NCBI GenBank assembly: GCA_020348925.1
Contig: CP070758.1
Coordinates: 4,897,775 to 4,961,774 of the forward strand
Direction: 5' to 3'
Source of the DNA: Gemmatimonadota bacterium
Lineage (GTDB): Bacteria; JBHIER01; G020348925
DNA: 64,000 nt
Shown here: positions 1 through 64,000 of the stretch, in pieces
Layout: every line of letters begins with the position of its first letter
Position numbering within the stretch: position 1 is the stretch's first letter
Program-made: the position numbers and the translations under genes
The notes under the pieces: model-generated
The model's database searches: none
The model's input: only the letters and a program-made list of their open reading frames with translations
What the model was told of the DNA's origin: nothing

Positions 1-731
1 AATATATGTATTGCAGATTCATCATTGCTGCCCATTTGTGTGTTCCTTAACGGTAATTGCGCATCCAACAATTGTTTGTACAGTCGTTTCCAGGGTACAC
101 CATCATAACCTAAAACAACATCACCTGGTTGCAGCCCCAATGTATGGTTTGGAAGTGCTTTGTAAACCAATAGCGTGCTATCCGGCAACGGTGTCAAACC
201 CGCACCAAAGCGGCTTATATCTACGCAAGCACCAGTTACAAAAAGAGGTATCCCTGGTTGAATATCTGTAAATGCGTTTACCGGCATACAATCAATAAGT
301 GTGTGCGCATCCTTGAGAGCAAACGCCAGGTGATTCAATATTGCCGCAAATCTTCCCCTGCTGACACCTGCTTCTATCTCCGGTCGATATACATCTCTCA
401 GTGAATCTATGTTAATAGACATATTCATGAATGCCCCATACCTTTGATCAATGTCGTTCCAGGCTTGATCAAAAATAGCCAAATTCTCGGCAGTCGATAA
501 TCCTTCGCCCCATGTCGAGTCAATGATCTCTTTCCAGTCTGTCTGTGTAAAAAGTGCCGGTGGAATTTTTTCCAAATTTTTTGGTTTATGTATCTTGTAT
601 TCAGGAGATGTGGTTTTTTGTTCCACAGGGTAATTGTTTTCCGATAAAGGTGAGATCTGTGCGGGGGGTAGTTGGATCATGATAGAAATAAATAACCAGC
701 ACATGAATACAATTCTTAATTTAGGAATCAT
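1..731 (-). CDS. Secreted S41-family peptidase, N-terminal part (runs off window)
   Basis: Manual translation from ATG 731: MIPKLRIVFMCWLFISIMIQLP signal-like start; tricorn-C1-like FDQAWNDIDQRYGAF...FAAILNHLAFALKDAHT; PDZ-like GLQPGDVVLGYDG. Absent from the ORF track because there is no stop in the window. Confidence 0.7.
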   Translation of the reverse strand, partial: MIPKLRIVFMCWLFISIMIQLPPAQISPLSENNYPVEQKTTSPEYKIHKPKNLEKIPPALFTQTDWKEIIDSTWGEGLSTAENLAIFDQAWNDIDQRYGAFMNMSINIDSLRDVYRPEIEAGVSRGRFAAILNHLAFALKDAHTLIDCMPVNAFTDIQPGIPLFVTGACVDISRFGAGLTPLPDSTLLVYKALPNHTLGLQPGDVVLGYDGVPWKRLYKQLLDAQLPLRNTQMGSNDESAIHI

Positions 732-766
732 TACTGTACTCCCTTCATATTGATACTATAAAAAAG

Positions 767-833
767 TTATAACGACATGATCGGTAGCCGACGGGCGCTT
801 TATCCGCCGGTCTGCTGCATCAGCTTGTTTGGC
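767..833 (-). other. attC-like integron cassette recombination site
   Basis: Minus strand GCCAAAC-AAGC-TGATGCAGCAGACCGGCGG-ATAAAGCGC-CCGTCGGCTACCGATCA-TGTC-GTTATAA: AAC and GTT cores, imperfect hairpin, 67 bp, just upstream of an RBS and ATG. Confidence 0.65.
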
Positions 834-1102
834 TATAGTATTGTCTTTACTATTGTTTTATAGATTATGCGAAAAACCATTCAAAATGCCTTTTAGAAAT
901 TTTTTTTAGTATTCCACTGGAACATTATGTGTGAGGAATGTTTATTTTATTTTTTTGATTACCACAAAAGCACAGCTCCTAAGCTATGCTCAACCGCATT
1001 GCTTTAAAAGTATCGCAGGAAAAGATTCACCTATTCCAAGGCACCTTTAGACACTTCAAAATTATCAGATGTTTCAAATAAGTCATCTACTGGGGAATTT
1101 AC

Positions 1103-1706
1103 TTATTGGACTATTTTATTTGCGTAAGCGGTTTGATTTCCATCGAAAGGAGTATCAAGGAAAGAAAACAGATCAAGAAGAAACAGGTTCAGACATGCGT
1201 ATCCCACGATTCCAAAGGGAAAGTGAAGAGTTGGCAATGTCATACAGTTTCTGCTTTCGGGATATCCCGGCAGACAGCAGGAACACCAGATGTTGGAGAA
1301 CTCCTGTTTGAATGGAAACGAAGACGGGAGATGGATCTTCACCTTGGTGCGAAGCTCCAGGACTCTGGCACCAATTTTGAGCAGCTTCACATGGATCGTG
1401 TCAAACTTGCTTTGGCAAACTGGGTCTTCTTCAAGTGGACCTGTCTGAGGGTATGCATCAGCATATAGGCCATACTATACAATAAGAGCCTGAACCGGTT
1501 GGCTTCAAATCGACAGCACAAGGTCCGATCAGAACGGAGATGATTTTTATGTTCCTTGATCATCAGTTCCATCGTCCCTCGTCCACAGTATGCTGTCTGA
1601 TAGATGAAGCGTCATTCAGATAGGTCACGATAAACCGAACAGTGGCTCCTTGAGCCGTATGTTCGGCCTTGTAGACAACTCGTTGAGCTGTATTCCATGT
1701 ACTGGC
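1103..1706 (-). pseudogene. IS1380-family transposase remnant (C-terminal, frameshifted)
   Basis: Fragments in different frames: RVVYKAEHTAQGATVRFIVT, YCGRGTMELMIKEHKNHLRSDRT..RFEANRFRLLL, KLLKIGARV...KIHLPSSFP. Confidence 0.8.
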
Positions 1707-1812
1707 ATTTTTTGAGTCTGACCCCAAATTTTACCCGTTTGAATCATACTCCTCTTTATAAAAATCAGCGTCTGGTTATTTCTGTTCAATGCTCTTAATC
1801 AATACATCTCTT

Positions 1813-3136
1813 CAGTGCTGTCCGGTTGTTTGAGATTGTGTTTCCAGTAAATACTTTCTCTGTAATTGGTTGAAGCAAAATCAAAGAGGGATCGATTTGA
1901 ACTGAGATTTTTCATATTTTGCCATTCCACTTCTTCATAGAAAGGAATGGCAAATGAACTCAGGTCAAACAGTGTTCTCTCAACTGACATCACATGTACC
2001 TGTTAAATCTTTTCGACGATGTGTAGAACGTTACCATGGCCATTACAAAGTACAAAGCTTTTCGTGTTGGGACCAATTCCTGTGTATGGCATTTGCTCAA
2101 ATTACCTATCGCGAAAGTTTACTTGACATTGAAGTCTGTCTTCGTTCAATGCAGGGCAAGTTATACCATATGGGGATCCGAGGCAAAGTATCACGAAGCA
2201 CCCTTGCTGATGCGAACGAAAACAGAGACTGGCGTATTTATGCAGACTTTACTCTCCTTCTCATCGATATTGCCAGGAAACTCTATCAGAACGATGATTT
2301 TGGTGTGGAACTCGATGAAACAGTCTATGCTTTGGATTCAACAACCATTGATCTGTGCTTGTCCGTTTTCCCATGGGCTCTTTTTCGAAAAAACAAAGGA
2401 GCGATAAAAGTGCACACCCTATTGGATCTGCGCGGTAACATACCATCTTTTGTCTGGATCACTCATGCAAAAGTTCATGATGTGAACATCCTTGATGAAC
2501 TCATCGCAGAGCCGGGAGCTATCTACCTGATTGACCGAGCCTATATTGACTTTTCCAGGCTATACGAGCTAAATGAAGCTCAAGCGACTTTCATTACCAA
2601 AGCAAAATCTAATTTTCAATGTCGTCGTCTCTACTCTCGTCCTGTCGAAAAAACAACAGGACTCCGATGTGATCAAACTGTTGTCCTCTCAGGATTCTAT
2701 TCATCAAAGGATTATCCTGACAAGATGCGTCGGATCAAATTCTTCGATGCTGATTCCCGGAAAACGTTTGTCTTCTTAACCAATAATTTCAAACTTCCAG
2801 CACTGACCATCTGTCAATTGTTCAAGTGCCGCTGGAATGTAGAAATATTTTTCAGGTGGATCAAACAAAATCTACGTATCAAATCCTTTTATGGCACCTC
2901 CCTGAATGCTGTTAAAACTCAAATATGGATTGCCATTGCGACATATGTCCTGGTAGCTATTGTGAAAAAACGACTCAAAATAGACCTCAGTCTTTACACC
3001 TTTCTGCAGATTCTCAGTGTAACTGCTTTTGAAAAAGTCGATATCTCTCAACTGGTTACTGATCATGATTACAAACACCTGTATGACCAAAATCCTAGCC
3101 AACTGAATTTATTCGACTTATAACCGGACACTACTG
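1813..3136 (+). mobile_element. IS4-family insertion sequence
   Basis: Terminal inverted repeats CAGTGCTGTCCGGTT (1813-1827) and AACCGGACACTACTG (3122-3136), 13/15 match, enclosing a transposase. No target duplication seen. Confidence 0.9.
1954..3123 (+). CDS. IS4-family DDE transposase (DUF4372 + DDE_Tnp_1)
   Basis: LDSTTIDL, IDRAYIDF and RWNVEIFFRWIKQNL motifs; 389 aa, intact. Confidence 0.92.
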   Translation: MNSGQTVFSQLTSHVPVKSFRRCVERYHGHYKVQSFSCWDQFLCMAFAQITYRESLLDIEVCLRSMQGKLYHMGIRGKVSRSTLADANENRDWRIYADFTLLLIDIARKLYQNDDFGVELDETVYALDSTTIDLCLSVFPWALFRKNKGAIKVHTLLDLRGNIPSFVWITHAKVHDVNILDELIAEPGAIYLIDRAYIDFSRLYELNEAQATFITKAKSNFQCRRLYSRPVEKTTGLRCDQTVVLSGFYSSKDYPDKMRRIKFFDADSRKTFVFLTNNFKLPALTICQLFKCRWNVEIFFRWIKQNLRIKSFYGTSLNAVKTQIWIAIATYVLVAIVKKRLKIDLSLYTFLQILSVTAFEKVDISQLVTDHDYKHLYDQNPSQLNLFDL

Positions 3137-3711
3137 ATATCAAATATGTTTTAGCTAAGGGAGAACTCATCTGGAGATCGAAGGGGCCTGTGACTTATAG
3201 CTGGAATCTTGGAGAGCAGCAAAAAGGTTCTATCGGCTGCAGACTGATAAGAGATTCGGAGGTACCAACAGCTTTGGAGCTCACGTATAGCTCTACGAAT
3301 AAATTCACAGGAGAAAAGAGAGACTTTAATTATAGCGTTTCTATTGACTCAACTCCCTGCAATTACGGAGGTCAAAGGTATTGGTTTATCTGCCCATTAA
3401 TCTTAAATGATCGGTCTTGTCACCGTCGATGCCGAATTCTCTATTTACCTTCAGGAGCTTCATATTTTGGATGTCGTTTATGCTACAATCTGACTTACAG
3501 AAGTCGTCAAGAACATAGAAGTTGGAATTACGAGAATGCCAGACTCTTTAATAAACTCCGAAAAGTGGAAAATAAATATATACGAGCAAAAAGGCCTTGG
3601 ATAAGAGAAAAATATCGCCGACAGATCGTTGCAACGAGGGCAGGCATAGAACAAATGTGTAAGACCCTTGAAGTAAAGTTGCTTAAAACTTGTAAGGACT
3701 TGGAGAAGTAA
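3137..3711 (+). CDS. Cys-rich conserved hypothetical protein of mobile elements, probably 5'-truncated by IS4
   Basis: GGQRYWFICP...CHRRCRILY...FGCRLCYNLTYRSRQE; the frame is open from the IS4 right end. Confidence 0.65.
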
Positions 3712-3810
3712 TGAAAAAATCTGAAAAAGGCGAAAAAAGCTTTACTTTTTATTATTTCCAAGTTATATTTATAACCATGAAAACGATTGAACATAAGAAA
3801 GGAGAGAAAA

Positions 3811-3972
3811 ATGCCAAGACCAAAAAAGGACATACGTGAAGGGCGTATGATTCATGTACGCCTCTCAGAGGAGACTCATAAACACCTCCGAATACGAGTT
3901 GCTGAGCTTGATACTACAATCCAGGATTGGGTAGCCGTACTCATAGAACGTGAGCTCAAGCGAAAGGCGTAA
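3811..3972 (+). CDS. Small ribbon-helix-helix DNA-binding protein
   Basis: RBS AAGGAG; MPRPKKDIREGRMIHVRLSEETHKHLRIRVAELDTTIQDWVAVLIERELK has an RHH pattern. Confidence 0.7.
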   Translation: MPRPKKDIREGRMIHVRLSEETHKHLRIRVAELDTTIQDWVAVLIERELKRKA

Positions 3973-4004
3973 ACAATGATAAAATATCATAGGAGGGTAA
4001 TCCT

Positions 4005-5525
4005 ATGAGAAGAAAACGAAAAAGCGTCGAGAGAAAAGACAATATAGGCAAATCAAAGGTGGTAATTTATGCCAGGGTGAGCTCCAGGGATCAGGAAAAG
4101 GAAGGTTTTTCTATCCCAGCCCAATTGAAGTTGCTTGAAGGGTATGCCAGAGAACACGACTATAAAATTGTCGAAAAGTTTATTGATGTGGAGACGGCAA
4201 AAGAGGCCGGTAGAGGTGACTTCAATAGAATGGTGAAATTCCTTGAAAACACTCCTGGCGTAAAGATTATCCTGTGTGAAAAGACCGACCGCTTGTATCG
4301 AAATTTCAGGGATTATGTTACTATCGATGATCTTGATTTAACTCTCATTTTTGTGAAAGAAAATTCCATTCTTAATAGCGATTCCCGAAGTCATGATAAA
4401 TTCATCCACGGCATTAAGGTTCTAATGGCCAAGAATTACATCGATAATTTATCTGAGGAAGTCAAGAAAGGCATGTTGGAAAAAGCCGAACAGGGTCACT
4501 GGCCTTCGTCTGCACCGATAGGATACATAAATAGTCCAGAACACACACTTGAAGTTGATATAGTCAGAGCACCAATCATTCGCAGAATGTTCGAACGGTA
4601 TGCTAAAGGGAATTTCCCTATTCATAGAATAGTTGACCTTGCTAACGAGGAAGGCTTTGTCTCACGAAAATACAAAAGAAAAATGTGCAAAGATGTCGCA
4701 TATCACCTACTTAAAAATCCTATATATTACGGAGATTTTCGATGGAAAGGTAAAATGTACAAAGGGAACCACCCCCCGATTATCAGCAAGGACCTATTTG
4801 ATACAGTCCAGGAAGTGATGAACAATCGGAGCACACCGAAGGTGAAGAAGGAAAGATTTGCCTTCCGAGGCCTCATGACTTGTGGTCATTGCGGGTGTGG
4901 AATTACGGCTCAAATTCAGAAGGGACGATACGTGTATTATCGCTGCACAGGCTTTAAAGGGAAATGCGGACAGCGCTGGGTGCGTGAGGAGGAATTGGAC
5001 AGACAATATGCCGAAATTGTCAAAAAGATTAAAATCGATGAGGAGGTTGTAGAATGGGTTAAAAACGCCCTTAAAACGAGCCACAAGGACGAAAAACAGT
5101 ATCATGAGGGGTCTATACGGACCTTAACCCGAAGATACGAAGAAATCCAGCGTAAAATCGACAAGATGTACGAAGACAAATTGGAGGGTCTCATTGACGA
5201 CGACCTGTGGACTCGGAAATTTGAGTCATGGAAGGAGGAGCAAGGGGATATCCTCCGAAATATTGAACAGCACAAGGAAGCAAATCGGAGCTACTTCGAA
5301 GAGGGTGTTCAGATTTTAAAACTGGCGAATAAGGCGTATTCTCTATATGTTAGACAAAATTTGTGGGAAAAACGAAAATTGCTTGATATTTTACTTTATA
5401 ACTGCTCCATGATCGACGGAACTCTTTGCCCCACATACAGAAAACCCTTTGACATGCTTGCCAAAGGGCTTGAAATAGAGAACTGGCGGGGCCGACCGGA
5501 TTTGAACCGGCGATCTCTGGCTTGA
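4005..5525 (+). CDS. Large serine recombinase (integrase)
   Basis: YARVSS catalytic motif, EKTDRLYRN, recombinase domain, zinc ribbon CGHCG...YYRC...C, coiled coil. The 3' end overlaps tRNA-Asp. Confidence 0.93.
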   Translation: MRRKRKSVERKDNIGKSKVVIYARVSSRDQEKEGFSIPAQLKLLEGYAREHDYKIVEKFIDVETAKEAGRGDFNRMVKFLENTPGVKIILCEKTDRLYRNFRDYVTIDDLDLTLIFVKENSILNSDSRSHDKFIHGIKVLMAKNYIDNLSEEVKKGMLEKAEQGHWPSSAPIGYINSPEHTLEVDIVRAPIIRRMFERYAKGNFPIHRIVDLANEEGFVSRKYKRKMCKDVAYHLLKNPIYYGDFRWKGKMYKGNHPPIISKDLFDTVQEVMNNRSTPKVKKERFAFRGLMTCGHCGCGITAQIQKGRYVYYRCTGFKGKCGQRWVREEELDRQYAEIVKKIKIDEEVVEWVKNALKTSHKDEKQYHEGSIRTLTRRYEEIQRKIDKMYEDKLEGLIDDDLWTRKFESWKEEQGDILRNIEQHKEANRSYFEEGVQILKLANKAYSLYVRQNLWEKRKLLDILLYNCSMIDGTLCPTYRKPFDMLAKGLEIENWRGRPDLNRRSLA

Positions 5526-5562
5526 CAGGCCAGTGTGTTAAACCAGGCTACACTACGGCCCC
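5484..5562 (-). tRNA. tRNA-Asp(GTC)
   Basis: Cloverleaf GGGGCCG...CTGGC-CTGTCAA-GCCAG...TTCAAAT...CGGCCCCGCCA. Confidence 0.97.
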
Positions 5563-5587
5563 TATGGTATTCTTTTTTCTCAATCAC

Positions 5588-5665
5588 TGGTGGGCGATAC
5601 TGGATTCGAACCAGTGACCTCCTGCTTGTAAGGCAGGCACTCTCAACCAACTGAGCTAATCGCCC
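5588..5665 (-). tRNA. tRNA-Val(TAC)
   Basis: GGGCGAT...CCTGC-CTTACAA-GCAGG...TTCGAAT...ATCGCCCACCA. Confidence 0.97.
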
Positions 5666-5808
5666 CTTTTGCAAGGAATATACCGACCTTCCCGATCGGT
5701 ATCGGGACNNNNNNNNNNNNNNNNNNNNNNNNNNNNNNNNNNNNNNNNNNNNNNNNNNNNNNNNNNNNNNNNNNNNNNNNNNNNNNNNNNNNNNNNNNNN
5801 NNNNNNNN

Positions 5809-6210
5809 CGGTTCTTCAGAGCCAGTTCAGCCACTAACTGTTTGAGCTGTTCGTTCTCCTTGCGATAGGCTCCCACTTCACTGCTAGTCGCCTCACGCTC
5901 AATATCACCCAACAGCCGTTTCTTCCCAGCTTCCAGAAACTCTTTACTCCAACGATAATAAAGATTGGGGTTGATTCCTTCACTGCGGCAGAGTGATTTG
6001 ATACTCTCCTCTCCTCGCAGCCCTTCTCAAACGATCCGTATCTTCTCTTCAGCACTAAACTTTCTTCTCGTTTTTCGTTTGATCTCTCGTACGACAGTGT
6101 CTGGTGTCGTCGTCTGGTCCATTTCTGACTCCTTTCGGGAGAGGCAAGGTAACAAAATCCAGCTCTTAATTCAAACACCAAATCTGTCCGAAATGTTCTG
6201 ACGGCTCACA
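5809..6210 (-). mobile_element. IS3-family element, left end with inactivated orfA (cut by gap)
   Basis: End TGTGAGCCGTCAGAACATTTCGGACA. OrfA from ATG 6122: RRKFSAEEKIRIV*EGLRGEESI...LYYRWSKEFLEAGKKRL, with an in-frame TGA. Confidence 0.8.
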
Positions 6211-6386
6211 GGCCTTTTTGCTGAAAAGAACATACAATTGGTTTTAGGTGAATCAGGACAAATTGATGAGACCGTCGACAAACTTATCCGGGGTGAACTG
6301 AAGGGTGGTGAGAGCTTGTGCAAACCTGCGCTGGAAAAGGGTACGGCTTCGATAAAACAGAGTGCGACCACTCGCAACACAGTTAG
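6211..6386 (+). pseudogene. NifB/NifX-family (FeMo-cofactor-binding fold) protein, 3' remnant
   Basis: GLFAEKNIQLVLG..GELKGGESLCKP then, after a frameshift, AGKGYGFDKTECDHS*; 5' part cut by the IS3 end. Confidence 0.6.
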
Positions 6387-6427
6387 ATTTCGTATGAGCG
6401 ATGCTCTCTTGGCTGAAGTAAGATTGT

Positions 6428-6841
6428 ATGGATCAAAGAGCAACAAATTTAGAACATAGATATTGCTTCGCCTGTGGAACCGAGAATCCCGACGGCTTAG
6501 CTCTCGAATTTGTCTTGTCAAAAGACGAAGAGATATCGGCCGTTTTCACTCCGAAGAGAATTCACCAGGGGTACGATGACATGCTTCATGGCGGTATCGT
6601 GTGTACCCTTCTCGATGCAGCCATGACCCGACTCCTCATGAGCAAAGGGATAACGGCCGTCACCGCAAATCTTAATGTTCGTTTCAAAAAACCCGTCCCA
6701 ATTACAGAAAGACTGGTAGTACACGCCCGAATTGTGAAACGGCGCGAACGCTATTTTCAGTGCTCCGCTGACCTTGCAGTAACCGGATCTGTCGCAGCAA
6801 CAGCTACAGGAAAATTTTTGAGGAGAAGAAAGACGAAGTGA
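6428..6841 (+). CDS. PaaI-family hotdog thioesterase
   Basis: CFACG.ENP.GL and HQGY...HGGIV.TLLDAAM motifs. Confidence 0.88.
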   Translation: MDQRATNLEHRYCFACGTENPDGLALEFVLSKDEEISAVFTPKRIHQGYDDMLHGGIVCTLLDAAMTRLLMSKGITAVTANLNVRFKKPVPITERLVVHARIVKRRERYFQCSADLAVTGSVAATATGKFLRRRKTK

Positions 6842-7323
6842 AAAGGAATGATATTAAATCCGATTTCGAAAAGATGGCTGACAGCTTAGAGTCAGGTATC
6901 ATGGAGCAGATGCAGCGCAATTACTCACACACTGTCATCGATCACGCTATGAATCCGAGAAACATCGGTAAAATCGAAGGTGCGGAAGGTCATGCACGAT
7001 TCACTGGCCCTTGCGGAGACATAATGGAGATCTTCCTCAGAATTCAAAATAATGTGATTACAGAAGTCTCATTTATGACTGACGGCTGTGGTACATCTCT
7101 AGCAAGTGGCAGTATGGTTACGGAATTGGTAAAAAGAAAACACATCCAGGCAGCGTATCGTATCAATCAGAAAAACGTCCTTGAAGCTCTGGGAGGGCTT
7201 CCTGAAGAAGACGAACACTGTGCACTTTTGGCAGCCAGTACCATGAAACTGGCCGTCCAAGATTATCTGAGCACAAGAAATCACCTGTGGAAGAGAATGT
7301 ACAAACCTGGAGAACGTTCCTAA
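6838..7323 (+). CDS. NifU/IscU-like Fe-S scaffold protein
   Basis: NPRN.G, GPCGD, DGCG, EHCALLA. Confidence 0.88.
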   Translation: MKRNDIKSDFEKMADSLESGIMEQMQRNYSHTVIDHAMNPRNIGKIEGAEGHARFTGPCGDIMEIFLRIQNNVITEVSFMTDGCGTSLASGSMVTELVKRKHIQAAYRINQKNVLEALGGLPEEDEHCALLAASTMKLAVQDYLSTRNHLWKRMYKPGERS

Positions 7324-7689
7324 GCTGCCATATGAGAAGTCCATGGCATCAAGGACCACAGCCTCCCTGAAGAGAAGCACTCCAGTAACATATTCAATAG
7401 GGAGAGGAAGTGTCAGAGAAAGAGATTGTGCCTCGGGAATCCTCTCTTAGAAAGCTGTGATAGAAAGAGAGACTCAGCAACCTCGATACTCTGTTGATGG
7501 CCACACGGATCAGGAATACTTCCAACCACAGTTCTTTGACAGTGCCACTCCCCTTAAATCTCTGCTATGGTTAGGACTCTAGACTGGCCCTCAACTCGGA
7601 AAAATGCGGAATGACCTAACGGTCAAATCATATCGGAGCTACAATGCGTCACACGTCTCGACTGTGTGCAACCTCTCGAGGATGTCCAC

Positions 7690-8280
7690 CTACCAATTCT
7701 CCGCCAGAAGCTCGAAGTGGGCCTGGGGGTGGGCGCAGGCGGGACATTGATCAGGGGCTCTAGTCCCTTTGTGCAGGTAGCCACAGTTGCGGCACCGCCA
7801 CACGACCGGCTTATCCTTTTTGAACACCGTCCCCGCTTCAATGTTTGACAGAAGACCCAGGTATCGCTTCTCGTGCTGTTTCTCGGCCACGGCGATGGAC
7901 TCGAATATCGCGGCGATCTCATCGAAACCCTCGTCGCGGGCGCCCTTGGCAAAGGATGGATACATCTCCGTCCATTCGTAGCGTTCCCCTCCGGCTGCCT
8001 CCTTCAGATTCTCCGTCGTGGTTCCGATAACACCGGCCGGAAAGGCGGCCTGAATCTCGACCTCGCCGCCCTGGAGAAGCTTGAAAAATCTCTTAGCGTG
8101 TTCCTTCTCCTGATTTGCTGTCTCCTCAAAAATGTCTGCAATCTGGACATAACCCTCTTTTCTCGCCTGACTGGAGAAATAGGTATAGCGGTTGCGCGCC
8201 TGCGACTCGCCGGCGAAAGCCGTCAACAGGTTCTTCTCCGTCTGCGTACCTTTCAGGTTACTGCCTTTCGGGTTATTCAT
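7690..8280 (-). CDS. rbr: Rubrerythrin
   Basis: [23 protein letters not shown]-terminal WRCRNCGY...CPACAHP. Confidence 0.95.
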
Positions 8281-8310
8281 CTTTCCTTCCTCCTTCTTCA
8301 TATAGAGGGT

Positions 8311-11300
8311 TTAATTGTTATTCTTTCCTCTCAGAAAATCGATCATCGGCTGTGTGACAAGGGGGACCACATCGCCGATCATGTGCGGCATGAGGTTGTC
8401 CATCACCTTGGGCATGAGATCGGGCATCTGTTCTTTCATATAATCGGGCATAGGAATCCGCTCGGCCACACGTTCTAGCATGGTGGGCATAACTTTGGGC
8501 ATCATCATGGGCAGCAGCCGCGGAAAGAGAACCGGAAACATCGGTTTCATCATCTCAAGGGCCAGCGGTACCTTTCCCATAAAGCGCATCATCGAACCCA
8601 TACCAAAGGGCATGGCATCAATGAGTTCCGACCACATCGTGCCCATGAGATCGGCAAAACCCTGGGGTGTCATGAGGGCAATCATCTTTTCGAACACAGC
8701 CCACTGGGCCTGGACTTCCGGGTTCGGATCAGGGAAATCGTAGCCCAGGGCCGAGGCGGCAAACCTGGCCAGATCCACAGTTTCTACGGGAACATCCCTC
8801 TTCTCGGCGCTGACCCGAAGCTGGAACTCACAGCAGGGACAGAGGGCCAAAACCTTATCGGCACCGGCCTCCACCGCCTCTTCAAGACGGGATTTGCCGA
8901 TGTCGTGGGCCACAGGCGGATCTTTGATCAAGGTCAGAACAGATCCGCAGCAGTGGGCCTCTTCGTGATGGTGGCTCATCTCCACAAATTCCACATTCGG
9001 AATGGCCTTGATGACATCCCGCGGTGGCTCATACACACCGGAGGCGCGACCGATGTGGCACGAATCGTGCCAGGTGACTCTCATTTTCGAACCTTCCGAA
9101 GATGTTGAAACTTCGGAAGTCTTGGGGAAGTTGAATTCACCTGCCTTGATTTTCTCTGAAAGCACCTCACTGTAATGCCTGGCTGTAATGTCGTAATCGA
9201 TACCCACTTTCTCGGCCCAGTCAGGATACACTTGTCGCCACATCATATCGCAGGCCGGACAGGAACTGATGACCGTATCGGCACCCGTGTCCCTGACGGC
9301 TTCGATGTTCTTCTTCATGGTTTCGACAAAGAGGTCCCACTTGCCGGCCACCAGCATCGGTGTCGCACAACAGTTCTCATTCTTTCCCACAATTGTAAAA
9401 TCAACATTGGCGGCGCTCAGCAGCCGTACGCTGGCCTGGGCAATATCATGTTCAACATAGCTGGCCGTGCAGCCGGCAAAATAGACATTCTTCGATGTTC
9501 GTCCGGGTCCGTGCTTGTCCATCAGGTCTTCCGGGAACCATTCGATTCGATCCTTTCGATATCCGGCCCAAATATCTCCTTCGGCTTCCAATGCCGCTGC
9601 CATCATCTCAAAGGGCGGAAACGTCATTCTCTTCTCTTCCTGGATAAGTTGGCCGCGCAGCTTCATCCATGACGGTTCAATGGGCAAGGCCGCTGAACAC
9701 CGAAGATTGCACATCTCGCACGTTGTGCAGACAAGCATGGTATCGATCATAAACTGGTTCCATTTTTCTCGACCTTCAATATACTCCCGCAACCAGTACC
9801 ACTTGCCCCGGGGACTCTGGCTCTCCCAGCCGCGGCCATAAAACTGGTCGCATTCATCAATGCAATATCCGCACTGGGAACAGCTGTAGGCGTACCAAAC
9901 CACATCGGCGGGAATGTTCCGAACCGGCTGGGTGTGACGCTCGCCCAGCTTGGGGAAGAAGCGGTTGCCCAGTGGTCGCATCAGTGGCTCGAAAGCGGTG
10001 GCCATTTTGACGACGGTACTGACCAATCCGCCGGAAATGACCTTACCCGGGTTCATAATCCCCTTGGGATCGATCTGGGCTTTGAATGCACGCAGTTTCT
10101 CAACTCTCTCTTTTCCCAAAATGGCATCTGCCTTCTTTGCGAAGTACAACCCGGTGGCGTATGGCCGGCCGCCGTGCTCCTCTGCGATTTTCATCAATGA
10201 CAGTGACAGCCCAAAGACAAAGTTGTAGCCGAACTCGCGCTCGTCACTGGGAATGAATCCCAAAACGACCACCTCAGGCTGACCATCTTTCCCCTCGCGT
10301 ATAACAACACCCTCCTTGACCAGCGGTTGTTGAATCTTGTTCTCAATTTCATCCATCACAACCCCGAGGTTGGACAGAGGAACGACGACTTCCGCTGGCA
10401 CGAGGGACGGTCCGAGACGCTTGACAATCATCAGTTTGAACCGATTCTCCCACTCGTGTTCGGCAATACGCTCGCTGAGCTCCTTGGCTTTGCACAATTG
10501 GAGCATTCTCTGGATATGTGGCCGAACGGATCCGCTGTCCTTGCTGCGAAAGGCCAGTGTCATAATATACATAACCGGGAGGAGAACACGCTCCTCGGCA
10601 GGGTGCCCGTGGTGCTCCATGAGCGGCGCCTGATTCTTGAGCTCGGCCATCTTCGGGTTGATAAAAGAGAGTGACCAGATAGGTATATCGGCGCTGATCA
10701 GGGATTCGATCAACCACTGCAAGCCGCGCGATTCCGGACAACCGATGGAAATCACGTCAAGATCCTCAAGAGGTTGGACCTTCAGAGTGACCTCAGTGAT
10801 GAGGCCCGTAATGCCTTCCGCGTCGGCGATGAGATCCAACTCGTTATCGGTGAACTCATTCACATCGCCTGTGGGCAGCACGACCCGTGCACTGAGAACA
10901 TTGTCTTTGTACCAACCCGCCTCGTACGAACCGAATCCGGTCCCTCCCTGCGCCAGCCAGCCCCCGGCTGTGGATGAAGGATAACTGCTCGGATAGAGCC
11001 GCAAGGTGAGGTCATATTTTGCCAGTTCTCTGTCGAGTGATTCCCAAACCATCCCAGCCTCGACTGTGGCGGTTTGCCCTTCAGGATCGATGTTAATGGC
11101 TCGTTTCATCCGGTAGAAATCGACCACGATACCTTTTTGGGTGGGAATAACCCCTCCGTAACCGGAGGACGCTTTGGCCCGAGGTGTCAGAGGGATGTTT
11201 TGCTCCCCCGCCCAGCGAACGAGCTCCACGACTTCCCCCTCATTGATCGGTTGAACAACAGCGTCGGGAGTTGTGTCGCCGATCAAAGGCTTGAACAGGC

Positions 11301-11415
11301 TTGGCATGGCTGCAATGTCGTGCCCATAGAGCTTCCGTTCAATCCTTTGAAAAGCGACTCGATCACCGAATGTTTCTCTGAGATATTCTTTTTGCTTTCG
11401 TGTCAATTTTCCCAT
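8311..11415 (-). CDS. FAD-binding/Fe-S oxidoreductase (GlcD-GlcF-like fusion)
   Basis: FAD_binding_4 N-terminus, MNPGK, two 4Fe-4S motifs, two CCG domains, Met-rich tail. Confidence 0.88.
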   Translation of the reverse strand: MGKLTRKQKEYLRETFGDRVAFQRIERKLYGHDIAAMPSLFKPLIGDTTPDAVVQPINEGEVVELVRWAGEQNIPLTPRAKASSGYGGVIPTQKGIVVDFYRMKRAINIDPEGQTATVEAGMVWESLDRELAKYDLTLRLYPSSYPSSTAGGWLAQGGTGFGSYEAGWYKDNVLSARVVLPTGDVNEFTDNELDLIADAEGITGLITEVTLKVQPLEDLDVISIGCPESRGLQWLIESLISADIPIWSLSFINPKMAELKNQAPLMEHHGHPAEERVLLPVMYIMTLAFRSKDSGSVRPHIQRMLQLCKAKELSERIAEHEWENRFKLMIVKRLGPSLVPAEVVVPLSNLGVVMDEIENKIQQPLVKEGVVIREGKDGQPEVVVLGFIPSDEREFGYNFVFGLSLSLMKIAEEHGGRPYATGLYFAKKADAILGKERVEKLRAFKAQIDPKGIMNPGKVISGGLVSTVVKMATAFEPLMRPLGNRFFPKLGERHTQPVRNIPADVVWYAYSCSQCGYCIDECDQFYGRGWESQSPRGKWYWLREYIEGREKWNQFMIDTMLVCTTCEMCNLRCSAALPIEPSWMKLRGQLIQEEKRMTFPPFEMMAAALEAEGDIWAGYRKDRIEWFPEDLMDKHGPGRTSKNVYFAGCTASYVEHDIAQASVRLLSAANVDFTIVGKNENCCATPMLVAGKWDLFVETMKKNIEAVRDTGADTVISSCPACDMMWRQVYPDWAEKVGIDYDITARHYSEVLSEKIKAGEFNFPKTSEVSTSSEGSKMRVTWHDSCHIGRASGVYEPPRDVIKAIPNVEFVEMSHHHEEAHCCGSVLTLIKDPPVAHDIGKSRLEEAVEAGADKVLALCPCCEFQLRVSAEKRDVPVETVDLARFAASALGYDFPDPNPEVQAQWAVFEKMIALMTPQGFADLMGTMWSELIDAMPFGMGSMMRFMGKVPLALEMMKPMFPVLFPRLLPMMMPKVMPTMLERVAERIPMPDYMKEQMPDLMPKVMDNLMPHMIGDVVPLVTQPMIDFLRGKNNN

Positions 11416-11486
11416 ATCACCATTGTCCTATGATAACAGAGCAATGTGTCCTTCGAAATGCATTCATTTCTTCTTATCGAATATTC

Positions 11487-12713
11487 TTATGTTTTCTTTT
11501 CCGTGACAGTATATCCCGCCTCTTGTATACCCTGTTTTATGGTATCAAGATTGAGCTCTCCATTTACGCCGACCGTTTTTGTCTCCAAATCTATATGAAT
11601 CTTTTCAACGCCAGGTATCTTCTTCACCGCCTGCTCGATCGTCATCTTGCAATGATTGCACGTCATTTCCGGAACATGGAGTTCAAATTTCATGTCCTCC
11701 GTCTTCACCTTATCGCCCCGCTTGGCCGGGAGAAATCCTCGACCGATAAGAAACAGAAGAATAATTCCAGCAATTGCAGTCAGAGCTGGAGGTATGGCCT
11801 GTCCGTGAGGCATGACCAGATCGACATCACCACCCAGACTCTGCCACACAAGATTGAATATCCAGCCCATGCATAGAGATACAAGAACAATGAATATAAG
11901 ATATACCATAAATGCCCGTCGGCCCAACTTCGAATAAACAAAAGAAAGAGTTACCGTGTTCGTAGCAGGGCCAGCGATTAAAAAAACAAGAGCGGCGCCA
12001 GGAGTGAAACCCTTACCGATCAAGGCGGCAGCGATCGGAATCGAACCTGTGGCACACACATACAGAGGTACGGCAAAGGCCAACATGATAATAAAGTGGA
12101 GCGCCGGTTGCGTGATGTGCTGTGTTAAGAGGCTTTCCGGAATAGCTACGGTTAAAACACCTCCCAAAAGGACACCAATGACCAGCCATTTCCCGATATC
12201 TTCGGCCAGCTCCAAGAAACCGTAACGGATTGCCTCCTTCACTTTGAATTGCGTTTTTCTATGATGAGGAGAACGAGGTGTCGGTACCGTTTCACCCTCT
12301 GGATTGAAGAACCGGTTAAAGACACCCACAACAACACCGTTGAAAAAGGCGGCTATCGGCCTGAATACGGCAAATAACGGCCCAAGCAAGGCATAGGTTG
12401 CCAGGATCGAATCCACCCCGGTGGTGGGTGTGGACACCAAAAAGGACAGAACCGAGCTCTTGCTGGCACCCTCTTTTTGAAGCGAAGCCGCCACGGGTAT
12501 GACTCCGCAGGAGCAAATGGGTAGAGGTATCCCGAACAGTGTTGCTTTGAGGATGGACGTAATGCTTTTATCCCCCAAGTGCCGTGCAATAAATCCCTCA
12601 CCCAAAAAAGCATGGAGAATCCCGGCAAAGAACATTCCTAAAAGTATGTATGGGGCCATAGCCAGCCACAAATTCATCGATTCATGGAAAATACTATAAA
12701 GTATATCTAACAT
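11487..12713 (-). CDS. ArsP/SO_0444-like permease with C-terminal HMA domain
   Basis: LPICSCGVIP, YVCATGSIP; C-terminal MTCNHC. Confidence 0.88.
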   Translation of the reverse strand: MLDILYSIFHESMNLWLAMAPYILLGMFFAGILHAFLGEGFIARHLGDKSITSILKATLFGIPLPICSCGVIPVAASLQKEGASKSSVLSFLVSTPTTGVDSILATYALLGPLFAVFRPIAAFFNGVVVGVFNRFFNPEGETVPTPRSPHHRKTQFKVKEAIRYGFLELAEDIGKWLVIGVLLGGVLTVAIPESLLTQHITQPALHFIIMLAFAVPLYVCATGSIPIAAALIGKGFTPGAALVFLIAGPATNTVTLSFVYSKLGRRAFMVYLIFIVLVSLCMGWIFNLVWQSLGGDVDLVMPHGQAIPPALTAIAGIILLFLIGRGFLPAKRGDKVKTEDMKFELHVPEMTCNHCKMTIEQAVKKIPGVEKIHIDLETKTVGVNGELNLDTIKQGIQEAGYTVTEKKT

Positions 12714-12832
12714 GATCCATCCTATTCAAGCGCTTTATCATCTTGTTGACAATACAAACAGACACTTCAAACGCACAAGGACCATAATCGTTCCTTTTTT
12801 TACCGTAAAGGAAGATATATGATTGTTATCCC

Positions 12833-14062
12833 TCAGGAATAATTGAGCAACCTCTGCTCTCCTTTGAGTTTTCTTTTCTCCGTAAGATCCTGACTCACTT
12901 CCAATGTTCCGAGGTATCCATCATCCTCATCTCGAAGAGCAAAATATTCTATGTGTATAAACCGACCATCCAAATTGATCCAGAAAGCAGCTCTATCCTG
13001 TTTTCCACATCGAAAATCATCGAGAATCTGGTGGACAACGTGAACACTCGATGGCGGGTGACACAGTTGCACTTTTCGGCCAAGAATAGCCCGAGTCCGT
13101 GCGAAGATGCGATCTTTCCCTTGAGTAAAATATCGAACCGTATCCTCTTTGTCGACAAAAGTCACGTCAAAGGGGATCGTGTTGAGCATGGCTATCAATT
13201 CAATCACATTGAAGCTTCCGCTGGGGAGTTGAATTTTCTCTTCTTCGACAGTCAACTCTCTTTTTGCGACAACTCCCTCGGGCTGCCACACATCCGTCGG
13301 ATCGTACAAGCAATAACCAATCTCAATACTCTGGATGGAGATCTCATACCACTCTTCGTCTGTCAATGTATCGAGGCACATTGGAAAGAGGATTTCTTCC
13401 TCCTTGTGTATCATCTCTTCCACTGCCGTAGAAGCGGGCTTGAAAGTACGCTCTACTGCTTTTTGAGCTTCTCCCACCTCCATCCCATCTGAACCTGCCA
13501 AAGTATCGAGTGCCCTTTTCAGCATGCCTCGAACCTCATCATGTTTACCCCACATGACCTTCGGTGGACCCGTGACACCATGTTTCTCGAGAAATGGAAA
13601 GAGAAGGTTCTCTTTCCTCATGTAATGTTTATCCACATCCATCAATGCGTTGAAATGTGCACGAATTTTGGCAAAGGGTTCCCGTGCATTATCCCGATCT
13701 TTCAATTTCTCCACTTCTGAATACAATTTCTCCAAAGAAGAAATTTCCCTAGCCAGAGCCCTATTCTCTTGAATGAACGTATGGACAGGATGTCCGGAGG
13801 GTGCCGTCTTGGCACCTGCCTGATCGAGAATACCCTTCAAAGCCGCAGTATGGACATCGCAGAGTCTCAGAACCTCCTCCTGGGGCAACCCCTCAGAGAT
13901 AAGCTCCTGCTCAACCTCAACCACATCGCCATAGGGAATCTGTCCCAGTATTCTGACGAGTTGCTTCTTCACCTCTTCAGGTGCTTCCCCCTTATGAAGC
14001 TGAAGAATCATGTGCTTCAGCATTTCCTTTCTTTTTTCTGCATTCTCAATAAGTTCACTCAT
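12833..14062 (-). CDS. DUF438/hemerythrin/PAS-domain protein
   Basis: LCDVH, GHPVHTF..EN, HY.RKENLLFP, PPKVMW.KHDE, CHPPSS. Confidence 0.88.
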   Translation of the reverse strand: MSELIENAEKRKEMLKHMILQLHKGEAPEEVKKQLVRILGQIPYGDVVEVEQELISEGLPQEEVLRLCDVHTAALKGILDQAGAKTAPSGHPVHTFIQENRALAREISSLEKLYSEVEKLKDRDNAREPFAKIRAHFNALMDVDKHYMRKENLLFPFLEKHGVTGPPKVMWGKHDEVRGMLKRALDTLAGSDGMEVGEAQKAVERTFKPASTAVEEMIHKEEEILFPMCLDTLTDEEWYEISIQSIEIGYCLYDPTDVWQPEGVVAKRELTVEEEKIQLPSGSFNVIELIAMLNTIPFDVTFVDKEDTVRYFTQGKDRIFARTRAILGRKVQLCHPPSSVHVVHQILDDFRCGKQDRAAFWINLDGRFIHIEYFALRDEDDGYLGTLEVSQDLTEKRKLKGEQRLLNYS

Positions 14063-14167
14063 ACTGACACCCTCCGTTCGAAATCGATTTCAAACGAGGA
14101 AATTCAAGTCTGTCTTCAATTGAATCTGCTCGAAGTGGACTGCGTAACAATGAAGTCTTCACATACT

Positions 14168-15763
14168 CTATTTAAAGGAAGTCAACTCCACCTTCTGTCG
14201 CTTATACAACTCTTTCAGATCGTAATTCAGCGTGTCCATCAGCTCCTGGTGGAGCTCAGGGAGGTCGAACTGACGGCCAATCTCTGCCTCTCGATTCTCG
14301 TAAAGCTTGGTGTACAAATCCCACTGTTTTTCGGTCAACAGATCATTCTCGTGTGCGGCTTTCACATTGCTGTAGATCGTCTCCCAGTAATCGGGAATCC
14401 TGTCCATGGCCATGTCACCCCGGAGCGCCATGGCCGATGGTCCCCATGATCCGCCTGGGATATCATATAATGGGTAGAGCTTCATGAACTTATTAGGATC
14501 CTTGCTCTCTCGCCACATTCTGGCCTCAGGAACACCGTGTTCAGCGCCGTACTGGATAAGTTTCGCAAGATTTTCTTGAAGTTCCCAGATGCCGTGCCAC
14601 TGGGTGTAGTCGGCTCCCATCATCTCCGCCCCATGGCGGAAACGGCGACCCTCGTGATGCCAGTTCTTGTAAGCAATGTGTTCCTGTTCTTCATCGTAGC
14701 CCACCACCGGCCACCCTGTGATCGCCTTGCCTTCGAACTCAAATTTGTCCGTCTTCACAACATCGTGCTGCCGGAGTAATCTCATCCACTTGATTGTGGC
14801 CTCCCAGATTTCATTGTAGAGCAGATTACACAGGTCCGCAGTCAACAGGTAGCGATCGACGAAGGATCGAGCATGGCACTGATAGCAGACGCCCTCCATT
14901 CTCCGGCGTTTCTCCTGCCAGGAAAAACCGCCCCAGTATTCCTGCGTGCGCACGGAGAACGGCGCCTGACTCTCCCAGGTCAATCGATCACTCACATTGT
15001 GCGTAAAATGATCGTTTGTCAACGTGCCACTCATGTGACATGTGGCACAGGTCGGTCCGGTAAATGTCACAGGCTCACCCGGCTCGTAATCCCAGTCATA
15101 ATCCGAAGCAAAGGTGCTGTAAATATTTCCGTGCTTTGATTCGAGGAAAATCTCGATATGGGGATGATCCGGTCCGATGTGACATTCCCCGCAGGTCTCC
15201 GAATGCCGGGCCTGGGCGATATCGAAGCGATGCTTCGAATGGCAGGCGTCGCACTCGCCGATGCTCTGATCGGGCCAGTAATTTCCGATGTGATGGCATT
15301 GCTCGCAGCCGTGCTTGGTAGCCACTGTTGGCTCAAAGACATTTCGATCGGTCCCCTTGAGGGCCATAAAAGACTGACTGAGAACATGTTTGCTGTTGGC
15401 AAACTCTTTCACCTGAGTCTCATGGCACCCTTGACAATCCTTCGGTGTCGGATGTTTCCCGATAACGACCCTACTCTCGGGGCACCTCATCGCATCCCAT
15501 TCACCCTCCTGGGCTTCATGGCATTCGATACACCCGATGCCCATTTCCGCGTGTTCGCTCAGTTTCCACTCTTCGACCAGTTTTGGCGCCACACCCTGCT
15601 TCTCGTGACAATGGATGCAATCTCTTGTCGAACTGCTGATCTCGATCTCCGGTCGACGAAGGCGGGTTTTTTCCATTTCCACACCGGCAACAATCATCAA
15701 AACGACAATAATAAGTGTCGAAAATATCCCGATCAGCCACTTCTGTCCCGTCACAGTATCCAT
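14168..15763 (-). CDS. Octaheme hydroxylamine-oxidoreductase (HAO)-family cytochrome c
   Basis: Eight CxxCH motifs; CGECHIGPDHP; WHHEGRRFRHGA.MMGADYTQWHG; N-terminal membrane anchor. Confidence 0.88.
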   Translation of the reverse strand: MDTVTGQKWLIGIFSTLIIVVLMIVAGVEMEKTRLRRPEIEISSSTRDCIHCHEKQGVAPKLVEEWKLSEHAEMGIGCIECHEAQEGEWDAMRCPESRVVIGKHPTPKDCQGCHETQVKEFANSKHVLSQSFMALKGTDRNVFEPTVATKHGCEQCHHIGNYWPDQSIGECDACHSKHRFDIAQARHSETCGECHIGPDHPHIEIFLESKHGNIYSTFASDYDWDYEPGEPVTFTGPTCATCHMSGTLTNDHFTHNVSDRLTWESQAPFSVRTQEYWGGFSWQEKRRRMEGVCYQCHARSFVDRYLLTADLCNLLYNEIWEATIKWMRLLRQHDVVKTDKFEFEGKAITGWPVVGYDEEQEHIAYKNWHHEGRRFRHGAEMMGADYTQWHGIWELQENLAKLIQYGAEHGVPEARMWRESKDPNKFMKLYPLYDIPGGSWGPSAMALRGDMAMDRIPDYWETIYSNVKAAHENDLLTEKQWDLYTKLYENREAEIGRQFDLPELHQELMDTLNYDLKELYKRQKVELTSFK

Positions 15764-15903
15764 AATCTCGCCTCCTCATTTTGTTTCACTTAAGCATTTC
15801 ACCTTTTCATTCATCAATTATCAGTCCAGCCCCTGGAATCGAAGACGGGGTGCACTCCGGGCCCGAATCCCCTAACGTAACCTAACATACTCTCTATTCA
15901 AGA

Positions 15904-15930
15904 GATTCCGGGAGAAACCCGGAATGACAG
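15904..15930 (-). repeat. TGTCAT-tagged REP-like palindrome
   Basis: CTGTCATTCCGGG-TTTCT-CCCGGAATC, same tag as 27039 and 52252. Confidence 0.6.
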
Positions 15931-15960
15931 AGTAGAGAACGGTCAATTTTCGAACACGGT

Positions 15961-17019
15961 TCAATGCGGCGTCAATAGGATCTCTTTTGCAATGACCAGC
16001 AGAAAAATGAGAATTGCCGCTGCTCCTACAACATAGTGAATCTTCAGATTGGGAACGCGTTTCCCAATAAATTCATCGATAAAAGGCCAGAAGACGAAGA
16101 ACAGGCCAAGGATCATCAATACGGACATGCCGACCTGCATGGGCATCACTTTCAGAGCAAAATAGACAAAGATAAAATACCATTCCGGCTTGATATGGGC
16201 GGGTGTTACAGCGGGATCAGCGGGTTCTCCCATACCGGGCGGGGACATCACGGACAGCGTGCTGAGAACCGCCACGAAGAACAAGGTCAAAATAACAACC
16301 TTGAAAAAATGTTCCGGGTAGAAGGCGTAGAAGCCCTCCCCCTCTCTCCCCTCAAGCTCCGCCATACCGTGTAAACGCAGGATAAAAATATGGACGAACA
16401 TCAAGAAAAGGAGCAGCGGTGGCAGGAGGGTCACATGGAACGTGAAAAATCGTGTCAGTGTGTTCGCACTGACCTCCTCTCCCCCCCGGAAAAATTGCAG
16501 CAAGGCGTTTCCAATAATCGGTACCGACTTGACCGAGTTTGTGCCGACCGTCGTCGCCCAATAGGACACCTGATTCTGAATGAGCGAATAGCCTGTTAAA
16601 GATAATCCCAGGCAGATTCCCAACAAACCGACACCAATCATCCAGTTCAGCTCGCGGGGACGGCGATAGGCTCGTGTGAAGAAGACTCGAATGATATGGA
16701 GAATGAGGGCCATAATAAGCAGATTCGAGCCCCAGCGGTGAAGGCCCCGGATCCAGAAACCAAAACGGACCTCCTCCGTAATATACCGCACACTTTCATA
16801 GGCCATCTCAGGTGAAGGTATGTAATAAAACATCAGCAGGATGCCCGTAACAATCTGAAACATAATGAGAAGAAGAGGTGCGGCACCCGTAGCAAACCAC
16901 CATTTCTTATAGTGTAGGGGAATTGGCTCTTTGGCGAAGACCTTTTCACTAATTTCCACAAAACGGCCGTAGTCGATAGGAAATCGCTCAACGATCCACT
17001 CTTTGATCTTCATCGTCAA
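15961..17019 (-). CDS. Cytochrome b of a Rieske/cyt b complex (b6 and subunit IV parts fused)
   Basis: RGLHRWG..LHIIRVF, FHVT...VH (14 residues between these His), IKPEWY. Confidence 0.92.
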   Translation of the reverse strand: MTMKIKEWIVERFPIDYGRFVEISEKVFAKEPIPLHYKKWWFATGAAPLLLIMFQIVTGILLMFYYIPSPEMAYESVRYITEEVRFGFWIRGLHRWGSNLLIMALILHIIRVFFTRAYRRPRELNWMIGVGLLGICLGLSLTGYSLIQNQVSYWATTVGTNSVKSVPIIGNALLQFFRGGEEVSANTLTRFFTFHVTLLPPLLLFLMFVHIFILRLHGMAELEGREGEGFYAFYPEHFFKVVILTLFFVAVLSTLSVMSPPGMGEPADPAVTPAHIKPEWYFIFVYFALKVMPMQVGMSVLMILGLFFVFWPFIDEFIGKRVPNLKIHYVVGAAAILIFLLVIAKEILLTPH

Positions 17020-17486
17020 ATGACAGGCTCCCTTTTCCTGATGTGCACAAAAACGAGGGAACCCTCCACCAGGACTTCGAATTCATCCAACGGACGAGGA
17101 GAAGGACCCGCCAGGACCGTGCCGTCATTGTCAAACACCGCCTTATGACAGGGACAGTAGAATTGATTTTCCCTCTCTTTCCACTTTACAATACATCCAA
17201 GATGGGGACATACGCCGGAAAAAACTCTGAATCCTTCAGGCAGATGAGTGACAAAAACAGGCTTGTTTCCAATTGATATTTCCTTGGCTTTTCCGACAGG
17301 AATATCTTTCGCCTTCCCGACCAAGTATTTTGTATACTCTCTTTCCCGGGATTTTGGGAAAAGAAAAAGAAATCCACTCCGCAACACGAATAACCCTGTC
17401 AGAAGAATTCCCCCGACGGCCACGAATCCCGAAGCCAGAAAATATCTCCGGGACGTCCGGGTCGCTTTCTCTTCGTGATCGCTCAT
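17016..17486 (-). CDS. Rieske 2Fe-2S protein
   Basis: Tat-like SRRYFL anchor; CPHLGC and CPCH. Confidence 0.93.
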   Translation of the reverse strand: MSDHEEKATRTSRRYFLASGFVAVGGILLTGLFVLRSGFLFLFPKSREREYTKYLVGKAKDIPVGKAKEISIGNKPVFVTHLPEGFRVFSGVCPHLGCIVKWKERENQFYCPCHKAVFDNDGTVLAGPSPRPLDEFEVLVEGSLVFVHIRKREPVI

Positions 17487-17638
17487 AAAGTCTCCTGAAA
17501 TTACTCGCCGCTCTATCTATTTTATTACTTCACAGAACGTTACTAAGGATTCCCAACAAACAAGATGTATAATTCTGACTGACGTGCGAAGATAAAATAT
17601 AACATCAGCGCCCGCCATGTGCCACCGTTTTTTATGCG

Positions 17639-18475
17639 TCAGAACATGTAGCGTGTTCCAATCAAAAACCCAACTTCTCTCTCCATTTGGGTACCGATCT
17701 GGTCTTGCCAGAGAGGGACCCAAAGCAACCCTTCAAGAATTATTGAGGACAGGGTACACTTCAAACCGGGAGCGAGAAAAAAGATCGATTCCCCGGTATT
17801 GGGCACATCGGAACCATGCGCGTCATCCGATGCATAATTCTTATATGACAACTCCAGCACAGGTGCCAGTGCCGCCCTGGCATGATCTCCCATACTGATT
17901 TGATGAGCAATTGCCCAATCGAAAGACAGCTCATCGCCTGGATCTCTGGTATCGTTATGCTTTCTCATCAATCCATTCCAAACATAAGCGACATTTGCAT
18001 CCAGGGCCCATGCCCCCCTCCGATAGGAGGTGTAGAACCCCCCGGTTGCATCCCACGTACTCGACGTAAAAGGATCATTCCCCGTTGGAAACTCCAATCC
18101 AAGGGTTGCCGACATGCCGAAGGTGTATGATTCGGTGTTTCGTCTGTAAAGTTTGTATTTGCCCAGAATGAAAAGATCGCCAAAACCCCAATCACTGAAT
18201 TCCGAAAGGGCCATTGTCATTTTCTGTTGAACAAGAGCCTGCCGTATCATCAACGTCGTGTTCGACCTCAGTCCGTATGCCAGAATAACCGGATAGTGAT
18301 ACATCTTCATCTTTTGATTCATATGATCTTTCCGTTGCATAAAACGCATTTGTGTTCTGAGAATCCAGCGATCCTCTGGGGGCGTAAGACCCGCATCAAC
18401 GCTGATGCCGGCAGCATCAACGTGCGACGAGAGGAAAAGCTGGGCAATACATATTCCCAAAATCAATTTTTTCAC
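17639..18475 (-). CDS. Putative outer-membrane beta-barrel (MetA-pathway/transporter family)
   Basis: Signal peptide, GFGDL, GLEFPTG, alternating beta pattern, terminal Phe. Confidence 0.7.
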   Translation of the reverse strand: MKKLILGICIAQLFLSSHVDAAGISVDAGLTPPEDRWILRTQMRFMQRKDHMNQKMKMYHYPVILAYGLRSNTTLMIRQALVQQKMTMALSEFSDWGFGDLFILGKYKLYRRNTESYTFGMSATLGLEFPTGNDPFTSSTWDATGGFYTSYRRGAWALDANVAYVWNGLMRKHNDTRDPGDELSFDWAIAHQISMGDHARAALAPVLELSYKNYASDDAHGSDVPNTGESIFFLAPGLKCTLSSIILEGLLWVPLWQDQIGTQMEREVGFLIGTRYMF

Positions 18476-18496
18476 TTTTCTGCCCCTTTTTCAAGA

Positions 18497-18826
18497 CTAT
18501 TGGATACGGTTTCCAGGTGTGAAATTCGCCCGCACAATAGCATCGTAAATATCTTCATCGCTCAATTGAGCCCCGGGTCGTACATGAACAACAAGTTGCT
18601 TCTTCTCCCAGTTCGCCTCGGCTTTCAGAACACTTTGATTCTTTTCTACAAGTTTCTCCAAGCCACCGTGGCATCCCGGGCAATCCATTCCAAAAACCTC
18701 GTAGACTCGTCTTTCAATAGTACCTTCATCCCCTGCGGTGACAATCTTTTGTTTCGGCCCACAAGAAAAACCATGAGCGCAGAATATGATAAGAGTCAAC
18801 AACAGGACAAGGATCTTTCGTTTCAT
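18497..18826 (-). CDS. Exported heavy-metal-associated (HMA) domain protein, possible lipoprotein
   Basis: RBS GGAGG; MKRKILVLLL...FSC; GMDCPGC. Confidence 0.8.
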   Translation of the reverse strand: MKRKILVLLLTLIIFCAHGFSCGPKQKIVTAGDEGTIERRVYEVFGMDCPGCHGGLEKLVEKNQSVLKAEANWEKKQLVVHVRPGAQLSDEDIYDAIVRANFTPGNRIQ

Positions 18827-18876
18827 AGTGTACCTCCAGTAAGTGACAATCCTTTTCTTGGTAACCCGAGCCTTGT

Positions 18877-19743
18877 CTACAAAACTTTGTATGACATGAT
18901 GATCAAGACTGCAAAAACCAAAGACAGCCCTACTTGGACAAAACCTTGTCTGGTGATGTTTAACCTCTGAGGCATAAACATAAGAGACCACAGAGTATGA
19001 GCCATCATTGGTACAAATGCTAAAACGACCGATATGGGTGCTAATTTGCCCAGGCTAAGAATAACCAAGACGAATAAGAGTATCGAGAGATAAATTAAGA
19101 TGTTTCTCTCATGGGTAAAGCGGCGCGATGGCCGATCATTATGTGCCGACAATATCAACCTCATTTTTACGTAGAAAACGCTTGCTCCGAAATAGAGTGC
19201 ATTGAGAAACCAAAGGACGACAGCACTCGCTGTTAACACATGTTGGTAAAGATAGTATGCCAGGGGAGCAGACACTGTGAGTACAAGAATACCAAGGAAT
19301 TCGCCGATGATGGTCCGTTCCTGCCGCTGCAAAGTCAATAAAGTGTGGGCAAAGAATACGAGGACACTGATGAATCCAAAAAGGAAAAGGTACCACAGAT
19401 TATATTGAAACAGCAGCCATATAAATATGCTCAATCCTGAAAGCGCAGGTACGACGAAATTCATCCACAGGAGGGGACCAGTGTCCTCTCTGGATTTCCT
19501 TGACTTCAGTAAGATTATGAGCGGCCTCCTGCAAATAAAAAGCAGCAGACAGCCGACCAGACCCAAAATCGATGGCGGTGAAAATCCACCGGCTATTATC
19601 GCTCCGAGGCAGTATGGTATCAGCAATATGGCCCAGGAGCCATGTTCCCTGGGCAACAACTTTTTCAAGATCAGCGTGTTCAATTGCGGTTCCCAGCGTC
19701 TGTGTTGCGGGAGGTTCCGAATTCCCGCGATCGAATCTTTCAC
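18877..19743 (-). CDS. YwiC-like membrane protein
   Basis: LPREHGSWA..., F....FYVK; multiple TM helices. Confidence 0.82.
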   Translation of the reverse strand: MKDSIAGIRNLPQHRRWEPQLNTLILKKLLPREHGSWAILLIPYCLGAIIAGGFSPPSILGLVGCLLLFICRRPLIILLKSRKSREDTGPLLWMNFVVPALSGLSIFIWLLFQYNLWYLFLFGFISVLVFFAHTLLTLQRQERTIIGEFLGILVLTVSAPLAYYLYQHVLTASAVVLWFLNALYFGASVFYVKMRLILSAHNDRPSRRFTHERNILIYLSILLFVLVILSLGKLAPISVVLAFVPMMAHTLWSLMFMPQRLNITRQGFVQVGLSLVFAVLIIMSYKVL

Positions 19744-19777
19744 TCTCTTTTTTCAGACGTTAAGGATTTAGCGTTGA

Positions 19778-20530
19778 TCATGTTGTGGCCGCTTTGGCAC
19801 CCACAACGATCAAATCCCTCGATGTCTCTTTCGAAAACTTCTCTCCTGCCATGTTCCCCAGGGACTTCAAATTCTGGAAACCTGCCTGACCGAACCATGC
19901 CAGTAACTCGTCCTGATAGATGGGTCTCAAAACCGTGGAAAGAAGTTTGTGTGTAAATTCTTTTGCCTGTTCCTTCAACACCAGGATATGAAATACAATG
20001 TTCGTCTCACCAAAATCGTAAAACCGAACGAAGAGAGTCCCATCACTCTTCTTAACACTGACAATCCTCTCCCTGGTTCGCATAATCCTGTCGTAATTGA
20101 GATTTTGAATTACGACTATTCCTTTGTCGTTCAAAACGTTGTAGAAGTTTTTCAGACTCAGAACAATCTCCCTTTCCGTGTGGAGATGAGGCAGCGAGTT
20201 GCCCATACAAACAACGGCGTCGAACTTCTCGTCCCGGCGTAAGCCCATATCCTGGAACGTGGCTCGTTGAAAACGAACATCAACATTATGCGCGCGAATA
20301 TGTTCTCCGGCTTTTTTCAACATGTCGGTTGAACTGTCGATCCCTGTCACCTCTAGGCCGAGTTTCGCCAGAAGAACAGAATGAAATCCTGTCCCGCAGC
20401 CTGCGTCCAAGACCTTACGCAACCCATATTCCTGTTTGAGACCCTCAAAGAACCCTCTTTCCTTCTCAAAGCGGGCCTCGAATTGGGTCATGGCATCGTA
20501 TTCAGCGGCAAGCTCTTCATAGAATTGCAT
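19778..20530 (-). CDS. Class I SAM-dependent methyltransferase
   Basis: VLDAGCGTG, GIDSS, FDAVVCMGNSLPH. Confidence 0.9.
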   Translation of the reverse strand: MQFYEELAAEYDAMTQFEARFEKERGFFEGLKQEYGLRKVLDAGCGTGFHSVLLAKLGLEVTGIDSSTDMLKKAGEHIRAHNVDVRFQRATFQDMGLRRDEKFDAVVCMGNSLPHLHTEREIVLSLKNFYNVLNDKGIVVIQNLNYDRIMRTRERIVSVKKSDGTLFVRFYDFGETNIVFHILVLKEQAKEFTHKLLSTVLRPIYQDELLAWFGQAGFQNLKSLGNMAGEKFSKETSRDLIVVGAKAATT

Positions 20531-20627
20531 AACACATCTCTCTCTATGTGGATACTGCCTGCATGCGTTGTAAATAATTGTATCTCATGAGCATATATCG
20601 ACCTAAACATCATGCGTACTTACTGTG

Positions 20628-21371
20628 CTAAGATGTCGTCACTGCTTCCGGTTTTCGGTTTCCCTTAATCCCTATAACCACCGTTTCCATGGGAATATCC
20701 TTGCCCGATTCAGCCATGGCCTGCTGGACTGCGTATCCCAATCCGGCACAACAGGGGACTTCCATGATAACGGTGGTGACGCTCTTGATATTGTTCATAC
20801 TAAAAATTTGTGCCAGTTTCTGTTGATAGAAACCGAGGTCATCGAGCTTCGGACAACCGACGACGAGGGATTTATCCTTCAGAAGATCCTGGTGAAAATT
20901 GGCGTAGGCAAATGGGACGCAGTCTGCGACTATGGCGAGATCCGCGTTCTGAAAATACTGTGCTTGCGGATTGACCAGCACCAACTGGACCGGCCACTGT
21001 CGTAACTCCGACTGAGCCGGACGAGCATCTTCAGGAGGCTGCACAACCTCACGCTCATTTCTCCACTCCATCACTCTCGAACCAGGGCAACCACTGAAAT
21101 TCTGGTCTGGACGCTGCTGCTCCTCTTCCATTTTTTTCAAATGAGCCTTCATTGCTTCTTCGTCAAACTCTTCGGCTTCGCGTTCCACTATCTTAAGGGC
21201 ATCTTCAGGACACTCTCCCAGACAAGCGCCCAACCCATCGCAATACATATCGCTGATCAAACGGGCCTTTCCATCAATGATCTGAATGGCCCCTTCCGGA
21301 CAGGCAGGCATACACAGTCCGCAACCGCTGCATTTTTCTTCGTCAATTTCGATAATCTTTCTTTTCGACAC
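20628..21371 (-). CDS. 4Fe-4S ferredoxin-domain protein (type often found with hcp)
   Basis: CSGCGLC...CP, CDGLGACLGECP, GCPGS, QWPVQL, ADC, GCPKLD, MEVPCC. Confidence 0.88.
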   Translation of the reverse strand: MSKRKIIEIDEEKCSGCGLCMPACPEGAIQIIDGKARLISDMYCDGLGACLGECPEDALKIVEREAEEFDEEAMKAHLKKMEEEQQRPDQNFSGCPGSRVMEWRNEREVVQPPEDARPAQSELRQWPVQLVLVNPQAQYFQNADLAIVADCVPFAYANFHQDLLKDKSLVVGCPKLDDLGFYQQKLAQIFSMNNIKSVTTVIMEVPCCAGLGYAVQQAMAESGKDIPMETVVIGIKGNRKPEAVTTS

Positions 21372-21440
21372 CTCTTAACTCCTTCAATACGTTGTTAGCA
21401 AATGACTAAAACAGCCTCATCTTTCACTGTCTCACTATGA

Positions 21441-21483
21441 AAGGTATACCCGAATAGACTGAAATTCTTTGACCTTGGTCAAA
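21441..21483 (-). promoter_or_regulatory. FNR/HcpR-like box with class II promoter
   Basis: TTTGAC-CTTG-GTCAAA at 21468-21483; -10 TACCTT at 21446-21441 places the box centre at -41.5. Confidence 0.7.
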
Positions 21484-21790
21484 AAATGAGAGATTTTAAA
21501 ACCGAGGGTACAAGAGGGTATCCTGACTTCAAAATGTTCGGTGCGTTTCGAAGAAAGAGAGGAGGATAGGCAGGTGGACACTTCCTCCCCTGAACCCAGG
21601 AATTTTCCTTCATCCTGATGAGGAGGTGAAAGAAGGGTAAGTATATAAATATTGTCTTTCACAGATTTTTCGGGATTACGTTTTTTCTTCTTGATCTCCT
21701 CATCTTTCAACGTGAGAGGCGACAAAATCTCTCAGACGGTGTGTTCTGAACCTCTGTTTCACTGCATCGCGTTCGATGTTACGAATCTCT

Positions 21791-22045
21791 TTAATCTCTC
21801 AGGATGACATCACCGAGCGGTGTCTTGACAGTCATAGCCTTGTTGGAGATTCCGACAGCGGGATATGTTCCAGGCTGAACCCATAGTGCACCATCAGTAG
21901 GGACATCTGCCGCACCACTGGTGAAGTCTCTGAAGGGATAGTGAAAAACGCCCGTCTCCAAACGGCCACCGGAGTCCCTCTCAACGAAACGCCAATTCGC
22001 TTGGGGATAGAGAAATGACATGAGAAGCTTGTCATAGTCACTCAT
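21791..22045 (-). CDS. Hypothetical protein or fragment resembling the C-terminal domain of the upstream protease
   Basis: GVFHYPFRDF..A...P..G.LWVQPGTY is similar to GTCTFPYASV..A...P..S.FFFAPGTY. Confidence 0.45.
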   Translation of the reverse strand: MSDYDKLLMSFLYPQANWRFVERDSGGRLETGVFHYPFRDFTSGAADVPTDGALWVQPGTYPAVGISNKAMTVKTPLGDVILRD

Positions 22046-23370
22046 CGGATGACGGCCTTTCCGGACCCATCCTTCCGTTCGCAGAAGTACTTTCCCGGCT
22101 TGCTGAGAATGACCGTTCCTGTTTCATTGTATGTCCCCGGTGCAAAAAAGAAAACACTTCCTGATGGACTGAAATCATGGGCGGTCTGGACACTGGCATA
22201 CGGAAATGTGCACGTACCCATTTGTAGCCGGCTGAAAGTACTTATGTATACATTCTCACCATTGATGCATGGTTCCACAGTCAATACCGGGTCGGAGCAA
22301 TCTCCGTGATGGGCACTCTCTTTGGTCACAACTTTCCATTCCTCGGCGGAAATGCAGGGTTCGAGATCGAGCATCCTTTGGCGGTAGGCCAAAATTTCCC
22401 TGCTTTTTTCTGTGTTCTGGGCCAATAATTGAGAACCGTCCTCCAGGTTCGACCATTCATCGTAATCGTATAGAAACGTTTTATTCCCCAGGGATGTGCA
22501 CCAGCCGGACCCATCACCATTGATGTCCTGCACCACGCCGGTTTGCAGCGTTCCGTCACAATTCCAGTCGGTCCATACCATGCCCGTTCCTACGAGCTCA
22601 TCGAGGTTGTTCTCATTCAGAGGACACATACGACCATGAGAAAAGTCGATATCCTTGAACAAGGCATCCTCGATGGTCAGTCCAAACGTGGAGCAGATCA
22701 TCGTGGTTCTCAAACCCTTTAACTGGTATCGATAAGACATGATACTGGGCATGTTGGGCGGATACGGCCCTACGTATACCGAACTGTCTTCAATCGAACC
22801 GCAATATTGGGAGCCGCAATGGGACAGTCCGAGGTTGTGTCCCAGCTCGTGGGCGAAGGTAGCGGCCTGCTGGTACTCCGTCCCCGTTTGACCGTCGAAG
22901 TTCCCCAGGGTTACGATGAACAGATTGCCTCCGTTGGCTCTCCCGGAGCTACCGGTTATGGAACAGTCTATGCAGTCCCCTGCTTTATTCGTGGCATTAC
23001 ATTTCCTATACTGATGGGCAAAAATGCAGTAGTGCCACCCCGATACACCGGCATGATCAAAATACGCATCCCTCATTGAGGCAACGGTGCTGTCAACTCC
23101 TGTGTAACTCCAGAAACTCCCACACGTCACAGGTTCCGGTACCAGTTCTTCATAGTGGGGGACCTGATCATCCAGGTCAATGACCAACGTGTGCCCCTGA
23201 CAGGCAAACATCTGGATGACCGCATCGAGGACCAACTGGGAAGGTTTATGACTGTGGCTGGGAGAACCACCCACCATGTAGTCAATCTCAACCTGGAAGG
23301 TATCTGCCAATAGAGAACCGGTGATGAGAACACTGCTGATCAGCGCTGCGAGTCGCATAATGTTTCGCAT
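22042..23370 (-). CDS. Secreted metzincin zinc metalloprotease
   Basis: Signal peptide; HELGHNLGLSH; Met-turn SIMSY; Cys-rich. Confidence 0.82.
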   Translation of the reverse strand: MRNIMRLAALISSVLITGSLLADTFQVEIDYMVGGSPSHSHKPSQLVLDAVIQMFACQGHTLVIDLDDQVPHYEELVPEPVTCGSFWSYTGVDSTVASMRDAYFDHAGVSGWHYCIFAHQYRKCNATNKAGDCIDCSITGSSGRANGGNLFIVTLGNFDGQTGTEYQQAATFAHELGHNLGLSHCGSQYCGSIEDSSVYVGPYPPNMPSIMSYRYQLKGLRTTMICSTFGLTIEDALFKDIDFSHGRMCPLNENNLDELVGTGMVWTDWNCDGTLQTGVVQDINGDGSGWCTSLGNKTFLYDYDEWSNLEDGSQLLAQNTEKSREILAYRQRMLDLEPCISAEEWKVVTKESAHHGDCSDPVLTVEPCINGENVYISTFSRLQMGTCTFPYASVQTAHDFSPSGSVFFFAPGTYNETGTVILSKPGKYFCERKDGSGKAVIR

Positions 23371-23401
23371 GAGGATCCCTCCTTTCACGGATGTGAAAAC
23401 G

Positions 23402-25279
23402 TTACTGAAGACTGATCAGCACCAGCACGAGACCGGTTCCATGCCGGAGAGCACTCATCGCTTTACCGATTATGGCGCCTTGAGCCTGATTGTAATGAGT
23501 TACCTTCATGGCGTGACCTGGCGTGGTTGACGTGGTCATGAGATCACCGGGTTCAATGGAGCCGTGTGACGCATCCGCCAGACAGTAAACCCGCCCCGTG
23601 AGTGCCACAGGATATTCCCCGTCCACTGGCGAATCCAGTTGACCCATCAGCATGCCTGGTTTCACGCCGCCGGCACCACTGATGACACCCGCAACCGTCC
23701 GGTCGTATGCTTTGCTGCTGACGACCAATTCGCCCGGATGCTCTGAGTCTATGCAAACGACCATACCTGGAGCTGGAGAAACATCGGCCAAAGCTCCTTG
23801 AACGTCGAATTGCTCGGACAGATCGGAGCCGCCGGTGATCTGTAAAACTTGCGTGGAAACCCGACCTTCACCACTCCCTTCCCAATCTGCGTCGATCTGG
23901 ATCGTCAGATCCCCGTCGCCGTTATAAAGATTTATGTCCGAACCACCACCGGATCCTTCTTCTGCATCCATGACGATCGTTGCCGTACCATCGGCTTTTT
24001 TCAGTGTGATCTGGGAGCCCGTACTTCCTTCAGCGGCCAGGATCTCCACCGCCTCTTCTCCACCCGCATCAAAAAGACGTATAGTCGCGGCGTCATCTTC
24101 ATCTGCGTCAAATTCCATGGTCCTCGTGCCGGAACTGTTGTAGAACAGTGCGCCCCCCCCTCCTCCCGCACCCCTGGCATCCATCCAGATTGTCGTCTGT
24201 GTACCGTCCGAAAGGCGAAACGTAGCACCTCCATCCGTCTGCTCGGCATCTATCTCTACAGTTTGGGTACCGTCTGCTCTGGCCAGGACCAATTTCCCTC
24301 CCGTACTTCCATCCTCGGCATCCAGAAAGATGGTAGGTGAACCATTATCGGTCCTCATGGTCAGAAATCCACCCGTACCATCAGAGTTCTGGGTTCCGAT
24401 GAGTTCAACCGTCTCAAAATCGCCATCCCCGTTATAGAGAGATATTTCCGGCCTGTCACTCCGATCACCGTCGATCTCGATGGTCGTTGTGCCATCGGTC
24501 TTGCGTAACACTATCTGGCCGCCAGTTGAACCTTCGTGAGGATCGATAGCTATCGTCTCAGTGCCGCTGGCATCGAGGACCGAAATACTGCCTCCCTTGA
24601 ACTGCGCCACATCGGGGGCAGCAGCATCCTGGGGGATCTCGACATAGAGAGCCGGATCCATATTACTGGCGGCGAAATTCTTGAAATACCCGGCGATGCC
24701 GTTGCTGCTGGCGCCGTAAACACCCCAGCCGTCAGCACTGGAGCCGTACACCCCCGTTCCGCCGCTATCATGGGAACCCCACACACCATATCCCTGGTCA
24801 GTAGCGTTATCATTTTCTCCCCGAACAGCGGCAGAAGAACCGTCCGTTTGAACGACAATACTGCTTTGAATCGTTCCTCCCAGGGCACCATCCACAGAAT
24901 TGACTCGATACGAATACCCGACCGCGGCAAGCCTTATCCGGGGTGATAGTTCCGGATCGTTCTCCACCTGGATACTCAACCATCGGTCCGTACCATCGAA
25001 GATCAGATCCGGAATGGGTGTCATCAGACCCAGGAGAACACTGAACACACCATTTGCATCCGGTATGATCGTCAGCGTTTCACTCCACATATTGAAACCC
25101 GCAACTTCGGAGCCCCAAAGACCAAAAGTGACTTCAACGGGCCCGGTCACGGGGTCGTCGTTCCCATCAAGAAGGACCCCCTGGTAATTCATCAGCTGAG
25201 GCACATCGGCGGTCAGACCCAATACTGCGCCAATTAAAAGCACCACGCTGAGAGCAAACGTCAAAACGAGCCTTTTCAT
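23402..25279 (-). CDS. Secreted repeat (fibre-like) protein with a C-terminal chaperone/peptidase G2-like domain
   Basis: Signal peptide; VPQLMNYQG.L.D; about 10 repeats of ~24 aa; GGSDLSEQF...VAL.GRV...PGDL.TTS...GHAMK. Confidence 0.65.
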   Translation of the reverse strand: MKRLVLTFALSVVLLIGAVLGLTADVPQLMNYQGVLLDGNDDPVTGPVEVTFGLWGSEVAGFNMWSETLTIIPDANGVFSVLLGLMTPIPDLIFDGTDRWLSIQVENDPELSPRIRLAAVGYSYRVNSVDGALGGTIQSSIVVQTDGSSAAVRGENDNATDQGYGVWGSHDSGGTGVYGSSADGWGVYGASSNGIAGYFKNFAASNMDPALYVEIPQDAAAPDVAQFKGGSISVLDASGTETIAIDPHEGSTGGQIVLRKTDGTTTIEIDGDRSDRPEISLYNGDGDFETVELIGTQNSDGTGGFLTMRTDNGSPTIFLDAEDGSTGGKLVLARADGTQTVEIDAEQTDGGATFRLSDGTQTTIWMDARGAGGGGGALFYNSSGTRTMEFDADEDDAATIRLFDAGGEEAVEILAAEGSTGSQITLKKADGTATIVMDAEEGSGGGSDINLYNGDGDLTIQIDADWEGSGEGRVSTQVLQITGGSDLSEQFDVQGALADVSPAPGMVVCIDSEHPGELVVSSKAYDRTVAGVISGAGGVKPGMLMGQLDSPVDGEYPVALTGRVYCLADASHGSIEPGDLMTTSTTPGHAMKVTHYNQAQGAIIGKAMSALRHGTGLVLVLISLQ

Positions 25280-25481
25280 TTTACACCTCCTCTCAAACAC
25301 TCAGTCCTTTCTCTTTCAATGAAACAGTGCTCAACGCATCAAAACCATTCTTTTGGTTTCTGACCATGTCCCATGGTCGACNNNNNNNNNNNNNNNNNNN
25401 NNNNNNNNNNNNNNNNNNNNNNNNNNNNNNNNNNNNNNNNNNNNNNNNNNNNNNNNNNNNNNNNNNNNNNNNNNNNNNNNN

Positions 25482-26196
25482 ACTGATGCGCGGGATTCTG
25501 TTCAGTGCTCGATTCATCATCACCGAAACTCCAGTCCCACGACGTGATGTCGCCTGTGGACTGGTCCGTAAACTCGACGGTGAGTGGAGCGCAACCAGTG
25601 GTGGGCTCGCCGCTGAAATCGGCAAGGGGGGTGTCTGGAAGAGGAGCGGACACGGCTGTTGCAGTATAAACGTAATCTCCTGATGTCGAGCCGTTGTCAT
25701 TGGCCGCATTGCCCGACGCGTAGAAAGTGACTTCTCCAACAGCGGGTGAGGGTGCAGTCCAGTCAAAGGTCCAGGAGACGGGTCCGTCGTTTGTACCGGC
25801 GAAGGTGCCGGCCGACCTCTGTTTGATGTAATCGGGATTGGAGCCCGAATTGTCTGAGAGCTGGGTATTCGTGCCGTCCGTCACACTCATCGTACCTGCC
25901 TGGTCGTTATCATCATCAATCGTCGTCAACTCAAAACCCCAGCGGCTCTGTCCGGGATCGGAAAGTGTCACGGTTATTGTGTATGTGTCGCCCGGCGTGT
26001 AGATATCCGGCACATTGTCTATGGACAGCATGCCGTCCCCGGAGTTCAGGGCAAAAGAGTCGTGGCATTGCGTGCAGGTCATTCCCGAGGGTGGGTCGCC
26101 GGCCCGGCCGTTCGGCGGATTACTGGAGTAAGCCCATATCAGAGCAGCGAAAACAACGATGATGATAATTTCAATAGGGAAACGTCGTTTTAACAT
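25482..26196 (-). CDS. Secreted reeler/choice-of-anchor V plus PKD domain protein (partial, gap)
   Basis: Signal peptide; CTQCH, WGFELT, WTFDWTAP; PKD-like ADFSG.P..G.APLTV.FTDQS..WDWSFGD. Confidence 0.8.
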
Positions 26197-26470
26197 TGTA
26201 CCCTCCTTTCCCAATATAAGTGTCGCATGGATTACGCCAAACTCCCTGACAAAAGTTGACCGGGAAGGTAGAATGTTTCAATAATATTCTATAAGATCTC
26301 AATCAATTTGTCAAGTATTTTTTTACGGCGGAAAATGTCGGTGTATCGTTTTGTAAAATAATCTTCTCAGGAAAAATACATCATTCGGTTGAATCCTGTC
26401 TCCGGTGTCGTTTGCTTTCCTTCGGCTCCGCGATGCAAAAAGGTACGAAAACCCTCAGTAATTTCCCCTG

Positions 26471-26513
26471 AAAGTACACCAGGGGGTGCGTGAGCCCTTT
26501 GACATAAGTCAAA
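26471..26513 (-). promoter_or_regulatory. Second FNR/HcpR-like box with class II promoter
   Basis: TTTGAC-ATAA-GTCAAA at 26498-26513; -10 TACTTT at 26476-26471 again gives -41.5. Confidence 0.6.
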
Positions 26514-26560
26514 AGTAGGTTCTTTTTTGGATTTTTCGTATTTTTTGGTGTCCCTCATAC

Positions 26561-27158
26561 CCCTCGTTCCCTAACACTGTTTGGGAACGTAAATGTTTAA
26601 AGAAACTCCGTTTCCCTGCCAAGTCTCCATTTTCAACCGCCATTACTGCTGAACAATAACGTCGCTGTCATTTTGACCCCTGACACCCGAGCTTAATTCG
26701 GCATTCGGTGCTGCTTTGTGGAGAAATCTGGCTGCTGTTTTATTGAACAGGTTTTCATTTTCTTTGGTTGCCCAAAGAAAACGAAGCAAAAGAAAGTGCA
26801 GCCTGGTAAACCCTCGCCGAAACCGTCAACGGCTCGCTGCGTTGTTTTTTCCAAACTCGTTCCCGATTCTCGGGGACTCAGACAGCGGAAAAAACGGCCA
26901 CTGCGCTCGCCTGTCGGTCCAGCGGCTCACGTTTCAGGGTAATTTTTCTCCACTCCAAAATTTCCTTCATCCAGAGCGGAGAAATCTGACTTGTGCACTA
27001 AAGAAATTCGTTGATTTGGCTATCCTCACATTCTCCGCCTGTCATTCCCGCAATTTAGTAGCGGGAACTCAATTTTCATATAAGACTTACCTCATTAAAA
27101 CCTCTCCCAAGCAATAAATAAATCTTGACAATGTTTTGAAAACATTGTACTTTAGAGA
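26561..27158 (+). repeat. Array leader copy 1 (GTTCCC hairpin, structured element 26754-26940, sigma70 promoter)
   Basis: Aligns by eye with 28174-28740; TTGACA(27125)-17-TACTTT. Confidence 0.85.
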
Positions 27159-27251
27159 AAAGGATATAGCTAAATGGGGAGAAAAATGATAGATAGAGAC
27201 TTGGATTTTAAAAGTGTTCGTACTATTGAGAATTGAAGGAGGCGATACGTT

Positions 27252-27443
27252 GTGGAAAAGAAAAAATTTGTTTACTTTCAAGAAGAAGAGATGTGGATTG
27301 GTTGGCTTGAGGATTTTCCGGACTATAGAACCCAAGGGCAGACTTTGGAAGAGCTCAAGGAGAATCTGAAGGATATCTACGACGAACTAACAAGTGGGAG
27401 CATTCCATGTGTGCGTCGTGTTGGGGAGCTCGTGTTTGAATGA
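27252..27443 (+). CDS. HicB-like antitoxin
   Basis: WIGWLEDFPDYRTQGQTLEELKENLKDIY. Confidence 0.8.
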   Translation: MEKKKFVYFQEEEMWIGWLEDFPDYRTQGQTLEELKENLKDIYDELTSGSIPCVRRVGELVFE

Positions 27444-27520
27444 AGCGAAGGGAGCTTATCAAGCAACGTGAGTAAATAGGTAAGAAGGGCAAATATTGAT
27501 AAATCACGGTTCATGATCTG
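27440..27520 (+). pseudogene. Degraded HicA-like toxin
   Basis: ATGA-coupled MKRRELIKQ followed by stops. Confidence 0.45.
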
Positions 27521-27595
27521 ACCTCGTAACTTTAACATCACTGCATCTATGGTACGATCGGTATCCTGCCATGTTACCTGGGAGAATTGAGGTAA

Positions 27596-27820
27596 GTGCC
27601 AGACCATCCGAACAAGCATATACGAAACGTGATCGGTTATGCAGAGGAAAAAGGTTGGGCCGTAACAAAGGCTGGGGCCAGAGCACATATTTGGGGTGTG
27701 CTCTGGTGTCCGGAACGAAGCGGGGAAGGCTGTCGGATCAGGATTATGTCTACTCCGCGGAATCCGGAGAATCATGCTCGTGATATCCGACGAGATATTG
27801 ACCGATGTCCCCATTCCTGA
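27596..27820 (+). CDS. HicA-like putative toxin
   Basis: RBS GAGG; HPNKHI...AEEKGW...HIWG.LWCP..C...STPRNP.NHA. Confidence 0.6.
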   Translation: MPDHPNKHIRNVIGYAEEKGWAVTKAGARAHIWGVLWCPERSGEGCRIRIMSTPRNPENHARDIRRDIDRCPHS

Positions 27821-27878
27821 TGGTTCAATGACCACAAGTCTATAGAAATGGAGTGAGCAATTGATAAAGGGAGGAGTC

Positions 27879-28124
27879 ATGAAAGAACACGAATTCACCC
27901 TGATTCTGTCGGAAGATCCAAACGAAGAAGAAGCCGATAGGCTCTATGGTGTTTTTAATGACGGCACGCTTTCTACTATTGCCGGCGTTCCACAAATCCG
28001 TTTTCACCGGCAGGCTCCGTCACTGGAGGAAGCCATTCGTAGTGCCCTCAGAGACGTAAAAGCCGCAGGATTTGAAATTACTCATGTCGAAATAGAGCCT
28101 CAGACTATGATGCAGCCTGCTTAG
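27879..28124 (+). CDS. HicB-like putative antitoxin
   Basis: HEFTL...F.RQAPSLEEAIRSA..DV; directly follows the putative toxin. Confidence 0.6.
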   Translation: MKEHEFTLILSEDPNEEEADRLYGVFNDGTLSTIAGVPQIRFHRQAPSLEEAIRSALRDVKAAGFEITHVEIEPQTMMQPA

Positions 28125-28173
28125 TAGCGGAAAAAGGTGTCTGGGATCTTTTTCTCCTGTCATTTCCTCTCTC

Positions 28174-28740
28174 CCCTCGTTCCCAAACTCTGTTTGGGAA
28201 CGCAATTGACATGGGAAACTTTGTTTCCCTTAATGCTCACTTCTTCCAATTGTCATTTCACCATACACTAAAAACCCTTGAGGATGTTGTAGGAAACTCT
28301 GTTTCCTCTTACCTGTTTCTCATTCTCTCTTCATTTTCTTTGTTTGCCCAAAGAAAAAGAAGCAAAAGAAAATGCAACCCGATAAACGCTCGCCGGGACC
28401 GACAACGGCTCGCTGCGTTGTTTTTTCCAAACTCGTCCCCCGTTAAGGCGGGGGACTCAGACAACGGAAAAAACAGCCACTGCGCTCGTCGGACGGTCTA
28501 ACGGCTCACGTTTCAGGGCAGTTTTTTTCCACTCCAAAGCTTCCTTCATCCAGAGTGGAGAAATCTGATCTGTACCTCAGACAGAATCCTCAATGCAGCA
28601 ATCCTTTCAATCTCCGTCTTTCATTCCCGCAGTTTGGTAGCGGTTATCCAATTTTCTCCTGAATCTTACCTCATTTAAAAACCTCTCCCAATCAATAAGA
28701 AAAATCTTGACAATGTTTTGAAAGTATTGTACTTTAGAGA
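28174..28740 (+). repeat. Array leader copy 2 (structured element 28330-28519, promoter)
   Basis: Same module order as copy 1; TTGACA(28707)-17-TACTTT. Confidence 0.85.
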
Positions 28741-28803
28741 GCAGGAAATAACCAAACATGGGTTCATGAGAGTCAGTTGAGCGTCAAGAAAAGGAGACGT
28801 ACA

Positions 28804-29025
28804 ATGCGTTTTAGCGATATTCCTGAGATTGCCAAGTTAAGTACGCCGGAAAAGATCCTATTGATTGAGGATCTATGGGATAGCATCGCTTTGGATGAAT
28901 CCAGTGTACCTGTGCCTGAGAGTCATAGGGATGAATTGGACAATAGATTAAAGAGCTATCAGGCGAATCCTGGAAATCTACTCTCTCTTGAAGAGCTTCA
29001 GGAAAGGATTGAGAGAAGGAAGTGA
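28804..29025 (+). CDS. Addiction-module antitoxin
   Basis: LS..EK..L.EDLWDSI...H..EL..RL. Confidence 0.85.
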   Translation: MRFSDIPEIAKLSTPEKILLIEDLWDSIALDESSVPVPESHRDELDNRLKSYQANPGNLLSLEELQERIERRK

Positions 29026-29345
29026 AATATACACTGTGTTTCCTTCCTGAAGTGGAAGAGGATGTTATTGCCGGATATGCATGGTACGAAGTGAAGGCGT
29101 CAGGGCTCGATGAGGATTTCCTTCGAATGTTTTATGCTTGTGTGGGGGAGATTTCAAGGAATCCATTGCTGTACCCAAAAGTCTATCGAGAATTCCGACG
29201 CTGTTTGCTTAGACGGTTTCCGTACGCTATTTACTTTAAGATTGAGGACAAGGAGATTATTATTTTTGGGCTCTTTCATTGCGCACGCGATCCCCGTATT
29301 ATTCGAGAAAAACTGCGCGGTCGCGATGGAAGCGAGAACCTCTAA
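29022..29345 (+). CDS. RelE/ParE-family toxin
   Basis: AWYE...GL..DF...I..NPLLYP...RRCLL.RFPY.IYF...HCAR.P. Confidence 0.85.
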   Translation: MKYTLCFLPEVEEDVIAGYAWYEVKASGLDEDFLRMFYACVGEISRNPLLYPKVYREFRRCLLRRFPYAIYFKIEDKEIIIFGLFHCARDPRIIREKLRGRDGSENL

Positions 29346-30193
29346 CAGACTTGATGAAAAGTAAATTTAACGCAACCCGAATTTTGGCATCAGAAACTTA
29401 GAATTCTTGGATAAATCAGAAGAAGAGGAACGAGTCGGTGTTATAGTATTTGTCTTTTCTCCCGTCCAAAACCATTTGGGAACGTANNNNNNNNNNNNNN
29501 NNNNNNNNNNNNNNNNNNNNNNNNNNNNNNNNNNNNNNNNNNNNNNNNNNNNNNNNNNNNNNNNNNNNNNNNNNNNNNNNNNNNNNGTCTCACGTACCGT
29601 AACAGTTACCAAGTGATAATGGTGTTTCCCAGCAGCGAGATACCGGTGGAAGACCAATGGCTTTCTTTGAAACGAATTTGCCGATCGAGATTCTTCGGTT
29701 TTCCTTTATGCTACCAGTTGAGCTTTGACTACCACACCGGCAAACAAAGTGCTCAACAGCGAACCTGAATTGTTCGTAAAGAATACGGAGTGTGTTCTTC
29801 CGGCAATCTGCGAGCTGTTGCCAGACAGCTTTTTCAACTCCTCTTCGTGCCGCTTTGAAAGACACTGTGTGCCATTTCGATTCCCGGAACAGGCTTCCGT
29901 GAGAAATCTGTTTGAAGCACCGCTTTCACAGTAGCGATGCTTTCTCAGAAGAGCGTTTCATGAATGAATCAGGCTGAGATTGAAATTCATGAAATAGTAC
30001 TGGCGTGGGCTCACGCGGGGATTGCGCAAGATTTTTCAAGGCCTCTACTTTTCACTCTTCCTACCGTCTGTGAGACTCAAAAAAACCGGAAAACCTGAAT
30101 CTTTCTCTGCTTCCGTTCAGTTTTCCCTTGAAGAAAAGTCGGAAAAACAATATATTGTCCTTCGGTGAAAGGAGTCGGATCTAAGGACAAAAC

Positions 30194-33025
30194 ATGAGTA
30201 AAAACACGATCTTCGTCAAAGGTGCTCGGGAGCATAATCTCAAGAATATAGACATCGAGATCCCGCGGGATAAGTTCGTCGTCATCACGGGGTTGTCCGG
30301 CTCAGGAAAATCATCCCTCGCTTTCGATACCATCTACGCCGAGGGGCAGCGCCGGTATGTGGAGTCGCTGTCCGCATATGCCCGGCAGTTTCTGGGGCTC
30401 ATGGAGAAACCGGATGTGGACTACATCTCAGGCCTCTCGCCAGCCATCTCCATCGAGCAGCGGACCGCCGGCAAGAATCCCCGTTCCACGGTGGGCACAG
30501 TAACGGAGATCTACGATTATCTTCGTCTTCTCTTCGCCCGTATCGGTATACCGCACTGCTACAAGTGTGGGTGCAGGATCTCGCAACAGTCCGTGGGTCA
30601 GATCGTCGATGCAGTCCTCGATCTTCCGAAGGAGACGCGGATCACGATCCTGGCGCCTGTTGTCCGTGGCCGCAAAGGTGAATATCGAGAAGTCTTCGAA
30701 CACATCATGAAGGACGGGTACGTCAGGGTTCGAGTCGATGGCGCCGTGCGCGATGTTGACGATCAGATTCGCTTGGCCAAGCACAAGAAGCACAATATCG
30801 AAGTGGTTGTCGACCGCCTTATAACCGGGCCGACGATCGCGAAACGGCTGGCCGATTCCCTTGAGACCGGCCTTCGCTTGGGTTCAGGGGTCATTATGGT
30901 TGATGTGGGCGGAAAGGAGGAGCTTCTTTTCAGCGAACACTTCGCCTGTCTCCGGTGCGGTATCTCCTACGAAGAGCTGACCCCGAGGATGTTCTCGTTC
31001 AATTCCCCCTACGGGGCGTGTCAAGCCTGCGGCGGGTTGGGGACGACCATCGAGATCGACCCGCAACTCGTCGTGCCCGACCCGTCTCTGACCCTGAACC
31101 AAGGTGCCCTTGCACCCTGGGGACCTCCCAAAAGATCCTGGATTGGGCACCAACTCAGGGGAGTGGCGAACCACTTCCGCTTCGATTTTGACACCCCTTT
31201 CCACAAGCTCAGTCAAAAGATTCAGCGCATTCTGCTGCACGGCTCCGGCAGCGAGGAGATGAAGTTCACCTACGTTCCACAGAACCGAAAGGGAAAATGG
31301 GAACATTTCGGGCGATTCGAGGGTCTGATCCCAAGTCTTGCCCGACGGTACCGCCAGACCTCTTCAAGTCACATCCGGGCGTATATCGAAGGATTCATGA
31401 GCGCCCACCCCTGCCCAGAGTGCCAGGGATCTCGTCTTCGCAAGGAAAGTTTGGCCGTTACAGTGGGCGAGAGAAATATCGGTGAGGTCACGGTCCTGAC
31501 GATTAAAAAAGCGATCGAATTTTTCGATCACCTGAAGCTCTCCGAGAAGGAAGAAAAAATTGCTCGTCAGGTTCTGAAGGAGATTCGAGAGCGGTTGGGT
31601 TTTTTGGTCAATGTCGGTCTGGACTATCTGACCCTCGACCGCCCGGCGGGCACCCTGGCCGGCGGTGAGGCACAGCGAATTCGACTGGCCACACAGATTG
31701 GATCGCAACTGGTCGGCGTGCTGTATATTCTGGACGAACCCAGTATCGGGCTCCATCAAAGGGACAACAAACGCCTCCTGGATACGCTGCTCAAGCTCCG
31801 TGACTTAGGAAATACCGTCCTTGTTGTGGAACATGATAAGGAGACCATTTTGACGTCGGACTACGTCATCGACCTGGGGCCGGGGGCCGGCATCCAGGGT
31901 GGTTATGTCGTCACCACAGGCACGCCGGAACGGATAGCCCAGGACAACGGTTCTCTCACCGGCCGATATCTCGGTGGTACGAACGCTATCCCTGTCCCAG
32001 CGGTACGGAGAGGAGGAAACGAGCGCGCCCTGATCATAGAAAAGGCTACAGGCCATAACCTCAAATCCATTACCGTGAATTTTCCCCTCGGGATTTTCAT
32101 CTGCATTACCGGAGTCTCCGGCTCGGGAAAATCCACCCTTATCAACGAGACCCTCTATCGGGCCCTGGCCAAGCATTTTTACAAATCAAAGGACGCTCCT
32201 CACCATTACGAGCGAATCAGGGGGATGGAGCTTATCGACAAGGTGATCAATATCGATCAATCTCCCATCGGCCGAACGCCCCGATCAAACCCGGCCACCT
32301 ATACGGGACTCTTCACATTCATCAGAGACCTGTACTCGCACATCCCCGAATCGAAGGTGCGCGGCTACAAACCCGGCCGGTTCAGCTTCAACGTCAAAGG
32401 GGGCAGGTGCGAAGCCTGCAAGGGTGACGGTATTATCAAGATCGAGATGCACTTTCTGCCCGACGTGTACGTTGCCTGTGAGGTGTGCAAGGGCAAACGG
32501 TACAATCGCGAGACCCTGGAGATCAAATATAAGGGCAAGTCCATCGCCGATGCTCTGGATATGACGGTGGATCAGGCCCTGGATTTCTTTGCCAACATTC
32601 CCTCGATTCGCCGCAAGCTGGAGACGCTCTCGGCCGTGGGCTTAGGGTACATTCACCTGGGCCAGCAGGCCACGACCCTGTCCGGGGGGGAGGCCCAACG
32701 GGTCAAGCTCTCGACAGAGCTCTCGAAGAAAAGTACCGGGCGGACGCTCTATATACTCGATGAACCGACCACCGGTCTCCATTTCGAAGACATCAAAATG
32801 CTTTTGAAGGTTCTCGATAGATTGGTCAATATGGGCAATACGGTCATCGTCATCGAGCACAACTTGGAGGTGATCAAGACGGCGGACTACATCATCGATC
32901 TCGGGCCTGAGGGTGGTGATGAGGGGGGGCATGTGGTGGCCCGGGGGACACCGGAGGAAGTGGCACGAGTACATTGCTCGTACACCGGGCAGTTTCTGCA
33001 GAGAGAATTACAATTGGCAGGGTGA
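30194..33025 (+). CDS. uvrA: Excinuclease ABC subunit A
   Basis: [23 protein letters not shown], two ABC cassettes, zinc fingers. Confidence 0.99.
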
Positions 33026-33026
33026 C

Positions 33027-33653
33027 ATGAATATCTTTTTCATCATCGTTGTCATAGTTGCTTGTTACTTGATCGGCTCAATTCCAACGGCCTATCTCGT
33101 TGTGAAGAAGTTCGCCCAGAAGGACATAACCCAATTGGGCTCCGGAAATATCGGTACCATGAATGTCCATCGAGCCACAGAGAGCAAGCCCCTTGCTCTT
33201 TTGGTCCTGCTGTCCGATATGGCCAAGGGGGCGATGGCCGTTGTCCTGGCGAAGACCGTTTTGAGCGCTGCGCCCATGGCCCCTGTGCTCACCACGGCGG
33301 CAGTCGTGTTGGGCCACAACTATTCCATCTATATGCGATTTCGAGGCGGTCGAGGACTGGCTACGGCTGCAGGGGCTCTCATTGTCTACAGTCCACTCCT
33401 TCTCCTGACATGGCTGGTGATATGGATTGTTCCTTATCTTCTCTCCAAGATACTTGTTGTTGGCACCCTTACTGCCACGGTCTTGAATCCAGTGGCTGCG
33501 TATGTCTTGAATCGTCCGCCCTCTGAGGTCATCTTCGCCGCGGTGATTTCGGTGATCGTTCTTCTGAGGCATATATCCAAGGTGAAGATGCTCATCCGGG
33601 GTACTGAGCCGAAAAAATACTGGAAGATTCGCAATGAGAAGCATACATCTTAA
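33027..33653 (+). CDS. plsY: Glycerol-3-phosphate acyltransferase
   Basis: YLIGSIP, GSGNIGTMN..R, DMAKG, GHNYS..F.GGRG.AT. Confidence 0.9.
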   Translation: MNIFFIIVVIVACYLIGSIPTAYLVVKKFAQKDITQLGSGNIGTMNVHRATESKPLALLVLLSDMAKGAMAVVLAKTVLSAAPMAPVLTTAAVVLGHNYSIYMRFRGGRGLATAAGALIVYSPLLLLTWLVIWIVPYLLSKILVVGTLTATVLNPVAAYVLNRPPSEVIFAAVISVIVLLRHISKVKMLIRGTEPKKYWKIRNEKHTS

Positions 33654-33675
33654 AACAGTGTGATTGGAAGAGGTC

Positions 33676-34464
33676 ATGGAGTTTTTCAAAATCGGTTTTC
33701 TCTCTTTTGGCATCGTTGATCTCATCGACATCGCAGTGGTCGCCTTCGTCTTTTACAAATTACTGATGATGTTACGGGGGACGCGAGGGGCTCCCATGTT
33801 GATGGGTCTCGGCATCATTTTAATGGCCTCAATCGTAGCCCAATTATTTCAGGTGAAAGCCCTCAACTGGATCATCTCCAGCATTGGCCGGCCCGTATGG
33901 CTGATCGCTTTGGTCATTCTCTTTCAACCTGAATTGCGCAGGATGCTGACCCGACTGGGGCAAAGCCGGTTCGGTAAGATCTTCGTCAAAGAGAAAAGCT
34001 TCAAAGAACTGGAGGAGGTCATCAAGGCCGCTTTTGACCTTTCAAAACGAGGGTACGGCGCTCTCATCGTGCTGGCTCGGGAGACCGGGTTACAGGGTAT
34101 CCTTGAGACGGGTACCAAGGTGCACACTGAAGTCTCAGTGCCTTTGCTGGTGACACTTTTCACCCCACCTTCACCGACGCATGATGGTGCTGTCGTCATC
34201 CAGGACGGAATGATCGAGGCCGCCGGTTGTGTATTACCTCTCAGTCAGGCTCCCAAATTGGATGCTTCGGTCGGTATGCGTCATCGGGCGGCCTTGGGCC
34301 TGTCCGAGGAATCGGATGCCGTCGTAGTCGTCGTCTCAGAGGAGACCGGTGCCGTCTCGACGGCCATGGAGGGGCGTATTGCGACACATCTCGATACCAG
34401 CTCCCTGCGAGACGAGCTGTCGAAACGGTTCACCACTCCACCTCAACAAGAAGCGGAAACATAA
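33676..34464 (+). CDS. cdaA: Diadenylate cyclase
   Basis: Three TM helices, FQPELR, HDGA, G.RHRAA.G.SE.SDA, VSEETG. Confidence 0.93.
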   Translation: MEFFKIGFLSFGIVDLIDIAVVAFVFYKLLMMLRGTRGAPMLMGLGIILMASIVAQLFQVKALNWIISSIGRPVWLIALVILFQPELRRMLTRLGQSRFGKIFVKEKSFKELEEVIKAAFDLSKRGYGALIVLARETGLQGILETGTKVHTEVSVPLLVTLFTPPSPTHDGAVVIQDGMIEAAGCVLPLSQAPKLDASVGMRHRAALGLSEESDAVVVVVSEETGAVSTAMEGRIATHLDTSSLRDELSKRFTTPPQQEAET

Positions 34465-34739
34465 ATCCATGCCGTCTGCAAGCGACCCTAAAACATCCGA
34501 GAGTACGTCAAACGGTTAGGGTTACGAAGTCCGTATCGTCTGACGGTTACGGAATTGTGTAGGCCCTTGCATTTGCAGGGACAGGTTTCGCGGCTACAGA
34601 ACCAGACTCAAACACTCGCAAGAAAATCTTCTCCGAAAGGGCAGGATTTTTCTTCCTTTTCAGGACAAGTATAGGTCCATAAAAACCTCGGTTCTGAGCG
34701 AAGGTATCCCCCGAAAAGGTTACGGTGTTGAATATGAGG

Positions 34740-34768
34740 TTGACAAAAGTATGAATAGATTTTATATT
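34740..34768 (+). promoter_or_regulatory. sigma70 promoter
   Basis: TTGACA-17-TATATT. Confidence 0.6.
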
Positions 34769-34875
34769 CGCTCTAAATTACAATACGTTAGATGGGAACT
34801 TCTGTAAGGCCTTCGGTGTTTAAAGTCTGTATTCTTAAAATGCCCTCAAGATTTCGGTTCACGGTGAAGGAGTGA

Positions 34876-37800
34876 ATGGTGAAACGTATGAAAGAAGAGA
34901 ATGCCCACAAGTCTTACACAGGCATCGTTTCCAGGATGCAGGTATTGCGATCCCATTACAGGGGGGTCAACGCGGCCTTTGGACTCGGGTTTTTGATTGC
35001 AACCGGGCTGGGATGGTTTCTCGTAACTCTTATCGTTGAAGCTCTCTTTCGGTTACCGAGCCCCGGTCGCCTCATACTTTTTTTCATGGGAATTATTCTC
35101 CTGGGAGCGGTCTTTCTTGGAACGCTCGTTCGGCCTCTTGTGAGAATCCCATCCCTGCAAAACCTCGCCCTGCGTGTCGAGAAACGGTTTCCCAAATTTC
35201 GCGAGAGACTCATCGGAACGCTTCAGTTGTGGGAAAAACATACATCCAATCCTGAGGGCTACTCGCTGGAAATGATTGAAGCTGTGGCTCTTGAGTCGGA
35301 ACAGCTGGCAAAAAACGTGGATTTTAAAAAGATCGTGGATACAAAAAAATGCTGGAAGGTGGCCCAGTCCATCCTGGGTCTGCTCATAATCACCCTGTTC
35401 ATCTTGGTCCTCTTTCCCAACACCTTTTACTCCTCGCTGAACAGGGTTGCTCATCCCCAGCGACACTTTCCGAAACCGCTGAAGACATACATCACCGTAT
35501 CGCCAGGCGATACGGAAACCGTCTCCCAGGAGGATGTAAAAATATCTGTTCGCGTCTCGGGGGAAGTTCCCCAAGAGGTGCTTCTCCATACGGTCGAAGT
35601 GGGTCATGAGAACTGGAAAACGTACCCCTGTGAGAAAGAGTCGGATGGGACCTATGCCTATGTCCTCGAAAGTGTCAGACGCTCCGCACACTATTCGGTC
35701 GAAGCAGGCGATGCGAAGAGCCCGGTACACACAATAACCGTTATCGACAGGCCCATGGTGAGACGACTCAAGCTGCGGTATACGTACCCCCCCTATACAC
35801 GCTTGGGTGCCAGGGATGAGGAGGATAATATCGGCGATATCAGAGCCATCGTGGGAACTTCGGTCCATCTTGAAATCCTGGCGAATAAAACCCTCGACTC
35901 TGCTCGGGTCGTCATGAGTGATGGAGGTGTCATCGACGCAGAGGTCAGGGGCAAAGCAGGGTCCGCCGATTTTGTCGTCCGCCGGGATGGAAAATATCAC
36001 CTGGAACTGACGGACAGGTCCGGTTTGAAAAACAAGGATCCCATCGAATATCGCATCACCGCGCATTCCGACGAATATCCGCTCGTACGTATTATCAGGC
36101 CTGGAAGGGACACCGAGCTGACTGAGGATATGCTGGTCCCTCTGGCCATCGATGCCACCGATGATTTCGGCTTTTCCCGTTTGAAATTGGTCTATCACGT
36201 CGGTGAGGAGGGAACGCCTGAGGAACGCACCGTACCGCTGCCGAAAGGTCTCGGGACCGAAATGACCGTGGAGTATGCTTGGGATCTCGCCAACTTGGAT
36301 CTCCTGCCCGAGGATGTGGTCTTCTATCATGCCGAAGTCTATGACAACGATGTCGTCTCCGGTCCCAAAGGGTCGAAGAGTCGTGTTTTTATGGTTCGGT
36401 TTCCGTCCATCTATGAAATTTACGCTGATGTGGAGCAGAGCCAGGAAGAACAGATGGTGGATCTCAAGGAGATGCTGCGAGAGAGCCGGGATCTGAAGGA
36501 GAAGCTGGACCAGGTGGTGCGGGAGCTGCAGCGAGAGACCGAGCTCGATTGGGAGAAACAGAAGGAGACGGAGGGGGCTCTCCAGAAACAGCGGGATATG
36601 GTGGAGGATCTGAAAAAGCTCTCGCAGGAAATGGATGAGACCATTGAAAAGTTGGAGCGGAACGATCTGGTCACACCGGAGACCCTGGAGAAACTGGAGG
36701 AAATCCAGAACCTCATGGAAGACATCGCCACTCCTGAGCTGATGGCCGCTCTGGAAAAACTTCAACAGGCCATGCAGCAGATCGATCGGCGCCAATTGCA
36801 GCAGGCCATGAAGGATTTCTCCTTCAGCCAGGAGGATTTTCAAAGGCGCTTGGAGCAAACCCTTGAATTGCTCAAGCGCATCCAGATGGAACAGAAGATG
36901 GATGCCCTGGTGAAAAAGATGGATGAACTTCTTGAAAGACAGGAGAGTATCAATCAGAGTACGGATCAGGCCGATGAGTCGCAGGAGATGAGCGATCTGG
37001 CCGCACAAGAGGAACGAATGAAGCGAGATCTGGATCGACTCAAGGAAGAGCTGAAGGAGCTCACCGAAGAGATGGAGGAGATGCCCCTCATGCCCTCGGA
37101 TATGCTCGACTCCCTTGCACAGGCCATGGACGAAAGCCAACTTTCCGAGATGATGTCCCAAGTGAGTCAGATGCTCTCTCAGAACCAGAAGATGCAGGCA
37201 CAGGAAACACAGAGCAAGATTTCCAACTCACTGAGCCGTATGAGCCAAGGGCTCAAGATGGCTCAGGCCATGATGATGCAGAATATGTTCCAGGAGGTGC
37301 TGGAGGCAATGCGAAAAGCCACCCACCAGCTCCTCGAACTCTCCCAGCAGCAGGAGAACCTTTCCTCTCAAACAGAACAGATGGGGAGAAACAGTCCCCA
37401 ATGCGATATGATGGCGGAGAAGCAGCTGGATACGTTTAATAATGCCGTCAAGGTGGCGAACGCCCTCTTCGAAGCGGCTAAAAAGAGCTTTTTCATAACC
37501 CCGGATGTTTCAAAGTCCATGGGAAAAGCCATGGCCAACATGGAGGAAGCGATTGGTCGTCTGGAGGGCAGAAACATGAGTTCGGCAGCGAAGGGCCAAC
37601 GTGAAGCCATGAGTAATCTCAACGAAACAGTGATGCAAATGCGCTCGGCCATGGAGAGCATGTGTTCCTCCGGGCAATGCTCCGGCAGTATGCAACAGTT
37701 TCTGCAGCGACTCGAGCAAATGGCACAACAGCAGATGGGGCTGAATCAACAAACAATGGGTTTTGAACAGATGACACAGTGGTCTCTCGAGCAGAGGGCG

Positions 37801-38247
37801 GCGTTGCAACGATTGGCTGCGGAGCAGGAGATGTTGCGCAAAAACCTGGAAGAATTACAACGGGAGATGGGGAACCGGCCGGAAATTCTGGGACGGTTCG
37901 ACGAGGTCATCGAGGATATGAAAAAGGTCTCGGAAGATATGGGTGGGGAGCATGTGAATCAGGAGACCATAGCGCGCCAGAACAGGATCCTGTCGCGGCT
38001 TCTGGACTATCAGCGATCCATGCGCCAGCGGGATTACACCCGGCGCCGCAGGGCGAAACCCGGCAAAGAGTACCTTCGAACCGGCACCCTCTCTCTGCCC
38101 GAAGATTTGGGTGAGCAACATGACCAGCTGCGACAAGATCTCTTGAAGGCCTTACAAGAGGATTATCCCAAGGAATATAAGGAACTCATCCGGGCCTATT
38201 TTGAGGCTCTGTCAAAAGAACGGGAAACCTCGGAATCGAAATTGTAA
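34876..38247 (+). CDS. DUF4175-like membrane-anchored coiled-coil protein
   Basis: N-terminal TM helices, Ig-like region with DDFG and DND.VSGPK, Gln/Met-rich coiled coil, YP.EY.ELI..YF end. Confidence 0.78.
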   Translation: MVKRMKEENAHKSYTGIVSRMQVLRSHYRGVNAAFGLGFLIATGLGWFLVTLIVEALFRLPSPGRLILFFMGIILLGAVFLGTLVRPLVRIPSLQNLALRVEKRFPKFRERLIGTLQLWEKHTSNPEGYSLEMIEAVALESEQLAKNVDFKKIVDTKKCWKVAQSILGLLIITLFILVLFPNTFYSSLNRVAHPQRHFPKPLKTYITVSPGDTETVSQEDVKISVRVSGEVPQEVLLHTVEVGHENWKTYPCEKESDGTYAYVLESVRRSAHYSVEAGDAKSPVHTITVIDRPMVRRLKLRYTYPPYTRLGARDEEDNIGDIRAIVGTSVHLEILANKTLDSARVVMSDGGVIDAEVRGKAGSADFVVRRDGKYHLELTDRSGLKNKDPIEYRITAHSDEYPLVRIIRPGRDTELTEDMLVPLAIDATDDFGFSRLKLVYHVGEEGTPEERTVPLPKGLGTEMTVEYAWDLANLDLLPEDVVFYHAEVYDNDVVSGPKGSKSRVFMVRFPSIYEIYADVEQSQEEQMVDLKEMLRESRDLKEKLDQVVRELQRETELDWEKQKETEGALQKQRDMVEDLKKLSQEMDETIEKLERNDLVTPETLEKLEEIQNLMEDIATPELMAALEKLQQAMQQIDRRQLQQAMKDFSFSQEDFQRRLEQTLELLKRIQMEQKMDALVKKMDELLERQESINQSTDQADESQEMSDLAAQEERMKRDLDRLKEELKELTEEMEEMPLMPSDMLDSLAQAMDESQLSEMMSQVSQMLSQNQKMQAQETQSKISNSLSRMSQGLKMAQAMMMQNMFQEVLEAMRKATHQLLELSQQQENLSSQTEQMGRNSPQCDMMAEKQLDTFNNAVKVANALFEAAKKSFFITPDVSKSMGKAMANMEEAIGRLEGRNMSSAAKGQREAMSNLNETVMQMRSAMESMCSSGQCSGSMQQFLQRLEQMAQQQMGLNQQTMGFEQMTQWSLEQRAALQRLAAEQEMLRKNLEELQREMGNRPEILGRFDEVIEDMKKVSEDMGGEHVNQETIARQNRILSRLLDYQRSMRQRDYTRRRRAKPGKEYLRTGTLSLPEDLGEQHDQLRQDLLKALQEDYPKEYKELIRAYFEALSKERETSESKL

Positions 38248-38312
38248 TTTTTTCCACCCTCTTCCTGAAGGATTCGGCTTCCACTCACAAGGGACACGCT
38301 TCACCAATAGAA

Positions 38313-38439
38313 ATGAGAGCGTTCAATTTAATACATATATCCGCTTTCCTGGCACTTTTCATGTGGGTGTCTCCTGTCTCAACCCAGGGGATACCCCAAG
38401 GGAAGGATGAGGTGCAGAGCAAGCTCGATCGTGCCAGAC
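38313..38439 (+). CDS. Secreted protein, 5' fragment (cut by gap)
   Basis: MRAFNLIHISAFLALFMWVSPVSTQ signal-like start. Confidence 0.45.
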
Positions 38440-38539
38440 NNNNNNNNNNNNNNNNNNNNNNNNNNNNNNNNNNNNNNNNNNNNNNNNNNNNNNNNNNNNN
38501 NNNNNNNNNNNNNNNNNNNNNNNNNNNNNNNNNNNNNNN

Positions 38540-38620
38540 GGGCGTAGGTGGATAGAAGAACGCAAAATAAGCGATGACAAGAACTGCGATGACTATGCCA
38601 CCAGCTAAAATTTTCTTCAT
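38540..38620 (-). CDS. Membrane or exported protein, 5' fragment (cut by gap)
   Basis: MKKILAGGIVIAVLVIAYFAFFYPP. Confidence 0.5.
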
Positions 38621-38833
38621 CAAACCACCGCGCTTTTCCATTGCTTTACCCTCCCTTCAAAGGTTTCAAACTTCCGACTACCAACCACCAACCATACAGC
38701 TAACGGATCAGACGAACCATACTCACCTCCTTTTTTCATTGTCCAAATCTTTCAAGATCGTAAACTCATTCCGTTGTCTTATCAAAGTACAAATCAAACT
38801 CGAAATAGTTGGTCTTTTTTTATACTTTTCCAA

Positions 38834-39634
38834 TCATCCGGTATCCCGCCTGACAATAATAGGGCGGTCATACAAAATGCCACCGTCTGCCGTGATCTTG
38901 AAATATAAAGTCGTAGAATTTTGGACCGTGTTGTTTAAAATAATCTGATAGGTGTTGTCACCGGTGTGTGCAACTTCCACGAGATTCTGGCCCATATGAA
39001 CGGTGCCCTTCCCTCCGCTGGCCTGAGCATAGCCATAAACACTGAGGTCATTTTCATCAAAGGCAAAGGCCAGATTTATCTCTTTCTGCGTTTCAACCTT
39101 CACCTCTATGAAGACAATGGCTTCGGAATACGCCACCTCAACAGATCCTCTGACATGTTCGGTGTCAATAGGAAAACGATCTCCCGGTTTCAACGTTCCC
39201 GCCAACTCTTTGAGCGTCATCGTTCCGTACAGTTTCGAAACATCAAAGGAATCTCCTTTCTGCTCCACGCCGGTGAACAGGAGGTACACCAGAAGACCAA
39301 AAATCAAACCGCAGGAAAAGACGTAGGCATACTTAAGAGCACTTTTCATCTGGAAGCGCTCGAAAAGTGACGGGAGAAAGGTTTTTCTTTGTTGGGTGTA
39401 AAGTTTTTTCGGTAAAATCTCTTTCATGATATTCTTTTTCAGATTGGAAGACGGCTCGATCTCCTCGACTGCGCTCAACACAGTGGACATCGCGAAAAGC
39501 TCATCAAAGTACTGACGCGCTTCCGGATTCTTCGAGAGATGCTTCTTGAGGTCCGAGCTCTCCTGGCTGGAGTTGGCTCCATCAATCTCCTGGTTCATTA
39601 AACCGACATACTTTTTATCCAGCATTTTCGACAT
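38834..39634 (-). CDS. Putative membrane anti-sigma factor
   Basis: Overlaps the ECF sigma gene; IDG....E...L..HL N-terminus, single TM helix. Confidence 0.75.
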   Translation of the reverse strand: MSKMLDKKYVGLMNQEIDGANSSQESSDLKKHLSKNPEARQYFDELFAMSTVLSAVEEIEPSSNLKKNIMKEILPKKLYTQQRKTFLPSLFERFQMKSALKYAYVFSCGLIFGLLVYLLFTGVEQKGDSFDVSKLYGTMTLKELAGTLKPGDRFPIDTEHVRGSVEVAYSEAIVFIEVKVETQKEINLAFAFDENDLSVYGYAQASGGKGTVHMGQNLVEVAHTGDNTYQIILNNTVQNSTTLYFKITADGGILYDRPIIVRRDTG

Positions 39635-40166
39635 AACCTCTTTTGCTCAAAATGTCCTTGAGGAGTTGCCTCGCTGTGAACAGTCTTGATTTTACAGTTT
39701 TTTCCGGAACGTCGAGTACATCACTCATCTCTTTGTACGAAAAATCCTGAAAGTGCTTCATAACGATCAAAACTCGATAATCAGGTTTCAAATCCATCAA
39801 AGCATTTTGAAGATCTTGGTGTAATTCAATCAAACTTTGATCCTTCTTTAGCGTCGCTCCTTTAACGAGGATATCCGAGTCGTACCTCGTGAACCGTTTT
39901 CTCTGATTGATAAAATTCAGAGACTCATTTACGAGTATACGATATAGCCAACTGAAAAACTTGTACTTAGGATCGAAGTATCGTAAATTCTCGAACGCCT
40001 TGATAAATACCGATTGCGTAACATCTTCTGCATCCTCGTATTGGTGTATCATCCGGTAAGCCCCGTTGAAAATGGGCTTCTGGTACTTATCGACTATATG
40101 CTCAAAAGCGTTCGTGTTGCCCTCGATACACTTTTGAACAATCTTCACATCATCCTGACCAGACAT
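39615..40166 (-). CDS. ECF RNA polymerase sigma factor
   Basis: DAEDVTQ.VF, FSWLYRI..N, SYKE....L.VP..TVKSRL..AR. Confidence 0.93.
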   Translation of the reverse strand: MSGQDDVKIVQKCIEGNTNAFEHIVDKYQKPIFNGAYRMIHQYEDAEDVTQSVFIKAFENLRYFDPKYKFFSWLYRILVNESLNFINQRKRFTRYDSDILVKGATLKKDQSLIELHQDLQNALMDLKPDYRVLIVMKHFQDFSYKEMSDVLDVPEKTVKSRLFTARQLLKDILSKRGYVENAG

Positions 40167-40320
40167 AATTACAAACGAGCGGCTGAAAAAGTTGGTTATG
40201 AATGAGAATTTTTTTCGTCACCCCTGTTTCAGAGCGCGCGGTTGCACTTTAAAGTGCTCTAAGAATTGTTCGCATATTTTGTGGTGCGTACAGGAACATA
40301 TCACATCCACGAAGTACGAA

Positions 40321-40608
40321 TTATTCGACGATTTCAAAAATTGTGTTGAATCCAGCATATCGGAACACATCTTTGATATGACCATTCATATTGATTAGTT
40401 TGAGACCGCCTCCTGTTTCTCGCAACTTTTTTTGGGTAAAAAGAAGGACCCCCAAACCTGCACTTGAAATATATTCCAAGTCTCGAAAATCGACCGTAAC
40501 CGAGGTGTTGAGTTGTTCAAAGACCCCTTTTGCTTTTGCCACCTGCGAGGCGTCGAATCTCCCGGCGAGGACAATGTGTCCGTTTTCATTCATTTCAATA
40601 GTCAGCAT
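40321..40608 (-). CDS. STAS anti-anti-sigma factor (RsbV-like)
   Basis: DF..LEYISSAGLGVL. Confidence 0.9.
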   Translation of the reverse strand: MLTIEMNENGHIVLAGRFDASQVAKAKGVFEQLNTSVTVDFRDLEYISSAGLGVLLFTQKKLRETGGGLKLINMNGHIKDVFRYAGFNTIFEIVE

Positions 40609-40609
40609 A

Positions 40610-41026
40610 TCACGTTTCCAGGTTTTTAATGATTGTTATTTTGCTTGTTCGATCACAGTACTCATAATCGATTTCATCTGCTATACATTTTACCAAGTGA
40701 ATGCCCAAACCTCCGACCTTTCTCTCTTCAATACATTGATTTGTATCGACCTCATCGACTTTCGTAATATCAAATGGTTCCACATCAAAATCGTTCAGAA
40801 TGAGTATGAGCTTGTTGTCGCTTCTCTGGATATGTATCAAAATATCGTTCGGACTCTCGGAGCTGTATTTGATCATATTTGTGAACAGTTCCTCAACGAT
40901 AAGGTCAATGTTCGAGGCTACCGAATGGGCCAGCTTGCTTTTCTTTTTAAACTCGTTGAGAAAGGCAAAAACGTTGTCCAGAGAGCTCATATCTCGTCTG
41001 AACTTTTTTTCCATCTGCACACTCAT
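40610..41026 (-). CDS. RsbW-like anti-sigma Ser kinase
   Basis: VEELFTNMIKY, PFD, GGLGIHLV. Confidence 0.9.
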   Translation of the reverse strand: MSVQMEKKFRRDMSSLDNVFAFLNEFKKKSKLAHSVASNIDLIVEELFTNMIKYSSESPNDILIHIQRSDNKLILILNDFDVEPFDITKVDEVDTNQCIEERKVGGLGIHLVKCIADEIDYEYCDRTSKITIIKNLET

Positions 41027-42351
41027 ATCACCTTCGCTGCAACTATAGCTATATCGTCGCTCTGGGGAGAATGATTCGTGAATACTCTGAGTTCATCTCT
41101 AATCCGATCGATAATACTTCCAGCCTTCTGTGAGGCGCTTTGCTCAACAGTCTCCAAGAGCCTCGACTCGTTAAACATTTCTCCCTGCACATTCATTGCC
41201 TCTGTAACGCCATCTGTGTAAACGAGAAAGAAATCTCCCTGATTCAAAGGAATTTGTCTCTCCACGTACACAGAATCCTTGGAAAATCCTAAAATGGGCC
41301 CCTGGCACTCGACCAACCGGACCGATTTGGATTGATGTGTGAAAGACAGAAGAGGATTGTGACCTGCGTTGGAAAATCGTAGAAGTCTTTTTTTCATGTC
41401 GAAAACCAGAAACGTCATTGTTACAAACATATCCCCTGGCATAATGGCCTCAAGGGTTGAATTGGTCTCCGAAATAACAAGATCTGCTGATGTGAAATTT
41501 TGAGTGGTGGCATACAAAATGCCCTTCACCATGGTCATAACCAGCGCAGCTGACGGTCCGTGTCCTGAGACATCCGCGATGACGATGCCGAACAGATCAT
41601 CGTCTAAATGAAAATAATCGTAATAATCCCCACTCACCTCCTCGGCCGGACTGAAGTAACTGGAAATTTCCAACCCTTCAACAGCGGGAACGTGCTTGGG
41701 TAAGAGCCCCAACTGGATATCGCGAGCCATTTCCAATTCATCCTCCATCCGTTTACACTGCAGGGCTTCTTCTTGAAGGTGTGAATTTCGGATGAGCTGA
41801 CCGGACTGTACAGCAATGATGGAGAGTAATCGCAGGTCATTGGAATTAAAGGAGTCAGAAGACTTCTTGTTCGTCACCGTAAGAATGCCGAGAAGCTCTC
41901 CCCTGAACCGAATCGGAACGCATAAGATGGATCGGATATTTTTCCGCTCCTGTTCGGTTATGACGAACCTCGGATCGTTAGATACGTTTTCCACCAAGAG
42001 GGGTTCCTGATGTTTGAGAACCCAACCGGTAAACGTGGCTCCCACTTTGTAGGTCAATGGCCGGCTCGTTCTGTCCGCTTGGCGGATGAGGGTTCTGAGA
42101 GGGGCATCGTCCTGCTCCGTAACAAGCAGAATGGATCCTTGTTCGGCTTTTACCGCTTTGATGGACTTCTCGACAATGATGTCCAGCATTTGATTCACTT
42201 CCATGGATGTACTTGCAGCAATGGCCAAATCGTTCAGGACTGTCAACTCCTCCACTGCGGATTTCAGCCTGCGAATCTCATTTTCCAAGTGAACAATTTT
42301 TCTATCGTTATCCATTTCAGCGCGCACCATACCACATTTTGATTCTTCCAT
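41023..42351 (-). CDS. GAF plus PP2C (RsbU/SpoIIE) phosphatase
   Basis: VSGDYYD, IADVSGHG, NAGHNP, YTDGVTEA, SDDIA. Confidence 0.92.
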   Translation of the reverse strand: MEESKCGMVRAEMDNDRKIVHLENEIRRLKSAVEELTVLNDLAIAASTSMEVNQMLDIIVEKSIKAVKAEQGSILLVTEQDDAPLRTLIRQADRTSRPLTYKVGATFTGWVLKHQEPLLVENVSNDPRFVITEQERKNIRSILCVPIRFRGELLGILTVTNKKSSDSFNSNDLRLLSIIAVQSGQLIRNSHLQEEALQCKRMEDELEMARDIQLGLLPKHVPAVEGLEISSYFSPAEEVSGDYYDYFHLDDDLFGIVIADVSGHGPSAALVMTMVKGILYATTQNFTSADLVISETNSTLEAIMPGDMFVTMTFLVFDMKKRLLRFSNAGHNPLLSFTHQSKSVRLVECQGPILGFSKDSVYVERQIPLNQGDFFLVYTDGVTEAMNVQGEMFNESRLLETVEQSASQKAGSIIDRIRDELRVFTNHSPQSDDIAIVAAKVI

Positions 42352-42590
42352 ACATTATTCTTGTCTCTTCTTCGGAAACCTCCGCTCAATAATCTCGCTC
42401 GTGTTTTTGCGGCTCTGTGCTTATATAACGGGTGTCCGTAACGTTGATCTTAATAATTGAAGCCGTTCATCCTACAAGGTGTGCATCGGAACACATGGAA
42501 GCACAGCATGAAGAAGTAGCACAGTTATGCTTCGATGCCTTCTGCGAATACGAGATTGCGTTTCAATCGAAAAGAACTTTCATCTTAATA

Positions 42591-42606
42591 TGCAATATTA
42601 CAGCCA
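42591..42606 (-). promoter_or_regulatory. sigma54 -24/-12 promoter
   Basis: TGGCTGTAATATTGCA (GG-N10-GC) upstream of the RsbU-like gene. Confidence 0.55.
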
Positions 42607-43327
42607 ATAAGCAATAGGTATTTCGCTAATCAGAGAGTTAAGAAGTTTTAACAAGTATGACTGACAATCTCATGGGTGAAGAACCTCATATGCACTGCCA
42701 ATCCCATTTATTGGCTTTCTATTCAACCTAAGTTATTCTTTTCGATTGAATATGTCAAGGGATTTCTGAGATCTCTTTGAAAGAAGAACGTCACCGTATA
42801 TTTGAAGCCGTGTGCCGAAAAAATCTGAGATTTTTAACTTGAGACAGAAAAAGTATGGAAACCTCTCTAAAATCAAATAGTAACCATACCTTTTCACGAC
42901 AATCCCGGGTGACAGTTTTCGACCTCCTTCCCCGTTTCCAAAAGCAGGGTTGCCTTCGCTCTGAAACAGATTCGATTCGGGGCAGCGGTCGCCCGCTTCC
43001 TGTTCAAAGGTTCGACCGATCCGTGGCCATATGACTTCGCACCACGTTGAGGCCTGCGCGACCCTTCGTCTCCCCGGCCCGCTGTGCTGTGAGCCTTTAA
43101 TACCGAATCCCTTTCGAACTTCAAATTATCCCAGTCTTTCGGAATTCCGCAACATCCCGAAAGGTGAACGGAAAACGTTCAATATTTCTGTACTATAGAA
43201 CAAGAAATCTGGGCTTGAGATTCCTGACAAAAGCCAACCATATGTATTTTATAATGATACATCGATGATCCCGATATGAAACTGCACGGGTTCTTCATCG
43301 AAGTTTCTGGATCCAGAGAGAATTGTA

Positions 43328-43379
43328 TTGACAAAAAAGTGGCCTCTCATTATATTTAAAATTGAGACTCATTTGCAAT
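43328..43379 (+). promoter_or_regulatory. sigma70 promoter plus Fur-box-like operator
   Basis: TTGACA-17-TATATT, then ATTGAGACTCATTTGCAAT (43361-43379). Confidence 0.7.
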
Positions 43380-43394
43380 TGGAGGTGAGATACG

Positions 43395-43880
43395 ATGAAT
43401 ACCGAGGAGAGAACGTTCGAGAGGTATTTACGCTCTCAGGGTTTGAAATTCACTGTCCAGCGGAAATTGATATTGAGAAAGGTGTTTGCAATGCACGACC
43501 ACTTTGAGGCGGATGATCTCGCCACAGAGTTCAGGCTGGAGGGGAAAAAGCTCTCTCGAGCCACAGTCTATCGTACATTGCCCTTGTTGGTCCAATGCGG
43601 TTTGATCAGAGAGGTCCAATTCGGTGAGAATCATGCCCATTACGAACAGACTATGGGCCATCAGCATCACGATCATTTGATCTGTGTCACGTGCGGGAAA
43701 GTGGTTGAGTTCTGCGATGATTCCATCGAACAACTCCAGGACGACGTCTGCGCGAAACACGGTTTTCAGCTTGAATCCCATAGTTTGGAAATTAAAGGGT
43801 ACTGCAATCATTGTTGGAAACGAATATGCAGTTCGGCTTCAAGTGTGTCAACGAGAGACGATGAAGAGAGAGCGAGGTAA
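43395..43880 (+). CDS. fur: Fur-family regulator
   Basis: SRATVYRTL, HHDHLIC..CG, C..C. Confidence 0.92.
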   Translation: MNTEERTFERYLRSQGLKFTVQRKLILRKVFAMHDHFEADDLATEFRLEGKKLSRATVYRTLPLLVQCGLIREVQFGENHAHYEQTMGHQHHDHLICVTCGKVVEFCDDSIEQLQDDVCAKHGFQLESHSLEIKGYCNHCWKRICSSASSVSTRDDEERAR

Positions 43881-43883
43881 TTC

Positions 43884-44132
43884 ATGAGCCCAACCAGATA
43901 CATATCGCTGCCTCACTTGCGGGTGGGGCAAAGCGGGACGGTTAAAGAAATAACCGGGGGCTCTGGCGTTGTCAAAAAATTGACAGCGTTAGGCCTGAGA
44001 CCGGGTCAGATCGTTACGAAACGAGATTCTGTTTTTACGCGAGGCCCGGTCGTGCTGAAAGTCAACAATACGCAAATGGCCATCGGCTATGGCATGGCCC
44101 AGAAGGTGTTGGTGGAGGTCGAGGAAGAGTGA
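43884..44132 (+). CDS. feoA: Ferrous iron transport protein A
   Basis: L..LGL.PG, GPV, AIGYGMA.KV.V. Confidence 0.92.
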   Translation: MSPTRYISLPHLRVGQSGTVKEITGGSGVVKKLTALGLRPGQIVTKRDSVFTRGPVVLKVNNTQMAIGYGMAQKVLVEVEEE

Positions 44133-45838
44133 AACGTGTGCTTCTCATGGGAAATCCCAATGTAGGGAAAAGCGTGGTCTTTTCCAGGCTCACGGGTGTC
44201 AACGTGGTTTCGTCCAATTATCCCGGAACGACGGTGGGTTATACCAGGGGACATATGCATATCGGCAGCGAGAGAGTAGAGATCGTCGATGTTCCAGGGG
44301 CCTATACCTTGGACCCGACGTGCAAGGCCGAAGAGGTGGCGGTCGAAATGCTCCTGGAGGGAGACCTTGTCATGAACATCGTCGATGCCACCAATCTTGA
44401 GAGAAATCTTTTTCTCACCCTCCAGCTCTTAGAGAAGGACATTCCCCTGCTTCTCGCCCTGAACATCTGGGACGAGGCGCGACACAGGGGGATCCATATT
44501 GACGTCGAGAAACTGGAGGCAATACTCGGTGTACCGATTGTCCCAACCGTGGCCGTGTCCGGGGAAGGTATCAAGGAGTTGGTTTCACGATTGCCCGAGG
44601 CCAGGGTCGCCCGGCGACCCTCCGCCACTTCCGATGAGCTTTGGTCTGAGATCGGCAGAATAACGGCTGAGGTTCAAACCATCACCCACCGCCATCATAC
44701 GTGGAGGGACAGATTTGAGGAGGCCAGCATCAAACCGATAACTGGCATCCCGATTGCGCTGACCATGATCTTACTGGTGTTTACCTTTGTGCGCCTTGTC
44801 GGGGAAGGATTGATTGCGTACCTCTTCGAGCCTCTTTTCCATGATGTGTACGCACCGCTGTTAATGAAAATTGGTTCTCTGTTGGGCTCAGGTGGAATTG
44901 TCCATGACGTTGTCGTCGGTACATTGATTGATGGCCGCATAGATTTTGAGCTCTCTTTTGGCGTTTTAAGCACAGGCCTTTTCGTGCCACTGGGCATTGT
45001 TCTGCCTTACGTCTTTGCCTTCTATTTCGCATTAGGATTTCTGGAGGATCTTGGATATCTGCCCCGACTGGCCGTATTGACCGATAATTTCATGCATCGA
45101 TTGGGACTGCACGGGTACGCCATCATTCCAAACGTTCTCGGTCTTGGGTGCAATGTTCCCGGAATACTGGCCACGCGTATCTTGGAGAGCAAGAGAGAGC
45201 GATTCATTGCAGCGACCATCATGGCCATCGGTGTTCCCTGCGCGGCGCTGCAGGCCATGATTTTGGGATTGGTCGGGGAGCGGGGTGTCCGGTATGTGGC
45301 CGTCGTCTATGGCACGCTCTTTCTCGTATGGTTTTTGTTGGGTTTCATATTGAATAGAGTTCTCAAGGGATTCTCTCCTGAGATTCTCACCGAGATTCCT
45401 CCGTACCGGTTTCCTCCTTTTCGCATCCTCCTTAGAAAACTTTGGTATCGACTGTCCAATTTCCTTCGTGAAGCGATCCCTTTCGTTCTCTTGGGAGTTC
45501 TTCTGATCAACGTTCTGTTTGTGTTCAAAATCATGAACGCAATCGCCACACTCACCGCTCCTGTCATTCGTGGAATCTTCGGTTTGCCGGAAGAAGCCAT
45601 CTCTGTTCTCGTAATAGGCTTCTTACGCAAAGATATAGCCGTGGGCATGCTGGGCCCCCTGAACCTCTCTACGAAACAGTTGGTAGTGGGAACCACGGTC
45701 CTGTCCATCTACTTTCCTTGCGCGGCCACATTCATCATTTTGCTGAAAGAACTCGGATTGAGAGGGATGCTCAGATCGGCAGGCATTATGATACTTGTGG
45801 CCATCACAGTGGGTGGACTGCTCAACTTGATTTTGTAG
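44129..45838 (+). CDS. feoB: Ferrous iron transporter B
   Basis: GNPNVGKS, NYPGTTV, DVPG.Y, LED.GYLPR, GCNVP. Confidence 0.95.
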   Translation: MKRVLLMGNPNVGKSVVFSRLTGVNVVSSNYPGTTVGYTRGHMHIGSERVEIVDVPGAYTLDPTCKAEEVAVEMLLEGDLVMNIVDATNLERNLFLTLQLLEKDIPLLLALNIWDEARHRGIHIDVEKLEAILGVPIVPTVAVSGEGIKELVSRLPEARVARRPSATSDELWSEIGRITAEVQTITHRHHTWRDRFEEASIKPITGIPIALTMILLVFTFVRLVGEGLIAYLFEPLFHDVYAPLLMKIGSLLGSGGIVHDVVVGTLIDGRIDFELSFGVLSTGLFVPLGIVLPYVFAFYFALGFLEDLGYLPRLAVLTDNFMHRLGLHGYAIIPNVLGLGCNVPGILATRILESKRERFIAATIMAIGVPCAALQAMILGLVGERGVRYVAVVYGTLFLVWFLLGFILNRVLKGFSPEILTEIPPYRFPPFRILLRKLWYRLSNFLREAIPFVLLGVLLINVLFVFKIMNAIATLTAPVIRGIFGLPEEAISVLVIGFLRKDIAVGMLGPLNLSTKQLVVGTTVLSIYFPCAATFIILLKELGLRGMLRSAGIMILVAITVGGLLNLIL

Positions 45839-45867
45839 AATATGGCGATATGTAAGGTGAAGATACG

Positions 45868-47613
45868 ATGAGTTCACACGGGTTAAAAAATCGACAGAGA
45901 GGACCCCCCGGGCGCACATTTGGCGAGGATTATCGGACGCTGTCCCATCGCATATTCTCCCTGGCAAACCGCGGTGTTTTAAGAATCGATTTTATGCGAA
46001 AAGTCTTAAAAATGCTTTTCACCTTTACCGAATGCGATGCGGTCGAGTTGCGACTGAAGGAACGCGACACGTACTACCGATGTGAATTCACAGATGATCC
46101 CAAGGCTTCTTTTCATTTTGAGATTCTTCCCACCATGCGCGATAATAAGGGAAAGATCATATACCGTTCCCATGAAGATTCTGACTTGGAACGACTGTGC
46201 ACGGATGTGATTCAGGGCCGGATACACCCTTCGGTATCTCTTTGTACAAAGAGCGGAAGTTTTTGGACTGGAGACGCAGAACATCCTGTGACATTAGCTC
46301 TAACGAATGATGAACAGGAGCGAATTTATAATCTTGGTGAACATTACCGGTCACTCGCCCTGATTCCCTTCGTGATTGAAGAGGAGAATATAGGGCTTTT
46401 GCAGTTGAACAGCAAGAAAAAGGACTTTTTCAGTCAGGATGATATTGAACTCTACGAAGGTGTCGCCCAAACCCTCGGTGTGGCTCTTCTGGATAGAAGA
46501 GCCCAGGTAGCCCTGCGCGAACGCGTCAAGGAGTTGACGTGTCTCTACGGTATTGCTCAACTGGTGGCGCAACCTGATATGACCATCGAGAAAATTATGC
46601 AGGGTATAGTGGAGATCCTGCCCCCGGCTTGGTTATATCCTGATGCTGCCGCGGCACGAATTCTTTTCGATGGTCATTCGTATACATCATCTGGATTCCA
46701 GCAGGGGTGCCATCGTCAACTCTCGGATATCATGGTCGATGAAGAGAAACGGGGTACGATCGAAGTGACATATTCTGAGGAGAAACCTGAGCTTGATGAG
46801 GGACCGTTTCTTCGAGAAGAACGTAATCTCCTCGATACTGTTGCAAAAGAGATAGGTTTTGTTGTCATCCGAAAGCGAGCCGAAACGGAGAGTACGAAAC
46901 TTCAGGAACAGCTCAGACATGCAGATAGGTTGGCGACTATCGGTCAGCTCGCTGCAGGTGTTGCACACGAATTAAATGAACCCCTTGGCAATATTCTTGG
47001 ATTCGCCCAGCTCATTGGGAAAGACGCGCAGCTTGCAGAACAAATCAGGCATGACATAGAGAGAATAGAAAAGGCTTCTTTACATGCACGGGAAGTTATC
47101 AAAAAATTGATGACCTTCGCTCGTCAAACACCACCACAAAAGGGGACGGTGAATGTGAACAGATTGGTCGCAGAGGGGCTTTCATTTATTGAGTCCCGGT
47201 GTGCCAAGGAGGGGGTCGAGTTGGAGCGGATTCTTTCCCCGGTCGTTCAAGAGATCAAAGGCGACCAGTCACAACTGCACCAGGTCTTAGTCAATCTTGT
47301 TGTGAACGCTATCCAGGCCATGCCGGAAGGTGGGAAATTGACCATTCGGACAACGCAGACTGAGAGCTCTGTCGTACTCATCGTTGAGGATACCGGCAGC
47401 GGTATGACTGAGGACGTGATGAGACAGATATTCGTTCCGTTCTTTACGACCAAGGATGTCGGCCAGGGGACAGGCTTGGGATTAGCTGTCGTTCATGGCA
47501 TTGTGACATCGCACGAGGGCACAATAAACGTCGAGAGCAAGGTCGGACACGGAACTCGGTTTGAGGTTCGTTTGCCAGTAGGAGAACCGCACGATTACAG
47601 GAAAGGCGATTGA
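45868..47613 (+). CDS. GAF-domain sensor histidine kinase
   Basis: AHELNEPL, NL..NA, DTGSG, PFFTTK..G.GTGLGL. Confidence 0.93.
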   Translation: MSSHGLKNRQRGPPGRTFGEDYRTLSHRIFSLANRGVLRIDFMRKVLKMLFTFTECDAVELRLKERDTYYRCEFTDDPKASFHFEILPTMRDNKGKIIYRSHEDSDLERLCTDVIQGRIHPSVSLCTKSGSFWTGDAEHPVTLALTNDEQERIYNLGEHYRSLALIPFVIEEENIGLLQLNSKKKDFFSQDDIELYEGVAQTLGVALLDRRAQVALRERVKELTCLYGIAQLVAQPDMTIEKIMQGIVEILPPAWLYPDAAAARILFDGHSYTSSGFQQGCHRQLSDIMVDEEKRGTIEVTYSEEKPELDEGPFLREERNLLDTVAKEIGFVVIRKRAETESTKLQEQLRHADRLATIGQLAAGVAHELNEPLGNILGFAQLIGKDAQLAEQIRHDIERIEKASLHAREVIKKLMTFARQTPPQKGTVNVNRLVAEGLSFIESRCAKEGVELERILSPVVQEIKGDQSQLHQVLVNLVVNAIQAMPEGGKLTIRTTQTESSVVLIVEDTGSGMTEDVMRQIFVPFFTTKDVGQGTGLGLAVVHGIVTSHEGTINVESKVGHGTRFEVRLPVGEPHDYRKGD

Positions 47614-47614
47614 A

Positions 47615-48964
47615 ATGGCAACACTCAGTACAAAAGAAAAGATACTCGTCGTGGATGATGCTCTTGATACGCTTGAGGTGCTGGAGAGAAATCTGTCCTC
47701 AAAAGGGTATCAGGTATTGACAGCCACAAGCGTCCCAGAAGCACTTCAAATACTGGACGAGAGGCCCATTGACCTGGTTATAACAGACCTGAAAATGCCC
47801 GGGGTCAGCGGTCTCGATTTGGTGCGGCATGTCCGTGAGAACATGAAAAATATCGAAGTGATGATGATTACCGGCTACGCGACAATCGAAGGCGCGGTGG
47901 AGGCGGTGAAGACGGGAGCCGAGGAATATCTTGCGAAACCATTCACAGATGAGGAATTGTTCGATTCTGTCCGACGCGCACTCAACAAGCTCCATCTCCG
48001 AAAGGCCAATCAGATAGAGCCGCGACCGGAATTTGCCGTTTATCCGCATTTTATCGGTAAGTCGAAACCTGTGCGCAAAGTCTTTCATGATATCGCCAAA
48101 GCTGCTTCTACTTCGGCCACCGTACTCATAACCGGGGAGAGCGGGACGGGAAAAGAGCTCACTGCCAGAGCCATTCACTATAACAGCCCAAGAGCATCGG
48201 CTCCCTTTGTCCCCGTCAATTGCGGTGGAATCCCCGAAGGATTGCTCGAAAGCGAATTGTTCGGACATGTCAAGGGAGCCTTCACTGGCGCCCACGAGAC
48301 TCGGGCAGGATTCTTCCAAACGGCGGACGGGGGCACGATATTTCTCGATGAGATCAGTGATACGATCCCTTCTATGCAAGTGAAGCTCCTTCGGGTTTTG
48401 GAGGATAAGGAGGTGTGCATGGTTGGGTCAAGCAAACCGCGCAAAGTGGATGTACGCATCGTTGCTGCTACGAATAAAGATCTCCTCAATTTAGTACAAA
48501 AGGGTACATTCAGGGAAGATCTTTTTTACAGGCTCAATGTGATCACTATCTTTATGCCCCCACTCAGGGAAAGAGGGGATGACGTATTGCTCTTAATTCA
48601 TCGTTTTGCATCCAGATTTTCTGAAGCATCTGGAAAACCGGTCCCCACGTTCTCCGATGATGCCTTGGAAGTACTGCGGAATTATCAGTGGCCTGGAAAT
48701 GTGAGAGAGCTGGAAAACGTCATTCAACGGCTCGTCGTCATGATCGAGAGTGACGTTATTCGGATCCCTGACCTCCCGTCGCTCATGCGGTTCTCTGCCC
48801 CGCGCGATACAGGGCTCAACAGGACTCTGGCCGAAGTGGAGGTGGAGCACATCCGGAATGTCCTGGCGAGTGTGGAGGGTAACAAAACCAGAGCCGCAGA
48901 GATCCTTGGGATTGACCGGAAGACACTTCGCGAAAAACTGAAGTTTCAAAGCGGACCATCATAA
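47615..48964 (+). CDS. NtrC-family sigma54-dependent response regulator
   Basis: REC domain, GESGTGKE, GAFTGA, WPGNVREL, Fis-type HTH. Confidence 0.96.
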   Translation: MATLSTKEKILVVDDALDTLEVLERNLSSKGYQVLTATSVPEALQILDERPIDLVITDLKMPGVSGLDLVRHVRENMKNIEVMMITGYATIEGAVEAVKTGAEEYLAKPFTDEELFDSVRRALNKLHLRKANQIEPRPEFAVYPHFIGKSKPVRKVFHDIAKAASTSATVLITGESGTGKELTARAIHYNSPRASAPFVPVNCGGIPEGLLESELFGHVKGAFTGAHETRAGFFQTADGGTIFLDEISDTIPSMQVKLLRVLEDKEVCMVGSSKPRKVDVRIVAATNKDLLNLVQKGTFREDLFYRLNVITIFMPPLRERGDDVLLLIHRFASRFSEASGKPVPTFSDDALEVLRNYQWPGNVRELENVIQRLVVMIESDVIRIPDLPSLMRFSAPRDTGLNRTLAEVEVEHIRNVLASVEGNKTRAAEILGIDRKTLREKLKFQSGPS

Positions 48965-48979
48965 TCACCGCTTCAGCAC

Positions 48980-49182
48980 TGGGGAGAATTTCCTCAATGG
49001 TTCATTTCTCCCCGACACCTCTCCCAGAATCCTTTGATATACCTGAACATTCTCATTTTTCCATCAAAAAATACATTCCTATAATCACTTAATTTGAATA
49101 TACTTACGAAAATACATTTCATTCTGAATGGTTCCCAGCTCCTTAAAAGCAACGATAGAACGAGATTGGTATGAGTTTCGCA
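48980..49182 (+). promoter_or_regulatory. Putative enhancer sites and sigma54 promoter of the dehydrogenase gene
   Basis: TGGGGAGAATTTCCTCA and TGGTTCATTTCTCCCC (48980-49013); TGGTATGAGTTTCGCA (49167-49182). Confidence 0.6.
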
Positions 49183-49251
49183 ATACTGTTCGGTGAGAAT
49201 GTTCGTAAGATATGATTGTTGTACTCATACAAACGAAAGGAGCGACAGACA

Positions 49252-50904
49252 ATGGCAACCGAATCGGAATTACGAGAGGCAGAAAAGAAGCGTGGACCGA
49301 GTATCCGCCGAAAGGAGAGAAGTGCGGACGAGGTGATAACAACTCCTCTTCCAGAAAAACCTCATGCGGAAGTCCGAGAGAAGAAGGAGGTAAAACCTAT
49401 TCAGAAGAGGAATGCGTGGAAACTTCTTTATGCACCTCATCCGCCCCGAGCCGATCAAATGAGCGGTTCTGCGACAGTTTCATCTTCCGCTCAGGTTGAA
49501 GCTGAGGAGAAAATATCTCGTGGATTGTGTGTGAATTGCAGAAAGGATGAAACGTGTACCCTTCCGAAACCCGAAGGGGGCGTTTGGCGGTGTGAGGAGT
49601 ATGAGCATAAAACGATCACAGCCGCAGAAATTGACGCAGAGATTTGTGAAAGTAAAAGCGTCTACGACAATGTCGTCTGGCAATTCAATAAAGCTGCCGA
49701 ATTAATGGAACTTGATCCTAATATTCGGAGAATTTTAGCAACGACGACCAACGAAATTGTTGTCCACTTCCCCGTAAAACTGGACAGCGGTCGCATTGAG
49801 ATGTTCACAGGATATCGCGTACAGCACAATAATGCTCTGGGCCCGTTCAAAGGAGGTCTTCGATTCCATCCGTCTGTGAACATCGATGAGGTTCGAGCAT
49901 TGGCCACCTGGATGACGTGGAAGGGCGCAATAACCAACATCCCCTTCGGTGGGGCCAAGGGAGGAATCCAGATAGATCCCTCCAAATACACGACTTCGGA
50001 GTTGGAGCGGATCACCCGTAGGTTCACTTTCTCTCTGGGCAACAATATAGGACCTGAGTATGACATTCCGGCTCCAGATGTGAATACGAATGCCCAGATC
50101 ATGGCCTGGATACTGGACACCTATCTCTCGACGATGCCTCCACTCGATAGACAGCGCTGCGGCCATGTGGTCACCGGTAAACCCATCGAATCAGGTGGAA
50201 GCCTGGGACGCAACAAGGCCACAGGCCAAGGTGTGGTCTACACTATTGAAGAGTGGGCTAAGGATCATGATTTTCCCCTGAAAGGGGCGACATACACTGT
50301 GCAGGGTTTCGGAAACGTCGGTTCATGGGCGGCACGCTTACTGAAACCCCACGGCTCCAGACTCATCGCGGTTGAGGATGTGACAGGAGCGATCTTCAAC
50401 GTGGAGGGTATCGACCCTGACGATCTTGCAGACTATGTCGAATTGAATAAAGGCGTATCCGGTTATCTCAAGGCCGAATCGATTGATCACGAGACGTTCC
50501 TGAGTACAAAAGCCGACATTTTCATCCCCTCGGCATTGGAGAATCAGATTACGGCAGAGACTGCGCCAATGCTCAATGTGAAACTTGTTGCCGAGGGTGC
50601 CAACGGTCCGACGGATCCTGAAGGAGATATCATTCTTCGGAGGGAAGGTATCGGTGTTCTGCCTGATATTCTGTGCAACTCCGGAGGGGTCATCGTCAGC
50701 TACTTTGAATGGCTTCAGAACAAGCGCAGCGAATTCTGGGACCTGGAAGAAGTGGATAGCAAGCTTCATAAAAAGATCGTCAACGCCTACAAAGCGGTGC
50801 GGAGCATTGTCGGGGAATACGATACCGACTGGCGCACCGCTGCTTACATAGTCGCCCTGCTTCGTCTGGAAATGTGCTACAAGGAACGAGGAATATTCCC
50901 GTAA
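49252..50904 (+). CDS. Glu/Leu/Phe/Val dehydrogenase with N-terminal Cys-containing extension
   Basis: GPFKGGLR, GGAKGG, PAPDVNT, QGFGNVG, EGANGP, SYFEW.QN. Confidence 0.93.
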   Translation: MATESELREAEKKRGPSIRRKERSADEVITTPLPEKPHAEVREKKEVKPIQKRNAWKLLYAPHPPRADQMSGSATVSSSAQVEAEEKISRGLCVNCRKDETCTLPKPEGGVWRCEEYEHKTITAAEIDAEICESKSVYDNVVWQFNKAAELMELDPNIRRILATTTNEIVVHFPVKLDSGRIEMFTGYRVQHNNALGPFKGGLRFHPSVNIDEVRALATWMTWKGAITNIPFGGAKGGIQIDPSKYTTSELERITRRFTFSLGNNIGPEYDIPAPDVNTNAQIMAWILDTYLSTMPPLDRQRCGHVVTGKPIESGGSLGRNKATGQGVVYTIEEWAKDHDFPLKGATYTVQGFGNVGSWAARLLKPHGSRLIAVEDVTGAIFNVEGIDPDDLADYVELNKGVSGYLKAESIDHETFLSTKADIFIPSALENQITAETAPMLNVKLVAEGANGPTDPEGDIILRREGIGVLPDILCNSGGVIVSYFEWLQNKRSEFWDLEEVDSKLHKKIVNAYKAVRSIVGEYDTDWRTAAYIVALLRLEMCYKERGIFP

Positions 50905-51063
50905 TCGGATTATTCCATCTCGGATTCAAAATCCTGCGAGATATTGAAGTGGTAGGACTCGCTGATTCAGAAGAGGTCGCATCCATTTTGAACGGCACAG
51001 GTGGGTGCCCTACCCACGTGCGCTCATCTTTTTTGAAACCAGATAGAGATGATCCCATTCTGA

Positions 51064-51462
51064 TTATTGGAGTTTTCCCAATACTCGATTCAAGGCGTTC
51101 AGGGTTGCTTTGACAATATCACGATGCAAATCTTCTCTCCCAAGAGCGATACCGGCCTGTTTGGCTTTCAGAGCGACGCGTTCCCCTTTTTCGCTTATAT
51201 TGACGAGAACGACCACTATTTCATGGGAATTCACCTTGATTATATGCACCCTGTAAAGGTGAAAGGCATAATTTTCAAAATATTGCTGGATTGTATTGAG
51301 GGTGGCCTGGGCGATAATATCGATGGATTTCGTCGCCGGGCCCTCCAGCGTGCCCCGGGCGGTTTTGCCTTTATAATGAAGAGCAACATCGACCTGAAAT
51401 CTGTTGACATCCCCAGATGTTTTAACATCTTCTATAACTATTCTTTGTTCCATTTTCAACAC
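51064..51462 (-). CDS. Hypothetical protein
   Basis: RBS GGAG plus GTG start; 132 aa ending in KATLNALNR. Confidence 0.6.
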   Translation of the reverse strand: MLKMEQRIVIEDVKTSGDVNRFQVDVALHYKGKTARGTLEGPATKSIDIIAQATLNTIQQYFENYAFHLYRVHIIKVNSHEIVVVLVNISEKGERVALKAKQAGIALGREDLHRDIVKATLNALNRVLGKLQ

Positions 51463-51699
51463 CTCCGTTGTTTCTCTTTTTGGCTGACATGCTCAGGCTG
51501 CTAACAGTCAGGGAGTGTTACGTTGCGAAAACCGATCCCCGCTCGAAAGCCCGTTCCATGATATGGGGTCAAGAGCAATAATAATAGATAAATCATAAAC
51601 GGGAATCAAGAGTTTTTCTTTACTGACGCTGAATTCAGGATGGAACGGGAAAAGAGCCGAGTGGGTAGGTGAGCGGGGGAGTTAGAGAATATGCGCAAA

Positions 51700-52060
51700 A
51701 GTGTGAATGGGTGTATCGAATGAGGTCGGATATCACTTTATCGTGTGATGGTGCGGACCAAGGAACCGAAGATCCAGCAGATCCAAACAGCAAGGGCCCG
51801 GAAGGACATCGACCGCTTCCTGAAAACGCTCAATACTGTGTACTCAGCGATCGAGAGCGGTCATTCTTATCCCCATATGAACTGGATGTGCCCTTCCTGT
51901 GGATACAAGACTTTAGGTGATAAGAGGTAAGCTTTTGTACAGCCCAAAGATCAGAGATGATCTGATACCTAGGATTTACCGGTTGGGCAAGGCCGCAAAG
52001 AAACCAGAGACCCAGGTGGTGGATACTATTCCGAGAACATATTCAAGTGAGCTTGATATG
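51700..52060 (+). pseudogene. Remnant of a PD-(D/E)XK nuclease C-terminus plus small YSPKI-type gene (phage/ICE relic)
   Basis: VRTKEPKIQ...WMCPSCGY and LYSPKIRDDLIPRIY. Confidence 0.5.
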
Positions 52061-52243
52061 TCTGAAACAGGTGGTGGAGGAGACTCATATCTCCAGGATA
52101 GAATGCCCGATCTTATGGGAAGGGATGTGAGGATCGAAAAGAGAAGCGACGGCTGGCACTCAGTCGCTGTTTTCGATCCCATCCATAACCTCCGGTTTTG
52201 TTGGAAATGTAAATTCGAAGGGTCGACCTTAGGTGACAAGTAG

Positions 52244-52363
52244 CCCTCCCCCTGTCATCATCCGGCTCGACCGGATGATTCACCCTCTCTCCTCTGTCAT
52301 CTTCCGGCTTGACCGATAATTCACCCTCTCCCCTGTCATCATCCGGCTTGACCGGATGATCCA
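52244..52363 (+). repeat. Three tandem TGTCAT-tagged REP-like palindromes
   Basis: CTGTCATCATCCGG-CTCGA-CCGGATGAT and two variants, ~40-bp period. Confidence 0.85.
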
Positions 52364-52542
52364 GCAGGGGGGGTGGGGCTTTCATCAGAAGCTTTCTTAG
52401 AGATGGGTTTTCTGGGTTAAAAAATGTCGTTCAAGGCATTAAATACTGTGATTTCTGTAGTTTTTCTATTGAACACCAACAGGTTAACCTGGTCCGACCC
52501 GGGAACCTACAAATGGAGAGGGATTGAAAGATAGGATGTGTC

Positions 52543-52589
52543 CTCTTCGACGTGAGAAGATCAAAGATCATAGATGTGACCCCCTCATG
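52543..52589 (+). repeat. 47-bp direct repeat, copy 1
   Basis: CTCTTCGACGTGAGAAGATCAAAGATCATAGATGTGACCCCCTCATG; 42/47 identical to 53669-53715. Confidence 0.9.
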
Positions 52590-52594
52590 GATGC

Positions 52595-53605
52595 TCACCT
52601 TTGAAAGAATTCAATCACTTTTGAAACGAACAGATCCGGTTCATCAATGAACATCATGTGATTGCTTTTTTGAAGTATGAAGTATTCCTTTTGCCCTCCA
52701 TAATTTTTGTAACCTTTTTCCAAAGTACTGAAGGGAACTAATATATCTTTTGCGCCGGCTATTAACAACATGGGGACATCAATAGTATTAACCCTGTTCT
52801 CGAGATCGAGCGTCTTCAGCTCATCGTACATTGCCTTAACGACAACCATTGATTTATTCTCCCATCCCGGATCGATACTATCAATCTCGGTTATCGTAAT
52901 AACCTTGGACATTTGAAGATTCTTTCCTAAACCCTCATTCATTTTATCCAGAATTTCCATACCAATCCGCCGCCATGCCATTCCTTCCTGTAACGTCTCG
53001 TAAGGCGGAGGACCAAGATCTTCGAGTTTTTTTGCGGCTTCCTGATTTCCAGTCTTTTTCGACAGCTCCAGGACCGTCTGATAACCGCTATTTTCCACAG
53101 AACTTACAGAAAACGCACCGGCTGCGGAAACAAATTTCTCTATATTGTCTTGATGCTCCAATAAGTATAAATAGCCGAGGCCTCCTCCAAACGAATGCCC
53201 GAGTAAAGATATTTTATCTTTCTTGAACTTATCTTTAAGGAATTCGACAGTGTTTCCAACATCCTCTACGTATTTGCTGAGTATGAGAGTCTCGATTGGC
53301 GCATCGGGAGACATACATGTGCTTCTTTGATGCAGATACCCTACAACGAAATGTTTTTCAAGTTCCGGTCCTGCATATGCTTGAAAGAGCAAAGGGCCGT
53401 ATGTCTCACCCGGGCCTCCATGAAGATAAAGCAATACCGGATTATTGATATCCTGTCCCCGTACTTTGATGTACAATTGAGCTTCATCCGATTGAATGTA
53501 GAATTCTTGATCAATTCGCTCACCTGCCCCCACCGCATTTAAAGTGTATGAAATAACAATTGCCGCTGATAAAGCCAACTTCAGGATTACTTTTTTCTTC
53601 CTCAT
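52595..53605 (-). CDS. Secreted alpha/beta hydrolase (proline iminopeptidase-like)
   Basis: Signal peptide; HGGPG, GHSFGG, G..D, S.H. Confidence 0.88.
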   Translation of the reverse strand: MRKKKVILKLALSAAIVISYTLNAVGAGERIDQEFYIQSDEAQLYIKVRGQDINNPVLLYLHGGPGETYGPLLFQAYAGPELEKHFVVGYLHQRSTCMSPDAPIETLILSKYVEDVGNTVEFLKDKFKKDKISLLGHSFGGGLGYLYLLEHQDNIEKFVSAAGAFSVSSVENSGYQTVLELSKKTGNQEAAKKLEDLGPPPYETLQEGMAWRRIGMEILDKMNEGLGKNLQMSKVITITEIDSIDPGWENKSMVVVKAMYDELKTLDLENRVNTIDVPMLLIAGAKDILVPFSTLEKGYKNYGGQKEYFILQKSNHMMFIDEPDLFVSKVIEFFQR

Positions 53606-53668
53606 TTCTCTCTCCAATTCTTATTGGGCGGACCCTGGTAGAAGCTATTCAACTTTCAAACTCTTAGA

Positions 53669-53715
53669 CTCTTCGACGTGAGATGATCGAAGATCAAAGA
53701 TTTGACCCTCTCATG
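53669..53715 (+). repeat. 47-bp direct repeat, copy 2
   Basis: CTCTTCGACGTGAGATGATCGAAGATCAAAGATTTGACCCTCTCATG. Confidence 0.9.
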
Positions 53716-53799
53716 ACTGAAACAGTTTCACCAACTATTCAGCCAGTCCATGTGGAGAGAGAATTCAATCTCGGCATCACCGTCCCTCTTTTCCGCGGC

Positions 53800-54134
53800 A
53801 AGAGGTTAGAAACCTGAGGTCATAAAATGTGACCGGTCCCAGAAAACACCTTGTCCCACTAAACCTTCCCTATGCCTTTACCGAGCACGGCGCCCTTATG
53901 GCGGCAAATGTCCTTGGAAGCGAACGTGCGGCTCAGATGAGTGTTTTTGTGGTTCGTGCCTTTGCTCGCTTGAGACACATCCTTGCCTCGCATGTTGATC
54001 TGGCAAAGAAACTCGACGAATTGGAAAAGAAATACGATGTTCAGTTCAGAGTTGTCTTTGATGCCATACGCCAGCTCATGAAGCAACCGGAACCGCCAAA
54101 ACGAGAAATCGGTTTTCGATCAAAAGAAGAGATC
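53800..54134 (+). pseudogene. ORF6N-domain DNA-binding protein remnant
   Basis: NLRS*NVT, then PYAFTEHGALMAANVL.S.RA...VVRAF...IGF; runs into the repeat. Confidence 0.75.
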
Positions 54135-54312
54135 TTCTTTTTCTTTGCTGGCCAAAGAAAAAGAAGTAAAAAGAAAGGACAGCCCAATAATCATTCGCCG
54201 GGACCGTCAGCGGCTCGCTTCGCTGTTTTTTCCAAACTCGCCCGTCGGGCTCAGACACGGAAAAAACACCCACTTTGCTCCCGGACGGTCCACGGGCTCA
54301 CGTTTCAGGGCG
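54135..54312 (+). repeat. Structured element copy 3
   Basis: Colinear with 26754-26940 and 28330-28519. Confidence 0.85.
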
Positions 54313-54886
54313 CTTCTTTTCAGCTTTTTAGCTTTTAAAATTAAAGATGCAATCCCAATTACCAAAAACAACTTCCACGGAGACTTGACCCCTTACTACA
54401 CTTAAAGTCTCCCCTATGAAGGGGAGATTTAGAGGAGTGTTTACATTATTTCACTTCCGCTGACCTCTCCCTTTCCCAAAGAGCCCGCCTTGAGCTTACC
54501 GAAAGAGAGATGGAGAGGGATTGAAAAATAGGATATGCCCCTATTTTCGACTTTTCAANNNNNNNNNNNNNNNNNNNNNNNNNNNNNNNNNNNNNNNNNN
54601 NNNNNNNNNNNNNNNNNNNNNNNNNNNNNNNNNNNNNNNNNNNNNNNNNNNNNNNNNNACCATTTTTTCGGCCCAAAGAGTGTCGAATAAGATTCTTATG
54701 TTTGGACTTGTGATATGGGGGCTTGTGACAAATTCAAGTTCAATATAAGGCTTAACTCATTTACTGTCAAGTGTTTTTTTAAAGTATGGTTGAAAATCAA
54801 ATTACTCTAAATAATAACTTGACATAATGAACTCTTTTCTTTATCCTAATGATGACACAATTGATGCTACAAATAAGGAGGTCTTT

Positions 54887-55171
54887 ATGCGTATTGCATC
54901 TGCCATATTAAAAGCCGAACGTGTCGGCATACGGAACCTGAGTGAAAATCTCTCGAAGCTTTTAAATGAGGGAAAACCCTATGTTATCACTGACCACGGA
55001 AAACCAAAACAGGTTCTTCTGCCCTACGATGAAATGATGGAGTTGATCGATATTCTCGATGAACTGTCCGATCCTGAAACGCTTTCCCTTATTAAAGAAG
55101 GAAGAAAGGATATTGCCTCGGGCAAAGCAGGAATTCCGCTTTCTGCATTATGGGATGAGATGGGGACATGA
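54887..55171 (+). CDS. Phd/YefM antitoxin
   Basis: VGIR.L..NLS..L, VIT.HGKP..VL. Confidence 0.85.
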   Translation: MRIASAILKAERVGIRNLSENLSKLLNEGKPYVITDHGKPKQVLLPYDEMMELIDILDELSDPETLSLIKEGRKDIASGKAGIPLSALWDEMGT

Positions 55172-55470
55172 AAAAATATGAGATTCTCTTTCCCAACGAG
55201 CGAATAAAGAGCAGATTCCGGAAAGAGTTGGGGAAAATTCCCCTGGGGGTAAGAGAGAGAATAAAAGAGAAGGTAGAAAGTCTTTCACGTGTACCAAGAC
55301 CTCAGGGGAAGATCTTTAAATATCTTCGTCCCCCCATTCAAATCTACGATCTCACAGCCCAATACAGAATACGTATAGGAGATTACAGGGTTTTGTATGA
55401 TGTGGATGATACCAATAAAAAGGTTTGGATATTGGCCATAAGGAAGAAGGGTAAGGGTACATATAAATAA
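55168..55470 (+). CDS. RelE-family toxin
   Basis: PRP.G, YRIRIGDYRVLY.VDD. Confidence 0.88.
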   Translation: MKKYEILFPNERIKSRFRKELGKIPLGVRERIKEKVESLSRVPRPQGKIFKYLRPPIQIYDLTAQYRIRIGDYRVLYDVDDTNKKVWILAIRKKGKGTYK

Positions 55471-55505
55471 AACAAAGTTTTATTTATTTTTGGTGACTAA
55501 AAAAA

Positions 55506-55530
55506 CGGTGAGGTGAAGAACACCTCACCG
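55506..55530. terminator. Perfect hairpin downstream of relE
   Basis: CGGTGAGGTG-AAGAA-CACCTCACCG. Confidence 0.5.
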
Positions 55531-55813
55531 AGTAATGAAATCCCTCCTGTCCTCCCTTTACAAAAGGGAGGAACTCAAATATCCCCCTTTTTCAAAGGGT
55601 GGCTGAATACCTTCTCGGAGTGAAGCGATTCATCGTTTCAATACATCGCGATGATGAATCATCGCACTCCAAATGATTAGCCTTATCATACTCGGCTCGT
55701 AGTAAGCTACGAAATGAAATGGAATAGCGTTATGACACCACTCCGTTACACTGCGTACTCTGCTACAAACTTCTCTCCAGACTTCCGCAGTTTTAAAACT
55801 TCGGAGTCTTTTT

Positions 55814-55879
55814 CGCCCTGAAACTTGAGCCGTTGGATCGTTCGGTGAGCGAAGCATGGGTTTTTCCGACTGTCTGAGT
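55814..55879 (-). repeat. Structured element copy 4 (right half, inverted)
   Basis: Reverse complement ACTCAGACAGTCGGAAAAAC...CGGCTCAAGTTTCAGGGCG. Confidence 0.8.
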
Positions 55880-57044
55880 CCTCAAGTGATGTGGGGTCAG
55901 GCATCAGAAAATAGATTTTCCTCGATTCTTTCCACAAGCCGCTTAATTTTTCTATCTTGACCAATCTTCTCTTTAACTTTGCTTGCAATATAACTGATAT
56001 TAGTCCCACATATCCCCCCGAATACCCTACCGAGGGAAACATTCGTCTCATCACAATACTTATGCGCCAGGTATATCGCTATCTCTCGAGCCTCAGTTCC
56101 ATGACGGCCCCGTTGACATATCGATACTTCTGATACATTTAAAGCTCTACCCACCTTTCGATTTATGTCTCTCATAGATGTGTTATGAATATACTTATGG
56201 TTAGTTACAGCATGAGCTCCTATTCCTCTTTTCTGAAGCAACTTCAGCACCCAATCTGCAAATTCTTCACTTCCCAAAGCGATCCCGGCGACTGCACCCT
56301 TCATAGGATTAACCAGCTTCCTCTCAATCCCCTCTTCAACAAACCTGCGATACTCCGATTCCGCTATTCTTCTATATCCTCCGTACTGCGCAAGGAGCCA
56401 GTCTGTTTCAAGCCAGATTCTTCTTCCTCTCATACCGATGTAATCTCTATAGCTGCTCCAGACATATTCTTCAGGACTTTTCACCAGACCACCTCGAACC
56501 GGATTGAGATGAATGTAGCGACTCAATTCAAGTAGATGACTTTCCTTTTCCAACAAAATGGCTTTGAATCGCCCCTGAAAAAGATGTCCGCTTCTGTTGT
56601 AACGTCTATTATAATTGAAGGCATATGTCGTCTTGATCCACTGCATTGCTCTGGATATATTCCCAAATGGAGTTTCAACTTCAAGATGATAATGGTTCGG
56701 CATCAGGCAAAAAGCATGGATTCTCAGCCTGAATCTTTCAACAGCTTCCTTGAAATACCCAAGAAGTCGCTTTCGATCTTTATCATCTTGAAAAATTTCC
56801 TTTCGATTATTTCCTCTGTCTGTGATATGATAGAGCACATCTGGCAAATTGATTCTAACAGATCTGGCCATGGATATCTTTCCATGATTGAAAGCAATTG
56901 AGATACGAAACGATTACTAAAAGCATCTGTAAATTACAGAAGGAGTGGAGGGATGTCAATACCCTAATCGAAAAAATTCTATAACTCGTTGTGCCATTTC
57001 ACCCAAAATCTATTATCTGATGCCTGACCCCTAATTACTTGAGG
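55880..57044. mobile_element. Y1/HUH transposase element with terminal inverted repeats
   Basis: GGGGTCAGGCATCAGAAAATAGATTTT (55893-55919) matches the reverse complement of 57005-57031 at 26/27; outer CCTCAAGT also matches. Confidence 0.82.
55897..56871 (-). CDS. REP-associated-type Y1 tyrosine transposase with C-terminal DnaA-C-like HTH
   Basis: YHIT.RGN, CLMPNHYHL (HUH), GHLFQGRF, RYIHLNPVR, WSSY. Confidence 0.9.
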   Translation of the reverse strand: MARSVRINLPDVLYHITDRGNNRKEIFQDDKDRKRLLGYFKEAVERFRLRIHAFCLMPNHYHLEVETPFGNISRAMQWIKTTYAFNYNRRYNRSGHLFQGRFKAILLEKESHLLELSRYIHLNPVRGGLVKSPEEYVWSSYRDYIGMRGRRIWLETDWLLAQYGGYRRIAESEYRRFVEEGIERKLVNPMKGAVAGIALGSEEFADWVLKLLQKRGIGAHAVTNHKYIHNTSMRDINRKVGRALNVSEVSICQRGRHGTEAREIAIYLAHKYCDETNVSLGRVFGGICGTNISYIASKVKEKIGQDRKIKRLVERIEENLFSDA

Positions 57045-57117
57045 GTGTATTATTTGCCCTGTACTTTGAACTGTTCGGGTCCTGCGGTCTTTTAGTTTAT
57101 GAAAAATCTTTTAATTT

Positions 57118-58623
57118 TTATTTTCGTTGAAATCTGTAGGTGGGACTGATGGACTGGATTTCCTCGTGGGCTTCCGGGGGAGGTGTGGTTAAAAGGCTGA
57201 CGACAATCACCAACATTGTCGAAACAATAAAACCTGGAACGAGTTCGAAGAGAAAAGCCTTCAGGGCCGGGGTGAGGCGCCACACCACCGTCACCGCCGT
57301 GCCGGAGAGAAAACCGGCCAGCACACCCCATTTCGTTATCCTGGGCCAGAAAAGTGACAGTACGACAGTCGGACCGAAGGAGGCGCCCAGTCCGGCCCAG
57401 GCGAAGAGGACGAGCCAGAAGATGAGTCCTTTGGCGATCAAGCCTAAGCCGATGGCCAGAAGGACGAGGACAAGAACCATCGCCCGGCTGATGGTGACCA
57501 TCCTTCTTTCAGAGAGGTCACGCCCGCTTCTGACTATTTTCTGGTAAATATCCCGCACCACCCCGGAGGACGCCACCAGCAACTGAGAATCGGCCGTGGA
57601 CATGATGGCGGCAAAAATGGCGGCGACCGTAAATCCGAACAAAAGCGGTGGAAAATGGCCGGCCGCAAGAAAAGTGAAGAGATTCTCCGTATCCCCGGCC
57701 GGAAGTACCTCCTGATTCGGATACAGCGCCCGCCCGATCAAGCCGACAAAGACCGCGCCCCAGGCCATGAGCACGTTCCAGACGGTGCCCAGCAGGGCCG
57801 AGCGGCGGAGCTGGGTCGGATTCTCGACGGACATGTATCGGACCAGGATGTGAGGATTGCCCGGCGATCCCAGACCGATCCCCAGAAAACCGACGACGCC
57901 ACCAAAGCCAATGGCCCAGGGATCCAGCATGAGCGCATCGATGAAGGTTAGTTGTGAGACAACTCTATCGATTCCTCCGTATCGGATGAGAACCACCAGG
58001 GGCAATCCAACGAGACCAACAAGCATGAAGACCGCCTGCAGGACATCGGTCAGGGAGACAGCCAGAAACCCTCCCAGCATTGTATAGATGAGAACAATAC
58101 CTGCCGTGAGCAGCAATCCCTCAAACGGAGAAAGACCGAAACTCGATGAAAAGGCTTTGCCGCCGGCCGTCAACTGGGCCGATACGTAAGCCACCATAAA
58201 GATGACGATGATGACAACCGAAACGACACGCAGGATATGCTGGGTATCCTTAAATCGAGACTCGAAGTAGTCTGGCAGTGTAATGTCTCCAGCCTTCGCT
58301 GTGTATCGCCGCAGACGTTTGCCCACAAAGAGAAAAAGAAAAAGTTCAACGACAATATAGCCGACCGCCGCCCACACCGCCGAAGCCCCGCGGGCATAGG
58401 CCATGCCGCTCAGGCCCAGGATGAGCCAGGCCGACCGTCCCGACACAACGGCGCTCAGGGCCACCACGTAATCTTTCATCCTGCGGCCGCCGAGAAAAAA
58501 ATCGCCCAGGGAGCCTGAAGCGAACTTTGCGGTGAGAATTCCGATAAGAACCATGAAGATGAGATATCCCACAAAGGCGATGAGCGCGGCCGCATCGCCA
58601 ATATGTGTCCCTTCAGTTCCCAT
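57118..58623 (-). CDS. Sodium:solute symporter (PutP-like)
   Basis: FFLGGR, SAW...GL.G, AV..TD..Q, G.PHILVRYM, AAIMSTADSQLLV. Confidence 0.9.
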   Translation of the reverse strand: MGTEGTHIGDAAALIAFVGYLIFMVLIGILTAKFASGSLGDFFLGGRRMKDYVVALSAVVSGRSAWLILGLSGMAYARGASAVWAAVGYIVVELFLFLFVGKRLRRYTAKAGDITLPDYFESRFKDTQHILRVVSVVIIVIFMVAYVSAQLTAGGKAFSSSFGLSPFEGLLLTAGIVLIYTMLGGFLAVSLTDVLQAVFMLVGLVGLPLVVLIRYGGIDRVVSQLTFIDALMLDPWAIGFGGVVGFLGIGLGSPGNPHILVRYMSVENPTQLRRSALLGTVWNVLMAWGAVFVGLIGRALYPNQEVLPAGDTENLFTFLAAGHFPPLLFGFTVAAIFAAIMSTADSQLLVASSGVVRDIYQKIVRSGRDLSERRMVTISRAMVLVLVLLAIGLGLIAKGLIFWLVLFAWAGLGASFGPTVVLSLFWPRITKWGVLAGFLSGTAVTVVWRLTPALKAFLFELVPGFIVSTMLVIVVSLLTTPPPEAHEEIQSISPTYRFQRK

Positions 58624-58720
58624 CCTCCCCCTTCTCCACAAACAGAAAATAGAGAACTGCGGCCAGACCTATAATAAAAACCGGCAGATCAAAAAGGACG
58701 AACACAAGCCAGGCATGCAC
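58613..58720 (-). CDS. 35-aa membrane peptide upstream of the symporter
   Basis: GTG start, MHAWLVFVLFDLPVFIIGLAAVLYFLFVEKGEDGN*, overlapping the symporter start. Confidence 0.5.
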   Translation of the reverse strand: MHAWLVFVLFDLPVFIIGLAAVLYFLFVEKGEDGN

Positions 58721-58746
58721 GGGGTTTCTCTCTGTTTATTTTAAAC

Positions 58747-59520
58747 CTAATCCGTCGATTCCTTGAGGGCTTCTTCTTCCTTCTTATAAACCAAAACCGA
58801 GAGTCCTATACTGACTTCATACAACAGGATCAGGGGAATAATCATCATGACTTGAGTAAAAACATCAGGGGGGGTGAGAAGTGCAGCACCGACGGCAATA
58901 ACGACGATGGCGTATCTCCTCTTCTTACGCAAGAAGCTGGGACTTAAGAGACCGATCTTCGTGAGAAAGAGGGAGAGCACCGGCAATTCAAAAACGAGCC
59001 CGAAGGCCAACATTATCCTCGTTACGAAACCTATGTATTTGCCAATATCGAGTTGTGGCTCGATATCCGGAGTGGCCAGGCCAAGTAAGAACCGAAGCCC
59101 AAAAGGGACAATTAAAAAATATGCGAAGGCACTGCCAGCCAGAAAACAGAGCATTGTTAAAAGGATAATTGGTACGACATGTTTTCTCTCGTGGGGGTAT
59201 AAACCGGGGACGATAAAAGCATAGGTTTGGTAAACAACAACAGGAAGAGCGATCAGGAATCCGCAGACTAAGGAAATGAGGACACGAACAAAGAACATCC
59301 CGGTCGGGGAGAGAAAGATGAGCTTGGGCTGCGGCTCGATGGCGTGCACCGGAAAAGTGAGGAAATCTAAAATGTATCCGGAAAAGGCGAAACAGGCAAT
59401 GGCGCCCACGATGATGGCCGCCAGCGACTTGATCAATCGCCACCGTAACTCCTCAAGATGATCTAAAAAGGACATGTCCTTAACAGGTTTCTCTTTTGGC
59501 GATGTGTTCTCGGTTGACAT
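58747..59520 (-). CDS. tatC: Twin-arginine translocase TatC
   Basis: HLEELRWRL, PGLY..E, FELP, TPPD. Confidence 0.96.
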   Translation of the reverse strand: MSTENTSPKEKPVKDMSFLDHLEELRWRLIKSLAAIIVGAIACFAFSGYILDFLTFPVHAIEPQPKLIFLSPTGMFFVRVLISLVCGFLIALPVVVYQTYAFIVPGLYPHERKHVVPIILLTMLCFLAGSAFAYFLIVPFGLRFLLGLATPDIEPQLDIGKYIGFVTRIMLAFGLVFELPVLSLFLTKIGLLSPSFLRKKRRYAIVVIAVGAALLTPPDVFTQVMMIIPLILLYEVSIGLSVLVYKKEEEALKESTD

Positions 59521-59646
59521 TTCTGCCTCGCACTAATAACGACTGGTTTTGCCTCATCAATATACACTGTTCTGCCGAATCATCAAAATTATTTACCATA
59601 ATACGTGAATCAAAAAGAAGTTGCGACAGAGGTACATTATCGAATA

Positions 59647-60495
59647 CTATGCATCGCCGCGATCTCTATTCGCATCCGATTCTGCTTGTCGCAGGCGAAG
59701 GACGAAGCTCTTGGTGGGACACTTGGTGACGGCGTTTTCAAGACCGTCCTCAACGGTATAATCGATTACGGGCAGGTTGCCGTCCATGGTGATGGCCCCA
59801 GATGGTGTGACCTTCGGGGTTGAGCACAGCTTACAACCGATGCAGCCGACGGTGCAGACTGTTTTCACAGCTTTGGCCCGATCCTGGGAGACACATCCCA
59901 GGTAGACCCCAGCATGCTTCGGAATGAGCTGCATAATGTCCCTGGGGCAGGCGCTGACGCACAACCCGCAGGCGGTGCACTTCTCCTCGAGAACGACGGG
60001 CAATCCGTTATCACTCATAGCGAGTGCTTCGTAGGGGCAGCCCCGAACACAATCGCCCAGACCCAGGCATCCGTATTGACAGCCTTTGGACCCGTGTGCG
60101 ATCAATTCTGCGGCCGCGCAGCTCTCCAGACCCTCGTAGCGGCACTTCTCCACCGCCTCCGCGCGACCCCCCTGACAATGCACTGAGGCCACTTCCGGGG
60201 CGACGTCACCCACCTCCACACCAAGAATCTCGGCGATCTTTTCCGCGATCTCCGGTCCACCGGGTTTGCAGTCCGTGACGAGCACCTTGCCACCGACAAC
60301 CGCCTCGGCGAATCCAGAACAGCCCGGATACCCGCAGCCGCCGCAATTGGCTCCTGGCAATACGTCCAGCACCTGTTCGATCTTCGGATCGATCGTAACG
60401 GCGAACTTCTTCGATGCGACGGCCAACCCCAACCCAAGGAGGAGTCCCAGTCCACCCAATGAAAGAATGGCGTACAAGAAACTAACTGGCATCAT
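59647..60495 (-). CDS. rnfB: Rnf subunit B
   Basis: LPGANCGGCGYPGC plus ferredoxin motifs. Confidence 0.94.
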   Translation of the reverse strand: MMPVSFLYAILSLGGLGLLLGLGLAVASKKFAVTIDPKIEQVLDVLPGANCGGCGYPGCSGFAEAVVGGKVLVTDCKPGGPEIAEKIAEILGVEVGDVAPEVASVHCQGGRAEAVEKCRYEGLESCAAAELIAHGSKGCQYGCLGLGDCVRGCPYEALAMSDNGLPVVLEEKCTACGLCVSACPRDIMQLIPKHAGVYLGCVSQDRAKAVKTVCTVGCIGCKLCSTPKVTPSGAITMDGNLPVIDYTVEDGLENAVTKCPTKSFVLRLRQAESDANRDRGDA

Positions 60496-60646
60496 GAATT
60501 ACCCTGACGAAATGAGATTGTTGAAATCCAGTAGAGCAACGATTAATCGTTGCACTCCATATTATAAGTTCACCCAACCCCGTATTCGCCGGCCTCATCG
60601 GAGTGAAATGATTCGTCATTTCAGATTGTTCCAACAGCCTCTATTT

Positions 60647-61228
60647 TTATAGTTTCACCAAACCTGTGAAACCGAGAAAGACAATAGCCAACAGACCGGC
60701 GACAACCAAAGCAATCGGTGTACCCTTCAGCGGCCCCGGCACGTCGGCAAACTCCAGTCGCTCACGAATGCCGGACATGATGATGAGAGCCAGGGTAAAT
60801 CCAATCCCCGCTCCCACGGCAAAAACAATACTTCTGATGAAATCGTAATCCTTGATGACATTGAGCAGCGCCAGCCCCATAATGGCGCAGTTCGTGGTGA
60901 TCAGGGGGAGATAAATTCCCAGGGCTTTATAGAGTGCCGGACTCACTTTGCGCAGAAAGGTCTCCACCAACTGAACCAAGGAGGCGATTATGAGTATGAA
61001 CGAGACGATCTGGAGGAACTCGAGACGGAGGGGAATGAGAACGAAGTGGTACACAAGATACGTCCCCACGGCGGCCAGTGTCATAACGAAGATGACGGCC
61101 ATACCCATCCCGAAGGCCGTATCCGTCTTCTTGGATACGCCCAGAAAGGGACAAATGCCCAGAAACCTCGCCAGGACAAAGTTGTTGACCAGGGCCGCGC
61201 CTATAAAAATGACAGCCAATTCCGCCAC
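60647..61228 (-). CDS. rnfA: Rnf subunit A
   Basis: FLGICPFLGVS, LPLITTNC. Confidence 0.95.
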   Translation of the reverse strand: MAELAVIFIGAALVNNFVLARFLGICPFLGVSKKTDTAFGMGMAVIFVMTLAAVGTYLVYHFVLIPLRLEFLQIVSFILIIASLVQLVETFLRKVSPALYKALGIYLPLITTNCAIMGLALLNVIKDYDFIRSIVFAVGAGIGFTLALIIMSGIRERLEFADVPGPLKGTPIALVVAGLLAIVFLGFTGLVKL

Positions 61229-61230
61229 AA

Positions 61231-61827
61231 TCAGCCCTCCTCCGTCTTCGTCAATTTGTTCATCAATGCCAACAGGAGTCCCAAAGCAAGAAATGCCCCG
61301 GGTGGAAGAATCATGATGAGAGCCGGCTCGAAGCCGGCCCCGAATAGCCCTATCCCAAAAATCGTTCCGTACCCGAATATCTCCCTCACGGCCCCGAGAA
61401 TAATGAGAGCCAGGGTGAACCCAATCCCCATGCCCAAGCCATCAATAAAGGAACGGAAGATGGGTCGTTTGGAGGCAAAAGCCTCGGCCCGGCCGAGGAT
61501 GATGCAGTTGACTACAATGAGCGGGACAAAGAGACCGAGCACGCGATGGAGCTCGAGAAAGAAGGCGTGCATGGTCATATCGATGATGGTCACAAAGGAC
61601 GCAATGACGACGATGAACACAGGGATCCGGACACGGGCAGGGATAAGATTGCGCAGGCATGAGATAACCACGTTCGATCCCAGGAGCACAGCCGTGGCCG
61701 CCAGACCCATGGCCAGGCCGTTCATGGCCTCGTTGGTCACTGCCAGGGCCGGACACAAGCCCAAAACGAGACGCAGCAGCGGATTCTCGTCAATAATGCC
61801 CTTGTTGAAATCTCTCCACAGACTCAT
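61231..61827 (-). CDS. rnfE: Rnf subunit E
   Basis: LGLCPALAV, PLIVVNC..LGRAE, PPGAF. Confidence 0.95.
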   Translation of the reverse strand: MSLWRDFNKGIIDENPLLRLVLGLCPALAVTNEAMNGLAMGLAATAVLLGSNVVISCLRNLIPARVRIPVFIVVIASFVTIIDMTMHAFFLELHRVLGLFVPLIVVNCIILGRAEAFASKRPIFRSFIDGLGMGIGFTLALIILGAVREIFGYGTIFGIGLFGAGFEPALIMILPPGAFLALGLLLALMNKLTKTEEG

Positions 61828-62474
61828 AGTGAAACCTTTTCCTTGTCGGTTTCTCCCTCCGGGGCAGAAGGCTCGCCGATGAGTTCGGCCCGGAAACGCT
61901 TGAACAGCTGCAGGCCCACACTCACGGCCCTGGCCACCCCTCTCGGAGAAATTGTGGCCCCCGAAATGGAAGCAATGTCACCCCCATCCTTATCCACGGC
62001 CAGATTTCCTGCAACCAGTTTGGAGTTTTCCAGTGATTTCCCTTGAAGCGTTCGGGTGAAACTGGGCTTCTCAATATTTGCCCCGAGTCCGGGTGTCTCA
62101 AAATGGCCGGTGAGAATAAAGATCCCACTGATCTTGCCTTCCGTATCAATACCCATCATGACATGAATAAACCCGCCGTACCCCTCTCCTGCCCGGGAGA
62201 AGGCAACCCCCGTAATGCGATCTCCCTCTTTCCCGAGATACACTTCCAGACTGTCCGGATAGCCTTTGCTGTCCGCACCAATGTATATCTTTCTCTTGTC
62301 CTGGATAGGATCGTTGTCAAAGCCCGGCGGCAGCACCGAGCGAATGGCCTTCATCGTAGCCATCCACTCCTGCTGCGCAATGCGATCGGCCGTCAGAAAA
62401 TTTACCAGAGACAGGGCCACAGCCGCACCGATACAGACAAGGGTCAATGTGGCAATCAATGGTGTTAATTTCAC
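61824..62474 (-). CDS. rnfG: Rnf subunit G
   Basis: GYGG, ETPGLG, ISGATIS FMN site. Confidence 0.93.
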   Translation of the reverse strand: MKLTPLIATLTLVCIGAAVALSLVNFLTADRIAQQEWMATMKAIRSVLPPGFDNDPIQDKRKIYIGADSKGYPDSLEVYLGKEGDRITGVAFSRAGEGYGGFIHVMMGIDTEGKISGIFILTGHFETPGLGANIEKPSFTRTLQGKSLENSKLVAGNLAVDKDGGDIASISGATISPRGVARAVSVGLQLFKRFRAELIGEPSAPEGETDKEKVSL

Positions 62475-62489
62475 GAAGATCTCCTCAAT

Positions 62490-63623
62490 CTATGCCCCGA
62501 ACCGTCTCGGTTTCGTCCACCTGTCGATCAGGGGTGTAAAGGCATTCATGAACAATATCGAATATGAGACTCCCTCAGGATAGCCCCCCCAGAGGCGAAT
62601 CACTACCGTCAGAACTCCACACCCGAGGCCGAAGATGTATCGTCCCTTGACCGTCACCGGCGTCGTGACCATGTCCGTCGCCATAAAAAAGGCACCGAGG
62701 ATGAGTCCTCCGGCGAGAATATGGAAGAGAGGATCGCCACTGAAGGCACCGCCTGTGCCCCCTAAGATCCACGTCAACAGGGCTACGGTGGCAATATAAA
62801 AGAGCGGTATTCGCCAATCAATGAATTTTTTGTAGAGAAGATAGCCGGCCCCTAAAAGGAGCAGAATAACCGACGTTTCACCGATGCACCCGCTCACATT
62901 CCCCCAGAAAAGATTTCCGTAGGTCGTCGAAAGATGTTCGATGGCCTCTTTGGCCTGAGCCATTTTCTCGACTGTCGCAGCCGGGTCGGCCAAAATCCGG
63001 TGGGCCTCCTGCAGGACACCCAAGGGAGTAGCCTTGGTGACGGTATCGAAGCCGGTCATCGTGCCCGTAATGGTCGGTGTCCAGTCGGTCGTCATGTGGG
63101 CCGGCCAGGAAGCCAGCAGAAAAGCCCGACCCAGTAAGGCCGGGTTCAGTGGATTGTATCCCAGACCACCGAACACCATCTTACCGATGGCAATGGCAAA
63201 GACCGATCCCACAATGGGCATCCACATGGGCACCCCACCGGGCAGATTGAAAGATAGAAGCATACCGGTAATAATGGCACTCCCGTCGGAGACCGTGATC
63301 GGACGGTGCATCACTTTCTGCATAAGCGCCTCGGCTACGACGGACGTGACGACAGCAATCAGAATCAGCCACAGGGCTCGAGCACCAAAGAAGTAGACCG
63401 CCCCGATCAAAGCCGGCAGGAGCGCGATGACGACCGAGTACATAATTCTCGGAACCGAGACGTCATCCCTGATGTGAGGCGACGCGGAAACAAAAAGAAG
63501 GCCGGGTTTCGCCTCTACATCCTCCTCAACCTTAGCCTTAGCCTCAGCCTTTATTTCCTCAGACGCCCTCTTCCCCTCAAAGTCCAGTTCGCTCTGAGGA
63601 CTTTTCTTTTCGTCCTCTCTCAT
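62490..63623 (-). CDS. rnfD: Rnf subunit D
   Basis: SPH, FGGLG.N..NPA, ATPL, G.IGETS, FMATD, YPEG; true start taken as MREDEKK at 63623. Confidence 0.94.
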   Translation of the reverse strand: MREDEKKSPQSELDFEGKRASEEIKAEAKAKVEEDVEAKPGLLFVSASPHIRDDVSVPRIMYSVVIALLPALIGAVYFFGARALWLILIAVVTSVVAEALMQKVMHRPITVSDGSAIITGMLLSFNLPGGVPMWMPIVGSVFAIAIGKMVFGGLGYNPLNPALLGRAFLLASWPAHMTTDWTPTITGTMTGFDTVTKATPLGVLQEAHRILADPAATVEKMAQAKEAIEHLSTTYGNLFWGNVSGCIGETSVILLLLGAGYLLYKKFIDWRIPLFYIATVALLTWILGGTGGAFSGDPLFHILAGGLILGAFFMATDMVTTPVTVKGRYIFGLGCGVLTVVIRLWGGYPEGVSYSILFMNAFTPLIDRWTKPRRFGA

Positions 63624-64000
63624 TATCCGGTTACTCTCTCCATGGCCACAATCTCGGCCTTCCCGTACTTGAACGCGTGGACGAGATTGATCTTCGATGG
63701 ACACACAAAGGCACAGCACCCGCATTCGATGCAGTCCTGAACGCCGCTCGCCTTTGCCTCCTCGAAGCGCTTTTTCTCGACCAGTTTCCCCAAGACCGTC
63801 GGTACCAGTTTCATGGGACACGCATCCACACATCTGGCACACGAAATACAGCTCAGCGCACTCCCGATGGAGGCCGACCTCTCATCAACGACGAGGATGC
63901 CCGATGTTCCTTTGATGACCGGGACGTCATCCCGGTCCTGAGCCAACCCCATCATTGGGCCACCCATGACAAGTTTGCCGACCTCACCCCTGTAACCGCC
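63623..64000 (-). CDS. rnfC: Rnf subunit C (3' part)
   Basis: GGPMMG, CISCARC...CP, CIECGCC..VCP. Confidence 0.94.
   Translation of the reverse strand, partial: GGYRGEVGKLVMGGPMMGLAQDRDDVPVIKGTSGILVVDERSASIGSALSCISCARCVDACPMKLVPTVLGKLVEKKRFEEAKASGVQDCIECGCCAFVCPSKINLVHAFKYGKAEIVAMERVTG

Follow-up and report, generated by a model that had tools for sequence, protein, structure and literature searches.

Organization of the Rieske/cytochrome b–octaheme locus

Where do the electrons of a Rieske/cytochrome b pair go when the only c-type cytochrome encoded beside it is an octaheme protein of the HAO family? This question is raised by a gene group in a 64,000-nt stretch of a Gemmatimonadota genome, hereafter the window. 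The group consists of three co-oriented ORFs on the minus strand. The first encodes a Rieske [2Fe-2S] subunit of 156 amino acids (17016..17486; PF00355, 53.4 bits), the second a cytochrome b of 352 amino acids, in which a b6-like part is fused to a subunit-IV-like part (15961..17019; PF00033, 164.7 bits; PF00032, 39.2 bits), and the third an octaheme cytochrome c of the HAO family, probably of the epsilon-Hao type, with 531 amino acids (14168..15763; PF13447 Multi-haem_cyto, 79.4 bits; cut-off 21.9). The layout described in the first-pass annotation is exact in its ORF coordinates and is supported by Pfam matches to all three products. No further heme gene lies between or beside the three among the ORFs of the window, which leaves the octaheme gene as the sole heme c gene of the locus.

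The Rieske and cytochrome b ORFs overlap by 4 nt if a TTG start is used, and a minus-strand spacer of 197 nt (15764..15960) separates cytochrome b from the octaheme gene. This spacer contains a GAGGAGG ribosome site before the octaheme ATG and an 8-bp hairpin that is not followed by a distinct run of T. The list of terminator-like sites has no entry inside the spacer, whose folding is not better than that of shuffled sequence (z = +1.33). At its cytochrome b end the spacer shares sequence with a single, weak promoter-like match (15975..15946). The spacer is longer than the corresponding gaps in related loci with a fused cytochrome b, which are mostly 27–112 nt (range 27–183), and this counts against the explanation that we favor below.

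Upstream of the module, Pfam assigns genes for an outer-membrane channel, an HMA protein, a YwiC-like protein, a methyltransferase and a ferredoxin. Downstream, 105 nt from the octaheme gene and in the same orientation, lies a gene for a protein of 409 amino acids combining DUF438, a di-iron hemerythrin domain and PAS_10 (12833..14062, minus strand; PF04282, 79.3 bits; PF01814, 70.3 bits; PF13596, 97.3 bits). It bears a faint likeness to the iron-sulfur repair di-iron protein RIC/YtfE, far below the cut-off of that model (TIGR03652, E = 6.6e-6). No related locus has the whole protein next to the module; the PAS_10 part alone recurs there, in adjoining histidine kinases. It is possibly a fourth gene or a sensor of the module, and its association is weak.

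Rieske and cytochrome b subunits

The Rieske protein begins with a twin-arginine (Tat) signal, SRRYFL, and a membrane helix, and carries the cluster boxes CPHLGC and CPCHKAVF. Residues R13, R14, F16, C93, H95, C98, C111, C113 and H114 are invariant across 28 homologues. Among solved structures it is closest to the Rieske domains of b6f-type and anammox complexes (8hn2_A, E = 1.6e-19; 9rk4_A, E = 1.3e-18). In these alignments an Ala of the window protein lies opposite the Ser of 9rk4, and a Phe lies opposite Tyr in all three printed alignments, so the earlier observation that the second box lacks Ser and Tyr holds. In view of mutant data, a box without these two hydrogen-bond donors presumably fits a low-potential, menaquinol-matched cluster.

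Cytochrome b has a four-helix b6-like part whose best solved match is spinach b6 (6rqf_I, E = 1.3e-43), while its C-terminal part matches b6f subunit IV (1q90_D, E = 8.9e-11). The histidines H94, H108, H195 and H210 and the quinol-site motif P278-E279-W280-Y281 are invariant in 26 homologues. Fourteen residues stand between the helix-D histidines, which we take to be b6-type spacing. As had been noticed at the outset, PEWY is kept and the WFATG segment is without the heme-ci cysteine: Ala43 aligns opposite this Cys of 6rqf_I, and the b6f-type heme-ci feature is thus absent. A Cys occupies the position in six of 25 other cytochrome b sequences (from loci L005, L009, L012, L028, L047 and L058).

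The octaheme protein

The octaheme ORF contains eight CxxCH motifs and no CxxCK by script count, and its translation includes ADYTQWHG, in agreement with the first reading. All eight Cys-x-x-Cys-His sites are invariant in 23 homologues. Searches against PDB chains returned eight HAO-family chains (E = 1.5e-25 to 2.5e-13), among them 4qo5 (1.5e-25), 6h5l (4.5e-18) and Nitrosomonas europaea HAO, 4fas (2.7e-17). In the HMMER alignment to 4fas, D199-H200 fall on Asp267-His268, the distal pair of the catalytic heme, as numbered by counting along the printed alignment; both residues are invariant in the 23 homologues.

Further towards the C-terminus, M381 and W389 are likewise invariant (23/23) within the motif MMGAD[YF]TQW (Met-x7-Trp), which reads MMGADYTQW in the window; residue 386, three positions before W389, varies between Tyr and Phe (Y386 here). 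Neither the sequence nor the profile alignment to N. europaea HAO extends past chain residue 409, so that the cross-linking Tyr467 is not reached, and a C-terminal query matched no HAO chain among the PDB chains. The position of W389 is therefore taken from the published epsilon-Hao signature, a Trp at the site of the cross-link Tyr with a Met eight residues before it (PMC8940962, citing Haase). By this motif, W389 would occupy the cross-link position, leaving no Tyr there, and the protein would belong to the reductive epsilon-Hao branch of the HAO family.

At its N-terminus the protein has a hydrophobic helix (approximately residues 9–28) with a column-mean conservation of 0.63, compared to 0.66 for the rest of the protein. 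AlphaFold2 places residues 2–35 in a helix, in a model that is poor overall (mean pLDDT 55.2). The conserved helix probably anchors the octaheme protein in the membrane.

Conservation of the module in related loci

We fetched 83 related loci, of which 76 were distinct after seven duplicates had been dropped. Rieske and cytochrome b genes lie directly upstream of the octaheme gene, on the same strand, in 51 of the 76, and in 51 of the 57 loci that are informative upstream; the three-gene order first seen in the window is thus kept among its relatives. Four further loci have cytochrome b upstream on a contig that ends before the Rieske gene, two have the pair downstream of the octaheme gene, and 14 are too short to judge the upstream genes. 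Five loci with at least 1700 nt upstream contain neither gene, and two of these (L077 and L084) have a NapC/NrfH-type cytochrome gene nearby. The octaheme protein of the window is 51–65% identical to proteins of Calditrichia. By record titles and source names, the bacterial groups that carry the module include Calditrichia, KSB1, Marinimicrobia, Ignavibacteria, Zixibacteria and Bacteroidota.

The five loci without the pair, the long spacer, the weak complex prediction described below and the unassigned molybdopterin oxidoreductase that adjoins some relatives with a split cytochrome b would suit genes that are neighbors without a shared complex, the octaheme protein being a separate reductase, periplasmic or tethered to the membrane, that is fed by a diffusible carrier, or acting on a substrate other than a nitrogen oxide. 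We regard this as quite unlikely: the same order recurs in the great majority of informative loci, mostly with short gaps, the N-terminal helix is conserved, and neither a cytochrome c1 in the genome nor another heme gene at the locus is available in place of the octaheme protein.

The HAO ORF is full length in 71 loci. Directly upstream of the module, 22 of these have nap genes (napA, D, G, H) and six have nrfH-nrfA. Other frequent neighbors are molybdenum-cofactor genes and a PAS_10 kinase paired with a sigma-54 regulator. The annotated ORF clusters of the nap-linked loci include no NapB or NapC; NapC/NirT-type genes occur only in the nrf-linked loci and in those without Rieske/cytochrome b. 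This absence, together with the description of Caldithrix as being without NapB and NapC (PMC5317091), is what could be expected if the octaheme protein were chiefly an electron wire, a substitute for cytochrome c1/f that connects the Rieske protein to other periplasmic reductases and in which catalysis is secondary. The acceptor would be NapA in nap-linked relatives, and in the present genome molybdoenzymes or other multiheme proteins, for which four molybdopterin-family ORFs and further multiheme ORFs are candidates. Nevertheless, the catalytic Asp-His pair and the catalytic-heme motif are invariant in all 23 homologues, this genome has no NapA, and the closest relatives of the window (L003 and L004) have stand-alone three-gene modules, so that a role mainly as a wire appears very unlikely to us.

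Genome inventory

We searched the 5.04-Mb genome (96.3% complete) for alternative partners and reductases. In the GTDB, the phylum of the host holds two species only. The first-pass remark that a cytochrome c1 is missing extends from the locus to the whole genome, where PF02167 has no match. A single Rieske and a single cytochrome b gene were found by tblastn. The genome contains no heme-copper oxidase or NOR (PF00115), no NarG, no NrfA and no NapA over the cut-off (best 115 bits; cut-off 930); NosZ was searched with the single model TIGR04246, which had no match. The genome does encode MenA (118.1 bits; cut-off 102.15), and it has one Hcp/prismane gene (581.5 bits). Only nine ORFs have at least two CxxCH motifs, and a second octaheme paralogue (L002) is, by eye, nearer to 4qo5 than the window protein is. 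The genome therefore offers its only Rieske/cytochrome b complex no other outlet. As neither NapA nor NarG is encoded, nitrite would have to be supplied from outside, a point against the function proposed below.

An alternative is a module that mainly detoxifies hydroxylamine, NO or nitrite diffusing in from neighboring sediment microbes and does not support growth. The missing nitrate reductase, NrfA, NosZ and NOR, the Hcp gene, the hemerythrin/PAS protein directly downstream with its faint RIC/YtfE likeness, and the coexistence of the module with nrfHA in six relatives all speak for such a function. In those six loci a canonical nrfHA pair is at hand, so that nitrite ammonification does not require the octaheme enzyme, which may have another role; this also counts against the function proposed below. 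A full Rieske/cytochrome b, however, is a costly, energy-conserving quinol oxidase, here the only one of the genome, and the nap linkage in 22 of 71 relatives points to respiration; we consider detoxification as the main role unlikely.

Proposed function of the module

From the observed gene content, motifs, gene-order conservation and genome inventory, we infer, with a probability of roughly 0.6, that the locus encodes a menaquinol:nitrite (or hydroxylamine/NO) reductase, in which a membrane-anchored epsilon-Hao-type enzyme replaces cytochrome c1/f in one device. The first-pass proposal of a quinol-coupled N-oxide reductase stays a conditional one; it is the best-supported reading, given the Met-x7-Trp signature, the Asp-His pair, the synteny, the nap/nrf context and the lack of another outlet. 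Menaquinol would be oxidized at the PEWY quinol site of cytochrome b. One electron would pass through the low-potential Rieske cluster into the periplasmic heme chain of the octaheme protein, at whose five-coordinate heme nitrite would be reduced, with ammonium as the likeliest product. Hydroxylamine or NO could serve as substrate instead, and NO could also be the product; substrates and product are suggested by analogy with other branches of the HAO family. The second electron would recycle via the two b hemes. This would tie the reduction to proton-motive force, which NrfH-dependent nitrite ammonification does not do. The three genes are presumably co-transcribed.

In a stricter version of this proposal, the bc-type complex would have the catalytic octaheme enzyme as its own c-type subunit, docked by the conserved N-terminal helix, so that the reduction of nitrite, hydroxylamine or NO would be Q-cycle-coupled and electrogenic. 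We hold this version tentatively, at slightly less than even odds. Structure prediction of cytochrome b with the octaheme protein gave a score of 0.45, against 0.00 for the best of three controls; the runs agreed in at least 95% of contacts, with a partner pLDDT of at least 85. Of 157 solved complexes, 116 pass the mark applied, as do two of 215 mismatched pairs, yet at scores of 0.60 or less lie only 18 of these solved complexes, together with both passing mismatches. Such a low-score pass counts only because the pairing is already likely from synteny, and the modelling lends weak support to a predicted association. Enzymes of the HAO family form trimers and bc complexes form dimers, which leaves a fixed complex without an obvious stoichiometry and counts against the proposal. 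To our knowledge, a direct Q-cycle-coupled octaheme complex exists as a hypothesis in print, and none has been isolated; we found no biochemistry of the Rieske-linked octaheme clade in the literature.

If the proposal is true, nitrite reduction in very widespread sediment and subsurface bacteria conserves energy by a Q cycle, a way of conserving energy during nitrite ammonification that is absent from the NrfH-dependent system. Metagenome labels of 'hydroxylamine dehydrogenase' would then mark nitrite reduction, not nitrification. The present organism, which has no nitrate reductase or oxidase, would possess in this module a terminal reductase complete in itself and its sole bc-type complex.

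Comparison with known systems

By sequence, the closest solved structure to the octaheme protein is 4qo5, deposited as 'hypothetical multiheme protein', whose E value reaches 5.6e-41 with a profile compared to 1.5e-25 with the single sequence. We take it to be the octaheme cytochrome IhOCC of Ignicoccus hospitalis. This HAO-family protein aligns only in part with that of the window; its C-terminal motif falls on MMGADYTQW, with Phe opposite Trp389. The epsilon-Hao of Campylobacterota has a NapC/NrfH-type partner. The window protein differs in its Rieske/cytochrome b partner and in its conserved N-terminal membrane helix, and shares with it the Trp at the Tyr position and the Met eight residues before (Haase et al. 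2017, as cited in PMC8940962). Reductive nitrite chemistry has been reported for the epsilon-Hao group in work cited in PMC5317091.

The first-pass annotation named anammox bacteria as the known case of such a pairing. An anammox complex is indeed on record, but the list was incomplete, as Caldithrix abyssi (PMC5317091) and Nitrospira (PMC6311188) have also been published. Kuste4569-4574 of Kuenenia stuttgartiensis resembles the window module in that its Rieske protein and b6-like cytochrome b are joined by an octaheme protein, HAO-like and thought to reduce nitrite (PMC12954380). As described there, it further has a separate subunit IV, a hexa-/octaheme cytochrome replacing cytochrome f and a putative NAD(P) oxidoreductase, with high Rieske potentials of 303 and 335 mV. 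The window module, by contrast, comprises three genes only; its cytochrome b is fused, its Rieske box lacks the Ser/Tyr donors, and Pfam detects neither an NAD(P) oxidoreductase nor an extra hexa-/octaheme subunit among its flanking ORFs. The same source states that AlphaFold3 gave no reasonable model of the anammox complex with its HAO-like subunit, which, like the poor AlphaFold2 model of the octaheme protein of the window, counts against the proposed complex.

In Nitrospira, an octaheme cytochrome c (OCC) of the HAO superfamily is encoded beside two Rieske/cytochrome b genes and is read as a nitrite reductase wired directly to the quinone pool (PMC6311188), a likeness to the window that we draw from its description. 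The Nitrospira OCC is proposed there to be assimilatory, in an aerobic nitrite oxidizer and within a nitrogen-assimilation region. Genes of the same three kinds are found in Caldithrix abyssi, where Cabys_2558, 2557 and 2556 encode Rieske, cytochrome b and epsilon-Hao, adjacent by their consecutive locus tags as in the window (Kublanov et al. 2017, PMC5317091). That paper proposes that Rieske/cytochrome b oxidizes quinol, maybe electrogenically, and feeds epsilon-Hao directly or via NapM, and it describes the Caldithrix octaheme protein as being without the cross-link tyrosine. C. abyssi is presented there as a cultured nitrate ammonifier without NrfA, its module being part of a napMADGH cluster, whereas the module of the window stands alone. 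The design is thus widespread and already described, with the cluster and the hypothesis in print for Caldithrix abyssi (2017) and for Nitrospira; the window contributes no new principle, but a minimal stand-alone example.

The Rieske, cytochrome b and octaheme genes

The module consists of three minus-strand genes. The Rieske protein (17016-17486, minus strand) comprises 156 amino acids and belongs to PF00355. Cytochrome b (15961-17019, minus strand) comprises 352 amino acids and carries PF00033 and PF00032 in one open reading frame, and is thus a b6 portion joined to a subunit-IV portion. The octaheme HAO-family protein (14168-15763, minus strand) comprises 531 amino acids with eight CxxCH motifs and scores 79.4 bits against the HAO-family model PF13447 (Pfam cut-off 21.9). 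The ORF list returns exactly the coordinates proposed by the first-pass annotation, and ORFs, Pfam families and haem motifs confirm its combination of co-oriented Rieske, cytochrome b and octaheme genes; every motif quoted there is present in the translations. All NCBIfam matches lie below threshold, namely the octaheme protein to the hydrazine dehydrogenase model (81 bits, threshold 900) and cytochrome b to the ExtP-type cytochrome b (210 bits, threshold 290). With a TTG start, the Rieske and cytochrome b genes overlap by 4 nt; an ATG two codons on leaves a 2-nt gap. Cytochrome b is separated from the octaheme gene by a 197-nt spacer, and a GAGGAGG ribosome site precedes the octaheme gene. 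A regulatory RNA or terminator in this spacer was considered and rejected, as it holds no terminator-like site and folds no better than shuffled sequences.

The flanks of the module offer little nitrogen context. Upstream lie genes for an outer-membrane channel (PF13557), an HMA protein, a YwiC-like protein, a methyltransferase and a ferredoxin (Pfam/NCBIfam). The YwiC-like membrane protein (PF14256; 18877-19743, minus strand) overlaps the small HMA-domain ORF; in Bacillus, ywiC adjoins the nar genes. Downstream, 105 nt 3' of the octaheme gene, a DUF438, hemerythrin and PAS_10 protein (12833-14062, minus strand) bears a faint likeness to RIC/YtfE. Also downstream are an ArsP-type permease and a large protein of 1034 aa (8311-11415, minus strand) in which an FAD-binding oxidase is joined to a 4Fe-4S dicluster and two CCG (heterodisulfide-reductase-like) domains. 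None of the fetched loci of relatives has the DUF438 protein or the upstream outer-membrane protein next to the module, and we rejected both as a fourth conserved gene. Farther away, a DDE transposase (DUF4372 and DDE_Tnp_1) and a large serine recombinase occupy 1954-5525 (plus strand), where G+C is 0.40-0.42 compared with about 0.5 nearby.

Sequence features of the Rieske protein and cytochrome b

In the Rieske protein, a twin-arginine motif is present, and the two cluster boxes retain their disulfide cysteines. Box II reads CPCHKAVF. Opposite its Ala are Ser in 9rk4, Ala in 8hn2 and Gly in Thermus 3fou, and opposite its Phe is Tyr in all three compared chains. In high-potential Rieske proteins, Ser and Tyr at these two positions raise the redox potential; as first noted, the window protein has neither.

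Cytochrome b retains the four haem histidines and PEWY. Its helix D histidines are 14 residues apart, which is the b6-type spacing. Where spinach b6 has the Cys that binds haem ci, the window cytochrome b has Ala43, in agreement with the earlier reading that this Cys is missing. Among 25 other aligned module cytochromes b, six have Cys at this position (L005, L009, L012, L028, L047 and L058, all loci of octaheme relatives). Judged from the alignment, the family seems mixed for the extra haem ci, with Ala in the window and most others.

Catalytic region of the octaheme protein

The octaheme ORF contains eight CxxCH and no CxxCK, as originally counted, and all eight haem sites are invariant in an alignment of 23 sequences, in which homologues are 46-80% identical to the window protein. 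When the protein is aligned by HMMER with N. europaea HAO (4fas), D199-H200 lie opposite Asp267-His268, with residue numbers counted off the printed output. Both residues are invariant, and the distal catalytic pair is thus kept. In the same alignment, Ala267, beside the invariant Gln266, lies opposite Tyr334 of the nitrifier HAO. The region of the cross-linking Tyr467 is beyond reach: phmmer alignments with the whole protein, with the profile of 23 sequences and with only the last 210 residues never pass residue 409 of the N. europaea HAO chain, so that the Tyr is placed by a published motif. Epsilon-Hao (Haase) is described as having Trp at the cross-link Tyr position and, eight residues upstream, a conserved Met (PMC8940962). 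M381 and W389 of MMGADYTQW are invariant in all 23 homologues. The proposed Trp for Tyr replacement fits this rule, on the motif and not on our own alignments, which end short of Tyr467.

The N-terminal hydrophobic helix is conserved as well as the rest of the chain (0.63 vs 0.66), which is more compatible with a membrane anchor that stays on the protein than with a signal peptide that is cleaved off. An AlphaFold2 model of the protein (mean pLDDT 55.2, haem domain mostly below 50) was too poor for a fold search.

Candidate redox partners encoded in the genome

The window (CP070758.1: 4897775-4961774) belongs to a closed genome (5.04 Mb, 96.3% complete). Searches of the whole genome yielded no second Rieske protein or cytochrome b (tblastn), no haem-copper oxidase or NOR, and neither NarG nor NrfA; the first-pass claim that cytochrome c1 is lacking holds for the entire genome. 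No NapA exceeds the threshold (best 115 bits against 930, in an ORF with an in-frame TGA), and TIGR04246, the sole NosZ model searched, has no match. One Hcp/prismane gene is present, as is MenA; MqnA was searched for and not found. Only nine ORFs have two or more CxxCH. From this inventory, the only bc-type complex of this anaerobe has no visible partner except the adjacent octaheme protein.

Among these nine ORFs is a solitary octaheme HAO-family paralogue, L002 (CP070758.1: 1931008-1932549, outside the window; 513 aa, 8 CxxCH), which is 25% identical to the window protein. Its N-terminus resembles a signal peptide, no gene for a redox partner lies close by, and its catalytic region, judged by eye, closely resembles PDB 4qo5. 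Elsewhere in the genome, again beyond the window, a molybdopterin-oxidoreductase reading frame (CP070758.1: 4230276-4231619; 1006 aa) with one in-frame TGA is possibly a selenocysteine enzyme; 11-haem and 4-haem ORFs (CP070758.1: 4219523-4222373) lie about 9 kb from it.

Synteny and phylogeny of the module

Database searches with the octaheme protein give 986 relatives at E <= 0.001; those that are named belong to Calditrichia, KSB1, Marinimicrobia, Melioribacteraceae and Bacteroidota. We fetched three loci from species genomes and 80 from metagenomes, leaving 76 distinct loci after removal of seven duplicates, and scored their arrangement by tblastn with the window proteins. Rieske and cytochrome b genes lie directly upstream on the same strand in 51 of the 76. 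In four more, cytochrome b is upstream and the contig ends before a Rieske gene. One or both genes are downstream in two (L025 and L076), five have neither gene despite at least 1700 nt upstream (L053, L063, L077, L081 and L084), and 14 are too short to judge. The gap between cytochrome b and the octaheme gene is 27-183 nt in relatives with a fused cytochrome b, mostly 27-112 nt. Eight loci (L029, L030, L036, L038, L045, L048, L050 and L051) have split b6 and subunit IV. In all of these except L029 and L030, the module is preceded by a divergent PAS_10 kinase and followed immediately by a 171-aa protein that matches no Pfam family; in L036 and L038 an unassigned molybdopterin oxidoreductase comes next.

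Flanking ORFs were clustered, and representatives were scanned against Pfam. The module often stands directly behind napA, napD, napG and napH, and elsewhere behind nrfH-nrfA. Molybdenum-cofactor genes frequently follow, as do a PAS_10 histidine kinase paired with a sigma-54 regulator and two small Pfam-less proteins, one of about 203 aa (18 loci, represented by L042: 6665-7276) and one of about 171 aa (14 loci, represented by L079: 2287-2802); both small proteins mostly lie immediately 3' of the octaheme gene. Neither small protein occurs in the window. Because PAS_10 recurs in module-adjoining histidine kinases paired with sigma-54 regulators, such sensors may control the module. Among 71 loci with a full-length octaheme ORF, 22 are nap-linked, six are nrf-linked, 23 have Rieske/cytochrome b alone in the fetched flank, and 20, many of them short contigs, show neither.

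A quick maximum-likelihood tree (midpoint-rooted; careful search unfinished) groups the window protein with those of the stand-alone modules L004 and L003 (SH-aLRT 99), and places two nap-linked loci as their sister (SH-aLRT 97). The window module is 71-80% identical to L003-L005, and 78-80% identical to loci in MAGs labelled Zixibacteria and Ignavibacteria. Lateral transfer was dropped as an explanation, since UvrA in the same genomes is 71% identical to that of the window genome and the difference is too small. UvrA of the L003-L005 genomes (G004, G002 and G003, respectively) is 68-71% identical to that of the window genome although their record titles read Zixibacteria or Ignavibacteria or name no phylum; the GTDB phylum of the window genome holds just two species among the genomes searched.

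Proposed function

On the best-supported reading, the module would act as a menaquinol:nitrite oxidoreductase; hydroxylamine or NO are alternative substrates. Menaquinol would be oxidised by the Rieske/cytochrome b part, an epsilon-Hao-type enzyme would stand in place of cytochrome c1/f, and a Q cycle would render nitrite reduction electrogenic. The first-pass proposal of a Q-cycle-coupled N-oxide reductase is reasonable: genes, motifs, conservation and genome inventory are as observed here, and from them we infer the association, substrate, product and proton coupling.

Rieske/cytochrome b and octaheme genes that are mere neighbours, with no fixed complex between their products, remain a less likely alternative; the five loci with neither gene speak for it, and the 51 with conserved order against it. 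We predicted the complex of cytochrome b and the octaheme protein, both entered as alignments. The score is 0.45 (runs 0.50, 0.41 and 0.45), compared with 0.00 for the best of three controls; the runs share at least 95% of contacts, and partner pLDDT is at least 85. Of 157 solved complexes, 116 pass the mark, as do 2 of 215 mismatches; scores of 0.60 or less comprise only 18 solved complexes and both passing mismatches. The prediction thus lends weak support to an association, and raises the odds a little only because the pairing was already probable from synteny.

Two other roles also remain in contention. The octaheme protein may mainly relay electrons to other periplasmic reductases, such as NapA in nap-linked relatives, and molybdoenzymes or further multihaem proteins in the window genome. 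Alternatively, the module may serve detoxification. In six loci (L034, L042, L052, L066, L067 and L073), nrfH-nrfA lies directly upstream of the Rieske/cytochrome b/octaheme genes, and this juxtaposition of a canonical nitrite ammonifier with an epsilon-Hao-type enzyme suggests different roles. The coexistence of nrfHA in these relatives and the absence of any nitrate reductase from this genome are compatible with more than one physiological role for the putative menaquinol:nitrite oxidoreductase.

Comparison with known systems

Like the anammox Kuste4569-4574 complex, the window module pairs a b6-like Rieske/cytochrome b with an HAO-like protein (PMC12954380). The anammox complex includes three further components, namely another multihaem subunit, a subunit IV of its own and an NAD(P) oxidoreductase, all of which the window module lacks; the anammox Rieske centres have high potentials. 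Outside anammox bacteria, Nitrospira has an octaheme cytochrome c beside two Rieske/cytochrome b genes, read as a quinone-linked nitrite reductase (PMC6311188), and nap-hao clusters without Rieske/cytochrome b are described in Deferribacteres (PMC6896113). A literature search, with subscription journals mostly outside its reach, returned no biochemistry, isolation or structure of such a complex. Much closer than the anammox complex is the cluster of the cultured bacterium Caldithrix abyssi, in which Cabys_2558, 2557 and 2556 encode Rieske protein, cytochrome b and epsilon-Hao and adjoin nap (PMC5317091). As these accounts present it, the design is already known from non-anammox bacteria, and the window module is a minimal, stand-alone example of this known, biochemically uncharacterised design.

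What the first reader, a model, noticed from the sequence alone, without database searches (positions are those of the whole stretch)
26561..29486. Toxin-antitoxin array in which each unit carries the same ~600-bp structured, promoter-bearing leader
Seen: units start at 26561 and 28174, and a third appears to start at 29461 at the contig break. The first two contain, in order, a CGTTCCC..GGGAACG hairpin, a ~190-bp nested-palindrome element, a TCATTCCCGC REP-like hairpin and TTGACA-17-TACTTT. Similarity stops just after the -10 and is followed by unrelated cargo: hicB with a hicA relic and a HicA/HicB-like pair in unit 1, an addiction module with ParE/RelE in unit 2. No attC or integrase is visible here. 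Inference: an integron-independent cassette array in which a mobile non-coding leader supplies the promoter and perhaps the recombination site.
Basis: partly seen in the sequence, partly recalled or inferred. Interest (0 to 1): 0.8.

Follow-up and report, generated by a model that had tools for sequence, protein, structure and literature searches.

The report
Mosaic repeat leaders before toxin-antitoxin genes
Two toxin-antitoxin operons share an upstream region that is a patchwork of separate genome repeats, and the largest piece belongs to a folded non-coding element, apparently undescribed, that occurs in many bacterial phyla.

Summary
The repeated units are real, but they are not one 600-bp leader. 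They are a mosaic of at least four independent repeat families on a 4,005-nt piece of a MAG joined by N-runs.

Genome-wide BLAST gives 7 hits for the CGTTCCC hairpin module and 37 for the 186-nt nested palindrome. The promoter segment has 2 copies by that search, and two more diverged copies appeared later.

The 186-nt element sits beside ordinary genes, with no toxin-antitoxin enrichment. No integron integrase was found.

The promoter module does precede unrelated small operons. A metagenome contig carries the same leader between different cargo, and one contig from another sample joins unit 2 to unit 1. So cargo varies around a shared leader, but a cassette mechanism is not shown.

Unexpectedly, the first 50 nt of the 186-nt element is conserved across many phyla (more than 117 loci). 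It shows hairpin, loop-pseudoknot and mirror-repeat covariation that fits a triple-helix cap. Nothing matched in Rfam or in my paper searches. This scan held no earlier look-alike.

The parts
25482..29486 (.). The 4,005-nt assembly piece that holds the whole finding, bounded by 100-N joins
26553..26617 (+). hp1 module copy 1: CGTTCCC..GGGAACG hairpin (26565-26589) plus GAAAC..GTTTC hairpin (26602-26614)
   Evidence: D6, 77% to copy 2; 7 hits genome-wide
26618..26753 (+). Spacer specific to unit 1, single copy in this genome. A similar stretch lies in another position on metagenome contig L047.
26754..26940 (+). 186-nt structured dispersed repeat, copy 1: module A at 26754-26803, long imperfect hairpin B at 26804-26940
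26941..26990 (+). 'Post' hairpin. Its 3' arm, an 11-nt word, also occurs at 26719-26729, so the word flanks the 186-nt element on both sides.
   Evidence: read from the sequence
27040..27067 (+). TGTC-tagged REP-like hairpin (TTCCCGC..GCGGGAA)
27125..27153 (+). Promoter-like module 1: TTGACA, 17 nt, TACTTT. The spacer holds a 21-bp near-perfect palindrome.
   Evidence: not listed
27252..27443 (+). 63-aa ORF, weakly UPF0150/HicB-like
27440..27475 (+).
   Evidence: read from the sequence
27596..27820 (+). 74-aa ORF with no family hit; nearest Atlas clusters are named HicA toxin
27861..28124 (+). 87-aa ORF (likely start ATG at 27879), no family assigned
28166..28230 (+). hp1 module copy 2
28231..28329 (+). 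Spacer specific to unit 2, with a second GGAAAC..GTTTCC hairpin. A variant lacking 28213-28292 is present in runs X1 and X2.
28330..28518 (+). 186-nt structured dispersed repeat, copy 2 (86% identical to copy 1)
28707..28735 (+). Promoter-like module 2
   Evidence: D7, 87%
28804..29025 (+). Antitoxin, Unstab_antitox / TIGR02574. The ORF is listed from TTG at 28777; ATG at 28804 follows an AAGGAG motif.
29022..29345 (+). ParE-family toxin, 107 aa
29461..29486 (+). hp1 copy 3, degenerate and cut by the end of the piece. In run X3 it continues into 26580-26687.
54135..54311 (+). Third copy of the 186-nt repeat in the window, directly behind a truncated ORF6N-like ORF
55816..55881 (-). Fragment (positions 121-186) of the 186-nt repeat, abutting the RAYT unit
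   Evidence: (I1)
55880..57044 (-). REP-associated tyrosine transposase gene (55897-56871) between 40-nt inverted repeats. It is not the partner of the 186-nt repeat.
   Evidence: (I2)

Best explanation
The locus is a small islet of toxin-antitoxin-type operons. Its intergenic 'leaders' are mosaics of separate repeat families that have inserted next to, and recombined with, each other. The families are a double-hairpin module (hp1), a 186-nt highly structured dispersed repeat, TGTC-tagged REP-like hairpins, and a promoter plus 5'-UTR module.

Only the promoter module is tied to small accessory operons, and it most likely drives their transcription (inferred). The 186-nt repeat is a passenger with no link to toxin-antitoxin genes.

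That repeat is a non-autonomous, REP/MITE-like structured element. It has a 50-nt cap (module A) followed by a long imperfect hairpin of about 140 nt. Module A consists of:
- a pyrimidine arm;
- a loop;
- a purine arm;
- a second purine tract that mirrors the first;
- 5-6 nt that pair with the loop.

I infer that one strand folds into a hairpin whose groove holds the mirror tract as a third strand, ending in a loop pseudoknot. On the reverse strand this reads as a canonical U.A-U / C+.G-C triplex. The folded single strand, as ssDNA during mobilisation or as RNA at gene 3' ends, would be the active form.

Shown: the repeat families, their copy numbers, their flanks and the covariation. Inferred: the triplex, the mode of spread and the promoter activity.
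For: Mosaic structure. The segments have unequal copy numbers and the units carry different spacers. The hp1, second hairpin and 186-nt repeat also occur together at genome position ~1.0257 Mb. On contig L047 the same modules appear in a different order, and the unit-1 spacer there runs on without the 186-nt repeat.

The 186-nt repeat. It has 37 BLAST hits, 23 of them full length with sharp ends. Its folding energy is -46 to -83 kcal/mol. In the RNAalifold consensus 15 of 41 pairs show compensatory change. Its flanks are ordinary genes. Among relatives it was found in 2 of 41 genomes, counting this one.

Module A across phyla:
- The pattern read backwards gave 0 matches in 5 plus 301 genomes.
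- A covariance model built from this genome's copies gave 117 matches at E<=0.01 in the 100 of the 117 loci that were searched.
- The loop pairs with the next 14 nt over 5 or more Watson-Crick pairs in 47 of 94 distinct copies, against 5.7% of 8,486 mismatched controls.
- The variable arm pair T/A goes with a 5-A mirror tract in 12 of 12 distinct sequences. Where the purine-arm base is not A the tract has 4 A in 77 of 79. That fits a mirror (parallel) relation, not an antiparallel one.

Strand. The reverse strand of hairpin B folds more stably in 55 of 70 distinct hairpins (p 4e-5) and in 21 of 23 copies in this genome.

Position. Of 189 flanking genes, 126 have their 3' end facing the element, equally on both sides (63 and 63).

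Partner gene. No recurrent neighbouring gene was found; no cluster of flanking proteins had more than 2 members.

Promoter module. It occurs at 4 loci of this genome and on L047.
Against: - The promoter is only a consensus match. The -10 fits 3 of 6 positions, one search does not list it, and no RNA run was available.
- One contig from X3 (depth 2.5) joins 29474 to 26580 exactly at hp1 with 12 shared letters. That is what a site-specific cassette junction, a circle or a tandem array would give.
- The leader is conserved at 88% in a relative while its cargo differs, which also suits a cassette model.
- For the 186-nt repeat I found no terminal inverted repeats of the whole element, no target-site duplication, no conserved target and no empty site, so mobility is not shown.
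- Copies are kept at the same place beside mnmE in two Undibacterium species. One complete chromosome has a single exact match. Both would suit a functional RNA or DNA site as well.
- G.U counts favour the reverse strand only slightly across phyla (288 against 256). In this genome the composition is skewed, with G+T at 0.457 on the + strand.
- My first count on the RNAalifold pairs gave G.U 25 against A.C 21, which shows no bias (hand count).
- The triplex rests on sequence covariation among related copies. 8 of the 12 T/A cases come from this one genome.
Confidence: 0.62

Rival explanations
1. This is a true integron-independent cassette system. Each unit (hp1, leader, cargo) is a mobile cassette that is excised and inserted by site-specific recombination at the hp1 hairpin, and the leader supplies the promoter.
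For: The junction 29474->26580 falls in hp1 with 12 shared letters in run X3. Three hp1 copies delimit the units. L047 has the same leader with different cargo on both sides. The promoter module stands before four different small operons.
Against: No recombinase lies on the piece or is linked to it, and there is no integron integrase. The two RAYT genes have their own, different REPs. hp1 has only 7 BLAST hits, and they are not tied to toxin-antitoxin genes as far as I looked. The modules occur in different orders and combinations, which suggests recombination at any shared repeat and not at one site. The X3 evidence is a single 259-nt contig at depth 2.5 from a strain that differs by 13 letters in 209.
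Confidence: 0.15
2. This is an old local tandem duplication of one promoter region, including a resident copy of the 186-nt repeat, followed by replacement or decay of the downstream genes. There is no mobility or function beyond that.
For: The 420-nt shared block (26754-27175 against 28330-28756) is contiguous and 79-90% identical. The two 186-nt copies are about as close to each other (86.2%) as either is to any other copy, the best being 86.6%.
Against: The same promoter and part of the leader occur at two distant loci of this genome and in a relative. The spacers between hp1 and the repeat differ completely. Similarity ends within about 25 nt (unit 1 against unit 2), or about 75 nt (unit 1 against the third locus and L047), of the -10, rather than decaying gradually.
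Confidence: 0.15
3. The 186-nt element is mainly an RNA-level device and not mobile DNA. Transcribed on the reverse strand, it forms a long hairpin followed by a U.A-U triple-helix pseudoknot that ends or protects transcripts, as a terminator or 3'-end stabiliser. It is kept for that reason at gene 3' ends.
For: Of 189 flanking genes, 126 point their 3' end at the element. The reverse strand is the more stable one. The order of parts on the reverse strand (U-rich, U-rich, loop, A-rich) is that of known RNA triple helices (read from the sequence; covariation). A copy is kept at an orthologous site in Undibacterium. A U-rich tract follows hairpin B on the reverse strand.
Against: There is no orientation preference relative to flanking genes (63 against 63). 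The distribution is patchy (3 of 301 sampled genomes, 2 of them this genome and its relative). Loops are near-identical within a genome and differ between genomes, which points to recent bursts of copying. No RNA data were available (one search listed no RNA holder).
Confidence: 0.3

Closest known systems
REP / BIME / REPIN elements with RAYT transposases
   Same: Multi-copy, intergenic, hairpin-forming repeats, mostly at gene 3' ends, that form mosaics with other repeats. The genome has two RAYT genes flanked by their own REPs. The small hairpins of the leader (hp1, TGTC-tagged) are of this kind.
   Different: The 186-nt element is far longer than a REP. It has a sequence-conserved cap shared across phyla and does not flank either RAYT gene.
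MITEs and long palindromic repeats (Correia, ERIC, BOX; recalled from knowledge and the listing)
   Same: Non-coding, 100-250 nt, many copies, long imperfect hairpin, modular build, subfamilies with extra flanks.
   Different: No inverted repeats at the ends of the whole element, no target-site duplication seen, no related transposase-bearing parent. A 50-nt core kept across phyla is not usual for MITEs.
Chromosomal integron cassette arrays rich in toxin-antitoxin cassettes
   Same: Same-strand small operons, some toxin-antitoxin, separated by structured repeats. Cargo differs between relatives.
   Different: No IntI. The spacers are 600-700 nt mosaics with a promoter, not 60-140-nt attC sites, and I saw no GTTRRRY-type boxes when reading the hairpins.
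RNA triple helices: ENE / MALAT1-type 3'-end elements and H-type pseudoknots with major-groove triples (SAM-II, preQ1-II, telomerase)
   Same: On the reverse strand the order is U-rich third strand, U-rich Watson-Crick strand, loop, A-rich strand. One C+.G-C interrupts the U.A-U run, and a helix forms between the loop and the flanking bases.
   Different: It is known in riboswitches, group II introns and eukaryotic or viral RNAs. The passages I read in a 2026 review (PMC13541005) name no bacterial dispersed repeat. The triplex here is inferred from sequence only.
Type II toxin-antitoxin operons (ParDE-like, HicAB)
   Same: Unit 2 is an Unstab_antitox plus ParE pair with overlapping genes. Unit 1 has HicB-like and HicA-like leads.
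   Different: Unit 1 assignments fall below the family cut-offs, and one hicA is a stub.

Membership tests
Integron cassette array | Integron integrase (IntI) in the genome or next to the array | tested here: not met
   TIGR02249 best 91.4 bits against a cut-off of 265, in a genome 96.3% complete
Integron cassette array | attC site of 55-140 nt with R''/R' boxes after each cassette | tested here: inconclusive
   No such boxes seen on reading hp1 and the palindrome. No attC model was available to run.
MITE | Terminal inverted repeats at both ends of the element | tested here: not met
   The ends of the 23 aligned full copies are not complementary; only hairpin B is internally palindromic
MITE | Target-site duplication or conserved target | tested here: not met
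   The flanks of the 23 full copies show no shared target or duplication (by eye). The 11-nt word on both sides of copy 1 is seen at that copy only.
MITE | A related autonomous element with a transposase | tested here: not met
   No recurrent neighbouring ORF among 189 flanks of 117 loci; none beside the copies in this genome
REP / REPIN with RAYT | Repeats flank the RAYT gene in inverted orientation | tested here: not met
   Both RAYT genes are flanked by other repeats of 29 and 40 nt. This row concerns the 186-nt element.
IS200/IS605-derived palindromic element (PATE) | Y1 transposase in the host genome | tested here: met
   Y1_Tnp is present in this genome and in 5 of 5 other carriers tested, against 6 of 14 control genomes. 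This is a weak association, and no Y1_Tnp gene lies near a module A copy.
IS200/IS605-derived palindromic element (PATE) | Fixed 4-5-nt target at the left flank; TnpB or omega-RNA relation | tested here: not met
   No conserved flank. No TnpB: PF07282 gave 0 matches.
Type II toxin-antitoxin pair | Two small adjacent or overlapping genes with toxin and antitoxin family hits | tested here: met
   Unit 2: PF09720 at 58.6 bits and PF05016 at 23.9 bits (cut-off 23). Unit 1 has only leads below cut-off.
Any Rfam family | Match at the gathering score | tested here: not met
   Whole window, 10 loci of other phyla, and three permissive scans of the element itself: none at the element
RNA major-groove triple helix (ENE-like or H-type pseudoknot) | Third strand parallel to the purine strand, with U.A-U / C+.G-C register | tested here: inconclusive
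   The mirror symmetry and its length covariation fit. No structural or probing data exist.
RNA major-groove triple helix (ENE-like or H-type pseudoknot) | The element is transcribed and the triplex stabilises or regulates the RNA | not testable with these tools
   No RNA run holds the stretch

The most novel reading that the evidence does not exclude
Module A marks an undescribed class of structured elements found across phyla. A 50-nt triple-helix pseudoknot cap, conserved from Bacteroidota and Cloacimonadota to Desulfobacterota, Burkholderiales, Neisseriaceae and Firmicutes, is joined to a lineage-specific long hairpin and copied 1 to more than 20 times per genome. If the reverse-strand RNA forms the U.A-U triplex, this would be the first ENE/MALAT1-like protective triple helix carried by a dispersed bacterial repeat. 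If the ssDNA form is the active one, it would be a new kind of folded transposition or recombination signal.
Probability: 0.35. Interest if true: 0.8.

Novelty: new variant of a known kind. Interest (0 to 1): 0.55.

Why it matters
For the finding as written, the lesson is cautionary. A striking shared 'leader' turns out to be a pile-up of unrelated repeats on a short, repeat-bounded MAG contig, and the abundant part has nothing to do with toxin-antitoxin genes.

Two points remain of interest.
- One promoter and 5'-UTR module is reused before several unrelated small operons, and its cargo differs between relatives. This is a testable case of promoter sharing among accessory genes.

A natural triple-helix cap on a bacterial repeat would bear on how such repeats are copied, or on how they end and protect transcripts. 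It could be probed directly in cultured carriers.

Tried and rejected
- Integron: no IntI.
- TnpB / omega-RNA origin: no TnpB in the genome.
- RAYT as cis partner: both RAYT genes have other REPs.
- Coding reading of the element: 2-nt indels between copies rule out a conserved frame.
- ORF starting at the module A boundary on the opposite strand: only short, non-conserved frames. The recurring peptide-like string is the translation of a hairpin.
- Partner gene in cis across phyla: none.
- Replication-strand bias: too few copies per contig, and orientations are mixed.
- Hammerhead-like core in the apical loop: does not fit, by eye.
- The apical pattern of hairpin B from this genome: 0 matches in genome contigs.
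- Module A in 2.9 million viral contigs: 0 matches.
- Paper searches: sequence strings gave 0 papers; triple helix plus repeats in bacteria gave 2 unrelated papers; Chunjie and MITE gave listings only, none read.
- Earlier notes of this scan, searched by sequence: nothing.
- RNA evidence: no RNA holder was listed for the stretch.
- Parts of the stretch without contig cover in runs X1-X4 are not interpreted.
The count of four genomic promoter copies therefore comes from BLAST only and may be too low.
- Supplements of papers were not consulted.


Full report
**Setting**

The window is part of a 5.04-Mb MAG laid out as one record of 206 pieces joined by 100-N runs. The finding sits on a 4,005-nt piece, window 25482-29486. 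What lies beyond the N-runs at 25382-25481 and 29487-29586 is not known to be adjacent. Earlier notes of this scan describe the genome as a T9SS-bearing FCB-lineage organism. Among the genomes held it has one same-family relative; the other 39 of the 40 first sampled were labelled 'same domain' only.

**Checking the observation**

The sequence and an alignment of the three starts, with the repeat finder, confirm two units with the same order of parts and a third, degenerate first hairpin at 29461-29486. The shared stretches are:
- 26553-26617 against 28166-28230 (77%);
- 26754-26864 against 28330-28440 (90%);
- 26872-27100 against 28451-28679 (79%);
- 27120-27174 against 28702-28756 (87%).

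The stretch 26626-26753 of unit 1 has no counterpart in unit 2 or anywhere else in the genome. TTGACA, 17 nt, TACTTT is present in both units. The consensus scan does not list it, because the second hexamer matches 3 of 6.

Cargo:
- Unit 2 is a clear Unstab_antitox/TIGR02574 plus ParE pair.
- In unit 1 the first ORF is only weakly UPF0150-like (18.4 bits, cut-off 27.3).
- It is followed by an 11-codon stub.
- Next comes a 74-aa ORF without family hits, whose nearest ESM Atlas clusters are named HicA (0.94, a lead only).
- Last is an 87-aa ORF of unknown family.

**The leader is a mosaic**

I cut unit 1 into six segments and searched each against the whole genome.

| Segment | BLAST hits in the genome |
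|---|---|
| hp1 | 7 |
| spacer | 1 |
| 186-nt palindrome | 37 |
| 'post' segment | 2 |
| third hairpin | 3 |
| promoter | 3 |

The genome search gave 34 matches for the palindrome region. Of the 37 palindrome hits, 23 are full length, with sharp common ends and unrelated flanks, apart from subfamilies that share 20-150 nt more.

Later comparisons found two diverged extra copies of the promoter segment:
- One is at genome 2639095-2639202, behind a degenerate palindrome, with no intact gene after it.
- One is near 2732100, with no palindrome upstream. It is followed by three overlapping small genes: a 95-aa ORF without a family, DUF7718 and DUF5647.

The arrangement of hp1, a second hairpin and the palindrome recurs at genome position ~1.0257 Mb. 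So the parts travel separately and in several combinations.

**No toxin-antitoxin link for the abundant part**

Around 33 copies of the palindrome (4 of the 37 lay outside my stored loci) I scanned 85 flanking ORFs. They matched 69 Pfam families of ordinary kinds (MTHFR, Peptidase_M3, ThiF, ATP-synt_DE_N, ADH and others). ORF6N occurred twice, and no toxin-antitoxin family was among the 25 families listed. By reading, toxin-antitoxin-like genes lie beside about 4 of the 37 copies, three of them in this window.

No integron integrase is present. The genome has no TnpB. It has two RAYT-type Y1 transposases, one of them in the window at 55897-56871. Each is flanked by its own 29- or 40-nt REPs, not by the palindrome.

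**What speaks for varying cargo around a shared leader**

A scan of JGI metagenome contigs for the promoter pattern found one 1,673-nt contig, L047. It carries hp1, the unit-2 spacer and the palindrome at 88% identity. After these come a second hp1 with a stretch like the unit-1 spacer, then the remainder of the leader with the promoter. The genes before it (a partial ORF and a DUF4926 gene) and the sequence after it are absent from this genome.

In L047 the stretch like the unit-1 spacer runs straight into the 'post' segment. It does so at an 11-nt word that, in unit 1, stands on both sides of the palindrome. The palindrome plus about 75 nt is therefore either an insertion in unit 1 or a deletion in L047.

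I laid Logan contigs of four sediment runs on the piece.
- One 259-nt contig of a second study (X3, depth 2.5, 13 differing letters in 209) joins 29474 to 26580 through hp1. That places the tail of unit 2 before the head of unit 1.
- Runs X1 and X2 hold a variant without 28213-28292.
- These results fit recombination between repeats, a different unit order, a tandem array or a circle. They do not tell these apart.

**The 186-nt element**

Each copy folds into a 13-14-bp hairpin rich in T on one arm and A on the other, then a purine linker, then a long imperfect hairpin of about 140 nt. Folding energy is -46 to -83 kcal/mol. RNAalifold finds 41 consensus pairs, 15 of them with compensatory changes.

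No Rfam family matches, either in the whole window or in permissive scans of the element.

Among 40 other genomes sampled, only the one same-family relative has a match. That match is a partial copy holding the first 50 nt only, which abuts a truncated ABC ATPase reading frame.

**A cap conserved across phyla**

A pattern for the apical part of the long hairpin found nothing in 185,579 species genomes. The hits include both isolates and MAGs:
- Bacteroidota: Marinoscillum luteum, Maribacter, Flavobacteriaceae, Chitinophagales
- Cloacimonadales, Neomarinimicrobiota and Nitrospinota
- many Desulfobacterota, Geobacteraceae and Thermodesulfobacteriota MAGs
- Burkholderiales: Undibacterium, Polaromonas, Delftia, Acidovorax
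- Neisseriaceae: Eikenella, Kingella
- Gallibacterium
- Firmicutes and Clostridia MAGs

The same pattern read backwards gave 0 matches in 5 and in 301 genomes. In a sample of 301 genomes, 3 had a match, two of them this genome and its relative. It gave 0 matches in viral contigs. The element is therefore rare, patchy and chromosomal.

Exact-pattern copies per genome were 20, 15, 5, 3 and 1 in five carriers, and 13 here. Loops are nearly uniform within a genome and differ between genomes.

A covariance model built from this genome's copies found 117 matches at E<=0.01 in the 100 of the 117 loci that I searched. About 15 of them span the full length.

After module A there is a long hairpin in 70 of 90 parsed copies, with median length 153.5 nt. 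Its sequence is lineage-specific. By eye there are two recurring apical types.

No Rfam family lies on these elements.

**Covariation in the cap**

- The loop of the first hairpin pairs with the bases just after the purine linker. There are 5 or more contiguous Watson-Crick pairs in 47 of 94 distinct copies, and in 22 of 45 distinct loops. The figure is 5.7% for 8,486 mismatched loop and flank combinations (an earlier, narrower count is).
- The one variable pair of the hairpin arms covaries: T/A, C/G, A/T and G/C occur. The commonest state, however, is an A/C mismatch, in 45 of 93 distinct sequences.
- The purine linker is a mirror image of the purine arm. Where the variable pair is T/A the A-run of the linker has 5 A (12 of 12). 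Where the purine-arm base is not A it has 4 A (77 of 79; Fisher p 2e-11). Copies are kin, so this overstates the case: 8 of the 12 are from this genome and 4 are from other genomes, among them two Firmicutes/Clostridia MAGs (L048, L161).

The run lengthens on the opposite side of the G in arm and linker. That is what a mirror (parallel) relation predicts, and what antiparallel pairing or a direct repeat does not. The simplest reading is a third strand lying along the hairpin and ending at the loop, where the next bases form the pseudoknot.

On the strand as I oriented it, this would be a purine-motif (R.R-Y) triplex, which is known mainly for DNA. On the reverse strand it is the canonical U.A-U / C+.G-C arrangement of RNA triple helices. 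Both statements rest on established knowledge, not on a test here.

The reverse strand of the long hairpin is the more stable one in 55 of 70 distinct hairpins (Wilcoxon p 4e-5) and in 21 of 23 copies in this genome. G.U counts differ little across phyla (288 against 256), and this genome's composition is skewed. My hand count on the RNAalifold pairs showed no bias (25 against 21). The strand call is therefore a hint only.

**Context across phyla**

Of 189 flanking ORFs of 100 aa or more at the 117 loci, 126 point their 3' end at the element, 63 on each side. No family recurs among them; the largest cluster has 2 members. No ORF starts at the element boundary.

Y1 transposases are present in this genome and in 5 of 5 other carriers tested, against 6 of 14 control genomes. 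No Y1_Tnp gene lies near a module A copy listed. This is a weak lead towards mobilisation as a folded single strand.

**Literature**

- Sequence strings of the cap gave no paper.
- Two keyword searches gave nothing relevant. I saw listings and abstracts only.
- In a 2026 review of RNA triple helices (PMC13541005) I read the passages that hold 'bacteria', 'prokaryot' or 'transposable'. They name riboswitches and group II introns in bacteria, and ENE-like elements in eukaryotic viruses, lncRNAs and plant and fungal transposons. They name no bacterial dispersed repeat.
- Supplements were not consulted.

**Verdict**

The cassette-array reading is partly supported, in that the promoter module is shared and the cargo varies. 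Its core claim, one mobile leader with a recombination site that is enriched at toxin-antitoxin genes, is not supported.

The most interesting result lies outside the original claim. The palindrome's cap is a motif conserved across phyla with triple-strand covariation, and I could not find it described.

**Limits**

- No RNA data were available.
- I found no empty sites for the 186-nt element.
- The covariation counts include related copies.

Noticed in passing
window 55880-57044 (- strand): RAYT gene (NF047646 at 87.5 bits, cut-off 80; Y1_Tnp plus a DnaA_C-like HTH) between 40-nt inverted repeats. It is inserted against a truncated copy of the 186-nt repeat. A second RAYT, at genome 1247004-1247330, lies between 2 and 3 copies of a 29-nt REP, which is a textbook REPtron.
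   Followed up: partly
window 52513-54540: An alpha/beta-hydrolase-like ORF (52595-53617, - strand) is bracketed by direct repeats: 47 nt at 52543 and 53669, and 31 nt at 52513 and 54510. The 47-nt repeat resembles the REP of the second RAYT.
   Followed up: no
   Followed up: no
window 27131-27147; L047 1282-1302: The promoter spacer holds a 21-bp palindrome, perfect in L047 and near-perfect in unit 1 (one central base). It looks like an operator shared by operons with unrelated cargo.
   Followed up: no
genome 1046225-1047741 (L040, L015); genome 34300-36250; window 53829-54311: ORF6N-domain genes lie next to, and in the same orientation as, copies of the 186-nt repeat at three loci. One gene lies between two direct copies, and it follows a truncated copy and a TTGACA-17-TATATT promoter-like site.
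   Followed up: partly
L036 1500-1560 (relative G001): The only copy in the same-family genome is module A alone, joined directly to an ABC-ATPase reading frame that lacks its first ~15-20 codons.
   Followed up: no
genome 2731000-2732100 (L167, - strand): A fourth copy of the promoter module drives three overlapping small genes (95 aa with no family, DUF7718, DUF5647). This may be an uncharacterised toxin-antitoxin-like module.
   Followed up: partly
L057 and L079 (two Undibacterium species): The element lies at the same distance (165 nt) from mnmE in both species, so some copies persist at orthologous sites.
   Followed up: no
runs X3 and X4 on window 26754-26803: Short contigs holding only module A have depth 58-77, against 2-4 for neighbouring parts. 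Module A is therefore abundant in other organisms of those sediments.
   Followed up: no
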